From the IMG/VR virus record IMGVR_UViG_3300045988_045917, positions 1 to 39,422 of that record: a stretch of 39,422 nucleotides of DNA; one strand, written 5' to 3'. Of this stretch, positions 1 through 39,422 are shown one piece after another. Every line of letters begins with the position of its first letter. Position 1 is the stretch's first letter. The notes beneath the pieces were generated by a model. That model did not search any database. It was given only the letters and a program-made list of their open reading frames with translations, and was not told where the DNA came from. Source of the stretch: a virus. The translations under genes were made by a program, and so were the position numbers.

Positions 1-47
1 TATGACCCCGGTGAGATTCGAACTCACCTCTACGGTTTAGGAGACCA
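1..47 (-). repeat. att core copy (left): displaced, truncated 3' portion of a tRNA gene
   Basis: 47/47 nt identical to 39376-39422. The minus strand reads anticodon loop CTCCTAA, T-arm GTGAG-TTCGAAT-CTCAC and acceptor 3' strand CGGGGTC plus A. The adjoining 48-75 has no D-arm or acceptor 5' strand, so this copy is not an intact tRNA. Confidence 0.85.
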
Positions 48-83
48 AATCGTTTGATTTTACGTAATTTTCTATGTTTTTAA

Positions 84-110
84 GTGCCCGAGATACGGCA
101 CTTTTTCTTT
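84..110 (+). terminator. Possible intrinsic terminator just inside the left att
   Basis: GTGCC (84-88) pairs with GGCAC (97-101), with an 8-nt loop, followed by TTTTTCTTTT. Confidence 0.35.
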
Positions 111-137
111 TATTTGAATTTATTCTATTTTAAGTTT

Positions 138-158
138 GGGGGTCACAGCGGGGGGTCA
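138..158 (+). promoter_or_regulatory. Two direct GGGGGTCA repeats (138-145, 151-158): candidate integrase arm-type binding sites
   Basis: The same motif occurs twice in the same orientation at 39309-39315 and 39319-39326 beside the other att copy. It occurs inverted (TGACCCC) inside both core copies. Confidence 0.4.
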
Positions 159-209
159 GTTGATAATTACTTTGTAGTTTCATTTTCTACTATACTATAC
201 ATCTAATTT

Positions 210-218
210 TGTTATAAT
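210..218 (+). promoter_or_regulatory. Extended -10 promoter (TGTTATAAT) for the Fst-like toxin mRNA
   Basis: TGnTATAAT match lies about 45 nt upstream of the toxin start. No good -35 box. Confidence 0.5.
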
Positions 219-234
219 TATTTCAGCGACTATT

Positions 235-255
235 GCCTCCCCTTGAAAGGAGGTG
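235..255 (+). promoter_or_regulatory. 5' UTR hairpin sequestering the toxin Shine-Dalgarno
   Basis: CCTCC (236-240) pairs with the SD GGAGG (249-253) across an 8-nt loop. SD occlusion is a known feature of type I toxin mRNAs. Confidence 0.45.
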
Positions 256-261
256 AGTTCG

Positions 262-366
262 TTGAAGGAATTTCTAACTTTAGTTGTAGCTCCAATTCTT
301 GTGGAAATAGTGAAATCACTGTTCGATCACTGGCTGGATGATTGGCATCACAACAAAAAACACTAA
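262..366 (+). CDS. fst: Type I toxin, Fst family (34 aa, TTG start): MKEFLTLVVAPILVEIVKSLFDHWLDDWHHNKKH
   Basis: SD AAAGGAGGTG lies 6-7 nt upstream of TTG. The peptide aligns with E. faecalis pAD1 Fst (MKDLMSLVIAPIFVGLV...) including the signature LVxAPIxV, followed by a charged C-tail. It is below the 60-aa ORF-track cutoff. Confidence 0.85.
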   Translation: MKEFLTLVVAPILVEIVKSLFDHWLDDWHHNKKH

Positions 367-412
367 TAGTCGCACTTCCACCCTCAACGTTTGATAGGTT
401 GCGTCAAGCGAT

Positions 413-455
413 AAAAAAAAGCATTACCTTTTGTGACGACTAGGTAATGCTTTTT
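413..455. terminator. Bidirectional intrinsic terminator shared by the toxin mRNA and the convergent antisense RNA
   Basis: A8 run, then 9-bp stem AGCATTACC (420-428) / GGTAATGCT (443-451), then T5 run. It can terminate transcription on both strands. Confidence 0.75.
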
Positions 456-490
456 GAGTTCATTGAATTTTAGAATTTCTAACTTGTTGC
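413..490 (-). ncRNA. Candidate antitoxin sRNA (RNA II analogue) of the Fst-like locus, about 75-80 nt
   Basis: It is driven by the minus-strand promoter at 497-525 and ends at the shared terminator. It carries the complement of 456-467 and 473-485. These are direct repeats of 256-267 and 268-280, the toxin SD-to-start and first codons. Confidence 0.6.
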
Positions 491-496
491 AAGTTA

Positions 497-525
497 AGTA
501 TAACATGTTGTAAGTAAAATTGTAA
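497..525 (-). promoter_or_regulatory. Promoter for the antisense antitoxin RNA
   Basis: The minus strand reads TTACAA, a 17-nt spacer, then TGTTATACT (extended -10, plus coordinates 497-505). Confidence 0.55.
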
Positions 526-566
526 CAAGAAAACATAGTTAAAATAATAGAAAATTTATTGCATGC

Positions 567-606
567 AAAAAGCCACTCCAGAGAAAAATCTCCAGAGTGG
601 CTTTTA
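567..606 (-). terminator. Intrinsic terminator ending the late (lysis) operon
   Basis: 8-bp stem AGCCACTC (571-578) / GAGTGGCT (595-602) flanked by A and T runs, 20 nt after the endolysin stop. Confidence 0.7.
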
Positions 607-622
607 ACTTATATTAACTTGC

Positions 623-1525
623 TTATTTAAAAGTACCCCATGCTTCATTGCCTGCACGACATACCAAGTAACCATAGCCATTTGAACGTGGTTGTCTAAT
701 CCAAACATAACCACCATGACGGCTATAGCCGTCATACTTAACTTCTGTATTAGCCGGTAATTGAGCAATAATTTTAGAACTAGTTCTAGCGCCATATCTA
801 AGATTGATTGCTCCGCCAGTTACGAACGTGCCCTTTTCAGAGTACCAAACATCACCAAGATCATCAGTCCATTTCTTAACTTCTGGGCGTGGCTTAGTTT
901 CTGCAGTTGTAGGTTGTGATACGGGTCTATCATCAGCATTAGGTTTAGCTAACTTTTGCCAGCCAGCCTTGTCAGTGTTAACCACGTTTCTATCCATATC
1001 TCCACCTGTGAATTGCCAGATAGTATAGGTTGACCAAGGCGCAATGCTAAATTTAACGTTTGGCAAAGTCCAAGAGTTCCAATCCATCGTTGCATACCAA
1101 GCAACCCATAAACCACAATCCTTAGCGCAATTGGCAACTTGATTAATTGCTGATTGTTGGATATAAATTAAACACCATACACCAGTTAATTCGTGATATC
1201 TATCCACGAATTTCCTGCACCAATTAAGATCTTTACCAAACATAGGATTTTGATATTCTTCCCAATCAAGGGCAGGCACAGCTTCTCCAACATAATTCTT
1301 AGTTTGCTTATAGAAATAATCTGCTTCTGCAACTGGATCTCCACCACCCGCATAGTGATAAACCCCAAGCAATTTACCAACTTTTTTAGCTGCTTGATAA
1401 TCTTTATCGCATTCAGGATTTACGTAGTAAGTTCCTTGTGTTGCCTTAACCATAGTGATATCAGTACCAGCTTGAGTTGCAAAGTTCCGTGGGCTACCAC
1501 TATATACATCAACCATTTTAAGCAT
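623..1525 (-). CDS. Endolysin: GH25 muramidase domain plus C-terminal SH3b-like cell-wall-binding domain
   Basis: The N-terminus carries the GH25 pattern (VDVYSGS...MVKATQGTYYVNP...GVYHYAGG). The C-terminal 70 aa are SH3b-like (GYVWIRQPRSNGYGYL). It is the last gene of the late operon. Confidence 0.85.
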   Translation of the reverse strand: MLKMVDVYSGSPRNFATQAGTDITMVKATQGTYYVNPECDKDYQAAKKVGKLLGVYHYAGGGDPVAEADYFYKQTKNYVGEAVPALDWEEYQNPMFGKDLNWCRKFVDRYHELTGVWCLIYIQQSAINQVANCAKDCGLWVAWYATMDWNSWTLPNVKFSIAPWSTYTIWQFTGGDMDRNVVNTDKAGWQKLAKPNADDRPVSQPTTAETKPRPEVKKWTDDLGDVWYSEKGTFVTGGAINLRYGARTSSKIIAQLPANTEVKYDGYSRHGGYVWIRQPRSNGYGYLVCRAGNEAWGTFK

Positions 1526-1537
1526 TTTTTTGTCCTC

Positions 1538-1969
1538 CTACTTCTTTACTTCTTTCAATTCACCAACAATGGTCTTACTTTCCAATTGTTTGGCTGCATC
1601 GTCTTCCTTAGTCAGTGTTTGCATACTATCAACAAAGTTTTTCGTTTGCTTCGTCGTAGTAACCGACTTCTCAATCTCGCCTTTGATATAAGCTGTTGAG
1701 GGATGCGGTAAGTGTGCCAAATCTAAAATAGCGATTAAGTAATTAAAAGCTGCTAACAGCTTGTCCTTACCTGAACCGCCCTCTTTTTCAGTTTGATATA
1801 CGATTGCCTTTGCTGAATTAGCAATCATTTTTTCAGCTTTAGCTAGTGCATCGCCTTGCATAGCTTTCTTATCAATAGCAATCTTATTTTTTGAATAAAC
1901 ATAAAAAATTATTGTTACCGCTACTGATAAAACAACGATAACTGAATCAGCAATTAAACCTGCATTCAT
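1538..1969 (-). CDS. Holin-like protein (LL-H-type: single N-terminal TM plus soluble tail)
   Basis: N-terminal TM segment LIADSVIVVLSVAVTIIFYVY. The gene lies immediately upstream of the endolysin. Confidence 0.5.
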   Translation of the reverse strand: MNAGLIADSVIVVLSVAVTIIFYVYSKNKIAIDKKAMQGDALAKAEKMIANSAKAIVYQTEKEGGSGKDKLLAAFNYLIAILDLAHLPHPSTAYIKGEIEKSVTTTKQTKNFVDSMQTLTKEDDAAKQLESKTIVGELKEVKK

Positions 1970-2244
1970 CTTTTGTCCTCTTTTTCTTTAAAATCATCTA
2001 TCGTGTTTTCTAACCGTTTAACCTTCTTGCGCAACTTGTCATTTTCTGCATCAATTTCATCAAATGCTTTCTCACTTTCAAGCCACCGATTTCTATATAA
2101 GTCACGGTCAGCCCTCAGTTCTTCTTTATCATCTTTTGAAACTTCATGACTTGTTTTGCGTAAAGCGTTCCAAGCAGTAAGTCCTGCAACAAAACCAGAA
2201 AAAAGAAGTGCTATTTCACGGATTAAATTAGCCCAGTCTTGCAC
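1966..2244 (-). CDS. Small membrane-anchored coiled-coil protein, function unknown (lysis cassette)
   Basis: 92-aa ORF with a TM segment (ALLFSGFVAGLTAWNAL) and a charged coiled-coil tail. Its stop is coupled to the next gene's start. Confidence 0.6.
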   Translation of the reverse strand: MQDWANLIREIALLFSGFVAGLTAWNALRKTSHEVSKDDKEELRADRDLYRNRWLESEKAFDEIDAENDKLRKKVKRLENTIDDFKEKEDKR

Positions 2245-2254
2245 TTCTTATCAC

Positions 2255-2668
2255 CTACTTTCGTCGTTTCACTGTCTTAGAAAATACTGCTAAATATTGG
2301 ATTACTAGTAGCCACCCGATTAGTGCAATAATTGAAAGCAATCTGCTATAGTCGTGCATGACCAAAACATGCCCCAGTTGCAATACTGTTAACATCATCA
2401 AAAAGAATGCTGAACAAGCTAGTAACACGGCATTAGCAAGTTGACTTCTTCCACCAGCAAAAACAAATGCAATTAAGCCAATACCAACTATGATTGCAAA
2501 GGCATCGACTAAGTCATTATTGAAGAGCCATTGCCATTCTGGTGGCCAATAAAAAAAGGAATCGTTCACTAAAAGAACAATTCCAAAAGCTGTAAGCAAA
2601 CTTCCCAAAATCAAATGAAGTAAATTAAGTTTAGCCGTTTGCCACAGTATTTTGATCTCCTGCAACAT
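2255..2668 (-). CDS. Multi-pass (about 4 TM) membrane protein, possible holin component; start trimmed to ATG 2668
   Basis: The track ORF 2255-2758 overlaps the XkdX-like gene by 128 nt. The internal ATG at 2668 has GGGTGA 5 nt upstream. The sequence is strongly hydrophobic. Confidence 0.5.
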   Translation of the reverse strand: MLQEIKILWQTAKLNLLHLILGSLLTAFGIVLLVNDSFFYWPPEWQWLFNNDLVDAFAIIVGIGLIAFVFAGGRSQLANAVLLACSAFFLMMLTVLQLGHVLVMHDYSRLLSIIALIGWLLVIQYLAVFSKTVKRRK

Positions 2669-2825
2669 AATCATCACCCGTAATTCTCTTATATCCATCT
2701 GCATCAAATGTTCCTTGCTGAACAAATCCCGCAATTGTGTTGTCTGTGAAATACCCATTGTCTAGAGATGATTTACATAAACTTTCAAGGTTTGAATAGA
2801 TAGAACTGAAATCAAAAACAAACAT
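2631..2825 (-). CDS. XkdX-family small phage protein
   Basis: C-terminal pattern GYFTDNTIAGFVQQGTFDADGYKRITGDDY resembles the XkdX family (GxITxEEYxxITG). It sits after the tail fibre, as in PBSX. Confidence 0.55.
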   Translation of the reverse strand: MFVFDFSSIYSNLESLCKSSLDNGYFTDNTIAGFVQQGTFDADGYKRITGDDYVAGDQNTVANG

Positions 2826-3343
2826 TATTCAGCACCTTCTTTTTTCTTAGTTTCATCAGCTGCATTTGGTTTGTCTGATGTGTCTGTCGTGTTTACTGAC
2901 TTGGAAAGTTGCTGCACCATTGGCACAAGTTGAGCAAGAACTGCTGTAGTTTGTGCTTGTCCCTTTTGTACGCCACTTAAAGCTTGAACGATTTTATCAT
3001 TATTTTGAGCATCTTTAATCTTAGCTGCTTCGTAGTTTTCCATTTTCTTTTGCATAGCTGCATTACTTGCTTGCAACTTAGCAATTAAAGCTGGCTGAGA
3101 TTTATCACTGTTTTCAATCCAACTATGAGAGTCATCGTCCCAAACTGCATCAATTAAATCCTCACTAGGCTTTTCTGCATGCCAGCGGTAAGGCAAGTCT
3201 ACAGGACTAAGCTCTCCTGGATAAGGAATTTCCAAGTGATGAAGAGCTGTAATTGGACTAGTTGGATCAGAGAAGTAATAAAAGCTGATTTTTCCATCAG
3301 CAACGACTTGTTTTAATAAATCTAAAAAGTTTTCTGCTTCCAT
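2825..3343 (-). CDS. Hypothetical tail-fibre-associated protein
   Basis: 172-aa ORF downstream of the fibre gene with a coiled-coil C-half. No recognisable motif. Confidence 0.6.
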   Translation of the reverse strand: MEAENFLDLLKQVVADGKISFYYFSDPTSPITALHHLEIPYPGELSPVDLPYRWHAEKPSEDLIDAVWDDDSHSWIENSDKSQPALIAKLQASNAAMQKKMENYEAAKIKDAQNNDKIVQALSGVQKGQAQTTAVLAQLVPMVQQLSKSVNTTDTSDKPNAADETKKKEGAE

Positions 3344-3382
3344 AATTTTCCTCCATAAAAAAATCCTTAGTTAAACTAAGGA

Positions 3383-5551
3383 TTAAACATTTTTATTCAA
3401 ATATTGATGCCATTGACCCCAATTTGTCGGGCTAGAAGACTTTCGTCCATACATATTGTCGCCTTCGTAAAGTGTTTGATACACAGTATTAGCATCAAAT
3501 ACTGTCACTTTAACGTAAACCCAGTGCGCATTATCGGTTGGATATGGTCCACTTTGAACATGACAATTTGAAAGACGATACATTCCTGTGCTTCTTAAGT
3601 TATTAAGATTTACAGTGGTATTATTGAACTCTCCTTGAGGAGTATTGTAATCAGTTCTCTTCTTCAAGTTCATTAACTCAGTTCGCATAGTTGTTAAATT
3701 GGTATTCAGGTTATTGATTGCCTCTGCTATCGGCTTCAAAGCTCCAGCATCAACTAATAAATTAGCAAAGTGTCCTGATGGATCAAATTTTCCAACTTGT
3801 GTGTTATGCCAGCCTTCGAAAGCTACATCATAGTCAGTAATTGACATAATACTTTGATTAGTTAAATCTCCGGCATTAGCTATTCTTTGCCAATCTGTAA
3901 ATCTAGTTGAATTCCACGTTCTCACATATAATTGACCACTATTTGTATCATACAGAGTTTGTTGGCCGTTCCATTGATTGGCATTTACGGACATACTAAA
4001 CCAAGCTGACACAGGAGAATTTTTTAATCCGGAAGGACCTGCCGCATTATAGAACCCCGTATTCTTAACGTTATTCAAATCAGTATTATTTTGAATGCTG
4101 TAAGACTTGGTATTATTTAACAGCCATGAAACCTTATTAGCAGTCCAGTCGCTATCAAAAATGTTAATCTTATATGTTCCGTCTGCCTCTTGAGTTACAA
4201 ACTTAGTATCTTGGAAAATATTACCGTTTTGATCTAATGATTGCTTTACAAATTTTAACTTTTTAAGATGTTCATTTGTGATTACTGAACGCCAACCAGT
4301 CCAAATATCGCCATTCTTAGTATTCAACCAATAACTACCGTCTTGATCTACAACAGTAACTGAACCCCAACCCGGATCGAATAGTTTGACTGCAAAGAAC
4401 CATTTCTTATTGTTCATTGGTGGCAAGTTCTTAACCCCGTCACCATTACCATTCCAGTAAACAATTTTATTACTAGCATAATCTAACAAGTCTCCATTAG
4501 GATCTCCTGCTTCAATGGGTAACTTTGCATTAATTGCATCAGCAAGTTGTCCGATAACGCCTTGATCTACAGGCCATCTTGAAAAAAGCCCATTTGCGTC
4601 AAAATGAGCGTTGTTATCAAAAGTAGCAGCCTTATTCTTTACATCATAGCCAGTAAGCACATTAGCTGTTAAAGTTGGTAAGGTTACTGCACCACTGGCA
4701 TTAGCAGTGTGCCCATTTACCGACTTAACCTGACCAGCGATTTTATTATCAACTTCTGTCTTGGTGTAAGTAGTAGCTTTATCGGCTTTCTTGTTTAATT
4801 CGCTGTCTACATAGCCTTTGTCTGCCTTAGGAGCTACTTTACTGTTCACTTCATCTTTGGTGTAAGTATTTGATTTATCAGCCTTTGTTCCAAGTTGCTG
4901 TTCTACAGTAGTTTTATCAGCTTTAGTACCCAGCCTATCAGTTACGCTTTTCTCAAAGTTTGTGTGATAAGTAGAGTTCTCCAATTTATAATCGTTTAAG
5001 CTCTTAACGATTTCAGCGTCTTTTTTATCAAGTTTTGCTACAGCTGTATCAACCTCGGACTTGCTATACACTTCCTTTTTACGATAAACATCATCCGGAC
5101 TAACTTCAACAGTTACCTTATCAGTTCTACCAATTACTAGATACATCAAAAAATCAAACTTAAATAAAGTTTGCTCCCCAAAGTCTGGAATGTATTCTGG
5201 CGTTTTTGCAGTAGCTATACCGTAAAGAATTTCATTTTTATCTGGTTCTTTTGCATAAATACCAACAGTATGCACATTATAACCAGTCTTCAAATTCTGG
5301 TTATCAAAGGTCATTCTAACACCTAAAACAGTATCTGAATTATCAGACGTATCTCCTACATCACTCAACTTCACTGATTGCTGAATACTTGGTAGCTTAG
5401 TTAAGTTTTGAAGTTCTTCAACAGTCTTTCCTGATAAGTTATCAGTTGATGAAACACCTCTCGTTAAAGAAAAAGTTGCTGTACCTTTGTTAGCTCTACG
5501 GGCTAAGTCGATACCTTCGTTAGTTAAAATTGTCTTATTATATTCTGACAT
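3383..5551 (-). CDS. Tail fibre / receptor-binding protein
   Basis: The N-terminus (TILTNEGIDLARRANKGTATFSLTRGVSS) resembles phage tail-collar fibre N-domains. It has repeated (T)KADK heptad-like motifs and a large C-terminal globular part. It follows the baseplate genes. Confidence 0.75.
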   Translation of the reverse strand: MSEYNKTILTNEGIDLARRANKGTATFSLTRGVSSTDNLSGKTVEELQNLTKLPSIQQSVKLSDVGDTSDNSDTVLGVRMTFDNQNLKTGYNVHTVGIYAKEPDKNEILYGIATAKTPEYIPDFGEQTLFKFDFLMYLVIGRTDKVTVEVSPDDVYRKKEVYSKSEVDTAVAKLDKKDAEIVKSLNDYKLENSTYHTNFEKSVTDRLGTKADKTTVEQQLGTKADKSNTYTKDEVNSKVAPKADKGYVDSELNKKADKATTYTKTEVDNKIAGQVKSVNGHTANASGAVTLPTLTANVLTGYDVKNKAATFDNNAHFDANGLFSRWPVDQGVIGQLADAINAKLPIEAGDPNGDLLDYASNKIVYWNGNGDGVKNLPPMNNKKWFFAVKLFDPGWGSVTVVDQDGSYWLNTKNGDIWTGWRSVITNEHLKKLKFVKQSLDQNGNIFQDTKFVTQEADGTYKINIFDSDWTANKVSWLLNNTKSYSIQNNTDLNNVKNTGFYNAAGPSGLKNSPVSAWFSMSVNANQWNGQQTLYDTNSGQLYVRTWNSTRFTDWQRIANAGDLTNQSIMSITDYDVAFEGWHNTQVGKFDPSGHFANLLVDAGALKPIAEAINNLNTNLTTMRTELMNLKKRTDYNTPQGEFNNTTVNLNNLRSTGMYRLSNCHVQSGPYPTDNAHWVYVKVTVFDANTVYQTLYEGDNMYGRKSSSPTNWGQWHQYLNKNV

Positions 5552-5563
5552 CTCATCACCTCA

Positions 5564-6124
5564 CTAGTTAAACACTTGACTGGGACTTGCTTTTGCTATG
5601 CTAGCTGCTTTTACAACGTTACCAATGCCCAAGTTCAAATTATCAGAAACCTTTGCAGTGTTTAGCAAAATCTTTACTTGATACAAGAGATTAGCTGGCA
5701 AGTAAACATTTAACAGATATTTCAAGTAATTTATCTGATTACTTGTCATTTCTGCTGATTTAGCAGTTGCTACAACAGCCCTTGCACCGTAATTAACATC
5801 AATTTTCACTGGAAGATTAACGTTGTTCAGCATATCTCTGAAAAACCTAATTGTTATCGGTCTTGGTGGTAGTACATACATCAAGACCTTGTTTCTGCGC
5901 ATTTCTAAAGTATCGTTTTCATCTGGAACTATACCCAGTTGACTTTCAAAGAGTGAAATACCTTTTGTATCAGCAGTTGAAACAAATTCATTTAGTAATG
6001 TCCGCAAATGGCTATCTTCTAAATCCTTAAGTGTTAAACTTTCAGACTTAAGCAACTCCTCCATCTCATACACGCCCTCATAATAATCAGGCATGTAGTT
6101 TAGAAGTTCGTACTTATTGTTCAT
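5564..6124 (-). CDS. Baseplate/tail protein, XkdU (DUF2313)-like
   Basis: The N-terminus (LLNYMPDYYEGVYEMEELLKSE...LNEFVSTADTKGISLFESQLGI) fits the DUF2313 pattern. It follows the baseplate J gene. Confidence 0.6.
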   Translation of the reverse strand: MNNKYELLNYMPDYYEGVYEMEELLKSESLTLKDLEDSHLRTLLNEFVSTADTKGISLFESQLGIVPDENDTLEMRRNKVLMYVLPPRPITIRFFRDMLNNVNLPVKIDVNYGARAVVATAKSAEMTSNQINYLKYLLNVYLPANLLYQVKILLNTAKVSDNLNLGIGNVVKAASIAKASPSQVFN

Positions 6125-7265
6125 TGATCGTCACCGTCCCGACTACTGGTAATTGTGACTTTGAATTAGTAAAAACTAAATCTATATCTGCGTCCCTGCC
6201 GTTTAAAGATGGAAGCTTAGCATTGACCACACCTTCCGTCAGCATAACTTGAGACAGGATCTTAGAACGATATATGGTTTCTTGATAACCCCTACCAAGT
6301 TTTTGATTGATATCTGCCCAGTCCTTTCTCAATGATTGGAAGTAGCCCTCAACTGCTTTAGTAATGCTGTCTTTCACATACCGTGTTACTTTTGTATCAT
6401 CAAGTTTTACTGAAATATCAACATTTACAATTAATTCTTCAGGAGCAGTCACAGTTACAGCATGGTCAATTGGAGCTAATCCATAACCCTCTGCTTGCTT
6501 ATCTTCTGGGTCAAGTGTATTTTTAACTTTCTGTACTAAACTAGCACTAGCAGGCATTAAATCATTATTCAAAATAACCACTTTAACAGTACCACCACCA
6601 TTCCAAGTCGGATAAATCTGTGCTGCTCCTACTTCGTCAATCTTACTGGTCATGTCTAGGTAGTCTGCCACATTACCACCGTAAGCAATCCAACTTTGAG
6701 AGCTCAGCAATCTTGCTCTTAAGTGGTCGTCACTTTCTACATCCCTTGCAGGAGCTGTAATTTCTGTAATTTCAGCCCATGAAAGCAAGTCGTTTGGAGT
6801 AACAGGTAAAATCTGCCCGATATAACTATTAGCGCTTGAACCTTTAACTTCTGCTGTTAGTTCAACAGTTAAGTCATCATTGATCTTTGTCACAGCATAA
6901 AAAATAGGCGAGTCGCCAATACTGGCAAACTTATCGCCTATTTGAACATTATCTAACGGTTCTTTCTTGTCATTTAAAACTTTAGCTTTAGCTTCTGTTT
7001 GAGTAGCAGGGTATCGACTTGTTCCATGTTCAATTGCTCGATAGTCTAGGAACTCTCCGGAAGCTGTTTTGATATAAGTTTCCTTGATTACATTAGCCAT
7101 ATCTAAGGATTGCTGACCCATAACCAACGCAGCAGGAGCTAAAGCGTCATAGATGATTGAACCTTCACGCTTGTCAATGTTATCAGGCACAGCATCAAGC
7201 ATTTTTCTTAGAAAATAGTCATAATCTTCATTCTGAAATTCAGTAATTAGTTCATTGGGACTCAC
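6114..7265 (-). CDS. Baseplate J-like protein (XkdT-like)
   Basis: 383 aa. The N-terminal region (FLRKMLDAVPDNIDKREGSIIYDALAPAA) is typical of the Baseplate_J family. Gene order is conserved. Confidence 0.75.
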   Translation of the reverse strand: MSPNELITEFQNEDYDYFLRKMLDAVPDNIDKREGSIIYDALAPAALVMGQQSLDMANVIKETYIKTASGEFLDYRAIEHGTSRYPATQTEAKAKVLNDKKEPLDNVQIGDKFASIGDSPIFYAVTKINDDLTVELTAEVKGSSANSYIGQILPVTPNDLLSWAEITEITAPARDVESDDHLRARLLSSQSWIAYGGNVADYLDMTSKIDEVGAAQIYPTWNGGGTVKVVILNNDLMPASASLVQKVKNTLDPEDKQAEGYGLAPIDHAVTVTAPEELIVNVDISVKLDDTKVTRYVKDSITKAVEGYFQSLRKDWADINQKLGRGYQETIYRSKILSQVMLTEGVVNAKLPSLNGRDADIDLVFTNSKSQLPVVGTVTINEQ

Positions 7266-7633
7266 TTAATGCTTACCTCGCTTTCTATTGGTATATTTCC
7301 ATAACTCGTTTGGCATTCTCCAGTAAGAGTTAAAGTATTCGGGCTTGTTTCATTGATACTAGTGATATCGACTTTGATTACACGTTCATCAGCCAGCAAT
7401 GCCTCTTTGACCATTCGCTCCGCTTCAACTTTGGAATAGCCTAAGTCTTTACCAAGCAAATCATTTAAATCATTTCCATATTGATCGGTATAAATCGGGA
7501 AAACAAAACGTTCTGTTTTTAATATCTTATCTACAGCTTGAACCATAGCGCCCAGACCATCGAATTTATTCCTTATTCTGTCATTAGCAATCTGAAAGGT
7601 TAGTGTCGGATTTTGATTTTCTTCATTATTCAA
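7262..7633 (-). CDS. Baseplate protein, XkdS (DUF2634)-like; TTG start at 7633
   Basis: The track ORF overlaps the upstream gene. TTG at 7633 has GAGGGTGG 6 nt upstream, directly after the upstream stop. Position matches XkdS. Confidence 0.55.
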   Translation of the reverse strand: MNNEENQNPTLTFQIANDRIRNKFDGLGAMVQAVDKILKTERFVFPIYTDQYGNDLNDLLGKDLGYSKVEAERMVKEALLADERVIKVDITSINETSPNTLTLTGECQTSYGNIPIESEVSIK

Positions 7634-7634
7634 A

Positions 7635-7997
7635 TTAACCACCCTCTCTCTCAAACAAGTAGAATTGCTGACCACCATCAGCACGGATCATAGTTACCCT
7701 ATCGCCAACTTTTAAAGAGTTATCAAAAGTAAAAGTAGCCGGCTTGGTTGTTTTTTCAGTCTTAGGCTTTTCTCCGTCTTTGCCTTTCTTTTCTTCTGTA
7801 GTCGTCAAACTACCACTCATTGAAAAGCTTCCAATGTGCTTTCCCAATACAATGAAATTATCGTCAATAATCATTGAATTGGAAATCTGCACTCTTAACG
7901 GAGAAACGTTGATAACACGACCATAGATAACATCGGAATACTCAGAGTCACTACCGCCCCGTTCCGTCAACATTTTTATAAGCTGTTCTCCTGCCAT
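7635..7997 (-). CDS. XkdR (DUF2577)-like baseplate/tail protein; start trimmed to ATG 7997
   Basis: AAGGTAGG lies upstream of ATG 7997. Motif VIYGRVINVSPLRVQI is present. Order is conserved. Confidence 0.55.
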   Translation of the reverse strand: MAGEQLIKMLTERGGSDSEYSDVIYGRVINVSPLRVQISNSMIIDDNFIVLGKHIGSFSMSGSLTTTEEKKGKDGEKPKTEKTTKPATFTFDNSLKVGDRVTMIRADGGQQFYLFEREGG

Positions 7998-9022
7998 TTT
8001 GTACCTACCTTCATTTCTAAACTGCAAGTATAATCTGTCCCGAAATTGTGCGTTGCTTTCAGAATAGGGCAATTAGTCCAAGTCTTGCCAAAATCTTTAA
8101 TTTTGACATTTGCACCTGCACCTGCAATTAAAGAAGTATCGCCAATACAATCAAGCGTTAACTTCCTTTCGGAAACGTTGCGTTTTTTCAGCTCGTCATT
8201 AGCTTGTTGAACCATCTGTGCCCAGTTAGCTTTGTTCTTGGCATTGACCACTTTAACAATCTGTCCCCAAGTTCTAATCGTGTTACCTCTTGCAGAAGCA
8301 ATCGTAAAACTTGTAGTAGCTGGATCATCTCCAGTATCGGAAGTAGCAGTAGCTGTCTTAGTTTGTGAATTATCGGTATTCTTTTGAACAACTTGAACCA
8401 CGTTAGCAGCATTATCAATACTTTCAGAGTAAGTATAATCACTCATCGTGTTTTGAGTATCAATAACTAAGAGGGTTCTTGTAGGAATAGGCGCTCTTCT
8501 AAGTTCGATATACATATGATTAGCAACAATGCAGTACATTTCGCCAGTAGCAGAGTATGTCTTATCTATTGCGCTCTTAATCATGTCAAATCCTGTCTTA
8601 CCATCACAAACTTCCGCAGGTACTCTGTAAGTTGGTTGTTCCTTGATATGAAACGGTACACCGAAACGGCGACAAACATTGCTGTATCTATCTCCAAGCG
8701 TCCCTGATTGAAAGACGACTGAACCTTCACTCTTTAGATATCTTTCAAAATCGTAAGCTTTAACACTTACAGTAGTGTCTGATGTACATTCTGCACTAAA
8801 CACAAACCCCCAGAAAATATCTTTATTATCCCAAGCAAAATCGACAATAGCTCCCATTGCTGGGATTATTGGATCTTTACCGTTCACAATATCAAACGTT
8901 AGCTCTCCAGCAGAGTAATTTAAGTCAGTTACCCACTTAAGATTTTTAACCATATCCTTGATTTCAACGCCAATTCTAGCTCCACCGTTATCGTGCTTAA
9001 GAATTTGAAGTTTTGTAATCAT
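7976..9022 (-). CDS. Tail/baseplate hub protein, XkdQ / late-control gpD-like
   Basis: 348 aa, positioned between the XkdP-like and XkdR-like genes of a contractile-tail module. Confidence 0.6.
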   Translation of the reverse strand: MITKLQILKHDNGGARIGVEIKDMVKNLKWVTDLNYSAGELTFDIVNGKDPIIPAMGAIVDFAWDNKDIFWGFVFSAECTSDTTVSVKAYDFERYLKSEGSVVFQSGTLGDRYSNVCRRFGVPFHIKEQPTYRVPAEVCDGKTGFDMIKSAIDKTYSATGEMYCIVANHMYIELRRAPIPTRTLLVIDTQNTMSDYTYSESIDNAANVVQVVQKNTDNSQTKTATATSDTGDDPATTSFTIASARGNTIRTWGQIVKVVNAKNKANWAQMVQQANDELKKRNVSERKLTLDCIGDTSLIAGAGANVKIKDFGKTWTNCPILKATHNFGTDYTCSLEMKVGTKWQENSL

Positions 9023-9708
9023 GCTAATCTCACTTCACTCTGTCTAACCCAGCCTCTAGGCCCACCATTTACTAATGCAACGTGAATTGGGAATGGGTGC
9101 CCCGGAGCTAAATAAGTAATTCGTCTTCTTACGTTATTCTCATATACACCTGGAGCACTTCCGTAACTATCTAAGCGCAACCGCCCATTCACAATCACAA
9201 TTGAGCCAATGCCCAACTTCTTAGGAGGAGCTGGTCTTGGTTTAGGCTTTGGAGGAGCTGGAACATTAACTTTATGGTACTTAACTTCTCTATACTGCTT
9301 TAAGCCCAAAGTGTAGGCATATTCGTCTGCAAATCCGCTCTTAAAGCCATATTCAAAACTAGAAATCGTCATAGTTACACTAATCTGAGTAGAACTGACA
9401 ACTAATTGAACATGATGTTTATTAGCTTGAATGTTTTTAAGCCAATTAATGTATTCATCTGGCTTCAAAAGTTTATCTGAACTAATCCAAGAACTATGTT
9501 TCTTAGGAAAAACACTATCAATCGAAAGAGATACCAATTTCATGTTACCTACTCGGTTAATCTCTCCCAAGTTCACAATAGTTTCTGATTTATCATCAGT
9601 TTCATATTTCAAAGTTAATTCTGACGGGTTGACAGGCAATTCAACCGTTCGGTTGGTTGAATAATCAGTGATATAAACACCAAAGCCGTTGACCGGCATA
9701 TTAACCAC
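9019..9708 (-). CDS. XkdP-like tail protein
   Basis: N-terminal pattern VELPVNPSELTLKYE...VNLGEINRVGNMKLVSLSIDSVFP parallels PBSX XkdP. It lies directly after the tape measure. Confidence 0.6.
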   Translation of the reverse strand: MVNMPVNGFGVYITDYSTNRTVELPVNPSELTLKYETDDKSETIVNLGEINRVGNMKLVSLSIDSVFPKKHSSWISSDKLLKPDEYINWLKNIQANKHHVQLVVSSTQISVTMTISSFEYGFKSGFADEYAYTLGLKQYREVKYHKVNVPAPPKPKPRPAPPKKLGIGSIVIVNGRLRLDSYGSAPGVYENNVRRRITYLAPGHPFPIHVALVNGGPRGWVRQSEVRLA

Positions 9709-12700
9709 CTCCTAGAGCTTTATTACGTCTATCAATAATCTTTTGATCGATTTTATCTAAAATCTTGTCTACGTCTGCATCTGGATCACCAGAAGCATTA
9801 ATGACAATAGCACCTTTATCAATTTGAACTTGAGTACTATTGTCTGTTTGGCTATTGCTATTGTTATTAGTCAACACTGAATTTGGAGTAATTGAGCCAG
9901 ATGTTACCGTATCGCTACCAACTGAACTAGAAGAAACTGCTCCTTGACCGAAAATGCCAATATTAGCTCTTGATCCATCAAGTCCAGTAATTGCGCCAGC
10001 AACATTGCTAATTGCGCCTAATGCTCTATTAAATCCATCTGCTAGTAAATCTCCCGGATTTATGCCACTTAATCCAATAGGATCTAAAGTTGGCGCCATT
10101 CCAGAAGCTGCATCTACAACACCTTGCGCCATACTTGCCGAAGCATCAGCAGCCGCACCTGCATCTCTGTTTAGTCCAATGATTAAACCTTGATCGACCC
10201 AGCGACCATATTGTCTAAATAGACGAGATGGAGAACCAATGTGAAGCACGCTTTTAGCAGCACTTACCACTTTGCTTGCTACACTTTGCACTGCACTAAC
10301 AGCAGCTCCAATCATGGATTTAATACCATTGACTAACCCTTGAATTAACTGTCTACCGACAGAAACTAAGGCATTTCCAAAACTTCTAGCGGCATTCACA
10401 GCATTAGAAATTCCACTTCTTACAGCACTTACTACTCCGCTCATTGCGCTAGTGATTGCTGAAACCATCATTGCACCAGCTGCAATAAATAAAGACGCCA
10501 TAATCATTACAGAAGCTCCAACAGCTACTAAGGCACTAGAAACAGCCATAGCCGCAGCAGCTACTATCATTAATCCAGCACCTAGCATAATCGCAGCAGC
10601 AGCTAATAACATCAATCCAATAGCAGCTATCATTGCCATTGATCCAACTAAGACTAAAGCTACAGCTAAAAGCATCAATCCGATTGCTGATACCATAGCC
10701 GTGACCATAATCATCATTAAAGCAACCGACATCAACATCAGACCAACTGCTGCGACCATTGCCATAGCTGAAACAAGAACTAATCCTACTCCTAAGAGTA
10801 AGATCCCAACGGCAGCGACTAAGCCCATAGCCATAACTAGAACTAAGGCAACTCCTAAAAGTAGTAAGCCAACTGCCGCAATTAGTGACATCGGACCAAT
10901 AAGCGATAAAGCAACCGATAAGAGAATTAATCCGACTGCCGCAACTATTGCACTAACCATAATGAGCATTAAAGCAACACCCATCAAAAGCAATCCGACG
11001 GCGGCAACAATACCCATTGCAGCAACTAAGACAAGTGCCACACCAAATAAGAGCATTCCAACTGCTGCGATAATTACCATTACAGCAACTAAGGCAATTG
11101 CTACTCCTAAAAGTAAAACACCAACAGCTGCAATTAGAGCAGTAATTCCGACTAATGCTAAACCAACTGCAAAAATTAGCGCTCCAACACCTGCTGCAAC
11201 TAAACCTACAGCAAGAACTACTAAAGCAACGCCTAAAAGAAGTACTCCAACAGCACCAACTATTGCAGCTAAACCAAATACAGCAATAGCACCAGCTAAA
11301 GCAAGTAATCCAACAGCTGCACTAGTTCCATATTCTGAAATAGTAGGTAGTTGAGTAGCTAATAGAGCGATACCAGCACTAGCAACTAAAACAGCAACAG
11401 CAATTAAGAGCAACGCAGCAGCAAAGATAGCAAAACCAATTGCTCCACCAATTAATGCTGGTCCTAAGAACCTAACTAAGATCACTAAAGCAGCAATAGC
11501 AGCAATCATTCCAAAGAACGTTGCTATAGCACCGCCACCTGCACTAGATATCTGCGTAGCTGCATCAGCTAGTAACTTAAATCCAGCACCAACCATTAAT
11601 GCACCAGCACCAACTAGGGCAAATGCTGCACCCAGTTTCATATATGCACCAGCATTACTTAAAATCTTGCCCGGCTTAGTCATTTTTGGTGACTCAATTT
11701 CAGGAGCCTTGATCTTCTTAGCGTTCTTAAAACCTTTAAAGAATTTAGAAACTTCTTTCATATAGCCGCCAATTTTTGCCATAGCTTTCAACATTGTAAA
11801 AGCTATCGCCAAAGCTACAAGTGCGTGAGCAATATTATTAATTGTACCTGGATCTAACTTATTCAATTCTTTCAAACCCCAAACAACAGCTTCAAATACT
11901 AAGCCTCTTAATCCACCTTTTAAGATAATAAAAGCTTGAGCTAACATCTGAATTGTGCCTGGATCTAGTTCACCAAGTGCTTCTGCAATTCCAGAAATAG
12001 ATTTAGCAGCACCACCCAATGCTCCACCAGCTAACTTTCCTAATTGCTTAAATAAGCTGTCTCCTCCGTTAGTTTGGTCCATCGTATTGACTAATTTACC
12101 GACAGAGTCAGTAATACTATCAAATGTATCTTTTAGAGAATTAAAAGCGCCAGAATCATCAAAGCCTTTTTTAAAATCATCAAAACCAGTCTTTAAATCG
12201 TCAAAAACTGGTTCCATATCAGCAACAGCTTTAAATAATCCGTCAACAAAACCATCAAAATTAACGTTTGATAGCTGATCTGTTAAATCAGAAACAAATT
12301 TAATGCCAACTTTACCCACTCTATCAAATGCGCCTTGCAATTTGTTAGCCATTGTTTCCTTTAAACCGTCAATAGCTTGCCCAACTGTTTTGAATTGAGT
12401 AGCCATTTTGGTAAAGTTGGCGTTTGTTCCTGTTTTAGCTATTGCGTTCAAGAAGTCCTCAGTTTTAACCTTTCCATCTTGAACGTTCTTAATTAATTGT
12501 TGGGTACTTACACCCATTGTCTTAGCAACGGCAGAAATACCTGCTGGCGTTTGTTCTAGCATAAGTTTAAAGTCTTGCCATTGCACCATTGGCTTGGCAG
12601 CCATTTGAGTTGCCTGCTCTGACAAAGTCTTCATAGCTTGTTGCGGATTAGAAGAAGCAGCAGCTAAACCACCAAAACCTCTAACTAATTGATCCACGTT

Positions 12701-13114
12701 TTTCGTGCCAACAGCAGCCAATTGTGAGTAAGTACTTGCCATATCAGAAGCACCGTAAATAGTTTGCTGGGCGAACTGTTGCATTGACTTTTTAGCAGTA
12801 GCAATTTCAGCCGGACTTTTGCCCAATTGGTGCATGTTCCCATCGAAAGTCTGCCATGCTTTACTTGCTTCATCTAATTCGCCATACATGGAACGAATTC
12901 CAGTACTAGCAAGTTCCATACCTTTGTTGATTGCTCCGCCAACAACAGTACCGCCAACCATTGACTTGAACATACTACCGCCACTAGAACCGCCAGAAAT
13001 AGCTTCTTTCAATTTGCTCATACCACTTTGCGCTTTTTGCAAACCACTAGACAGGCGATCTAATGGGTTACTAAAAGCGTCATTAATCTTAACAGTGGTG
13101 CTAATTGTACTCAT
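9701..13114 (-). CDS. Tail tape measure protein (1137 aa) with a very large central hydrophobic repeat block
   Basis: It is the largest ORF and follows the frameshifted chaperone pair. The N-terminal part is TMP-like. aa ~488-895 are almost purely A/V/L/I/G/M. Confidence 0.85.
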   Translation of the reverse strand: MSTISTTVKINDAFSNPLDRLSSGLQKAQSGMSKLKEAISGGSSGGSMFKSMVGGTVVGGAINKGMELASTGIRSMYGELDEASKAWQTFDGNMHQLGKSPAEIATAKKSMQQFAQQTIYGASDMASTYSQLAAVGTKNVDQLVRGFGGLAAASSNPQQAMKTLSEQATQMAAKPMVQWQDFKLMLEQTPAGISAVAKTMGVSTQQLIKNVQDGKVKTEDFLNAIAKTGTNANFTKMATQFKTVGQAIDGLKETMANKLQGAFDRVGKVGIKFVSDLTDQLSNVNFDGFVDGLFKAVADMEPVFDDLKTGFDDFKKGFDDSGAFNSLKDTFDSITDSVGKLVNTMDQTNGGDSLFKQLGKLAGGALGGAAKSISGIAEALGELDPGTIQMLAQAFIILKGGLRGLVFEAVVWGLKELNKLDPGTINNIAHALVALAIAFTMLKAMAKIGGYMKEVSKFFKGFKNAKKIKAPEIESPKMTKPGKILSNAGAYMKLGAAFALVGAGALMVGAGFKLLADAATQISSAGGGAIATFFGMIAAIAALVILVRFLGPALIGGAIGFAIFAAALLLIAVAVLVASAGIALLATQLPTISEYGTSAAVGLLALAGAIAVFGLAAIVGAVGVLLLGVALVVLAVGLVAAGVGALIFAVGLALVGITALIAAVGVLLLGVAIALVAVMVIIAAVGMLLFGVALVLVAAMGIVAAVGLLLMGVALMLIMVSAIVAAVGLILLSVALSLIGPMSLIAAVGLLLLGVALVLVMAMGLVAAVGILLLGVGLVLVSAMAMVAAVGLMLMSVALMMIMVTAMVSAIGLMLLAVALVLVGSMAMIAAIGLMLLAAAAIMLGAGLMIVAAAAMAVSSALVAVGASVMIMASLFIAAGAMMVSAITSAMSGVVSAVRSGISNAVNAARSFGNALVSVGRQLIQGLVNGIKSMIGAAVSAVQSVASKVVSAAKSVLHIGSPSRLFRQYGRWVDQGLIIGLNRDAGAAADASASMAQGVVDAASGMAPTLDPIGLSGINPGDLLADGFNRALGAISNVAGAITGLDGSRANIGIFGQGAVSSSSVGSDTVTSGSITPNSVLTNNNSNSQTDNSTQVQIDKGAIVINASGDPDADVDKILDKIDQKIIDRRNKALGGG
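10565..11323 (-). repeat. About 12 in-frame tandem copies of a 63-bp (21-aa) unit, consensus (I/V)AAVGLLLLGVALVLVxAMxx, inside the tape measure gene
   Basis: AAVG/AAIG motifs recur at aa 599, 620, 641, 662, 683, 704, 725, 746, 767, 788, 809 and 830, an exact 21-aa period. Confidence 0.85.
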
Positions 13115-13159
13115 TTACTACCTCCTTTCTTTGCTGAATGCAAAAAAAGAGGCTAAGCC

Positions 13160-13770
13160 TTAAATATGCTTAGACCTAGCCTTTCTTTTTGCTTTTCTCT
13201 CTTCTTCTTTTTCGTATTTTTGTCGTACTTCAATCGAAGCGACGACTAAAGCCTGCTCACGCCTTGACATCTCCGCCCATTGTTTAGGCGTCCAGTGATA
13301 TTCATTAAGAACATAGTGATAAATGTTAAAGTCGCCAACAGACTCATTTATTAGTTTTTTGCTTCTTCAACCAAGTCTTCTGAACTGTCATCATCGTTAA
13401 GACCTGATAAGTCCATAATTGCCTGCGATAGCTCAGTATATTCACCAACTTTAAGCATTTTCTTTAAAACTTCTTCCGGCTTAGCAATACAGCCCCATGA
13501 AGTTTGCAACTTTTCATTGTTTAAGTTAGGAGAAACAACAGCTTCTGCTACAACTAAGTCTTGGAACTGATTTTCATCAGTTTCTTGTTCATACTTATGT
13601 GTCTTTCGGTTAAGAACTCGTTTAGTTGCTTGCTTTCGAAGGTCAGATACTTCATCAGCAGTTAAAGATTTAATCTTAAAAGGAGACTTAAATCTTTCTA
13701 ACTTAATTTCTTTTTCTTCTACTGGACTACCAACATTTTCAAATAAAAAATCTTCAACACTTTCAGCCAT
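13160..13770 (-). CDS. Tail assembly chaperone, -1 frameshift fusion product (gpGT analogue)
   Basis: Slippery A_AAA_AAC at 13354-13360 sits one codon before the stop. The -1 frame stays open for 65 more codons (LINESVGDFNIYHYVLNEYHWTPKQWAEMSRREQALVV...KHI) to the TAA at 13160-13162. Confidence 0.7.
13351..13770 (-). CDS. Tail assembly chaperone (XkdN-like), short product
   Basis: 139-aa acidic protein between the tube and tape measure genes. Confidence 0.75.
   Translation of the reverse strand: MAESVEDFLFENVGSPVEEKEIKLERFKSPFKIKSLTADEVSDLRKQATKRVLNRKTHKYEQETDENQFQDLVVAEAVVSPNLNNEKLQTSWGCIAKPEEVLKKMLKVGEYTELSQAIMDLSGLNDDDSSEDLVEEAKN
13354..13360 (-). promoter_or_regulatory. Programmed -1 ribosomal frameshift heptamer AAAAAAC
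   Basis: Canonical X_XXY_YYZ in the zero frame (GC A AAA AAC TAA). Confidence 0.7.
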
Positions 13771-13781
13771 TTAAATACTCC

Positions 13782-14252
13782 TTAATTAATTCCGTCAAAT
13801 TCTTGTACTAAGTTGACACCTTCAAAAGTGAAATCACTTTCCCATTCCATTACGCCATCATCAGCTTCAAAATCAGCAATTGGGATATCGTCCAAGTTAA
13901 CATCTGTTAGTTGCACCACTTGCTTACCTGCTCTTGAAGTTGGGTCATGGATAGTTAAAGTTGCGTCAAAATATAAATCCCCACCGTCTTGAGTGTATGG
14001 AATACCGTACTTAAGCCAATTTGAACTAATCAAATAGCCACCTAAAGTTCCTGTACCTTCAACAGAAGTAGTTTTCTTTCTCTTCCAGTGAGAGCCTAAA
14101 GTTTGAACATCTTCCTTGTTCTTTTCAAGCTTAGCTGTGAACTTATCACATTCAATCATCTTAATAATGTTGCCATTAATTTTGATTGATAAAGTAGCAT
14201 CTTTGGTTGAGATGGTATCTCGACCATTTAAAAACTCATCAATTGCAGCCAT
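13782..14252 (-). CDS. Tail tube protein (XkdM-like)
   Basis: 156 aa, directly after the sheath gene. Confidence 0.7.
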   Translation of the reverse strand: MAAIDEFLNGRDTISTKDATLSIKINGNIIKMIECDKFTAKLEKNKEDVQTLGSHWKRKKTTSVEGTGTLGGYLISSNWLKYGIPYTQDGGDLYFDATLTIHDPTSRAGKQVVQLTDVNLDDIPIADFEADDGVMEWESDFTFEGVNLVQEFDGIN

Positions 14253-14263
14253 CTATGTTCCTC

Positions 14264-15619
14264 CTATCTAACTACCATCGTCATGTAAAGTTTTTCCATT
14301 GCATCAACTGGAGTAACTGCTAAGTTAACAACAATCGAGTCAATATCGTTCCCTGCTTCTACTGTGATGTCAGTATTGGCAAAGGATTGAATAATATTCC
14401 TATTTTGCAATCCCGTTAAGTAAGCAATTCGATCTGCTTTAAACAAGTCACGACCAGCTGCATTGTTACCGACCTTGCCTAAGTAAGTTCTTTCGAAAGT
14501 ATTTTCAGTATCAGTAGCAATCTCATCTAAAGTCCTCATTACTCTGTTTTTAGAGAATGACTGTGGCTTTTCAGCCGTAAACTTGTGTAATGAGTTGATA
14601 TCTTGTTCAATTACTACTCTTTGGCCAGGACGTGTAGTGAACACAATTTGCCCAGCATCAAGAGCTTTAATTGTCTTTTCATTATCAAATTTTGGATATG
14701 CTGAAACAGCATCTTCAACTTCAAAATAAGTTAAAGAAGTTGCTACATCAGCAGAAGCGGAAATACCAGCGAAGTAACCAGTTGCATCTTTAACATCTAC
14801 ATTAGTACCATCGCTTAAAGTGTAACCATTCACAACGGTTGAAATACCCTCATAGTTATAAGTAGTATCTGCATCAGTAGGAATTACACCTCTAACCTTG
14901 CGACCTTCATTTTCACGGAGACGCTTAACTGCTTCCACAACCAACTTGTTTATGTTGCTTGATGGTTCAAAGCCAGCAGTAGTAACAACTGCGTACTCTT
15001 CATTTTCTAAAGTGTCATTCAATAAGCTTTCAACTTTATTAGACTCAGTAGTAGTACCGCCAGTCAAAGCGCCTGAAACATTAGTAAATGCTACAGGCTT
15101 TGAACTACCCTCTTCGACTACTTTTGCAGTGATGTAATCATTGCCCTTGAACTTATCTAATTCATTGAACTTGATTGATTGTTCATCAACCAACTTAGTA
15201 CCAAAGATAGTTGATACAGTAGCCGCATTCTGATCAGCTGGACTAACTTCAACACTAACGGTAATTTGATTACCCTTTTCACCTGGATAATTTGCAGTAA
15301 CAGTCCAAGGCAGTCCTGCTTTAGTCAAAGCCGCTGCTGTACCCTCATTGGGGTTAAGAACAAGCACTTTAGAAGCACCTTTTAGTGTTTCCTTTAAAGC
15401 TGTAAGAGATGGATCATCTAAAGTAGTACCTAATTTCTTAGTGAAATCACTGTTAGCTTCCACTTCAATGACACCATTCTTGCCCCATCCTAAGCCTTTA
15501 TCACGAATTAACAACACTCTACCTAGAGAAGAAGCTGCTTCTCTTTGACCATTACCTACGACATTGATATAAGCGCCTGGTCTGCGCTTATCTTGAGCTT
15601 TCCAAGTTCCTCCTGCCAT
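14264..15619 (-). CDS. Contractile tail sheath protein (XkdK-like)
   Basis: The N-terminus MAGGTWKAQDKRRPGAYINV matches the conserved sheath N-terminus. 451 aa. Confidence 0.85.
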   Translation of the reverse strand: MAGGTWKAQDKRRPGAYINVVGNGQREAASSLGRVLLIRDKGLGWGKNGVIEVEANSDFTKKLGTTLDDPSLTALKETLKGASKVLVLNPNEGTAAALTKAGLPWTVTANYPGEKGNQITVSVEVSPADQNAATVSTIFGTKLVDEQSIKFNELDKFKGNDYITAKVVEEGSSKPVAFTNVSGALTGGTTTESNKVESLLNDTLENEEYAVVTTAGFEPSSNINKLVVEAVKRLRENEGRKVRGVIPTDADTTYNYEGISTVVNGYTLSDGTNVDVKDATGYFAGISASADVATSLTYFEVEDAVSAYPKFDNEKTIKALDAGQIVFTTRPGQRVVIEQDINSLHKFTAEKPQSFSKNRVMRTLDEIATDTENTFERTYLGKVGNNAAGRDLFKADRIAYLTGLQNRNIIQSFANTDITVEAGNDIDSIVVNLAVTPVDAMEKLYMTMVVR

Positions 15620-15846
15620 TAAAATCCCTCCTTAAATTTGTCAATCGCCTTTTGAACTTCGGCAATTGTGTATTCTTTGTCATCATCTAAAGCTAATTTC
15701 AAAATATCCCGTTCAATAACTGAGAACTTAGGACTTGAAATCAAAGCTTGTTTTGTGAATTTAACATCTTCAACTTTAATAGGCACTTTAATTTTGCCCA
15801 CCGGAGTCTCGGTTTCCGTTTTATTGGATTTCTCCATTAAACTCAA
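15619..15846 (-). CDS. Hypothetical small structural-module protein
   Basis: 75-aa ORF, translationally coupled on both sides. Confidence 0.55.
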   Translation of the reverse strand: MSLMEKSNKTETETPVGKIKVPIKVEDVKFTKQALISSPKFSVIERDILKLALDDDKEYTIAEVQKAIDKFKEGF

Positions 15847-16228
15847 CCCTTTCTAGCTTTCCACCGTCTTGAACCGGATACATCTCTAACCTCAAATCAA
15901 AACTCATTACTAAAGTTTCATCATCTTGGTTGATAGTCGTTTCTCGGTTTCTAACAGTTGCATAATCATCTAATCTTGTAAAATTATTCAGTAATTTTTG
16001 CTCTACTTCTTCCATATCAGCATTAGGACGATCTGGATTAGCAAAATATGTTATTGAGTAAGACAAGCTTCTATCTTGAATATCAAAAAAGCGACTCTTA
16101 GTGACTGTCATTATCTTACTGATATAAAATGACGGCACTTGAAAACCGCTTTTCTGTTTTTCTGAATAAATTGTCACATCAGGAAATATCTCTGATATTC
16201 GCTTAGCTATTCTTTCAACTATTGTCAT
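15821..16228 (-). CDS. Tail completion/terminator-type protein (XkdJ position)
   Basis: 135 aa. Assigned from position between the HK97 gp10-like gene and the sheath gene only. Confidence 0.45.
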   Translation of the reverse strand: MTIVERIAKRISEIFPDVTIYSEKQKSGFQVPSFYISKIMTVTKSRFFDIQDRSLSYSITYFANPDRPNADMEEVEQKLLNNFTRLDDYATVRNRETTINQDDETLVMSFDLRLEMYPVQDGGKLERVEFNGEIQ

Positions 16229-16659
16229 TCAAACAAGTCCTTTAACCCCCACAGACCCTCTGTTACCAACTGTGGCAACTGTCTTTGAATTTGTGGAATA
16301 GATTTCTTCATGTAAAACTGACCAGGCACCCAATCTCTAACCAGGCGCTTTTTCAGTACTGGTACATATCTTCCAGGTGTCTGCCTGTGACCACTTTCAA
16401 CGTAAGAAGCATATTCAGCATTGTTAATTAATTTGATCGTCCAACCACCGCAACCATAGGTCGGCCCTTCTGCCGCCCATGATCTGCGAAGGTTGCCTTG
16501 CTTTACAGGAGTGTTTGCTTCCAAAATTCGTAGTGATTGAGTGCCTATACGCCTAGAACTCTTTCCAAGCTCCTGTTTTACATAGCCACTATCAATCTTC
16601 TGCCTTACTCTACTAGCGAATTGCTGAAATTGAGCATCATCAACATGTCCTAAACTCAT
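16225..16659 (-). CDS. HK97 gp10-family head-tail joining protein
   Basis: Motif LEANTPVKQGNLRRSW resembles the gp10-family PVDTGxLRxS signature. Confidence 0.6.
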   Translation of the reverse strand: MSLGHVDDAQFQQFASRVRQKIDSGYVKQELGKSSRRIGTQSLRILEANTPVKQGNLRRSWAAEGPTYGCGGWTIKLINNAEYASYVESGHRQTPGRYVPVLKKRLVRDWVPGQFYMKKSIPQIQRQLPQLVTEGLWGLKDLFE

Positions 16660-17018
16660 GCTTTCTCACTCCTAACCATCGCTACTTCCTGATGGCTGAA
16701 ATAGCCACTATAGCCCTTACTAGCACGTTTATATTTAGTCAGTTGACCATTTACATCAGTCACATAAATATCTGCACCAGCAGGGATTTTAATGCCATTT
16801 CGAATAATCAATTTTGCATCATATTCGTCAGTGCCGAAGAATGATTGTTCACTAGTTGATTGCCCTTTTAAGACAACCTTAGCTGGTTCATCTTCAACAA
16901 TAGTCACATCTTCGTTATTAGTGATGTAGCCATGTTTGGTTGGCTGAGTACCCACAATCTTAACTCGATCATTCCATAGCTTAGAAAGTGCATTTTTTAA
17001 ACCATTAAAGTAACTCAT
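16656..17018 (-). CDS. Head closure / head-tail adaptor protein
   Basis: 120 aa. Assigned from position in the connector cluster. Confidence 0.5.
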   Translation of the reverse strand: MSYFNGLKNALSKLWNDRVKIVGTQPTKHGYITNNEDVTIVEDEPAKVVLKGQSTSEQSFFGTDEYDAKLIIRNGIKIPAGADIYVTDVNGQLTKYKRASKGYSGYFSHQEVAMVRSEKA

Positions 17019-17404
17019 TGGGCTAACCTTCTAAAATTATTGAGTAACAATACATAGTTATCCGTAATCGTATTAATAGCTTGCAATGCTGAATAAATAT
17101 CACTTGGATGTCTAAAAGAAACAGATGTATCGCCCTCTGATAGGGATTGAATATTCCCTACTTGTTGATCTTTTGGTACTAGCCATTGATGAGTGTCAAT
17201 AGTTTGTACTGCTAAGCCTAAAATAGTTGGTTCAAGCTCTTCTGGTAGCTCTAAAATTGGAATATTTGTGTAAATTGAAACATCAGAAATAACTTTTTCT
17301 AGTGTAAATTCCAATACGCTGTCATAGTTAGGTGCATTATCAGTATTAGGCAGAAAATCAGCTAAATGTTTTTTGACCTCTTCAAATCGTGGGTATTTAT
17401 CCAT
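17015..17404 (-). CDS. Head-tail connector (gp6-like) protein
   Basis: 129 aa, the first gene after the capsid gene. Confidence 0.5.
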   Translation of the reverse strand: MDKYPRFEEVKKHLADFLPNTDNAPNYDSVLEFTLEKVISDVSIYTNIPILELPEELEPTILGLAVQTIDTHQWLVPKDQQVGNIQSLSEGDTSVSFRHPSDIYSALQAINTITDNYVLLLNNFRRLAQ

Positions 17405-17412
17405 CTAACCAC

Positions 17413-18453
17413 CTACTTCACTAAAGCTAATAATTCGTCTTTCTTGGTCTTACCAGTGTAATCAATGTGATTCTTATCTAAGTAGGCCTTGATTTCTTCT
17501 AAAGTGCTTTCAGCAGTTGGTTTTGCGTCTTGACCACTTTGTTCTTGATCTTTCTTAGGCTTATCACTTACTACGAATTGGATACCCTTAGTCTTAGTAT
17601 TCAAAAGTAAAACATCGTCATAAGATTGTTCGTAGTACAAATAATTACCAGATGTTGCAGCTGATGGTTGGTCAAAACCTACAAATGAATATTTTTCAGG
17701 TGCAATTTGAACACCGTTGTAGATTAAGAACATTTCAATTTGTTTAGCAGTATCAATTGTCTTAGAACCATCAGAGAAATCATAAGCTGTTTGCATTAAA
17801 TCAGATGGAACAACTCGAATAGTTACATCATCAAGACTGTAAACAGTACGTTGAATATTATTAGGATCTTTCAAAGTTAAAGCACGGTTCATAGCTTCAG
17901 CACGCTTTAAGATTGCATTAGTCTTAGGTGTTACGTAAAGAATACGGTTAGTTGATGGAATACGGGCTTCATCAAAATCAAGCATCATATTATCAAAAGC
18001 AGGAAGAATGTTCTTTTCATCTAATGTATTAGTAGTAATACCACCATCATGAGCTGCTTCCTTGCCACTGTATAAATGAGAGAACATGTAACGGTCTTTT
18101 TCAGGCATCTTAGAATCTAAGTTGAATTGCTTAGTAATGTTAGCCAAAGACACAACCATGTTGGTTTCATCAATGTCTGAAGGATCTACAAGAGTTGACC
18201 AGTAACGTTCATTCTTTAATTCGTATGAGTCCCAGTCGTTGCTGTAGTTAGCTACTGGTGTTGTGATTGTTCTACGTTGTCTATCCTTACGACCACTGGT
18301 AATTTCTAAACGTGGAACTTTAATATGTTTTGCACCGTCAAATTTAATAATTGAGTTTGATGGTGAGTTCCATAATTCAGCACTGTATAAGTGGCCATCA
18401 TAAAAGGCTTGTTGTACAGCTGCTTGATATTTTTCGGCATAATTAATTGTCAT
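17413..18453 (-). CDS. Major capsid protein with a C-terminal HeH/SAP-like helix-extension-helix tail
   Basis: 346 aa after the scaffold gene. The C-terminus LEEIKAYLDKNHIDYTGKTKKDELLALVK follows the HeH/Rho-N-like pattern. Confidence 0.75.
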   Translation of the reverse strand: MTINYAEKYQAAVQQAFYDGHLYSAELWNSPSNSIIKFDGAKHIKVPRLEITSGRKDRQRRTITTPVANYSNDWDSYELKNERYWSTLVDPSDIDETNMVVSLANITKQFNLDSKMPEKDRYMFSHLYSGKEAAHDGGITTNTLDEKNILPAFDNMMLDFDEARIPSTNRILYVTPKTNAILKRAEAMNRALTLKDPNNIQRTVYSLDDVTIRVVPSDLMQTAYDFSDGSKTIDTAKQIEMFLIYNGVQIAPEKYSFVGFDQPSAATSGNYLYYEQSYDDVLLLNTKTKGIQFVVSDKPKKDQEQSGQDAKPTAESTLEEIKAYLDKNHIDYTGKTKKDELLALVK

Positions 18454-18457
18454 TTAT

Positions 18458-19012
18458 CTATACTCCTTTAAATACGTCTACCATAGCTTGGGTTGCATCA
18501 GATGCAGGAGGATTACCGTTTTCTGGATTATAATTTTGCTTAGCTCCATCATCAAAAAGATAGGCGTCAGATTTGTGTAAAGATTTAATTTGATCGTCTA
18601 AACCTGTCAAATTGCCATCATCATCAAGCTTAATTTCGTCCATATTCAAAAGGCCTCTAATAGCCTTGTTATTACGGACTTTAGCCTTGCTTAGTGATTG
18701 GTCAATTGCACTATTTAAACGATTAGCAGCAAGTTTTTGAGTAAGCTCAGCTGTATCCTTATCATACTTGCTCTTTAAATCATTAAATTGCTTAGTCAAG
18801 TCTTCATTATCCTTAACTTGAGTACGCAACTTCTTTAAATCCTTATCTCTTTCACTCATCTGGGACTTAAGAGCTTTATTCTCTTCTAAGATTTCAGCAT
18901 TGCTAGCACTTGCTTTATCCTTAGCGTTTTGAATGTCTTCGCCATTTAAATCCATGATCTTTTTAATCTGCTCTTCTTGTAATCCAAGCTCTTCTAATTG
19001 TTTTCTTTTCAT
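18458..19012 (-). CDS. Scaffolding protein (GP20-like)
   Basis: 184 aa, highly charged coiled coil, upstream of the capsid gene. Confidence 0.7.
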   Translation of the reverse strand: MKRKQLEELGLQEEQIKKIMDLNGEDIQNAKDKASASNAEILEENKALKSQMSERDKDLKKLRTQVKDNEDLTKQFNDLKSKYDKDTAELTQKLAANRLNSAIDQSLSKAKVRNNKAIRGLLNMDEIKLDDDGNLTGLDDQIKSLHKSDAYLFDDGAKQNYNPENGNPPASDATQAMVDVFKGV

Positions 19013-19144
19013 TGTTCTATCCTTTCACACGTTTTATACGAGTTCGCCTCTCATAAGGTCATACAAAAAGAGCAGTTTAACGACTTACTCAGGTCAAATA
19101 TTAAATTTCTCTCAAAACAGCCTCATAATAATCATTCCAAAGTT

Positions 19145-20287
19145 TTAGGAACTTGTTGATAGTCTTTTTTGGGGAGAACTTAAACTTTTCAGCATATTTA
19201 AACCAATAATTTTAATGCCAGATACTTTCTTCCAGTCCTGATATCCTAAACGCTTTTGATAACGCTTTTGATTAACGGACTTATTCCACTCACTGTAATT
19301 CATATCCTTAACATAAACGCTTTTACCTGTTTTAGGATCTCTACTCCAGCGAGTTTCAACATCTGGTAAGTCTTTATCATAAGGAACAGTCGTACATCTA
19401 CAATAAGGGTGAATCAAAGGATAGTTAATACCCTCTTTTTTATCTTTGACATTAAAAATTCGCTCATCTAAGTGGGCGCATTGGTCACAGGTGTGACTTT
19501 CTAATGTAGCTAAATACTGGTATTGTTCAATATCACTGTCTTTATAGAATTGCGCTGTTGCTTCTTCGGCAGCGTGTCCCATTTCAGTGGTGACTAACCT
19601 ATGTAAATCACGATCAGAAACTCTTTTAAAGCGATCTCTCATCATCGTGACAACCTTACTTGGAGAATATCCAAATAAAGTTGCTCTTAGCATTGTATCA
19701 GTTAACTCATCAGGAAGAATTTCCGTGTATTCTTTCCAAATTCGTTTGCTAAAGTCGCTACCTTTCCAAGGACTGTAAACAATGTTTTCTAATTGTTGCT
19801 CGTTGAAATGGTTTAGCTTGATATCTAATTGACCAGTAGCTCGGTACTTGTCGTAAGCATGTAAATAATAACTATTCTGATACTGTTTAGCTAAACCTTT
19901 TTGCATTCTTAATTGTTCAGCCATGCCATACTTTTTAGAAAACTCAACCATCTGGTCATGCAACTGTTGAAGTCGATATATACGGCTCTTATAGTATTCA
20001 GCATTTAGCTCTTTATCGTAACCACCAGCTTTTGCTTTACGTTCAAACTCTTCTAGGGTCATAGTCCACTTAGTTGTGTTGATACTTCCTAAGACGCTAG
20101 CAGCTTGTTTTAAGCCGACATTATTCTCATCAGCATATCGCTGTAAGTAACCTAATGCTTCTTTTTCGAATTCATGCTCTAACCGTCTTAGTCTAACTTG
20201 CATAGCAGCTTCATAATCTGCTGACGCTTCAAGTTGCTTTTTTTTTTCAGCAATAGCACGTTGACGCCAGTAGTCACTACTCTTCAT
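19145..20287 (-). CDS. Minor head / head morphogenesis protein (SPP1 gp7 / Mu F family)
   Basis: Signature YLATLESHTCDQCAHLDERIF...INYPLIHPYCRCTTVP. Confidence 0.85.
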   Translation of the reverse strand: MKSSDYWRQRAIAEKKKQLEASADYEAAMQVRLRRLEHEFEKEALGYLQRYADENNVGLKQAASVLGSINTTKWTMTLEEFERKAKAGGYDKELNAEYYKSRIYRLQQLHDQMVEFSKKYGMAEQLRMQKGLAKQYQNSYYLHAYDKYRATGQLDIKLNHFNEQQLENIVYSPWKGSDFSKRIWKEYTEILPDELTDTMLRATLFGYSPSKVVTMMRDRFKRVSDRDLHRLVTTEMGHAAEEATAQFYKDSDIEQYQYLATLESHTCDQCAHLDERIFNVKDKKEGINYPLIHPYCRCTTVPYDKDLPDVETRWSRDPKTGKSVYVKDMNYSEWNKSVNQKRYQKRLGYQDWKKVSGIKIIGLNMLKSLSSPQKRLSTSS

Positions 20288-21689
20288 CGTTTACGCCTTT
20301 ACCGTTTAGCTCGTCAGCTTGGTTAGAATATGGATCATTTTCTTCTTTATCCTTGGCTAAGTCTTTCAGTTCCTGTTGCCAATCATCAACAATAGGATTA
20401 GCTTTAGCAACTGCTTCTTTAGAACTGTAATTTGCTACAGTAGAAACTATTTGAGCCTTAGTCAAGCTATCCTCTACCTTAGTTCTCGTCCAATGTTGCG
20501 ATATATGGCGCTTGTCAGCATCTGAAAAGTTAAGGTAACGCATGATTGCCCGAACTAATTCATTAATAGCATGTTCAAAGTAAGTTTGTGTTTTAGCAGC
20601 CTTTAATTCTAAGTGAGAATACAGCATCTTGATTGCTACACCAGAAGCATTTGAACTCTCAAAGTTAGCTGGATCAATTCCTTGACCAAACAAAAAGATA
20701 TTTTTACGGGTTATCTTAAGTGCATCATCACGAGCTTCAACAGGAATATCAATTTGTAGCTTGTCAACGCCACTATTATCCCCGTTACCTGTATTATTAA
20801 TCTTAATAGACTTATATTTTCTTAAATCGTCCATAAATTGATGTAAGTCAGCACCGCCATAGTTGGTTAAGACAAGAATTACAGTTTGAACATCGTCTAA
20901 GTCATTAATAAATCCGTTGTAGATATCATCGTAAGCGTCAATTAAGCCCTTATACTTGTTAAGCTCAGGCAATCTGTACTTATTTTTAGAAAATTCAATA
21001 AAAAGAACACGTCCAAAGTTGTGTTTTAAGGTGTTTGACTGTCCTGTTTCATATCCTGCACTTAAATCATAAGAAGTAATGATATTGTAAGGCTCAATCA
21101 CTGTGCTATCGGTTGCATTTGTCCTGAAGAATTGTGCTTCTTTATCCGTCCAATATTCGTGAACCGTGAAATACTTACCACTATCAGGATCTAACTGCTT
21201 GTAACTTCTTAGAATACCCAGCAACTTATTATCCAACGTTGTTGCATAAATAGGAGTGATCTGGTCAGGTTGGATAATTCCATATCTGAAATTGCCATCT
21301 TCATCAATCCAGTAGTGCAACCAAGCTCGACCGGCATTTGAACTATCTACTAACAAGCCGTTAAGCGTCAAAGCACGATCATCACCTAAGACATCAATAA
21401 TTTTCTTGTTATCGGCATCTTTTCCTACATCAATATCAGGGAAGACAGAAGCAACATAACCAGCTTCTTGGTCTACCAGCAGTTGGTAAAAATTAGATGG
21501 AATACGGTTATCAGCACTTCTTAAAGGATCTTTCTTACCCTCCTTATTAAGCTTAGCTTTACCGTTGTTTCTGGTAGTAATATCGGTCTTATTTTCATAA
21601 TAATTCACTGCTTGTTTGTAATTATTAATTAGATCATTTCTACTCGTTGAAGTATTTTGGATTAACTTCTTTAAAGCGTCTAATTCCAA
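20277..21689 (-). CDS. Portal protein (SPP1 gp6-like)
   Basis: 470 aa between terL and the MuF-like gene. The N-terminus NYKQAVNYYENKTDI is typical of SPP1-type portals. Confidence 0.8.
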   Translation of the reverse strand: MELDALKKLIQNTSTSRNDLINNYKQAVNYYENKTDITTRNNGKAKLNKEGKKDPLRSADNRIPSNFYQLLVDQEAGYVASVFPDIDVGKDADNKKIIDVLGDDRALTLNGLLVDSSNAGRAWLHYWIDEDGNFRYGIIQPDQITPIYATTLDNKLLGILRSYKQLDPDSGKYFTVHEYWTDKEAQFFRTNATDSTVIEPYNIITSYDLSAGYETGQSNTLKHNFGRVLFIEFSKNKYRLPELNKYKGLIDAYDDIYNGFINDLDDVQTVILVLTNYGGADLHQFMDDLRKYKSIKINNTGNGDNSGVDKLQIDIPVEARDDALKITRKNIFLFGQGIDPANFESSNASGVAIKMLYSHLELKAAKTQTYFEHAINELVRAIMRYLNFSDADKRHISQHWTRTKVEDSLTKAQIVSTVANYSSKEAVAKANPIVDDWQQELKDLAKDKEENDPYSNQADELNGKGVNDEE

Positions 21690-22927
21690 GGTATGAAACC
21701 TCCTTTCTTGTTCCTGCTATAAATTGCATATCTAATAGCGTCTAGCCGGTCATTGTGTCTTACATCATTTTCTTTAAGTGGAAGTCCTGTACTTTCGTCC
21801 CAAGCATATTGATATATCTCATCAAGTAAGCCACTTGAAGCACCATCAACCACATAGAACTTTCCCTCTCGCATTTTCTTTGCTACGCATTCAATACCCG
21901 GTAAAACATTCTTATTAGCATTGATACAGTTAAGCCCGTTGGATTGAAACTCGTTCACATTATCAGGTCTGGCACTATCAGCATAAAAAATAAGATTGCG
22001 CCCGAACCTATTTTGTAAGTTCTGTGCAATCTTAACCCAGTAATTAATGAACTTGTGCTTCTGTGTGTAGTCTTCCAAGATGTAAGTATTACCGTCTTTA
22101 TCATCGCCCAGTAAGATAATCGGATTAGGGTGTTCATAACCCCAGTCAACGCCAACATAGTAATCTAAACCATCTGGAACACGATCTCTCGGAATTACCA
22201 TAGTGTCCTTATTAAAGTCTTGATAAACAATGCCGTCACCTGTAACCCATTGACCAAGTATTGAACGATCATAAAACATCCCACTTGGAGTAGCAGCTTT
22301 TAATGCTTCAACATAATCTTTTGAAAGGAATGTATTGTCGTCAATTGTAAAACTGAACGCCTTAATCCTTGCCTTAGGATCATGGTTATCAATGTAATCT
22401 GTCTTAAGCCAGTGTGTAGGAATATCAGGGTTTGTGTCACAGATAATTCTTGCTGATCTAACAGAACAACGCTGTACAATTTCCTGAAAAACTTCATGCG
22501 TTGCTAAACTTGCTTCGTTTATATAAGCCCCGTAAGAAGTCATACCACGAATAGCACCAATACCACGGACTGAACCTGTATAAGCTGGCACTATATCAAT
22601 ACCGAAAAGATGATAATGTCCGTGCCTGTCAGTCTTCATCACTATTCCAAATTGATTTTCTAGTGATGAGATGACGTTTGTGTAGATTGAATTGGAACTA
22701 TACCCCGCAAGGATATATTGAGGGTGTGGCTCCTTCTCGATCTCAGCAAGTTTTTTAATACGTTTAAGCTCTAGCAAGAAAAGATAGTTATCTATCACTG
22801 TCTTACCAGCACGAACAGCACCGTTTAAGATTAAGTACTTCCAATCATCATTAAGGTAGGATTGTAGCACCTTAATTTGTTTCTTCGTTAGTAGATTTAT
22901 CAGTGCCAACTTTTCCTGCCTCCTCAA
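21680..22927 (-). CDS. terL: Terminase large subunit (PBSX family)
   Basis: Walker A NGAVRAGKT. 415 aa, following terS. Confidence 0.85.
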   Translation of the reverse strand: MRRQEKLALINLLTKKQIKVLQSYLNDDWKYLILNGAVRAGKTVIDNYLFLLELKRIKKLAEIEKEPHPQYILAGYSSNSIYTNVISSLENQFGIVMKTDRHGHYHLFGIDIVPAYTGSVRGIGAIRGMTSYGAYINEASLATHEVFQEIVQRCSVRSARIICDTNPDIPTHWLKTDYIDNHDPKARIKAFSFTIDDNTFLSKDYVEALKAATPSGMFYDRSILGQWVTGDGIVYQDFNKDTMVIPRDRVPDGLDYYVGVDWGYEHPNPIILLGDDKDGNTYILEDYTQKHKFINYWVKIAQNLQNRFGRNLIFYADSARPDNVNEFQSNGLNCINANKNVLPGIECVAKKMREGKFYVVDGASSGLLDEIYQYAWDESTGLPLKENDVRHNDRLDAIRYAIYSRNKKGGFIPWN

Positions 22928-23369
22928 TTAGTTTATTCAATACCTGATCTAGTTGTTCGTTGTCCTCAGTTCCAAGCCGTTCAGCCACAATTGCTTTAGC
23001 TTCCTTAATTCGAGCATCAGCTTTAGTTTTTCTGATATTAGCTAATACCAACTCACGCTCTTCTTTAGATAACTGGCTGTCATTGTACTTGTCACGCCAA
23101 TTATTTTTCAGAAAGAAAATCATCGCTGTAGTGTTACCCGATAAGGCTTTTTTCAGCAATGCGTTCTCAACAATGATATTTATTTCATCTCGTCCTCTTT
23201 TTAATGCCTGCCCAATCTGTACATGCTCACGTTTCCACTTGTTTAAGGTATTAATACTAATACCCATGTTATGAGCTATTTCAGCATCAGTCAGACCGTC
23301 ACGCTTCCAACCTTGAAGAAGTACAAGCTTGTCTTTATCTAGCCACTCTTTATACATCGCTCTAGCCAT
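22872..23369 (-). CDS. terS: Terminase small subunit (HTH-containing); start set to ATG 23369
   Basis: HTH segment GLTDAEIAHNMGISINTLNKWKRE. GGTGGTG lies 9 nt upstream of the ATG. The track's GTG start lies inside the SD. Confidence 0.7.
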   Translation of the reverse strand: MARAMYKEWLDKDKLVLLQGWKRDGLTDAEIAHNMGISINTLNKWKREHVQIGQALKRGRDEINIIVENALLKKALSGNTTAMIFFLKNNWRDKYNDSQLSKEERELVLANIRKTKADARIKEAKAIVAERLGTEDNEQLDQVLNKLIEEAGKVGTDKSTNEETN

Positions 23370-23394
23370 TGCAAGTAACACCACCACCTTTATT

Positions 23395-23423
23395 GCAAAA
23401 TAAAAAGCCAGCTTATGCTGACT
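23395..23423 (-). terminator. Intrinsic terminator closing the moron cassette, about 25 nt upstream of terS
   Basis: The minus strand reads AGTCAGC-ATAA-GCTGGCT followed by TTTTTATTTT. Confidence 0.7.
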
Positions 23424-23426
23424 TAA

Positions 23427-23870
23427 TTACATTTTTTCAAGTGCTTTCAATAATATTTTTAATACTTTAAATTGTTCTGTTAAGGAAAATGCCAACGTTC
23501 CTCCAGTAATTGAGATAATAATTCTAGATAATAGACTAGTATCTTTTTCATTAAAGAGGAGAGCAACAAGTGCAAAGATTGAACACATCAAAAATCCAAA
23601 GATTGATAATAGCAATCTATCTAAAAATTTTTTATCCGTATTCAATTTCTTTAAGCTCTTTAATAATCTTGAATTAGGAAGCGCCGGTATAAGCGTAAAG
23701 CTTGCAAATAATAGTCCTGTTGTAATTGAAGAAAGAGACAATATGCCTGACATAACATCTGTATAATTATGTATCTTTATAGGAGTAATTTTTAAAATCA
23801 AAATTACCAGAATTGTAATAACGCCAACAAGAAGCGAGCCTCGGTTTCGTTTTAAACGTCCCTGTTTCAT
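23427..23870 (-). CDS. Small 4-TM membrane protein (147 aa), moron gene 2, candidate effector
   Basis: SD GAGGAGAGAGGG. Four hydrophobic segments (aa ~12-26, 39-64, 86-106, 112-130). Visibly more AT-rich than the flanking genes. Confidence 0.7.
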   Translation of the reverse strand: MKQGRLKRNRGSLLVGVITILVILILKITPIKIHNYTDVMSGILSLSSITTGLLFASFTLIPALPNSRLLKSLKKLNTDKKFLDRLLLSIFGFLMCSIFALVALLFNEKDTSLLSRIIISITGGTLAFSLTEQFKVLKILLKALEKM

Positions 23871-23902
23871 ATCCCTCTCTCCTCATTTTATTAAACTAAG
23901 AT

Positions 23903-24814
23903 CTATATAAAATTATGAACACAATAGTCATAATACTTATGATATGCTTTTTCTAAAAAGCCAAACATATTTTCGATAGTAACTATATTATCATACTCTA
24001 CATAGCCATGAAATACCAATTTATGCTGTACTAAATCAACAGGTTCAAAAACACCGTCATCATCTATTCCTTCAACTTTCAACTTTGTAATTCCTAAATT
24101 TTCACTATTTTTAAATAGTAATTTTGCTTTAGCAATAATATCTTTTAATTTTAGCGAATCTGCTTGTAAACATACAGTCATTTTTTGGGCACCGACATCG
24201 TTAGCATATTCCATATCTTTTATTTCATCTCTTGAATTATCTTTAATTGAAGGCAAATTATTTATTTTTGCTACTGAATACGTTATCGAAGACGTATCTT
24301 GCATTTTATCTAATTTGTTAATTGCAATTTCATCTGGAATGATTGCTAAGTTTAATCCTCTAATTTTACAAAATCGGATGAGAAAAGATTTAAATAGAGC
24401 TTTATTAACACCACCAGCAGTACGAGCAAAAGCGCAGATGTGAGTATGAGTATCATACAGAAATTGTGTATTTACTACGCTACCTTGATCGTCAGTTATA
24501 GGAAGTGTTTCATTGCGTTGCTCAATATTCTTTTTCATATCGCCAACTTGAATGGGACTAGTCGGATCCAATCTGCTTAAGTTTATTAACCAAGCATAAA
24601 TTTGACCACTTTCATCAACGTAAGCTTTATTCATAGAATTTATGTAATACTTATTGTCTCCTATTTCAATCGTCTCAATCTGATCGGAATGATGAGTTTT
24701 TAATAAATTATAAGTAGTACTTATCTTATCATCTAATTTTTTTAAAGTTTCGTCTTTGCCTTCAATATGATAAAAATTGACAGTACGAGGCTTCTTATTT
24801 TTATATTGGGTCAT
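23903..24814 (-). CDS. Uncharacterised soluble 303-aa protein, moron gene 1, candidate sensor/defence protein
   Basis: SD GGAGGGAG 7 nt upstream of the ATG, with a TATAAT box at 24833-24838. AT-rich. I recognise no catalytic motif. Confidence 0.7.
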   Translation of the reverse strand: MTQYKNKKPRTVNFYHIEGKDETLKKLDDKISTTYNLLKTHHSDQIETIEIGDNKYYINSMNKAYVDESGQIYAWLINLSRLDPTSPIQVGDMKKNIEQRNETLPITDDQGSVVNTQFLYDTHTHICAFARTAGGVNKALFKSFLIRFCKIRGLNLAIIPDEIAINKLDKMQDTSSITYSVAKINNLPSIKDNSRDEIKDMEYANDVGAQKMTVCLQADSLKLKDIIAKAKLLFKNSENLGITKLKVEGIDDDGVFEPVDLVQHKLVFHGYVEYDNIVTIENMFGFLEKAYHKYYDYCVHNFI

Positions 24815-24852
24815 CCAATACTCCCTCCTAATATTATATAGATTTATTTTAT

Positions 24853-24881
24853 CAATAAAAAAAGAAGGTTACATCCTTCTT
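24853..24881 (-). terminator. Intrinsic terminator ending the structured-RNA/tRNA unit
   Basis: The minus strand reads AAGAAGG-ATGTAA-CCTTCTT followed by TTTTTTATT. Confidence 0.75.
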
Positions 24882-24922
24882 CATGAATAATATTAGGAAA
24901 AGCCAAGAAATTTCTCAGCTTA

Positions 24923-24996
24923 TGGTAACTGATGGAATCGAACCACCGCTAACTTGGTACTTCACACCAATGCTCTACCAACTGAGCTAAGTTACC
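24923..24996 (-). tRNA. Phage-encoded tRNA-Phe(GAA)-like gene with atypical features
   Basis: Cloverleaf read by eye:
- Acceptor GGTAACT/AGTTACC, 7 bp perfect.
- D-arm GCTC-AGTTGGTA-GAGC.
- Anticodon arm TTGGT-GTGAAGT-ACCAA.
- T-arm GGTGG-TTCGATT-CCATC, discriminator A.
- U8, A14, G18G19, U33 and T54-C56 are present.
- Oddities are G32 and a 6-nt variable region (GTTAGC). Confidence 0.7.
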
Positions 24997-25203
24997 CAGA
25001 CTAGGAAAGCTGCTATACTTAAGCTTCGCTTTTACGATTGCCACGGCATCTCAGTATCAGATTTAATGCAGAGTTACGTGTCATCGCCGACTTACTGCTA
25101 GCCATTAAAACAATCAACCTATATAGAAAAGAAATGTTTAGATTAGCTTTTGTCACAAAACGAACAAACCTGGGAAAAACCGTAAGAACAAAACGCCAAT
25201 CTA

Positions 25204-25311
25204 GAGGATACATCGGAATTGAACCGATAAGAGATAATCGTTGTTGGCATACTTAGCTATATCTCGGTAGAACTGCCACTACCCCAGCTCGCCAATGGCT
25301 GGCTATATCCT
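25204..25311 (-). ncRNA. tRNA-like module TL4 (108 nt): full cloverleaf-like fold with an 8-nt anticodon-position loop and a 35-nt extra arm
   Basis: Elements read by eye:
- Acceptor AGGATAT/GTATCCT (7 bp, one GU).
- D-arm CCAG-CCATTGGCGAG-CTGG (Leu-type D-loop).
- Stem GGTAG/CTACC with loop TGGCAGTT.
- Extra arm GAGATA-(23 nt)-TATCTC.
- T-arm ATCGG-TTCAATT-CCGAT. Confidence 0.5.
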
Positions 25312-25430
25312 AGAATGCTCTGTTAGGCACAGAGCTAAACCAGATGCAATTCTGTAAATTAAAATCAGACAAACAAAATATATTCGTGATCTGAACAATA
25401 TTATTTTTACGCCTGCTTTCCGACAGGCAA

Positions 25431-25455
25431 TGGGCAGGCGAGGAATTGAACCCCA
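25431..25455 (-). ncRNA. tRNA-like module TL3: T-arm plus acceptor 3' strand
   Basis: TGGGG-TTCAATT-CCTCG, then CCTGCCC plus A. The upstream part shares GGCGAGC...GCTGGGG-AGT with TL4. A possible 5' partner is GGGTAG (6/7). Confidence 0.4.
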
Positions 25456-25661
25456 CTAAACATTGTGAAAGAAAATTCCTACTTTCTTTCTAAATTCCAA
25501 ATTGTGCCAATCTACCCACGGCAGTTGCTGCTGCGGTCCAGCCAACAACTCCCCAGCTCTTCCTACGCTCGCCTCGAAACCGTTGAGGGTCGTGGCATAG
25601 GCGTCATTTACCTAGGCAACTATTATATACAATAGCCAATAATGGACTACCGCCTAGGCTA

Positions 25662-25686
25662 TCAAGCAATCAGGATTCGAACCTGA
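25662..25686 (-). ncRNA. tRNA-like module TL2: T-arm plus acceptor 3' strand only
   Basis: TCAGG-TTCGAAT-CCTGA, then TTGCTTG plus A. The upstream sequence is AT-rich with no D or anticodon arm. Confidence 0.35.
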
Positions 25687-25797
25687 GTGCCTGAGTCAAA
25701 TAAATAAGAAAAAGTAAAAAATAAAAGAATTGTAAGCCAAAAGCCAAAAATAAAATTCATTTAGAGGAATGTTTATCGCCTGAATTTACTCAGGCTA

Positions 25798-25845
25798 TAA
25801 CCGCCAGTCGGATCGAACAACTGCTAACGTCTACCAAGAACGGTT
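25798..25845 (-). ncRNA. tRNA-like module TL1: minihelix-type element lacking an anticodon arm
   Basis: AACCGTT / GGCGGTT acceptor (7 bp, two GU). D-arm remnant CGT-TCTTGGTAG-ACG. Variable region TTAGC, the same as in the Phe-like tRNA. T-arm AGTTG-TTCGATC-CGACT, discriminator A. Confidence 0.4.
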
Positions 25846-25986
25846 ACTTTAATCTGTTACTTACTGAAACAAATTAAGAACTGTATTAATTTCGAAAGGA
25901 GATTTTCTTTCAAACGTACCGCACGTAGTACTGTCAAGGTGAAGTCGAAAGATCGTAACCACCACGTCTAATCTTTCGACAATAAC

Positions 25987-26043
25987 AATTTATCATGAAA
26001 CGTACGCAAGCAGTGCGCAAGGTTTACGCAAGCTTTACGCACG
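25987..26043 (-). promoter_or_regulatory. Candidate activator-dependent (late) promoter: four phased CTTGCGYA repeats plus an extended -10
   Basis: The minus strand reads GTGCGTAAAG CTTGCGTAAAC CTTGCGCACTG CTTGCGTACGT at a 10-11 bp period, then TGATAAATT (TG-extended -10). There is no -35 consensus. It lies directly downstream of the ArpU-like gene. Confidence 0.5.
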
Positions 26044-26044
26044 A

Positions 26045-26575
26045 CTAATTTTTCCGGATCTTAATTTTATCCGGCCATACTGTTTTTACCTTTTGACTGA
26101 AAACTCTTAAGTCTGGTAAATCATCAACACCAAAGTATCTTTTCCAGTAAAGCCAACGATCAGCGAACTCACATTGTGCGTTAATCTTCTTAGTATCAAT
26201 TGACCTAGTCGACAGATTAACTGTAGCTGCTACATCAACAATGCGTAATTGATCAATGTATGTTCCAATTAAGATACGTCTGTAAGGCTTTAATGCTGTG
26301 TCAGTGCAATTATCCATTGTTCGATAAATTGCTGCACAGACCTTTCTAGCAGGATCAGCAATGTCGATATCGTCTTGTGCTTCGTCAATGAAATTCTTCT
26401 CAACGCCATTTTTGTTTGTTGATCCTGGTGCGAATGATAATTGAGGGCTTGTAAGTTGATTACGGTGTAAGCCAGCTAAATTAAGATAGCTCTGAAAATT
26501 AATAGTCAGGAACTTATCCACCCTTTTAGCAGTAGCTCTTAAATTTGGCTGTAATCCTAAGTCAATTTGATACAC
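26045..26575 (-). CDS. ArpU-family late transcription regulator (GTG start)
   Basis: 176 aa, the last gene of the early region upstream of the packaging genes. The sequence pattern is consistent with phage ArpU/RinA-like regulators. SD GAGAGGGAG. Confidence 0.6.
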   Translation of the reverse strand: MYQIDLGLQPNLRATAKRVDKFLTINFQSYLNLAGLHRNQLTSPQLSFAPGSTNKNGVEKNFIDEAQDDIDIADPARKVCAAIYRTMDNCTDTALKPYRRILIGTYIDQLRIVDVAATVNLSTRSIDTKKINAQCEFADRWLYWKRYFGVDDLPDLRVFSQKVKTVWPDKIKIRKN

Positions 26576-26604
26576 ACTTACACTCCCTCTCGTCTTCTAG
26601 TTGT

Positions 26605-26724
26605 TTAATTACTTGCCTTATTTGCTGCAAGCATATCAGTGAATATTCGGTCAGCGATCTCATAAGGATCTTCATCTTCGGGACAATGGTGCTTAGCATA
26701 TTTCAAGATGTTCAAGTACATCAT
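26605..26724 (-). CDS. Possible 39-aa ORF (MMYLNILKYAKHHCPEDEDPYEIADRIFTDMLAANKASN)
   Basis: It fills the gap between two genes and has protein-like composition. The SD is weak, and a 5-codon upstream mini-ORF overlaps it by ATGA. Confidence 0.3.
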   Translation of the reverse strand: MMYLNILKYAKHHCPEDEDPYEIADRIFTDMLAANKASN

Positions 26725-26758
26725 GACCGCTGTTTCATTGCCTACTTCTAACTCGTTT

Positions 26759-26983
26759 CTATTTTCGTTCATCATTCGACCTCACTTTGATTTCGTGCTC
26801 AATCAAAGGTAGCAGCTCCTCAGCTTTATCTTCGTCAATCATTTCTTCGATTGTTGGCTCTATCACATTTTCAAAATTCTTGATATTTGATTTAAGCATT
26901 GATCTAAAATTCTTAAGTTGTTCTGTCTTGAAACATTTGTAATTGCAAGTATTAACTTCATATCCATACAATGTCATAGCCAA
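26759..26983 (-). CDS. Hypothetical early protein (74 aa)
   Basis: ORF in an operon context. No motif. Confidence 0.55.
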   Translation of the reverse strand: MAMTLYGYEVNTCNYKCFKTEQLKNFRSMLKSNIKNFENVIEPTIEEMIDEDKAEELLPLIEHEIKVRSNDERK

Positions 26984-27246
26984 GGCTTCTCTTCCTCTTC
27001 ATCAGTTAATTTATCTTCTTTAGCTACTCTTAAGTCCCAGATTCCATCGCCCATGTATGTCAAAATGTCATCGAAACTGAAAGAACACATATAGCCGTAT
27101 TTAGTATGAACTCCCCAAACGCAATTGACTGCGAACTTTCTTGGATCAAACTTCAATAAACCGTTATCTTCTAAAAAACTTCTAGTATATGTGTCCTCAA
27201 ACTCTTCTCTCGTTCCTCTAGTCCCAATCTTCAACTCAATTGCCAT
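26974..27246 (-). CDS. Hypothetical early protein (90 aa; start trimmed to ATG 27246)
   Basis: GGAGAG lies 7 nt upstream of the ATG (MAIELKIG...). The longer track start overlaps a better small ORF. Confidence 0.55.
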   Translation of the reverse strand: MAIELKIGTRGTREEFEDTYTRSFLEDNGLLKFDPRKFAVNCVWGVHTKYGYMCSFSFDDILTYMGDGIWDLRVAKEDKLTDEEEEKPWL

Positions 27247-27367
27247 AATTATCTCTCCATTTCTTGTAATACTCTTCAACTTCTTTGTCATAGTCTACTG
27301 GCTTAAGTGAACCGTCTTCTTGTACGTGATACCACTTGCCTTTTTGATACTTTAAATCGTTGCTCAT
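27236..27367 (-). CDS. Small hypothetical protein (43 aa, MSNDLKYQKGKWYHVQEDGSLKPVDYDKEVEEYYKKWRDNYGN)
   Basis: It fills an ORF-track gap and has protein-like composition. It overlaps the neighbouring genes at both ends. Confidence 0.45.
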   Translation of the reverse strand: MSNDLKYQKGKWYHVQEDGSLKPVDYDKEVEEYYKKWRDNYGN

Positions 27368-27491
27368 AGGCAAAACACCACAAACCCGACAGCACCCAGA
27401 CAAATCAGCATCCCTGCCAGAGTGATTAATTCTGCACTATACTTCATACTGTCTCAATTCCATTCACTATAATCACCACGAAAGTTCGAAT

Positions 27492-27752
27492 TTAAATATC
27501 ATATGGACTTTTATCATTTTCGGAAATGCCCATTGTTGCTACTGTAGATAAATCCAGATATACATGCTCATGAATCCCATCAATAATTAAGATTCTGTTT
27601 TTAATTTCTTGCCCATACTCATCGAATTCTTTGCTTAATAAATTCCAGATATGTTCTTTTGTACCTTTTACAGCTATGGAATCAGTACAACCATTCTTAA
27701 ATATCAAATTAACAAAGCATAACTTTCCGCCTAATTTAAACTCATCGTTCAT
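27492..27752 (-). CDS. Hypothetical early protein (86 aa)
   Basis: ORF directly abutting rusA. Confidence 0.55.
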   Translation of the reverse strand: MNDEFKLGGKLCFVNLIFKNGCTDSIAVKGTKEHIWNLLSKEFDEYGQEIKNRILIIDGIHEHVYLDLSTVATMGISENDKSPYDI

Positions 27753-28214
27753 CTAATCACCCATATCTCTCTTAATTCTCACGTCAACCCTTGCACGCTC
27801 GGCATACCTCTTTTTTACTAACAAAGTTGTTACTTGCTTGTCGTCATGATAAACACCTCTCATAACTTCAACCATTTTGTGAAGTCGTTTATCACGCTTC
27901 ATTTTTGGGTTCATGCCGTCCATTATGATTTTTCCTACGTTATCAGCATCAGGTTTCTTAGTTGGCAGTTCTTGGTTAGCTAAACATAAAGCCTTACGTT
28001 TCTTGCTTAAACTCTTCGGAACTTCAAAATATGCAACAATCTTAACGTCCAAAGGTTCATCTTTATCAAACATACCTTTGAAGCTATTAATCGCTGTATA
28101 CCTAACTAAATCTTCATATCGTGCCGTCTTAGCTGGAGTGTAAGTTACCGTCCTAGTAACTCTCGGTCTCGCCTTACCTACTGGCGTTCCTTCAATCGTA
28201 AAGTTAACTCTCAT
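27753..28214 (-). CDS. rusA: RusA-family Holliday junction resolvase
   Basis: EGTPVGKARPRV near the N-terminus and the DADNVGKIIMDGMN catalytic-Asp motif. Confidence 0.85.
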   Translation of the reverse strand: MRVNFTIEGTPVGKARPRVTRTVTYTPAKTARYEDLVRYTAINSFKGMFDKDEPLDVKIVAYFEVPKSLSKKRKALCLANQELPTKKPDADNVGKIIMDGMNPKMKRDKRLHKMVEVMRGVYHDDKQVTTLLVKKRYAERARVDVRIKRDMGD

Positions 28215-28312
28215 AAAACTTATTCAATCCAATCGTCATAAATTACAATTTTTGGGTCATCATCACTATCACACATCACGCTCATAGTATCTTTGGTCGA
28301 CTGTTAAATTCA

Positions 28313-28588
28313 TTATTCAATCACCAGCTTTGCGTTTACTTTGTGCCAAGTATCATCTGCTAAACGTCGACTATGCTGCAAAGCTGGTAATGTTGTCTCT
28401 GAGTATCCCCATATTCCTGTATCATCAGTTTGGTAAGTATTGTCGCCATTTGGAGTAATATTCATCAAGCAATAGTTACCATAGTTATCTTTTACAATTA
28501 AACCGAAGTTACCATCACTGTCTTTTAACACATCTCCAACTTGCCATTGTTCTTCTTGCTTATCTTTGGTCTTATCTACAATTTTCAT
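28313..28588 (-). CDS. Hypothetical protein, paralogue of the 28591-28890 product
   Basis: Both share DKxKDKxExxWQxGDV...FGxIV...Y...VNAxLV. Confidence 0.6.
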   Translation of the reverse strand: MKIVDKTKDKQEEQWQVGDVLKDSDGNFGLIVKDNYGNYCLMNITPNGDNTYQTDDTGIWGYSETTLPALQHSRRLADDTWHKVNAKLVIE

Positions 28589-28590
28589 CG

Positions 28591-28890
28591 TTAATCCTCC
28601 ACAACTAAATGAGCATTTACTTTTTCAACGCAATCCCATAAATCCTTAAATGATTCAATCATTCTGTTAATTTCTTTGTATTGAATATTTGCCTGATCGC
28701 TAAAATATCCATCTCCAGAGAGTACGCCAGGAACTCCATTTAACGATACAACTGAATATTTACCTGAAATAGGTTCTTGTACAATCATTCCAAAGTCTTT
28801 AATGTTTTGATCGTAACTTTCAAAATAAATCACATCTCCTTTTTGCCATTTTCCCTCTTTCTTGTCTTTACGTTTATCAATAACTTCCAT
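28591..28890 (-). CDS. Hypothetical protein, paralogue of the 28313-28588 product (start ATG 28890)
   Basis: GGAGG lies 8 nt upstream of ATG 28890. The track's TTG start lies inside the SD. Confidence 0.6.
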   Translation of the reverse strand: MEVIDKRKDKKEGKWQKGDVIYFESYDQNIKDFGMIVQEPISGKYSVVSLNGVPGVLSGDGYFSDQANIQYKEINRMIESFKDLWDCVEKVNAHLVVED

Positions 28891-28894
28891 TTGC

Positions 28895-29292
28895 TTAACC
28901 TCCAACTACTTCTCTAACCACGCCATGAAGCACCTTAGCGACCTCACTGGCTTCTTTCTTGTCTATGAAGATTGACTGAACAAATCCAGCTGAACGTCCT
29001 GTCGTGTCTAAGATCTCAACCACGTACATATCAGGAACTGAGTACCAGCGATATTGTTTAGCATCTTCGATGATTTTCTCTAAATCGTGATTTTCTTCAA
29101 GAATTCTGTTCTCCTAGTTATTAACATCCATACCTAATAATTCAGCAATTTGTAAAAGAACATCATAATTTGCTTCTTTAAAATCTTTCACATTCATAGA
29201 ATGCGACTTGCCATCTTCGGTTACCGGTTCTTCAAATCGTTAATATCTAAAAGATAAGTCAAACCGGCTTTAATATTTTCAATTTCGTTCAT
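28895..29292 (-). pseudogene. Fragmented small early gene(s): a 23-codon ORF, a 1-nt frame change, then a ~115-codon frame interrupted by an in-frame TAG
   Basis: ATG 29292 to TAA 29221-29223. The second frame is open from 29239 to 28895 except for TAG at 29114-29116. No piece reaches 60 aa. Confidence 0.4.
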
Positions 29293-29306
29293 CGTGCTAG
29301 TCCTTT

Positions 29307-30092
29307 CTAAACGTTTAACGTTGATACCATGACTTTTTGGTAAGTATCATCAAATTTTCCTCTTAGCGCTTTGTTAATAATGTGCTTCTGGCCTTTAGGT
29401 GTTACCCACGTTTGAGAATATCCTCTGCCATCTCTGGTCAAGTTATGAGTAATTCTAAATAGTCCTCTTTTAACCATCTGCGTCATTGGTACGTTCCAGC
29501 TATGATTAAAACTTGAAAGATATTTTTCTTCTCTAAGCAACTGGAATAGCTGATTTCTCCCAATTACAAAACCGTTTTGAGTTAGAATTTCAGCTAATTC
29601 GCCAACAGGGATTGCATGATGGCTATATCTAATAGCCTTGGCAAAAACCACATCATCAGCATCTTTAGCAATCTTAGCTGCTTGTCTAGCATTTGCTTCT
29701 TTTAGTTCTCTCTTTTCAGTTTCCAGCAACTTCACCCGATTGTTAGCGATAGTTAAGGCGCGTTGCATAATCATGTCCGGATTATTCCACTTCTTTTCAA
29801 CTTCGATTAAGTATTCTCGATATTCCTTGCCCTTTGAGGTACGGCTCAAAAGACACAGCTGCTTAGCCATATCAATTGTGAGTGCATAGTCCTGAAGCTC
29901 AATGCTACAGCGGTTTTCTCTAGGTGTACTTATAAGTACACGTTGGAAATCACTATTTTCTTTAAAGTCATTGCTGTTCTGTTCCCACCAAGCGGAAAAT
30001 CTTCGCTTGATACCTAGTCCTTTATATAGCTCTCTAGCACTAACTAGCTGTTGGTCATTCTTGACCGTTACTTTGATTAATTCATTATTCAT
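29307..30092 (-). CDS. Antirepressor (AntA-like N-domain plus KilAC-like C-domain)
   Basis: LVSARELYKGLGIKRRFSAWWEQN...FKENSDFQ is AntA-like. The C-terminal part (PVGELAEILTQNGFVIGRNQLFQLLREEKYL) is KilAC-like. Start set to the ATG with GAGGA 8 nt upstream. Confidence 0.7.
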   Translation of the reverse strand: MNNELIKVTVKNDQQLVSARELYKGLGIKRRFSAWWEQNSNDFKENSDFQRVLISTPRENRCSIELQDYALTIDMAKQLCLLSRTSKGKEYREYLIEVEKKWNNPDMIMQRALTIANNRVKLLETEKRELKEANARQAAKIAKDADDVVFAKAIRYSHHAIPVGELAEILTQNGFVIGRNQLFQLLREEKYLSSFNHSWNVPMTQMVKRGLFRITHNLTRDGRGYSQTWVTPKGQKHIINKALRGKFDDTYQKVMVSTLNV

Positions 30093-30720
30093 CTTCATCG
30101 TCCTCATCTTCGCTTAATATGGTTTTTAAAATAGCAAACATAGCAACATCTTCCGGACTAACATTTAGTTCTTTATCAAGAAATGCAACCAACTTAAGAC
30201 CAGCATTTTCAAGTTTTTGGTTTGCTTTGTCTGTTTCATCAGTTTTGTTAAATGCAACAGCATTAGCTATATCGTTAACTGTATCCAACAACAGCCCTAC
30301 ATTCTTCGGCTTCTTATCAGCTTTAGTGCCTAGATTTTCTACTTTTTGACTTGCAATAGCTTCTTGGGCTGCTCTAGTTCTAATTGCAAGAATATTAGCT
30401 GTCTTCTTCAAAATATCAAGGCAATCTTCTTTGGTGTATTCACCTGGGGCAAATGGTTCTGTATCAAACCCAACAAACCCTTCTTCACTTTCAATATTTG
30501 GAAAAGAACCAGCGAATGTTACACCACCAGGAAACTCTCCAAATTCATCCCACGAATCAAAAAATAATTCTTTGCCCATCTCAACGTGATTTCTCCAGCT
30601 AAATGGATCTTTATGCAAGATTTCAATATATCCCGTGTAATAGTGACCGAAAGGCATATCCATCTCTTTCACTACGGCAATTCTTCCGCATACTTCCTCT
30701 TTGTAAATAATGTTTTCCAT
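30085..30720 (-). CDS. Hypothetical early protein (211 aa, acidic C-terminus)
   Basis: ORF in an operon. No motif recognised. Confidence 0.6.
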   Translation of the reverse strand: MENIIYKEEVCGRIAVVKEMDMPFGHYYTGYIEILHKDPFSWRNHVEMGKELFFDSWDEFGEFPGGVTFAGSFPNIESEEGFVGFDTEPFAPGEYTKEDCLDILKKTANILAIRTRAAQEAIASQKVENLGTKADKKPKNVGLLLDTVNDIANAVAFNKTDETDKANQKLENAGLKLVAFLDKELNVSPEDVAMFAILKTILSEDEDDEDE

Positions 30721-30723
30721 TTT

Positions 30724-31071
30724 CTATTCCTCCGTAATGTCTGAATTAATTAGCAATTGACCAATTTTTGACCAGTTAAATTCTGGACGAGTTTGTGGGT
30801 ATTCTTGACTAAGCATATCCGTGATACGTTCGTATGCTTCTTGTTCTTTATCGTTCAAATCGTTAATTTCGATATACTCGTCAACATATCCTTGCAAGTA
30901 AGGTACTAAAACTCTAAAGAAATCAGCCAGCTTTTGCCACGTTTCTAGTTTTGGCTCACGCTTCCCCCGTTCATACTGGCTAATAGTTATGTATGACATA
31001 TTTATTTTTTCGCTCATATCTCTTAATGATAAGCCTTTAGCTTGTCTTAATTCTTTAATTCTGTTTTGCAT
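30724..31071 (-). CDS. XRE-family HTH protein
   Basis: IKELRQAKGLSLRDMSEKINMSYITISQYERGKREP. Confidence 0.75.
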   Translation of the reverse strand: MQNRIKELRQAKGLSLRDMSEKINMSYITISQYERGKREPKLETWQKLADFFRVLVPYLQGYVDEYIEINDLNDKEQEAYERITDMLSQEYPQTRPEFNWSKIGQLLINSDITEE

Positions 31072-31076
31072 GGTGG

Positions 31077-32039
31077 TTACCTCCCGTACTCTCTAAAAAT
31101 TGCGTCACGTTCTTCTCGTGATATATGCGATACTGGATTTTGTTTCTGAATTTGCTGTTGAACCTGTCCCCAATCAGTAGCCCTTCGAACTGACTTATTT
31201 CCAAAATTCCTTCGTGGAATAGGTCCTGTGTCTGGCTGATTTAGATATGCTTCAAACTTAGTCCCGAAAAGTGTTTCTGGTCTTAAGTACTGAACCATGT
31301 TGCCATCTTGTAGCCATTCAGCACACTTCTTGTCGATAACTGTCTTAAAGTCAATATCAATAAAGCCCTCGTTGTATCTAGCTTTAATTAGTCGCCTTGT
31401 AGCTTTAGAAGTTGGTCGATAATGTGAATTAGTCTTTCTGTTTAGGTAGTCAATAATTTTTTCGTAAGGTATTTTTTGAGATTTTTGTTTTGGTTCGGAG
31501 TCGACGTTCTCTGAACTCGACAATTTATTTATATTATTATCTTTACTTAACTTATCTTTACTTAACTTATCTTCGGTATACACGTTGTCATCATCTTGTA
31601 TACAAGTTGTATCCAAACTGTTTACATCTTGTTCTTTTTTAGTATCCATGTTGCTATCATCTTGTTTACTTTTTGTATCCTGAACAATTGGGGATCTTGT
31701 AACAAGGCGGTATTGCTTGGTTTCTGACAATTCCAACTGCTTCTTGTCGTCTTTATAAACCGTTTCGTGATATCTATCTTTAGGAATGTAGTTGTGAACG
31801 AACCAATCTGTTATTGCGATTACTCCATCTTCAAATACAATTACGTATCCTTTTTCAACCAGAATTTTTAAATCGTCTTGCTGAGCTCCAATTGATCGAG
31901 TTATAGTTTTAGGATTTCCTAGAAATCCATCATCATCTGCGTGCATACACAAGTGCCAATATAATTCTCTACTTGATACGGGCATATCTAAGAATTTATC
32001 AGTTTCAACAATTTTATCGCTGTACATTCTTCTACCCAT
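31077..32039 (-). CDS. Replisome organizer / replication initiation protein (N-terminal organizer domain plus conserved phage C-terminal domain)
   Basis: The C-terminus IIDYLNRKTNSHYRPTSKATRRLIKARYNEGF...YLRPETLFGTKFEAYLNQ matches the conserved phage rep C-terminal pattern. The middle of the gene carries DNA iterons. Confidence 0.75.
   Translation of the reverse strand: MGRRMYSDKIVETDKFLDMPVSSRELYWHLCMHADDDGFLGNPKTITRSIGAQQDDLKILVEKGYVIVFEDGVIAITDWFVHNYIPKDRYHETVYKDDKKQLELSETKQYRLVTRSPIVQDTKSKQDDSNMDTKKEQDVNSLDTTCIQDDDNVYTEDKLSKDKLSKDNNINKLSSSENVDSEPKQKSQKIPYEKIIDYLNRKTNSHYRPTSKATRRLIKARYNEGFIDIDFKTVIDKKCAEWLQDGNMVQYLRPETLFGTKFEAYLNQPDTGPIPRRNFGNKSVRRATDWGQVQQQIQKQNPVSHISREERDAIFREYGR
31541..31681. 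repeat. Iteron cluster inside the replisome organizer gene: candidate origin of replication
   Basis: 15-bp tandem TCTTTACTTAACTTA x2.3 (31541-31576). Three 23-bp units CATCTTGT-N9-GTATCC start at 31593, 31626 and 31659, an exact 33-bp period. Confidence 0.55.
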
Positions 32040-32048
32040 TTTGACCTC

Positions 32049-32861
32049 CTATTTGATGTATTCTCCGTCAGCAGGTAATGTTCCGAATAAATTGGATACA
32101 TCTTCTTGTTTTGGTTCTTCCACACTTTGCTGTGCTTCTCTTAATTTTTCTTCTTTTTTAGCTTCCTCTTCGGCTTTCTTTAAAGCCTCTTGCTTGTCTT
32201 TTTCACGCCGTTTGTAACTTTGATTTAACTGATAAATGGCTTGAGCGTCCTGTGGAGTATGTGATCCTTTAATCCAATCTTGAGCATCAGCAATTCCATC
32301 TACAGCTTCTTGATATAATCCAGCTAAATTAGCTTTAATCCCGTTATAGTAAACTGTGTAATTATCTAGCTCTTGTTTAGATAAGACTTTAGGCTCTTCA
32401 ATATTTTTTACGTCCTGTGCATCATCGTCATCTTCACTAGCAATTCCAAAAGCTGCACTTAAGGAATAACGCTTAGCATAACTGATTAAACTAGCAGTTT
32501 TTTGTGCGTCTCCGACATTAAAGTTCTTAAACCAAACTTTATTTGTTACAGCATAAAAGCCAGATACGTCTACTAAAATAGTTTGTACATCTACACCTTG
32601 ATCCGTATTGTTAACATCAAAGAAGTAAGTGAACTGCACATTACCTTTATCATCAATAACTTTTTTAGTGGCTTCCATAACTGATTTATCAACGTCTGCT
32701 AAGTCTGCATACTTGTATTCATACGTATAAGGCTTACCGGTTTTAGTTTTTCCTGATACTTGAACCTTATGACTTCTTTGTGGTTGTTTGATATTAGCTT
32801 TAACTTGGGCAAAATGTAATGCCCAACTTGCACGATCTTTTACGTCTCCGACAAACTCCAT
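32049..32861 (-). CDS. ERF-family single-strand annealing protein (recombinase)
   Basis: YKYADLADV... and ISYAKRYSLSAAFGIASEDDDDA are typical of the ERF superfamily. Confidence 0.65.
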   Translation of the reverse strand: MEFVGDVKDRASWALHFAQVKANIKQPQRSHKVQVSGKTKTGKPYTYEYKYADLADVDKSVMEATKKVIDDKGNVQFTYFFDVNNTDQGVDVQTILVDVSGFYAVTNKVWFKNFNVGDAQKTASLISYAKRYSLSAAFGIASEDDDDAQDVKNIEEPKVLSKQELDNYTVYYNGIKANLAGLYQEAVDGIADAQDWIKGSHTPQDAQAIYQLNQSYKRREKDKQEALKKAEEEAKKEEKLREAQQSVEEPKQEDVSNLFGTLPADGEYIK

Positions 32862-32872
32862 CTTTATTACCT

Positions 32873-33733
32873 CTACCTCTCAATTGGTTCTACTTTTAAT
32901 CCTTGATTTTTTATAAATTCGGCTAAATTATTCATTTGTTCATCTGAACCAGTAATTTTTAGATAAGCAACTTTTGTTTTGCCAACTACTTCTCCAGTAG
33001 TCGTATCAATTACTGAATTACCTTTAACTGCTTGCTTAACGGGTTCATCTTTTTTTGAACTTAATTCTCTTTGACGTTTTCCGTCACTCTTAATTCGAGC
33101 TAATATTTCAGAAATAGTTAAATCATCAATTAAATTGATATAACTATCTGGCAAAATTTGCTCTTTTTCAGCAGCTTCTGTAATCAAAGTGATTTTTTCA
33201 TTTTTGAAATCACGTTCTTGTGCTGCTTTTTCTAAAAGTTGATTGATAGTTTCTTCAATCTTCTTCCAGTTATTAGACTTGTTATCCCACTTAGCGTCAT
33301 AAGCTATATCTTCATGAGTAAGACCAAACTTTTCAGCCATTTTGTCGATGTGCTTAATATTAGCCTCGTGTCTTAACTTAATGCCTTGCTCTCTATAGTC
33401 CTTCAATCCTTGATGAATTTGACCAGAAACATCTGTAATCTCATCAATTAAGGCGTCCATCTGCTCATTGAACTCATCTAAAGGTTTTAATGCCTGCTTT
33501 CTAACAGCACTTTTAGCAGCTTTTAGAGCCTTAGCTTTTTTATTTAAATCAGCAGCAATTGCTTTATCCCCTTTTAAATTTTCAGGAACGACAACATAGC
33601 CGTTGTATCTTTTATAAATTTCATCAGTCTCTTCTTTAAGCTTTTCATAATCGTCAAACTCAATTGAGGCTGGAGTAAATTTAACCTTATAATCAGGACT
33701 AGTTTCATCTAGTTTGGTTGAAATTTCTTGCAT
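32873..33733 (-). CDS. DUF1351-like protein (commonly partners phage recombinases in lactic acid bacteria phages)
   Basis: The N-terminal pattern KFTPASIEFDDYEKLKEETDEIYKRYNGYVV..ENLKGDKAIAADLNK resembles DUF1351 proteins. Confidence 0.5.
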   Translation of the reverse strand: MQEISTKLDETSPDYKVKFTPASIEFDDYEKLKEETDEIYKRYNGYVVVPENLKGDKAIAADLNKKAKALKAAKSAVRKQALKPLDEFNEQMDALIDEITDVSGQIHQGLKDYREQGIKLRHEANIKHIDKMAEKFGLTHEDIAYDAKWDNKSNNWKKIEETINQLLEKAAQERDFKNEKITLITEAAEKEQILPDSYINLIDDLTISEILARIKSDGKRQRELSSKKDEPVKQAVKGNSVIDTTTGEVVGKTKVAYLKITGSDEQMNNLAEFIKNQGLKVEPIER

Positions 33734-34065
33734 TAGTAATTGCCCTCCATACCGTCAAAATAATTTGTAACGTCTTGTTTCCAAGAATCATCATTTGGAT
33801 CTTCTACACTGGCAAGTTCTTCAATTAAGTCTTTTTTATCGTCCCAGCCTGTAAGACTCATATAATTATCAATACCTAATCTGAAGATTTGAGCTATAAC
33901 AAAATGTTTAAAACTTAAATAATCCTGATTTGCATCACCAATAGTAACTAAGTTCCAACCTTCAAATGCTGAACTAATGCCTTGATCTGCTAGTCTTCTT
34001 TGTTCTTCTTTTAAACGCTGCTCCCTAAAAGTTACAGCCTGTGCGGGTGTCATTATTTCGATCAT
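33733..34065 (-). CDS. Hypothetical early protein (110 aa)
   Basis: ORF whose stop overlaps the next gene's start. Confidence 0.6.
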   Translation of the reverse strand: MIEIMTPAQAVTFREQRLKEEQRRLADQGISSAFEGWNLVTIGDANQDYLSFKHFVIAQIFRLGIDNYMSLTGWDDKKDLIEELASVEDPNDDSWKQDVTNYFDGMEGNY

Positions 34066-34116
34066 TGTGGTAAAATACTCCTTAGTAATTTAATTTATAA
34101 AACCTTTGATTAGTCG

Positions 34117-34263
34117 TTACTGATTGCAGTCGGTAACGGCTTTTTTTTGTTGCATTAAAGCAATTTGAAATTGTTTATCGTACTCATCAGCTACTAGTGG
34201 CGATCTATCTTGTCTTGCAAAAAATGCGTTGCTATTGCTGATTAATCTTGCTTCTAATGTCAT
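34117..34263 (-). CDS. Small hypothetical protein (48 aa, MTLEARLISNSNAFFARQDRSPLVADEYDKQFQIALMQQKKAVTDCNQ)
   Basis: Perfect SD AAGGAGGTGG 5 nt upstream. Below the track cutoff. Confidence 0.6.
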   Translation of the reverse strand: MTLEARLISNSNAFFARQDRSPLVADEYDKQFQIALMQQKKAVTDCNQ

Positions 34264-34276
34264 TTACTCCACCTCC

Positions 34277-34387
34277 TTAAAGAAATACTCTCCAGAAGTA
34301 ATAGCCCAACATAGTGATACATATAATCCCAGCTGCAATTACTTCTGAACATACAATTGCAACTAGCCAATCTGTCTTATGCTTCAT
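34277..34387 (-). CDS. Possible 36-aa membrane peptide (MKHKTDWLVAIVCSEVIAAGIICITMLGYYFWRVFL)
   Basis: GGAGAT SD and one TM segment. It overlaps the upstream stop by 11 nt. Confidence 0.4.
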   Translation of the reverse strand: MKHKTDWLVAIVCSEVIAAGIICITMLGYYFWRVFL

Positions 34388-34655
34388 TCCAGCGATCTCC
34401 ATTCGTTACTAAATCTGTAAGTGCTGCGTTAATTTGCTCTTGCTGTTCCTTAGTGCCTATCTTTTTAAACATATCGGCTAACTGAATAACACTTTCTAAG
34501 GTGTTACCTAAATAAGCAATTTCAGCCGATCCATTTTTGTTAACAACAATTTGTTCATCTTTGATACCAATTTGATATTCGGCATCTTTCTTAAATTCGA
34601 ATACGCCTCTTGATACCAATTGTCTAATTACGTCACCAGTTGTAACTTTTATCAT
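34377..34655 (-). CDS. Hypothetical early protein (92 aa; start trimmed to ATG 34655)
   Basis: GGAGAG SD. The ATG lies 2 nt after the upstream stop. The longer track ORF overlaps the upstream gene by about 100 nt. Confidence 0.55.
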   Translation of the reverse strand: MIKVTTGDVIRQLVSRGVFEFKKDAEYQIGIKDEQIVVNKNGSAEIAYLGNTLESVIQLADMFKKIGTKEQQEQINAALTDLVTNGDRWNEA

Positions 34656-34659
34656 TTTT

Positions 34660-34989
34660 CTATCTCTCCAAATCCTTAATACTTGCATTCCAATCAATGC
34701 GGTGGTAGTTAGCCTCAATCCACTTCTTAGCATCTTTTCTAAAAATAATTGTTTTCTTGCCACCTCTTGGGTTAACTACAAAACCATCATTTTCGAAATC
34801 AACTTCTGGAAATTCGTCAAATATAAAAACTCTGACCCATTCCTTGCCCTTACCTCCGCAGTACTTTTTTCGGAACTCATCAATATTGATTGTTGCGCCC
34901 TCTGCTTCTTCCTTTTCCTTATCAAATAAAGCTTTGATAATCGGTTTAAAGATAACTATGAGAGCATCTTTATTAATTAGCTCAGGCAT
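34660..34989 (-). CDS. DUF771-like protein (possible excisionase-type function)
   Basis: Pattern GKEWVRVFIFDEFPEVDFENDGFVVNPRGGKKTIIFRKDAKKWIEANYHRIDW resembles DUF771 proteins of lactic acid bacteria phages. The Xis role is speculative. Confidence 0.45.
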   Translation of the reverse strand: MPELINKDALIVIFKPIIKALFDKEKEEAEGATINIDEFRKKYCGGKGKEWVRVFIFDEFPEVDFENDGFVVNPRGGKKTIIFRKDAKKWIEANYHRIDWNASIKDLER

Positions 34990-35001
34990 TTAATCACCTA
35001 C

Positions 35002-35208
35002 TTAGTCGTCTGCATGTTCAAGCTCAAACTTGATTTGATCTTCTGTTTCTTTTAAATCATCGAAGTAACCAACACCGTCATCAATTTGTTCTGGCCATAA
35101 AACCCAAACATCTTGATCGGTATCAAAAATCAACTCTCCGTACTTTTCTCCGTTTACTTCAACTTTTACTGTTTTTGTGCTTTCATCTTTGATAAATTTG
35201 ACTTTCAT
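35002..35208 (-). CDS. Small acidic hypothetical protein (68 aa)
   Basis: ORF in the early operon. Confidence 0.55.
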   Translation of the reverse strand: MKVKFIKDESTKTVKVEVNGEKYGELIFDTDQDVWVLWPEQIDDGVGYFDDLKETEDQIKFELEHADD

Positions 35209-35242
35209 TTCTTGTATCTCCTTTTCGTTTAATTATTATTAG

Positions 35243-35476
35243 CTATTTTAAACTTTTTGTGTAACTTGATGATAAAAAAATAGTTGGACTAATTCCTAAA
35301 ACTTTTGAAACTTTAAATGCAAAATCAGCATCAAATGCTTTTGCTACCCGTAATCTTCTATTGAAAGCTTGAGGTGTAATTCCTACTTTACTTGCAACAA
35401 ATGTTTTAGAAATACCATGATCTTCTAGATATTTTTCTAAAATCAAATTAGCATTTTCCTTAGTAACATTTGCCAT
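35243..35476 (-). CDS. Cro-like HTH regulator (first gene of the lytic early operon)
   Basis: HTH GISKTFVASKVGITPQAFNRRL. It is divergent from the cI-like gene. Confidence 0.65.
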   Translation of the reverse strand: MANVTKENANLILEKYLEDHGISKTFVASKVGITPQAFNRRLRVAKAFDADFAFKVSKVLGISPTIFLSSSYTKSLK

Positions 35477-35646
35477 CTCTTCACCGCCCTTTCAAGTTAA
35501 ACGTTTTGTTTAATTAACTTACATAATTATAATAACACATTTGGTTTAAATTACAATACTTTTTTAAACTTATTTTTTAAATTTATACATTTTTTGTTTA
35601 AATGTTTTACAATAAGTTTAACAAAATAGCGATGGAGGTGCTTTCA
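35477..35646. promoter_or_regulatory. Genetic switch region with divergent promoters and repeated GTTTAA-containing operator candidates
   Basis: Seen in the region:
- Palindromic ATTATAAT at 35526-35533, a -10 box on either strand.
- Inverted repeat AAGTTAA (35493-35499) / TTAACTT (35514-35520).
- TTGTTTAA(A/T) at ~35504 and ~35593, and inverted at ~35616.
- TACAAT at 35608-35613. Confidence 0.5.
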
Positions 35647-35991
35647 ATGAGTGCATTTAGCAATCGATTAATTGCATTGCGTGAGGAAAATAATCTCAGC
35701 AAAACAGCAGTCGCAAAAAAATTAGGTTTGAGTGTTCAACGCTATGCCAATTGGGAATACGGAACTCGTGAACCAGATTTAGAGAACTTAGCTGCCATAG
35801 CTAAATTATATGGAGTATCAACCGATTATCTAACGGGACAAAACAATGACCGAGATAAACAATCCGTTGACCTAGAAAAAGACCCTGTCGTTCTTAGTTA
35901 CGGTGGACGCCCTGTATCAGATGAAGATATGGACGTTATCAAGGCTATCCTTGAAAGACATAAGAATGATGGAGAACCCCATTACGAGTAA
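35647..35991 (+). CDS. cI-like repressor (XRE HTH); start at ATG 35647
   Basis: GGAGGTG lies 6 nt upstream. HTH LSKTAVAKKLGLSVQRYANWEYGTREP. It is followed by an ImmA-like gene. Confidence 0.75.
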   Translation: MSAFSNRLIALREENNLSKTAVAKKLGLSVQRYANWEYGTREPDLENLAAIAKLYGVSTDYLTGQNNDRDKQSVDLEKDPVVLSYGGRPVSDEDMDVIKAILERHKNDGEPHYE

Positions 35992-36449
35992 TGCCTATGT
36001 ATAACAATGATTTACTACTATATATATGTCACTTAATCGAAGATCAAGGTCTGGGTGTCATACTATCTCGATTAGAAGACAGACATTTTCGTTCTAGGTA
36101 TCTTCCTAAACAGAAAACTATCATTATTAACACAAACTGGTGGTATCCTCCAGAAGTTCCATTTATGGCTGCTCACGAATTAGGGCATTGCATAAATGGC
36201 GATAAAGGGGTTATGTACTATGCGTATGATTATGACTGGCAAGAACATGATGCCTTTAATAGAAACGATGACGCATTCAAGGAAGATCAAGCCGACCTGT
36301 ACGGCTTAAATCTCATTTGGGACTATGCCTCTTCCCAAGGTTATACTTGCGAAGATCCTGGAGAGTTTATGTTACATTTTGGCATTCCTGAAAGAATGAA
36401 AAAAATTGTTGCTAAAAAGTTTGAACGTAACAACGATTTACTATTTTAG
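35991..36449 (+). CDS. ImmA/IrrE-family zinc metalloprotease (anti-repressor protease)
   Basis: HEXXH motif AAHELGHC. Translationally coupled to the repressor gene. Confidence 0.75.
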   Translation: MPMYNNDLLLYICHLIEDQGLGVILSRLEDRHFRSRYLPKQKTIIINTNWWYPPEVPFMAAHELGHCINGDKGVMYYAYDYDWQEHDAFNRNDDAFKEDQADLYGLNLIWDYASSQGYTCEDPGEFMLHFGIPERMKKIVAKKFERNNDLLF

Positions 36450-36457
36450 GTGGTTTT

Positions 36458-37192
36458 ATGTTTATCGGTATTCTTATTGTAATTATAGTCTTTCTATTTT
36501 TTTATATTTTAGGTAGCAAGTCTGCTTCCTCTAATAATGAAACTAATTCTATCTCTCATTCTGAAAATGATGATAAGTATTCAGAATATTTTAAAATAAT
36601 GGATTTAAGGCCTAAATTTAGAGATTATTACGGCAGAGATATGGACTATCCCAAATATAATGATAAATACAATACGGGAACTGAATTTAAGTTGCGACAG
36701 TTGTTGTTATTAGTATGGTTTAGTAGAACCAAAAAAGGACGTTTAGTGACTACATCAATTCCTCAGTATTTTTACTACGATTACAACATTAATGGCAATA
36801 AACTTTTGCAACACTTTATTGCTAGAGGTTGGATAATCGAAGATGACGAAAGATACATATTGTCTGATGAAGGAAAAAAAGTTGCTAAACAGTATGCAGC
36901 TTTGTGGGAATTACACAGAAATAATCAATTTCCATTCTGTTTAGATGAAGATTATCCAAATTGGAATGATGGCAAGCTCTTAAAAAAATATTACGAAAAA
37001 GAAATACAATATTTCAAAGCATTCATCGAATATGATAAGAAACTGATTAATTTTTATAAAGAAACTCCTTCTTACTTTACAAGTAAAGAAGAACAACAAC
37101 ATGAAATTCAAGCTGAAAAAGCTGATATAGAGAGATTAAAACATCAAATAAATAAAGATAGAGATAAGATATCACTTGAAGTCCAATTCTGA
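36458..37192 (+). CDS. N-terminally membrane-anchored 244-aa protein of unknown function (lysogeny-module accessory gene)
   Basis: TM segment FIGILIVIIVFLFFYIL. AT-rich. Co-oriented with the repressor and so presumably expressed in the lysogen. Confidence 0.65.
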   Translation: MFIGILIVIIVFLFFYILGSKSASSNNETNSISHSENDDKYSEYFKIMDLRPKFRDYYGRDMDYPKYNDKYNTGTEFKLRQLLLLVWFSRTKKGRLVTTSIPQYFYYDYNINGNKLLQHFIARGWIIEDDERYILSDEGKKVAKQYAALWELHRNNQFPFCLDEDYPNWNDGKLLKKYYEKEIQYFKAFIEYDKKLINFYKETPSYFTSKEEQQHEIQAEKADIERLKHQINKDRDKISLEVQF

Positions 37193-37235
37193 TGACTTTA
37201 AAAGCTGATGTGAATGTTTTACTCGGAGGATAATT

Positions 37236-37967
37236 ATGGGATTATTTGATAATTTAAGCCAAAAAATTACTGATGCATCAGCTAAGCGCAAAGAAGCAAA
37301 AGCTGAAAAGAAAAAGCAAAGAGAACAAGAAGATCAAGAATATGAACAATTGCTAAATACATTTCTTGCTAATAAAGCAACTCAATATTCAAATATTTAT
37401 TTTGATCTAAAGTCTAATCAAATATTAATAGGTCGTCGACTTTTGTCTCGAGAATATAGACTACTTAGTTTTTCTGATATTCAAACTTATGATATTAGTC
37501 AACAAGACCACAATGAGACAGAAACAAAAAGTACAAGCAAAAAGAAACATACGATTACTCGATCCGTTGCCGGTGGTCTAATTGCTGGTCCTGTTGGAGC
37601 TGTCATTGGTGGCGTTACTGGAAAAACAAAAGGTCATTCAAATTCAGTTACTAAAGAATATCTTGATTATTTAGGACTATCTATTATGCTAAAAGATGGC
37701 TCGACTTTTGCCATTCCCTTTCTTACGCAAACAACTAAAAGTGACAGTTATACTGCTCAAAATGCTTATAACGAATTGTATGACATCATGGCAATAATTA
37801 AAGCAGGAATGAATGCTACTAAACAACAAGAAGAAAATATCGCAGATTCTTCATCAAGTAACACAAGTCCTTTAGATGAAATCAAAAAATTAAAAGAATT
37901 ACTCGATATGAATGCCATTACACAGGAAGAGTTTGAAGCTAAGAAAAAAGAGTTATTAAATTTATAA
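37236..37967 (+). CDS. SHOCT-domain protein with a glycine-zipper segment (lysogeny-module accessory gene)
   Basis: The C-terminus LDEIKKLKELLDMNAITQEEFEAKKKELL is SHOCT-like. GGLIAGPVGAVIGGVTG is a glycine zipper. Confidence 0.65.
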   Translation: MGLFDNLSQKITDASAKRKEAKAEKKKQREQEDQEYEQLLNTFLANKATQYSNIYFDLKSNQILIGRRLLSREYRLLSFSDIQTYDISQQDHNETETKSTSKKKHTITRSVAGGLIAGPVGAVIGGVTGKTKGHSNSVTKEYLDYLGLSIMLKDGSTFAIPFLTQTTKSDSYTAQNAYNELYDIMAIIKAGMNATKQQEENIADSSSSNTSPLDEIKKLKELLDMNAITQEEFEAKKKELLNL

Positions 37968-37974
37968 ATATTTT

Positions 37975-38000
37975 AGCCAGTTAACGCTGGTTTTATTTTT
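37975..38000 (+). terminator. Intrinsic terminator after the SHOCT-domain gene
   Basis: AGCCAG-TTAACG-CTGGTT followed by TTTATTTTT. Confidence 0.55.
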
Positions 38001-38040
38001 ACAGTTCAGCAGAACTGATGTTCTAAAGGAGGTGACAAAA

Positions 38041-38178
38041 ATGTTAACCAATCGGGAAAAACTTAGAAGATTAGGAATTTTCGCTTGCGATCCTTATGGA
38101 GAAGAGAAAGATATTTGCGATGAAGACTTTGAAAAAATAGTTGAGATTCTAGGAAAAAAAGATAAGAAAAAGGATTAA
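38041..38178 (+). CDS. Small 45-aa protein upstream of int (MLTNREKLRRLGIFACDPYGEEKDICDEDFEKIVEILGKKDKKKD)
   Basis: SD AAAGGAGGTG 6 nt upstream. It ends 3 nt before the int start. Below the track cutoff. Confidence 0.6.
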   Translation: MLTNREKLRRLGIFACDPYGEEKDICDEDFEKIVEILGKKDKKKD

Positions 38179-38181
38179 AAA

Positions 38182-39300
38182 ATGGCTGTTTATAAAGATA
38201 GTAAGTCAAAAACGTGGTATATCAAGCGCTCTTGGTACGATGTAAATGGTAAACGGCATTATATTACCCGCCGAGGATTTAAGAATAAACGTGAAGCTGA
38301 AAAAGAAGATAGTAAATTAGCGGTTCAGGTAAACGATGGCATCAACGTAACAGAAAACCCAATTTTTGCTGATTATTACGATAATTGGGTTAAGACATAT
38401 AAAGGTACTCCGGGCGGTCAAAGTAATTCTGTAGCCCCTAATACGCTAATCGAATATTTGTTGCAAGGGAAAAGGATTAGAACCTACTTTGGAGCTACCA
38501 AAATCAAAACAATAAAGAGAACCGCATATCAGCAATTTATAAACGATTTTGGGAAAGATCATGCTAAAACAACCATGCGCAAACTTCATAATATTATCAA
38601 AGCTTGTGTTCGTTCTGCGATTAATGACGGCATAATAACAAGAAATTTCACTGACGATATTTCCCTAGCTTATAATCAAGATAAAGCTTATAAGGTCACT
38701 TATTTACAAGATAAGGATATTCCTAGACTATATAAATATCTTTATGACCATAGGAAGCCACAGTATTCCTCTTCATATATGTTGATGTTAATGCTCCTAA
38801 CAGGATTAAGAGAAAGCGAAGTTGCAGGATTAACGTGGAATAATATTAATTCCAGAAGTAATCTTATTACCGTAGAAAAAAGTTGGGTGTATACTCAAAA
38901 AGATTATGGACCAACAAAAAACGGGTCATCTCAACGAATTGTGAGTGTCCCGTCTAAAATGATGGATTGTATTCAAGAATTAAAAGATAATCATAAAACC
39001 AAAGTCTTCTGGTCAAAAGCTCATAGGTGCTTACCTGGATCTAAGGGTTTAACAGAATGTCTTAGAACTGCACTGAAAAATTTAGATATTTCAGCTGATG
39101 GTTTCCACCCTCACTCTTTACGACATTCTCAAGTTGCACTTTTGCTTCAAGCTGATATTTCTACCTATGACATTGCGCAACGTTTAGGACATGCCACAAC
39201 TAAAACTACAGAAGAAACATATGCTTACGAATTTGAAAAACATAGAGAATTAGTTAACAAGAAAATTAATGATGTATTATCTAAAAAAATCGAAAATTAA
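38182..39300 (+). CDS. int: Tyrosine site-specific integrase
   Basis: The C-terminal catalytic region has HSLRHS and LGHATTKTTEETYAY (R..HxxR..Y pattern). It lies adjacent to att. Confidence 0.9.
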   Translation: MAVYKDSKSKTWYIKRSWYDVNGKRHYITRRGFKNKREAEKEDSKLAVQVNDGINVTENPIFADYYDNWVKTYKGTPGGQSNSVAPNTLIEYLLQGKRIRTYFGATKIKTIKRTAYQQFINDFGKDHAKTTMRKLHNIIKACVRSAINDGIITRNFTDDISLAYNQDKAYKVTYLQDKDIPRLYKYLYDHRKPQYSSSYMLMLMLLTGLRESEVAGLTWNNINSRSNLITVEKSWVYTQKDYGPTKNGSSQRIVSVPSKMMDCIQELKDNHKTKVFWSKAHRCLPGSKGLTECLRTALKNLDISADGFHPHSLRHSQVALLLQADISTYDIAQRLGHATTKTTEETYAYEFEKHRELVNKKINDVLSKKIEN

Positions 39301-39308
39301 CTTGCTTA

Positions 39309-39326
39309 GGGGTCATTTGGGGGTCA
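39309..39326 (+). promoter_or_regulatory. Two direct GGGGTCA repeats: candidate integrase arm-type sites (right arm)
   Basis: AGGGGTCA at 39308-39315 and GGGGGTCA at 39319-39326, matching 138-145 and 151-158. Confidence 0.4.
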
Positions 39327-39375
39327 AACTCAATTTTGGCTTATTTATAAAACCTCACAAATAGCTCTACATCAA

Positions 39376-39422
39376 TATGACCCCGGTGAGATTCGAACTC
39401 ACCTCTACGGTTTAGGAGACCA
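39376..39422 (-). tRNA. 3' portion of a tRNA (anticodon loop CTCCTAA gives CCT, Arg) that continues past the window edge; it is also the right att core copy
   Basis: The minus strand reads ...GGT-CTCCTAA-ACCGT-AGAG-GTGAG-TTCGAAT-CTCAC-CGGGGTC-A. The 5' half would lie beyond 39422. Confidence 0.6.

What the first reader, a model, noticed from the sequence alone, without database searches (positions are those of the whole stretch)
24853..26043. 1.15-kb ORF-free promoter-to-terminator unit packed with tRNA-derived RNA modules between the late regulator and the packaging genes
The ORF track shows only two short, SD-less ORFs here. On the minus strand the region reads as a discrete transcription unit:
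- Start: phased TTGCGTA repeats plus an extended -10 at 25987-26043.
- Body: about 1 kb of dense secondary structure.
- End: a clean intrinsic terminator at 24853-24881.

Stems and long-range pairings seen include:
- GTCGAAAGAT / ATCTTTCGAC (25980-25944).
- GCTCTG-TGCCTAA-CAGAGC (~25335-25317).
- GAAAGAAA / TTTCTTTC (25490-25467).
- AGTTG...GCTG-GACCG-CAGC...CAACT (~25550-25522).
- Long-range TAGGCG (~25656) with CGCCTA (~25592).

Five elements carry a canonical T-arm (GTTCRAWYC-type loop), a 7-nt acceptor 3' strand and a discriminator base. Their 3' ends fall at 25798, 25662, 25431, 25204 and 24923. Only the last is a near-normal tRNA.

Three modules are followed by related trailer hairpins:
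- GCCTGA-GTAAAT-TCAGGC at 25778-25795.
- GCCTG-TCGGAAAG-CAGGC at 25411-25428.
- AGCTGAG-AAATTT-CTTGGCT at 24901-24920.

The size, the prophage context in a Lactobacillales-like genome and the association with tRNAs match what is published for the GOLLD and ROOL giant RNAs. I cannot confirm that assignment by eye. If it is neither class, this is an undescribed tRNA-derived RNA array expressed as the leader of the late operon.
Basis: partly seen in the sequence, partly recalled or inferred. Interest (0 to 1): 0.88.

Follow-up and report, generated by a model that had tools for sequence, protein, structure and literature searches.

The report
Phage late-leader array of tRNA-like RNAs
A Lactobacillus prophage carries, between its late-gene activator and its DNA-packaging genes, a 1.1-kb protein-free transcription unit made of one real tRNA, four truncated or odd tRNA look-alikes and several conserved RNA folds; relatives share it, but it is not one of the known giant phage RNAs (GOLLD, ROOL).

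Summary
Window 24853-26043 (minus strand) is an ORF-free unit. It starts with four 11-nt-phased TTGCGTA repeats plus an extended -10, placed right after an ArpU/Ltr-type activator gene, and it ends in an intrinsic terminator.

It contains five canonical T-loops where about 0.03 are expected:
- One true tRNA-Phe.
- Four tRNA-like modules that keep a 7-bp acceptor stem and a T-arm but lack a decoding anticodon arm.

Rfam 15 gives no GOLLD, ROOL, tmRNA or other match at E<=10, so that assignment is not supported.

The same layout occurs in about 45 IMG/VR contigs and eight GenBank Lactobacillus phages (gasseri, johnsonii, jensenii). Compensatory changes support:
- the m2 acceptor/T-arm minihelix;
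- the m3 module;
- the trailer hairpins;
- a central domain with a K-turn-like hairpin.

Blocks are deleted or swapped among relatives, and I found no covarying long-range helix. It therefore behaves as an array of cassettes, not one giant fold.

Best reading: an activator-driven late-leader precursor RNA, cut by host RNase P and RNase Z at the tRNA-like modules into a tRNA and stable small RNAs, with the terminator limiting flow into the packaging genes. Transcription and processing are inferred, not shown. I found no Rfam family or published description for it.

The parts
26045..26575 (-). Late activator gene of the Ltr/ArpU type, 176 aa
   Evidence: It matches phrog_248 'transcriptional activator' at E=1.7e-32. 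It matches TIGR01637 phage_arpU at E=6e-8, which is below the curated cutoff. Homologues are annotated as transcriptional activator or ArpU family.
26003..26042 (-). Four 7-nt direct repeats ((G/T)TGCG(T/C)A) at an 11-nt phase; presumed binding sites for the activator
   Evidence: The repeats are read from the sequence. They are conserved wherever this activator is present and replaced in Lj965 and the Lv-1 group. Ltr proteins bind 7-nt repeats immediately distal to their own gene (PMC3753634).
25987..25995 (-). Extended -10 (TGaTAAATT) of the late promoter; predicted transcription start near 25980
   Evidence: Read from the sequence and conserved in all groups, including Lj965. The consensus scan lists no -35 hexamer here, as expected for an activator-dependent promoter.
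25944..25980 (-). 5'-terminal hairpin GUCGAAAGAU / AUCUUUCGAC
   Evidence: It is recovered in the minimum-free-energy and consensus folds. It is invariant, so there is no covariation evidence. A natural deletion variant (L023) breaks it in the loop.
25890..25913 (-). Hairpin UUUGAAAG / CUUUCGAA with a CUCC-containing loop that resembles an anti-Shine-Dalgarno sequence
   Evidence: It appears in the consensus fold. The CUCC motif is kept in groups A, B and C.
25797..25846 (-). m1: tRNA-like module with a 7-bp acceptor stem (UAACCGU/GCGGUUA), a 3-bp D-like hairpin with a UGGU loop, and a 6-bp T-arm; no anticodon arm
   Evidence: The consensus fold has compensatory changes in the D-like and T stems. 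An analogous module exists in the Lv-1 group (GACCAAG/CUUGGUU). Neither ARAGORN nor Rfam calls it a tRNA.
25778..25795 (-). Trailer hairpin 1 (GCCUGA-GUAAAU-UCAGGC), which follows 'UAG' after m1
   Evidence: Compensatory changes occur at two of its pairs.
25661..25694 (-). m2: acceptor-stem/T-arm minihelix, i.e. the top half of a tRNA
   Evidence: It folds with z = -4.3. Eight of 13 pairs show compensatory changes and 90.6% of cells are paired, against 29-49% in the slid controls.
25609..25658 (-). Central domain, helix P-a (CCUAGGC/GCCUAGG), enclosing the hairpin GGUAGUC/GRYUAUU
   Evidence: Both helices are 100% paired across 26 sequences, with one compensatory pair.
25562..25601 (-). K-turn-like hairpin: C-stem CCUAUGC/GCGUAGG, bulge CAC, tandem GA/GA, stem CCUC/GAGG, and a 9-nt loop AACGGUUUC that is invariant in groups A and B
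   Evidence: Four of 7 C-stem pairs show compensatory changes. The same layout occurs in the Lv-1 group with C-stem GUCUGC/GCGGAC. The K-turn assignment rests on the sequence pattern only.
25523..25550 (-). Hairpin P-c (AGUUGUUGG...CAGCAACU)
   Evidence: It has two compensatory pairs and is 99% paired.
25431..25517 (-). m3: 87-nt tRNA-like module with an acceptor stem GGGUAGA/CCUGCCC, a degenerate D region, an 8-bp stem in place of the anticodon arm, and a T-arm
   Evidence: ARAGORN reports it only at -ps80, as tRNA-? with a 4-nt 'anticodon'. There is no Rfam tRNA match. The helices are 98-100% paired and include compensatory pairs. The loop is 8 nt in some relatives and 5 nt in others, so it does not decode.
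25411..25428 (-). Trailer hairpin 3 (GCCUG-UCGGAAAG-CAGGC)
   Evidence: Four of 6 pairs show compensatory changes.
25317..25335 (-). Cassette leader hairpin GCUCUG-UGCCUAA-CAGAGC
   Evidence: The same hairpin precedes tRNA genes in Lj965 (twice), in JNU_P7 and in other loci.
25204..25311 (-). m4: 108-nt class-II-like tRNA look-alike with a 7-bp acceptor stem, a D-arm, an 8-nt 'anticodon' loop, a variable arm of about 35 nt, and a T-arm
   Evidence: The fold is. It is not called by ARAGORN or Rfam. Only six sequence variants are available; the D-stem change CCAGC/GCUGG to CUAGC/GCUAG is compensatory. It occupies the slot that holds tRNA-Gln, tRNA-Phe or the Lj965 'tRNA-Ser' in relatives.
25139..25203 (-). 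Long trailer hairpin of the m4 cassette (UAGAUUGGCG...GCUAAUCUA)
   Evidence: The fold and its co-occurrence with m4 are. A related trailer follows the Lj965 odd tRNA.
25000..25138 (-). Module b: a conserved non-coding element of about 130 nt that precedes tRNA genes
   Evidence: It is found upstream of tRNA-Glu in L034 and Lj928, and of a truncated tRNA-Phe in L013 and L014. Some pairs are compensatory.
24923..24996 (-). tRNA-Phe (GAA); canonical, with no encoded CCA
   Evidence: Called by ARAGORN and by Rfam RF00005 at 59.6 bits.
24901..24920 (-). Trailer hairpin after tRNA-Phe (AGCUGAG-AAAUUU-CUUGGCU)
   Evidence: Read from the sequence. Covariation was not tested.
24853..24882 (-). Intrinsic terminator that closes the unit
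   Evidence: Found by the scan. The same terminator is present in L003, L011, L012 and L027, and different terminators sit at the equivalent place in most other loci.

Best explanation
The region is the non-coding first segment of the phage's late transcript.

1. After induction, the ArpU/Ltr-type activator binds the four phased repeats. It switches on the extended -10 promoter, with a predicted start near 25980.
2. This produces a precursor of about 1.1 kb that ends, at least partly, at the intrinsic terminator (24853-24882).
3. The precursor is a string of cassettes. Each cassette has a tRNA or a tRNA look-alike that keeps only what tRNA-processing enzymes read: a 7-bp acceptor stem, a T-arm, often a GG-containing D-like loop that would form the elbow, a discriminator base, and no encoded CCA. 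This is followed by 'UAG' (or a similar short sequence) and a stable hairpin.
4. Host RNase P would cut 5' of each module and RNase Z would cut 3' of it.
5. The products would be one functional tRNA-Phe, several small tRNA-like RNAs, and the intervening structured pieces. The main intervening piece is the central domain of about 140 nt with its K-turn-like hairpin.
6. The hairpins next to each cut would protect the new ends. The terminator would limit how much transcription reaches the moron genes and the packaging genes.

**Shown:** the sequence anatomy, conservation of the layout in three phage groups, and compensatory base changes.

**Inferred:** transcription, activator binding, RNase P and RNase Z cleavage, and any downstream role of the products.
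For: **Promoter logic**
- It matches published Ltr/ArpU biology: 7-nt repeats immediately distal to the activator gene.
- The repeats change together with the activator type, while the transcribed part is kept.

**tRNA-like modules**
- Five T-loops lie on one strand within 0.9 kb.
- The m2 minihelix covaries at 8 of 13 pairs.
- The stretch from the central domain through m3 and trailer hairpin 3 is 98.8% paired with 13 compensatory pairs, against 36-51% paired and 1-5 compensatory pairs in the slid controls.
- m1 has compensatory pairs.
- The m3 'anticodon' loop changes length (8 nt versus 5 nt) while its stem covaries, so decoding is not what is selected.
- All modules lack an encoded CCA and are followed by a hairpin.

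**Conservation and modularity**
- The same layout occurs in L. gasseri/johnsonii phages, in the L. jensenii Lv-1 group (which has no canonical tRNA at all) and in Lj928/JNU_P7.
- Canonical and non-canonical bodies occupy the same cassette slot, with the same leader and trailer hairpins.
- Terminators of unrelated sequence close the unit in most loci.

**Established knowledge, not tested here**
- Acceptor/T-arm minihelices are substrates of RNase P and of the CCA-adding enzyme.
- CCA-less precursors are RNase Z substrates in Firmicutes.
Against: - There is no transcript or cleavage data.
- Covariation comes from closely related phages (72-95% identity), so many compensatory cells trace back to a few events.
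- m4 has only six sequence variants.
- The 5' hairpin and the K-turn loop never vary, so covariation does not test them.
- The model does not say what the released RNAs do.
- A terminator between the only recognisable late promoter and terS is awkward for a plain leader. It hints at an antitermination or attenuation layer that this model does not explain.
- Natural variants lack parts of the array or all of it (L008/L015, L011, L016/L022, L023). The array is therefore dispensable, or those prophages are decaying.
Confidence: 0.55

Rival explanations
1. The region is one large structured RNA of a new class, analogous to GOLLD and ROOL. It would function as a whole, for example as a multimeric particle, with tRNA-like domains embedded in it and not used as cleavage sites.
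For: - The genomic context is the one published for GOLLD and ROOL: prophage, next to tRNA genes, and tRNAs are sometimes embedded in GOLLD.
- The region of about 590 nt folds far better than shuffles, z = -4.23.
- The m2-central-m3 segment is kept together in all three phage groups.
- An invariant 9-nt loop on a K-turn-like hairpin could be a tertiary or intermolecular contact.
Against: - There is no Rfam GOLLD or ROOL match at E<=10.
- No long-range helix shows compensatory changes. The only candidate is 6 bp (25939-25934 with 25577-25572), varies on one side only, and competes with the K-turn stem.
- Relatives delete m1+m2, or m2 plus half of the central domain, or the 3' part of m3.
- Group C lacks m1 and the invariant loop.
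Confidence: 0.13
2. The region is a cis-acting leader that controls late transcription. The conserved 5' hairpin, the central domain, or both would make RNA polymerase resistant to the terminators that lie between the late promoter and terS (put-like processive antitermination), or would attenuate it. The tRNA-like parts would be passengers.
For: - Two intrinsic terminators (24853-24882 and 23405-23424) lie between the only Ltr-type promoter and terS. No convincing promoter lies in between.
- A terminator sits at the end of the RNA unit in most relatives and directly before the first ribosome-binding site in the Lv-1 group.
- The 5' hairpin at the predicted +1 is invariant even where the activator differs.
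- L023 keeps the promoter, part of the hairpin and a terminator while losing the array.
Against: - In the phages studied, Ltr proteins were reported to be the only phage proteins needed for late-operon activation, and no RNA element was reported.
- There is no similarity to any Rfam cis-regulatory family.
- L023 lacks the central domain, and L011 lacks the K-turn hairpin.
- This reading does not explain the selection on acceptor/T-arm geometry.
Confidence: 0.15
3. The region is a decaying phage tRNA gene cluster. The look-alikes would be pseudogenes left by deletions inside former tRNA genes, with no function of their own.
For: - Relatives carry ordinary tRNA genes (Gln, Glu, Tyr, Phe) in the same slots.
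- Truncated tRNA-Phe remnants exist in L013, L014 and L023.
- Block deletions are common.
Against: - Neutral decay would not maintain pairing. The m2 acceptor stem changes at six of seven positions between relatives and stays paired.
- The m1, m3 and trailer hairpins also covary.
- The modules persist in three diverged phage groups, including one with no canonical tRNA.
Confidence: 0.09
4. The region acts at the DNA level, as a pac/cos or terminase recognition region upstream of terS, and not as RNA.
For: - It lies upstream of the packaging genes.
- An 18-nt invariant near-palindrome is present.
Against: - G-U pairs are tolerated in the covarying helices.
- The T-loop signatures are strand-specific and lie on the sense strand.
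- Two moron ORFs and two terminators separate the region from terS in the window.
- The distance to terS varies freely among relatives.
Confidence: 0.03

Closest known systems
Phage tRNA gene clusters ('tRNA islands'), including the T4 tRNA region with its two co-processed stable RNAs (species 1 and 2; own knowledge)
   Same: - It is a polycistronic non-coding unit in a phage genome holding tRNA genes plus extra small stable RNAs with tRNA-like ends.
- Cassettes are exchanged between related phages.
   Different: - Most members here are not decoding tRNAs. They are top-half mimics under selection.
- The unit sits directly behind the Ltr-dependent late promoter and is closed by a terminator.
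- It includes non-tRNA folds: the K-turn-like central domain and module b.
GOLLD (RF01998) and ROOL (RF03087) large phage/prophage RNAs
   Same: - The context is the same: prophage, Lactobacillales, adjacent to or interleaved with tRNA genes.
- The length is several hundred nucleotides.
- There is no protein partner or known function.
   Different: - There is no covariance-model match.
- There is no evidence of a single ornate fold with long-range helices or pseudoknots.
- The blocks can be deleted and swapped.
tRNA-like processing handles: the MALAT1/mascRNA 3' end, mitochondrial 'tRNA punctuation', and the RNase P-processed C4 RNA of phages P1/P7 (own knowledge)
   Same: A tRNA-shaped element inside a longer transcript recruits RNase P and/or RNase Z to define RNA ends. 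The module anatomy here (acceptor stem, T-arm, elbow, no CCA) fits that use.
   Different: - Cleavage has not been demonstrated here.
- Several handles are arranged in series.
- The setting is a Gram-positive temperate phage.
Bacterial and phage Y RNAs (YrlA) and the tRNA-like domain of tmRNA (own knowledge)
   Same: These are non-coding RNAs that carry an acceptor/T-arm/D-loop mimic without an anticodon arm, like m1 and m2.
   Different: - No Rfam Y_RNA, YrlA or tmRNA match was found.
- None of the ORFs scanned next to the unit matched a Ro/Rsr (TROVE) family; the rest of the window was not scanned.
- There is no mRNA-like tag region (ARAGORN default).
Ltr (RinA/ArpU/LtrA-C) late-operon promoters of Gram-positive phages (PMC3753634)
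   Same: [quoted passage not shown] Seven-nucleotide direct repeats lie immediately distal to it, and a promoter drives the packaging genes.
   Different: In the studied phages the promoter is followed closely by terS. Here a structured RNA unit of 0.7-1.4 kb and a terminator are inserted between them.

Membership tests
GOLLD RNA (Rfam RF01998) | A match to the family covariance model (conserved 3' domain), at gathering score or at least at a marginal E-value | tested here: not met
   There was no hit at E<=10 on 24500-26400 or 25195-25530, and none at gathering score in the window or in 7 related loci. That Rfam holds the profile is confirmed by PMC12286853. No positive control was run.
ROOL RNA (Rfam RF03087) | A match to the family covariance model (about 580 nt, six multistem junctions, three pseudoknots) | tested here: not met
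   The same searches gave no hit. No long-range or multistem architecture is supported by covariation.
GOLLD/ROOL-type context | Located in a prophage or phage, next to tRNA genes | tested here: met
   The window is a complete prophage bounded by 47-nt att repeats. tRNA-Phe lies inside the unit, and relatives carry 1-4 tRNAs there.
Canonical tRNA (RF00005 / ARAGORN) | A full cloverleaf with a 7-nt anticodon loop, scored by the model | tested here: not met
   This feature is met only by 24923-24996 (59.6 bits). m1-m4 give no RF00005 hit at E<=10. m3 appears only at ARAGORN -ps80, with a 4-nt 'anticodon'.
tRNA-like top half (acceptor/T-arm minihelix) | A 7-bp acceptor stem stacked on a T-arm with a UUCRANY loop, a discriminator base, and maintenance by compensatory change | tested here: met
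   m2 is supported, m1, and m3. For m4 the evidence is the fold plus one compensatory D-stem change.
tRNA-like top half (acceptor/T-arm minihelix) | Cleavage by RNase P and RNase Z, and CCA addition | not testable with these tools
   This needs enzyme assays or mapping of transcript ends.
tmRNA | A tRNA-like domain plus a tag reading frame, detected by ARAGORN or Rfam | tested here: not met
   ARAGORN at default settings found none. Only spurious 'tmRNAp' calls appeared at -ps70. There was no Rfam hit.
Ltr/ArpU-dependent late promoter | Direct repeats of about 7 nt immediately distal to the activator gene, upstream of the late promoter | tested here: met
   Four repeats at an 11-nt phase begin 3 nt after the stop codon. 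They co-vary with the activator type.
Ltr/ArpU-dependent late promoter | The activator belongs to the ArpU family | tested here: inconclusive
   TIGR01637 scores E=6e-8 but only 32.9 bits, against a cutoff of 43.1. phrog_248 matches at E=1.7e-32. There is no Pfam hit.
Kink-turn (K-turn) motif | C-stem, 3-nt bulge, tandem sheared G.A/A.G pairs, then an NC-stem | tested here: inconclusive
   The sequence pattern fits: UGC-CAC-GA-C-CCUC ... GAGG-C-GA-GCG. The C-stem covaries and GA/GA is invariant. Kinking and protein binding cannot be tested here.
Bacterial Y RNA (YrlA) | A tRNA-like domain plus a Ro/Rsr-binding stem, with an rsr gene nearby | tested here: not met
   There was no Rfam Y RNA hit. 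None of the seven ORFs flanking the unit that were scanned against Pfam matched a TROVE/Rsr family; the remaining ORFs of the window were not scanned.

The most novel reading that the evidence does not exclude
The shared m2 - central domain - m3 segment would be a new class of phage non-coding RNA. It consists of a minihelix, a K-turn-like hairpin with an invariant loop, and a tRNA-like 3' module. The class would be made at the start of late transcription and would use tRNA mimicry for a purpose beyond processing. Possible purposes:
- decoying host tRNA-directed defence nucleases or tRNA-binding factors;
- making RNA polymerase read through the terminators that precede the packaging genes;
- acting in the same still-unknown pathway as GOLLD and ROOL.

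That would make it a third, smaller and modular solution found in the same genomic niche.
Probability: 0.3. Interest if true: 0.8.

Novelty: new variant of a known kind. Interest (0 to 1): 0.6.

Why it matters
**Link to an open question.** GOLLD and ROOL are abundant, structurally spectacular phage RNAs that sit next to tRNA genes, and their function is still unknown. This locus occupies the same niche in Lactobacillus phages but is built differently. It is a string of small cassettes in which tRNA genes have been pared down to the part that tRNA-processing enzymes recognise.

**If the modules are cleavage handles.** This would be a natural bacterial-virus counterpart of 'tRNA punctuation' and of engineered tRNA-gRNA arrays. 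It would also show how phage tRNA islands can evolve into factories for other small RNAs.

**Late-gene control.** Intrinsic terminators lie between the Ltr-dependent late promoter and terS. How read-through is achieved is an unaddressed point in the current model of late-gene control in Gram-positive phages.

**Tractability.**
- Cultivable hosts are available.
- Phages such as phi jlb1 and KC5a are reported as inducible (own knowledge; not checked here).
- Natural deletion variants exist.

**Practical value.** The modules are missed by ARAGORN and Rfam and are sometimes annotated as hypothetical proteins, as in KC5a orf28 and Lv-1.

Tried and rejected
- **Rfam.** Searches at gathering score and at E<=10, on the whole window and on sub-regions, found only tRNA-Phe, RefB11 (elsewhere in the window) and noise.
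- **ARAGORN with lowered thresholds, introns and the mitochondrial model.** Only m3 emerged, at -ps80. Calls at -ps70 and with -mt look spurious.
- **Genome-contig scan with the activator protein.** It returned one short MAG contig, so IMG/VR was used instead.
- **Mis-typed motif scan.** The pattern contained an extra base. It hit only unrelated contigs, several of them tRNA-Ser(CGA) genes read on the opposite strand. This wasted one scan. It did show that the complement of the invariant motif resembles a tRNA-Ser anticodon arm. I treat that as probable coincidence.
- **Alignment A3.** It was built from guessed coordinates and is unusable. The m1 evidence rests.
- **ROOL positive control.** I fetched part of pMP118 but the ROOL locus was not in that piece, so I did not pursue it. 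I relied on PMC12286853 for the presence of the GOLLD and ROOL profiles in Rfam.
- **Single long-range fold.** The consensus fold of the full 590 nt gave only one 6-bp distant helix with no compensatory change.
Rejected.
- **Protein-coding reading.** Rejected. ORFs are short, not conserved and broken by indels.
- **Neighbouring ORFs.** Pfam, NCBIfam and PADLOC gave nothing for the 303-aa and 147-aa ORFs.
- **Literature.** Searches found no description of this element. The catalogue of 10,006 viral candidate RNAs (PMC10690425) could contain pieces of it, but no supplement was held to check.

Full report
**Context**

The window is a complete prophage. Its first 47 bases are repeated exactly at its last 47 bases, and that repeat carries a tRNA T-arm and acceptor end, so it is an att core. 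Genes run on the minus strand.

The finding lies between a 176-aa ORF (26045-26575) and a 303-aa ORF (23903-24814). The 303-aa ORF is followed by a 147-aa membrane ORF, a terminator, TerS (22872-23387) and TerL. The 176-aa protein matches phrog_248 'transcriptional activator' at E=1.7e-32. It also matches NCBIfam TIGR01637 (ArpU family packaging/lysis regulator) at E=6e-8, below that model's cutoff. The closest GenBank relatives are Lactobacillus gasseri and L. johnsonii phages: phi jlb1, KC5a, JNU_P11, Lj771, Lj965, Lj928 and JNU_P7.

Yes.
- No ORF longer than 72 aa lies in 24815-26044.
- Four 7-nt repeats begin 3 nt after the activator's stop codon. They lie at 26042, 26031, 26020 and 26009, exactly 11 nt apart. 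They are followed by TGaTAAATT (25995-25987).
- Published work on Ltr proteins (RinA, ArpU, LtrA-C) shows that they bind 7-nt direct repeats immediately distal to their own gene and thereby activate the late (terS) promoter (PMC3753634).
- In the alignment of 31 distinct homologous regions, the repeats are conserved wherever this activator is present. They are replaced by other repeats in Lj965 and in the Lv-1 group, which have different activators. The -10 element and the transcribed sequence stay conserved.
- The terminator (stem 24882-24861 plus a T-run) is found by the scan. One terminator is not above chance in this stretch. However, nearly every homologous locus has an intrinsic terminator, of at least six unrelated sequences, after the last tRNA and before the first sizeable ORF.

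**tRNA and tRNA-like modules**

ARAGORN and Rfam recognise only tRNA-Phe(GAA) at 24923-24996. Yet the T-loop pattern GTTCRAWYC occurs five times on the minus strand between 24935 and 25818. The whole window has eight matches against 2.4 expected by chance on both strands, so about 0.03 would be expected for this stretch and strand.

| Module | Window coordinates | Anatomy | Evidence |
|---|---|---|---|
| m1 | 25846-25797 | 7-bp acceptor stem, 3-bp hairpin with a UGGU loop (D-loop-like), 6-bp T-arm, no anticodon arm | |
| m2 | 25694-25661 | Acceptor stem stacked directly on a T-arm (a minihelix); fold z = -4.3 | |
| m3 | 25517-25431 | 87 nt; acceptor stem, degenerate D region, 8-bp stem with an 8-nt loop, T-arm; ARAGORN reports it only at 80% threshold, with a four-base 'anticodon' | |
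| m4 | 25311-25204 | Class-II-like cloverleaf with an 8-nt anticodon loop and a variable arm of about 35 nt | |

None of the four reaches even E=10 against the Rfam tRNA model. None encodes CCA. Each is followed by a short sequence (UAG, UUG or UAAG) and then a hairpin.

**Comparative evidence**

The activator protein retrieved 35 IMG/VR loci. An invariant 17-mer retrieved 46 stretches of DNA, of which about a dozen were new, related contigs.

The stretch 26044 to about 25300 is conserved at 72-95% identity. Recurrent breakpoints occur at 25300/25316, 25136/25186 and 24996, which are cassette boundaries. Downstream, different phages carry tRNA-Gln, Glu, Tyr, Phe or m4 in the same slots.

Covariation results:
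- **m2 (18 distinct sequences).** 8 of 13 pairs show changes on both sides. 90.6% of cells are paired, against 29-49% when the partner column is slid. No shuffle out of 500 reached the observed score. For example, the acceptor stem UCAGGCA/UGCUUGA in the window is AUGACUA/UAGUCAU in L036.
- **Central domain, m3 and trailer hairpin 3 (26 sequences, 59 pairs).** 98.8% of cells are paired and 13 pairs are compensatory. The slid controls give 36-51% paired and 1-5 compensatory pairs.
- **m1 and its trailer hairpin.** They have four compensatory pairs.
- **m3 long stem.** The loop is 8 nt in gasseri-type sequences and 5 nt in johnsonii-type sequences, while the stem covaries. The loop is therefore not an anticodon loop.

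These results exclude neutral decay of old tRNA genes for m1-m3. For m4 the data are thin (six variants).

**The central domain**

Between m2 and m3 lie three elements:
- a 7-bp helix (25658-25652 with 25615-25609) that encloses a hairpin;
- a second helix, CCUAUGC/GCGUAGG (25601-25595 with 25568-25562);
- the hairpin P-c at 25550-25523.

The second helix leads into a hairpin with this order: C-stem, 3-nt bulge (CAC), GA, one non-Watson-Crick position, CCUC, a 9-nt loop AACGGUUUC, GAGG, one base, GA, C-stem. This is the consensus arrangement of a kink-turn. I infer that from the pattern only. The C-stem covaries at four of seven pairs, and the GA/GA dinucleotides and the loop are invariant in groups A and B.

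**More distant relatives**

The 17-mer scan uncovered a diverged group, L. jensenii phage Lv-1-like. It has:
- a different repeat set (GACCGGAAAAA);
- its own 5' hairpin;
- an m1-type module (GACCAAG/CUUGGUU), then UAG and a hairpin;
- an AT-rich spacer;
- an m2-type module with a UGGU D-like loop;
- the K-turn-like hairpin with a different C-stem (GUCUGC/GCGGAC);
- a P-c-type hairpin;
- an acceptor-like closing stem followed by A-UAG-hairpin;
- a terminator directly before the first ribosome-binding site.

It has no canonical tRNA at all.

A third group, Lj928 and JNU_P7, keeps the 5' hairpin, an m2-type minihelix, a shortened central domain without the 9-nt loop, P-c, m3 and its trailer. It lacks m1. 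The segment m2 - central domain - m3 is therefore the common denominator.

**One big RNA or an array?**

The 591-nt region folds much better than shuffles, z = -4.23. However, the consensus fold of 28 full-length homologues contains only local elements plus one 6-bp distant helix (25939-25934 with 25577-25572). That helix varies on one side only and competes with the K-turn stem.

Natural variants delete whole blocks:
- L008 and L015 lack 25868-25591.
- L011 lacks 25735-25550.
- L016 and L022 join 25436 to 25009.
- L023 has lost the entire array, by recombination between GTGGTGGTT in the 5'-hairpin loop and GGTGGTTCGATTCC of a tRNA-Phe T-arm. It keeps the promoter and a terminator.

The leader hairpin GCUCUG...CAGAGC and the long trailer hairpin recur around different bodies, including the odd 'tRNA-Ser' of Lj965. 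The unit therefore behaves as a cassette array.

**Known families**

Rfam 15 holds GOLLD and ROOL profiles. Neither matches the window nor seven related loci. I found no match to tmRNA, Y RNA, T-box or any other family. Full-text searches found no description of this element. A catalogue of 10,006 unnamed viral RNA candidates exists and could include fragments of it, but I could not check that.

**Mechanism**

- *Shown:* the anatomy, its conservation, and selection on the acceptor, T-arm and elbow features and on the flanking hairpins.
- *Established elsewhere, not tested here:* acceptor/T-arm minihelices are substrates for RNase P and the CCA-adding enzyme, and CCA-less precursors are cut by RNase Z in Firmicutes.
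- *Inferred:* the activator-driven late promoter makes a precursor of about 1.1 kb. RNase P and RNase Z cut it at each module. This releases tRNA-Phe, small tRNA-like RNAs and the central RNA of about 140 nt. The hairpins next to each cut stabilise the products, and the terminator throttles transcription into the moron and packaging genes.
- *Unexplained:* what the released RNAs do, and how late transcription passes two terminators before terS. The second point keeps a put-like antitermination role alive as a rival.

**Verdict**

The GOLLD/ROOL assignment is not supported.

I file it as a new variant of a known kind: a phage tRNA island or tRNA-associated phage ncRNA. Interest is moderate to high. 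The structure evidence is good, but the phylogenetic range is narrow (phages of the L. gasseri, johnsonii and jensenii group). The array is demonstrably deletable, and no function can yet be assigned.

Noticed in passing
window 1-47 and 39376-39422: A perfect 47-nt direct repeat (TATGACCCCGGTGAGATTCGAACTCACC...) sits at both ends of the window. On the minus strand it reads as a tRNA T-arm plus acceptor 3' end. It is therefore the att core of a prophage integrated into a tRNA gene, and the window is the whole prophage.
   Followed up: partly
window 228-415 (+): There is an Rfam hit above gathering score to RefB11 (Enterococcus sRNA B11): 66 bits against a threshold of 54. It lies just inside the left att site. 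Its role in a Lactobacillus prophage is unknown.
   Followed up: no
window 23405-24814 (-): A 303-aa ORF (phrog_11507, unknown function) and a 147-aa membrane ORF are followed by their own terminator (23424-23405). They are inserted between the RNA unit and terS. This looks like a moron or accessory cassette. Pfam, NCBIfam and PADLOC give no match. Relatives carry ParB-like nuclease, methyltransferase, SieB or other genes at this position.
   Followed up: partly
window 25576-25590 (-) versus loci L091, L092, L097 and others: The complement of the invariant motif (CUCGAAACCGUUGAG) differs by a single A from the anticodon arm and variable-arm start of tRNA-Ser(CGA) genes found in unrelated phages (CUCGAAAACCGUUGAG). 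This may be coincidence. Alternatively the loop might pair with a tRNA.
   Followed up: no
L023 3600-3720: This is a natural variant in which the whole RNA array is deleted. The 5'-hairpin loop is fused to the T-arm and acceptor end of a tRNA-Phe through a shared GGTGGTT, and a terminator follows. It would be a ready-made deletion mutant if that prophage is viable.
   Followed up: partly
window 25000-25138 (-); L034 4403-4540; L006 about 2690-2820: This is a separate conserved non-coding element of about 130 nt ('module b'). It sits immediately upstream of different tRNA genes (Phe, Glu) in different phages. It has a few compensatory pairs and no Rfam match.
   Followed up: partly
window 25897-25901 (-) and equivalents in groups B and C: A CUCC(U) motif, which resembles an anti-Shine-Dalgarno sequence, lies in the loop of a hairpin early in the leader. 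It is kept in all three phage groups, and a second CCUC lies in the AT-rich spacer. It could pair with ribosome-binding sites.
   Followed up: no
L003 2923-2993 (Lj965): The annotated 'tRNA-Ser' is called tRNA-??? with a two-base anticodon by ARAGORN, yet it scores 47 bits with the Rfam tRNA model. It occupies the same cassette slot as m4. Odd tRNAs seem to be a recurring feature of these arrays.
   Followed up: partly
L002 3011-3295 (KC5a orf28); Lv-1 36588-37300: Public annotations place 'hypothetical protein' CDSs over the central domain and m3 region. These are probably mis-annotations of the RNA unit.
   Followed up: no

Follow-up and report, generated by a model that had tools for sequence, protein, structure and literature searches.

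A conserved ~580-nt noncoding RNA with truncated tRNA-like modules is predicted beside an apparently non-decodable tRNA-shaped gene in prophages of the Lactobacillus gasseri/johnsonii group

Several non-decoding RNAs with tRNA-like ends, namely MALAT1 mascRNA, the C4 RNA of phages P1/P7, the CI RNA of P4 and the stable RNAs species 1 and 2 of T4, are co-transcribed with tRNAs or longer RNAs and freed by tRNA-processing enzymes; the T4 stable RNAs are located within the T4 tRNA cluster. Large, intricately folded RNAs are rare in bacteria and phages, and the functions of two of them, ROOL and GOLLD, are an open question. Both are phage-encoded and adjoin tRNA islands (PMC12286853, PMC5737381); the average size of ROOL is 581 nt, and GOLLD, which has been recorded in Lactobacillales and also occurs in L. 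johnsonii, goes up during phage lysis. tRNA-targeting immunity and phage tRNA countermeasures are likewise well documented (PMC10264068, PMC11464382, PMC11555353, PMC12851939). Here we describe a locus that bears comparison with each of these systems.

The window that we analysed is the whole of a 39,422-nt viral record (IMG/VR IMGVR_UViG_3300045988_045917), an L. gasseri/johnsonii-type prophage. All features discussed below are on its minus strand, where they are flanked by an ArpU-like late activator gene and by packaging genes. The region at ~25403-25982 is a conserved, predicted noncoding RNA of ~580 nt with multiple domains, which on its predicted fold is laid out as a 5' domain (H1, TL1 and H5), a variable U-rich linker and a 3' domain (TL2, H7-H12, TL3 and H16). 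It is positioned just 3' of a predicted late promoter in L. gasseri/johnsonii phages, and it is not annotated in the five INPHARED phages whose annotation was checked. We judge the RNA not to be coding because the region lacks long ORFs and because indels among relatives are not multiples of 3. Short ORFs are the only candidates for small proteins there, none of them conserved among relatives, and we found no family for a 64-aa ORF at 25019-25213. Our literature search found no earlier description of the RNA, and no data on its expression, ends or processing.

The predicted promoter lies directly downstream of the activator gene (26045-26575). An operator of four direct repeats, TTGCG(T/C)A at 11-bp spacing, begins directly after the stop codon of that gene (26003..26042) and is followed by an extended -10-like element, TGATAAATT (25987..25995), with no -35 element. 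Among relatives, the sequence of the operator repeats follows the activator clade rather than the RNA type, and a conserved TG-n-TAAAT block keeps the same distance from the repeats in every promoter type. There is no second such repeat array in the 39-kb window, and we infer that the RNA starts at this sole activator-operator promoter, near 25981±3.

The 5' domain opens with H1 (25944..25980), a hairpin formed by GUCGAAAGAUU and GAUCUUUCGAC in which two of the 11 pairs show compensatory changes, and of which a shortened version is also found in the short-type RNAs described below. A motif resembling the 3' end of 16S rRNA, CUCCUUUC (25894..25901), is conserved in all full-type sequences and is replaced by AUCCUCCAAG in the short types. 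TL1 (25798..25846; A4 helices 2-4) consists of a 7-bp acceptor-like helix, a 3-bp D-like hairpin with the loop UGGU and a 6-bp T arm with the loop UUCGAUC; its D-like hairpin covaries, with U-A in 17 sequences and C-G in 11. The invariant GGUUAUAGCC then leads into H5 (25778..25795), a GCCUG...CAGGC hairpin. The U-rich linker that joins the two domains (25695..25777) varies in length and sequence among relatives and has no conserved pairs.

The 3' domain begins with a minihelix, TL2 (25662..25694), of 7 bp, a 1x1 mismatch and a 5-bp T stem closed by the loop UUCGAAU, and 8 of its 11 pairs show compensatory changes. H7/H8 (25611..25658) is a CCUAGGC...GCCUAGG hairpin with a variable interior that contains GGUAGUC and is missing from the short-type RNAs. 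It is followed by H9/H10 (25562..25601), a helix of CCUAUGCC with GG..GCGUAGG around an inner hairpin, CCCUC..GAGG, which is missing in some short-type RNAs; all four H9 pairs covary. The stretch at 25520..25561 comprises a nearly invariant junction, AAGAGCUGG, and the H11/H12 hairpin, where two pairs in H12 have changed in a compensatory manner (G-C to U-A and U-A to C-G) in 12 of 28 sequences. TL3 (25430..25519; A4 helices 13-15) has an 8-bp acceptor-like helix, GUGGGUAG/CUGCCCAU, conserved single strands, CACAAUUUGGAAU, the hairpin H14 and a 6-bp T arm with the loop UUCAAUU. The terminal hairpin, H16 (25411..25428), has a conserved CGGAAA loop and no U-tract on its 3' side, and three of its five pairs are compensatory (GCCUG/CAGGC versus GUCCG/CGGAC).

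Several lines of evidence argue for this fold. In an alignment of relatives, its 16 helices comprise 101 pairs, and 98.6% of the cells are paired. Twenty-eight pairs have changed on both sides, compared with 16.2±2.1 in shuffled alignments, none of which reached 28 in 500 trials, and with 1-7 in slid controls. The folding z-score of the 583-nt RNA is -4.65. The covariation scan supported no further long-range helices, pseudoknots or loop-loop covariation.

By this fold, TL1, TL2 and TL3 are truncated tRNA derivatives embedded in the predicted RNA: each has an acceptor-like helix stacked on a canonical T arm (loop UUCRAWU), and the anticodon arm is absent. The same arrangement of an acceptor-like helix coaxial with a T arm and a canonical T loop, which is that of mascRNA, recurs in a fourth element, TL4, which lies outside the RNA and is described below. 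The stacks are 7+6 bp in TL1, 7+5 bp with one mismatch in TL2, 8+6 bp in TL3 and 7+5 bp in TL4, and the T loops fit a UUCRA consensus in nearly every copy. TL1-TL4 do not match the tRNA covariance model RF00005 even at E ≤ 10. Although the modules recall mascRNA, C4, CI and the T4 RNAs, we found no sequence or model link between those RNAs and this one, which differs in embedding three modules in one conserved fold and for which processing is putative.

Comparison with other described RNAs points to a new, yet taxonomically narrow, family. The RNA has no match in Rfam 15, and so by those models is not ROOL, GOLLD or tmRNA. The ROOL (RF03087) and GOLLD (RF01998) models gave no match at E ≤ 10 on 621 nt or 1301 nt of this locus, or at E ≤ 0.1 in seven relatives, and a 38-nt block taken from the L. 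johnsonii GOLLD in the published alignment is matched exactly by none of the loci compared. The resemblance to ROOL and GOLLD is instead one of setting and build: a phage or prophage site beside a tRNA island and a multi-domain RNA of hundreds of nucleotides with a variable linker. It differs from both in being made of recognisable tRNA-derived acceptor/T-arm modules, in having no detected pseudoknots and in its much narrower distribution. The tRNA-like domain of tmRNA and viral 3' tRNA-like structures (RF00233 etc.) also stack an acceptor helix on a T arm and lack an ordinary anticodon arm. Both a tag ORF and an encoded CCA are absent here; ARAGORN found no tmRNA, RF00023 gave only a 17-nt, 8.9-bit fragment on the T arm of TL4, and the Tymo_tRNA-like model scored 13.3 bits against a threshold of 40. 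We also considered permuted forms of tmRNA, given that ACGGUUUCGAGG resembles the tmRNA 5' sequence ACGGAUUCGAC, and rejected them: the hairpin concerned is optional in relatives, and ARAGORN and Rfam were negative. AAGAGCUGG recalls the AG-bulge and distal-loop motifs of T-box stem I, a candidate rejected on its wrong arrangement and a negative Rfam search. A group I intron in a split tRNA, a retron, a ribozyme, Y RNA and YrlA were set aside with no Rfam match to any of them.

A BLAST search of INPHARED returned matches in L. gasseri and L. johnsonii phages only, and a scan of one genome per species returned L. johnsonii ATCC 33200 as its sole match. By these searches, the predicted RNA is confined to temperate phages in the L. 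gasseri/johnsonii group. Within this group, the short-type RNAs persist despite missing the whole TL1 region of the 5' domain. Natural deletions remove part or all of the RNA in some relatives, and the RNA is therefore probably not essential.

Between the RNA and the first late ORF lies a variable tRNA array. A conserved spacer with two small hairpins, UCAGA..UCUGA and GCUCUG..CAGAGC (25312..25410), sits before the first tRNA or tRNA-like gene, whichever that is, and was found by nhmmer in nearly all relatives, with or without TL4. In this phage, the first gene of the array is TL4 (25204..25311), and the sole canonical tRNA in the window is an ordinary tRNA-Phe(GAA) at 24923..24996, called by ARAGORN and by the Rfam tRNA model (59.6 bits). 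A hairpin and U-run resembling an intrinsic terminator (24861..24882) close the RNA and tRNA unit, with the first late ORF (23903-24814) 3' of it. In most related loci, terminator-like sites lie a few tens to a few hundred nt 3' of the last tRNA; they are analogous rather than homologous.

TL4 is, from its distribution and predicted structure, a separate, optional gene of this array rather than a part of the RNA, and it does not look decodable although its tRNA shape is conserved. The initial annotation had described TL4 as a complete cloverleaf with an 8-nt loop and a 35-nt extra arm, all of which we confirmed. Read on the minus strand, its 7-bp acceptor stem pairs 25311-25305 with 25211-25205; the D stem, CCAG/CUGG, has an 11-nt loop, CCAUUGGCGAG; a 5-bp anticodon stem, GGUAG/CUACC, closes the 8-nt loop UGGCAGUU at 25278-25271; the extra arm (25265-25231) has a 6-bp stem, GAGAUA/UAUCUC, and 23 distal nt; and the T arm is AUCGG-UUCAAUU-CCGAU. 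No CCA is encoded. The further statement that no nucleotide separates the D and anticodon stems is correct in the register with a 7-bp acceptor and incorrect in an alternative register, with G26 and an acceptor of 6 bp. Both odd features are invariant in length in homologues: the 8-nt loop, UGGCARUU, and the 35-nt arm are kept in all eight known alleles, and a metagenome pattern permitting loops of 6-9 nt recovered solely 8-nt versions. A pattern search of IMG/VR found no copy of TL4 beyond this locus type. The eight alleles are 95% identical, with flanks too diverged to align, and every substitution in the stems keeps pairing (232 of 232 cells), including one compensatory change in the D stem, C-G to U-A, among these close alleles. 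On its own, TL4 folds no more stably than shuffled sequence does (z = 0.04). Two possible partners for TL4 were also considered. Its loop sequence GGCAGUU is complementary to AACUGCC in the 3' strand of H12; phages with the A-variant loop retain AACUGCC and Lj771-type phages have a different H12, such that the two sequences do not covary and we treat the match as chance. The 23-nt distal loop of the extra arm finds no complement longer than 9 nt in the phage genome, a length typical of shuffled sequences.

What might such an RNA do? We tentatively favour, at somewhat less than even odds, a mechanism in which tRNA-processing enzymes cleave a late transcript and release non-decoding RNAs of tRNA shape, which then engage factors that bind tRNA. 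The ArpU-like activator would turn on the single late promoter directly upstream, yielding one precursor that comprises the ~580-nt RNA, TL4 and tRNA-Phe and that would either end at the terminator at 24861-24882 or read through it. RNase P and RNase Z would recognise the stacks of acceptor-like helix and T arm, and cut the precursor like a tRNA array. The products would be stable RNAs that occupy factors reading tRNA shape late in infection, most likely host tRNA-targeting defence nucleases or tRNA-processing enzymes. Cleavage by RNase P and RNase Z is not assured, since the stacks of TL1 and TL3 are 13-14 bp and that of TL2 is interrupted by a mismatch, whereas the canonical length is 12 bp. 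Nor can TL1-TL3 be decoys for anticodon nucleases, because they have no anticodon arm. Phage tRNAs that counter immunity (PMC10264068, PMC11464382, PMC11555353) are similarly phage-encoded, in variable tRNA arrays and with altered anticodon loops; they differ in being functional decoders with 7-nt loops that escape cleavage, whereas TL1-TL3 lack the arm altogether and TL4 is unlikely to be a decoder. A decoy or sponge role would be a different mechanism. Against a decoy reading, the analysis linked no tRNA-targeting defence system to these hosts.

The long-range helices (H7 and H9) and the strongly conserved single strands between modules suggest that the RNA may instead work as a single folded unit and not in excised pieces. 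A bolder version of the mimicry idea, which we consider possible rather than probable, is that the locus encodes a large phage RNA of a class not described before, comparable to ROOL and GOLLD in genomic niche, strung together from truncated tRNA "elbows" and serving as a multivalent late tRNA mimic: a sponge for a host factor that reads tRNA shape, or a higher-order particle. The sponged factor could be an immune nuclease that targets the tRNA tail or acceptor, RNase P or RNase Z, or the CCA-adding enzyme. TL4 and the Phe-like genes with 6-nt loops in sibling phages would then belong to the same counter-defence toolkit.

An alternative that we regard as rather unlikely, by analogy with ROOL and GOLLD, is that this is an architectural RNA of their kind, a single folded molecule, perhaps a multimer or scaffold, in which the three T loops would be modules for tertiary contacts and not signals for tRNA enzymes. 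T loops are seen in such a role in RNase P RNA, T-box leaders and rRNA. The shared genomic context, a length close to the ROOL average, a variable unstructured linker between two conserved domains, the long-range helices and conserved junctions, the GNRA-like CGGAAA loop and the dispensability suggested by natural deletions are all consistent with an architectural RNA. The negative ROOL and GOLLD covariance models, the lack of support for pseudoknots or loop-loop covariation, and the persistence of short types without the TL1 region argue against it.

Less likely still, the RNA could be a cis-acting late leader that modifies or protects the late transcript, either through put-like processive antitermination past 24861-24882 and terminators further on, or by making the 25-kb late mRNA more stable. 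The window has just one activator-dependent promoter, the late genes are all downstream on the same strand, and an intrinsic terminator separates the RNA/tRNA block from the first late ORF both here and in relatives. Nonetheless, excision of the tRNAs would cut the leader off from the mRNA, one relative that has lost the RNA retains the promoter and a terminator, and the late genes may have additional, weaker promoters. To our knowledge, moreover, antiterminator RNAs such as put and EAR are small and not tRNA-like, which also counts against a late leader.

It is improbable that TL4 is a working decoder, whether a quadruplet (+1 frameshift) reader or an expanded-loop isoacceptor for Leu(CAR) or Cys(GCA). 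ARAGORN does not call TL4 unaltered; with the extra arm cut to 16 nt or less, it calls a tRNA with the 4-base anticodon "gcag". The single variable loop position, G or A, would give CAG or CAA, both of which are Leu anticodons, the long arm and D loop are class-II-like, and natural tRNAs with 8-nt anticodon loops exist, such as yeast mitochondrial tRNAThr1 (PMC4267643), which TL4 resembles, as it does +1 frameshift suppressors, in having a 5-bp stem closing an 8-nt loop in an otherwise regular cloverleaf. By contrast, those tRNAs keep U33, a purine 3' of the anticodon and a normal variable region, whereas all TL4 alleles have G in place of the invariant U33, UU after the putative anticodon where purine 37 is expected, and a variable region of 35 nt rather than about 4-21 nt, with the 23 distal nt mostly unpaired. 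The Rfam tRNA model was negative. We know of no class II tRNA with an extra arm as long as this. The 8-nt loop without U33 and the 35-nt extra arm should together bar normal decoding.

It is very improbable that the modules are functionless in themselves, as tRNA pseudogenes in decay or scars left by recombination. The tRNA array in which they lie has visibly been reshuffled from phage to phage, the deletion junctions are located in T-arm-like sequence, and the host range is narrow. Set against this are the strong covariation throughout the RNA and the single-stranded blocks, which are invariant across subfamilies only ~75% identical to one another. The TL4 body is conserved while its flanks have diverged, its pairing is kept and the TL3 helices covary; these comparisons suggest selection rather than free drift, as the initial annotation had proposed, and the covariation and the kept pairing already largely refute the pseudogene reading. 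The initial annotation further took the elements to be tRNA mimics kept for their shape. Selection on shape is borne out, and a shape-dependent, non-decoding role appears reasonable since the tRNA-shaped elements have been kept by selection.

We give almost no credence to an origin of these elements as two paralogous ~230-nt units by tandem duplication, which would explain the similar spacing (231 nt and 227 nt, arithmetically correct) and the T arm with an identical GGTTCAATTCC block that ends each unit, because local alignment of the two units recovers just that 11-nt T-loop block, at a score reached by 55 of 1000 shuffles, because their interiors are structurally unrelated, and because most relatives have no second unit and carry, in place of TL4, an ordinary tRNA that lies 89-138 nt past the upstream element. 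The other proposed shared blocks, GGCGAGC and GCTGGGG, are at about chance level (we put the chance expectation, by a rough estimate rather than a computed one, at ~3 7-mers in common for a pair of 230-nt sequences), and in relatives each of them varies in one unit with no matching change in the other. The upstream unit neither stands alone nor ends in a cloverleaf: it is the 3' half of the predicted ~580-nt RNA, and its 3' end, TL3, is an 8-bp acceptor-like helix on a 6-bp T arm plus one hairpin. Two further tRNA-like modules, the long-range helices and the RNA's own predicted promoter had been missed.

The ~580-nt RNA thus occupies the same niche beside phage tRNA islands as ROOL and GOLLD, and its recognisably tRNA-derived building blocks make it a tractable example of a large phage RNA. 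Its host range is narrow. The phages are cultivable and inducible, the hosts, L. gasseri and L. johnsonii, are genetically accessible, and the natural deletion variants are ready-made controls. Sibling phages carry other tRNA genes with aberrant loops, among which 6-nt loops recur, such that non-decoding tRNA shapes appear to be recurring cargo of this slot and, together with TL4, suggest that such shapes are selected. If these RNAs are decoys for tRNA-targeting immunity, they would represent a strategy distinct from the known cleavage-resistant phage tRNAs.

The stretch derives from a temperate siphophage or prophage of the Lactobacillus gasseri/johnsonii group. Its 1.2-kb gap at 24815-26045, flanked by genes that all lie on the minus strand, matches phages phi jlb1, KC5a and JNU_P11 at about 92-94% identity and, in parts, the L. 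johnsonii prophages Lj771, Lj965 and Lj928 at ~75%. Upstream of the gap is an ArpU-like late activator gene (26045-26575, minus strand; PHROG 'transcriptional activator'; TIGR01637 at 32.9 bits, under the cutoff); downstream, also on the minus strand, are two ORFs without assignment, then terS, terL and the portal gene. Near one prophage end, at 228-415 on the plus strand, there is a match to RF02848 RefB11 ('Enterococcus sRNA B11'; 66 bits against an Rfam gathering threshold of 54).

In alignments to relatives, 25401-25703 stands out as a conserved element of ~300 nt in which compensatory changes are evident, and an IMG/VR pattern scan followed by nhmmer recovered about 40 more copies. A second scan, seeded with an invariant block farther upstream, found a conserved ~300-nt 5' region that is nearly always adjacent. 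For the resulting ~580-nt RNA (about 25403-25982, minus strand), we aligned 28 distinct full-length sequences and predicted the consensus fold with RNAalifold, which gave 16 helices (H1-H16, numbered 5' to 3') with 98.6% of cells paired. Both-sided changes occur in 28 pairs, as compared with 16.2±2.1 in column shuffles (none of 500 as high) and 1-7 pairs after the partners are displaced by 1-3 columns; the 583-nt sequence from the window has a folding z of -4.65. No pseudoknot was supported in the RNA. It is conserved, non-coding, highly structured and made of tRNA-derived modules. A 'short' subfamily, of the Lj928 and JNU_P7 type, has no first module (TL1) and only a small part of the 5' domain, and retains a trimmed 3' domain. 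In the annotations of this stretch from five INPHARED phages, KC5a alone shows an overlap with the RNA, in the form of one hypothetical ORF, and Lj965 and Lj928 have tRNAs annotated in the array 3' of it.

From 5' to 3', the RNA begins with hairpin H1, followed by the conserved CUCCUUUC motif of the 5' domain (25894-25901, minus strand). This motif resembles the 16S rRNA 3' end, making it an anti-Shine-Dalgarno look-alike, and short-type RNAs show AUCCUCCAAG there. The truncated tRNA-like module TL1 has a 7-bp acceptor-like helix, a 3-bp D-like hairpin that covaries (U-A or C-G) and bears the loop UGGU, and a T arm; hairpin H5 and a variable, U-rich linker lead to TL2, a minihelix of 12 bp capped by a T loop, with 8 of 11 pairs covarying. 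H7/H8, H9/H10 (all four H9 pairs covarying), a near-invariant junction, AAGAGCUGG, and H12 then precede TL3, which combines hairpin H14 with an acceptor-like helix (8 bp) and a T arm (6 bp), and the 3'-most hairpin is H16, with a conserved CGGAAA loop. An extra 5'-domain hairpin (25851-25875, minus strand), overlooked by RNAalifold because of misalignment, has a conserved loop containing GUAAGU and a stem of AAUUUGUU/AACAGAUU or AUUUGU/ACAAAU, depending on the subfamily.

The initial annotation had described 25204-25430 and 25431-25661 as two paralogous ~230-nt units, each ending in a tRNA-like fold. Smith-Waterman alignment of the two intervals recovers GGTTCAATTCC alone, with a score equalled by 55 of 1000 shuffles, and most relatives lack TL4, the tRNA-like gene of the downstream interval, and have, 89-138 nt past the upstream element, a normal tRNA for Gln, Phe or Glu instead. 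The upstream 'unit' is part of one larger RNA, running from just 3' of TL2 through the end of TL3. The paralogous units are set aside, the cloverleaf, loop and arm of TL4 stand, and what emerges goes beyond the initial description: a structured RNA family not described before, accompanied by an aberrant tRNA-like gene.

Searches of Rfam 15 gave no match to the RNA region at gathering thresholds, nor at E ≤ 10 with 1301-nt and 621-nt slices, and in seven relatives gave only tRNAs at E ≤ 0.1; ROOL, GOLLD, tmRNA, viral TLS, ribozymes and riboswitches were excluded by model as its identity. We found no description or expression of the RNA in the literature searched. The published GOLLD alignment includes an L. 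johnsonii sequence, and the one 38-nt block of it that we compared has no exact match among the loci examined.

As a tentative best reading, we propose that RNase P and RNase Z would cut the precursor at the acceptor/T-arm stacks, as in a tRNA array, and that the tRNA-shaped products would engage factors recognising tRNA shape. There is ample documentation of immunity that targets tRNAs and of phage tRNA countermeasures (PMC10264068, PMC11464382, PMC11555353, PMC12851939). The RNA also shares a niche with ROOL and GOLLD, being phage-encoded and adjoining tRNA islands in Lactobacillales, and is like them in having two conserved domains with a variable linker between (PMC12286853, PMC5737381). 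Less probably, then, it may act intact as a ROOL/GOLLD-like architectural RNA, its T loops used for tertiary contacts.

Directly past the activator stop codon lies an operator-like array of four direct TTGCG(T/C)A repeats with 11-bp spacing (26003-26042, minus strand), and 3' of it, on the same strand, is a TG-n-TAAAT -10 element with no -35 element. The array occurs once in the 39-kb window and once per phage. At homologous positions in six related loci (L003, L005, L006, L007, L024 and L097), the repeat sequence in relatives (TGCGTAAA, CGGAC or TTGCAG) follows the activator-protein clade, not the RNA type; the repeats therefore behave as the activator's operator, suggesting that this is the late promoter, and are probably the cognate operator of the ArpU-like protein. 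An intrinsic-terminator-like hairpin with a U-run (24861-24882, minus strand) lies 3' of tRNA-Phe(GAA) (24923-24996, minus strand), before the first late ORF, and most relatives have a non-homologous terminator-like site a few tens to a few hundred nt past the last tRNA. Given these signals, the RNA, TL4 and the tRNAs look like one promoter-proximal unit heading the late operon, and the predicted layout sets the RNA and TL4 at the start of late transcription. With a terminator-like site after the array, the late genes would need read-through or another promoter; that the RNA is a late leader promoting such read-through in cis is an explanation we consider unlikely.

TL4 lies where it was first placed (25311-25204, minus strand), and its cloverleaf was borne out. 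The acceptor stem has 7 bp, the D stem closes an 11-nt loop and the anticodon stem (5 bp) an 8-nt loop at the anticodon position (UGGCAGUU); there are also a canonical T arm and an extra arm spanning 35 nt (6-bp stem plus 23 distal nt). Neither ARAGORN nor the Rfam tRNA model calls TL4 as it stands. When the extra arm alone is cut to ≤16 nt, ARAGORN calls a tRNA with a four-base anticodon, 'gcag', so the cloverleaf is genuine and non-detection is due solely to arm length. Besides phi jlb1, about ten contigs from IMG/VR and three from metagenomes have a copy, every one 3' of the same upstream element. The odd features persist in homologues: in all eight distinct alleles the loop is 8 nt long (UGGCAGUU or UGGCAAUU) and the arm 35 nt, and a metagenome pattern permitting 6-9-nt loops returned 8-nt versions exclusively. 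The body is 95% identical, with 3' flanks diverged past alignability. TL4 is under selection. All 232 stem cells in the eight alleles are paired. A D-stem C-G to U-A replacement is the single compensatory change, and in five further cases one side alone has changed and a standard pair, mostly wobble, is retained; coming from eight close alleles, these statistics are weak. Folded alone, TL4 is as stable as shuffled sequence (z = 0.04).

The TL4 loop has G at the U33 place and UU at the purine-37 place, making ordinary decoding unlikely. With the arm shortened and one loop base removed, ARAGORN reports tRNA-Cys(GCA) or tRNA-Leu(CAG); that TL4 is a real decoder, whether quadruplet, Leu or Cys, seems quite improbable. 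TL4 is a conserved, tRNA-shaped gene, and the earlier tRNA-mimic interpretation finds partial support, though not its two-unit model. That these are tRNA relics without function is hardly credible, since the covariation speaks against it.

Between TL4 and tRNA-Phe, a 207-nt stretch (24997-25203, minus strand) is conserved in a few relatives, with no folding signal (z = 0.02); a 64-aa ORF overlapping this interval (25019-25213) has no family match. Other tRNA genes with altered loops recur in sibling phages, among them conserved genes with 6-nt anticodon loops. A Phe-like gene with the loop UGAAAA or UUAAAA is found about 240-640 nt past H16 in five loci, mostly, where seen, directly 3' of a normal tRNA-Phe(GAA) (L048, at ~2600-2673, L025 and L068) and otherwise directly 3' of tRNA-Gln(UUG) (L010 and L131). 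Other 6-nt-loop genes are a 'tg' type in Lj965 (locus L003, 2923-2993), labelled tRNA-Ser in GenBank, and a 'tt' type in locus L039. In L066, L097 and L168, the first tRNA past the RNA is called tRNA-Phe with anticodon AAA rather than GAA, which is unusual in bacteria.

In our searches the RNA family, narrow in host range, was confined to phages and prophages of L. gasseri and L. johnsonii. Parts of the RNA are missing from natural variants (loci L028, L182, L186 and L194 among them), the deletion junctions falling within T-arm-like sequence. In L194 (3600-3640) the whole RNA and tRNA array are gone, GGUGGUU of the H1 loop having recombined with the tRNA-Phe T arm, and in L028 (~6190-6230) the TL3 T arm is joined to a tRNA-Phe leader. 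It seems that recombination takes place at the repeated T-arm sequences. These natural losses suggest that the ~580-nt RNA is probably an accessory, non-essential element of these phages.
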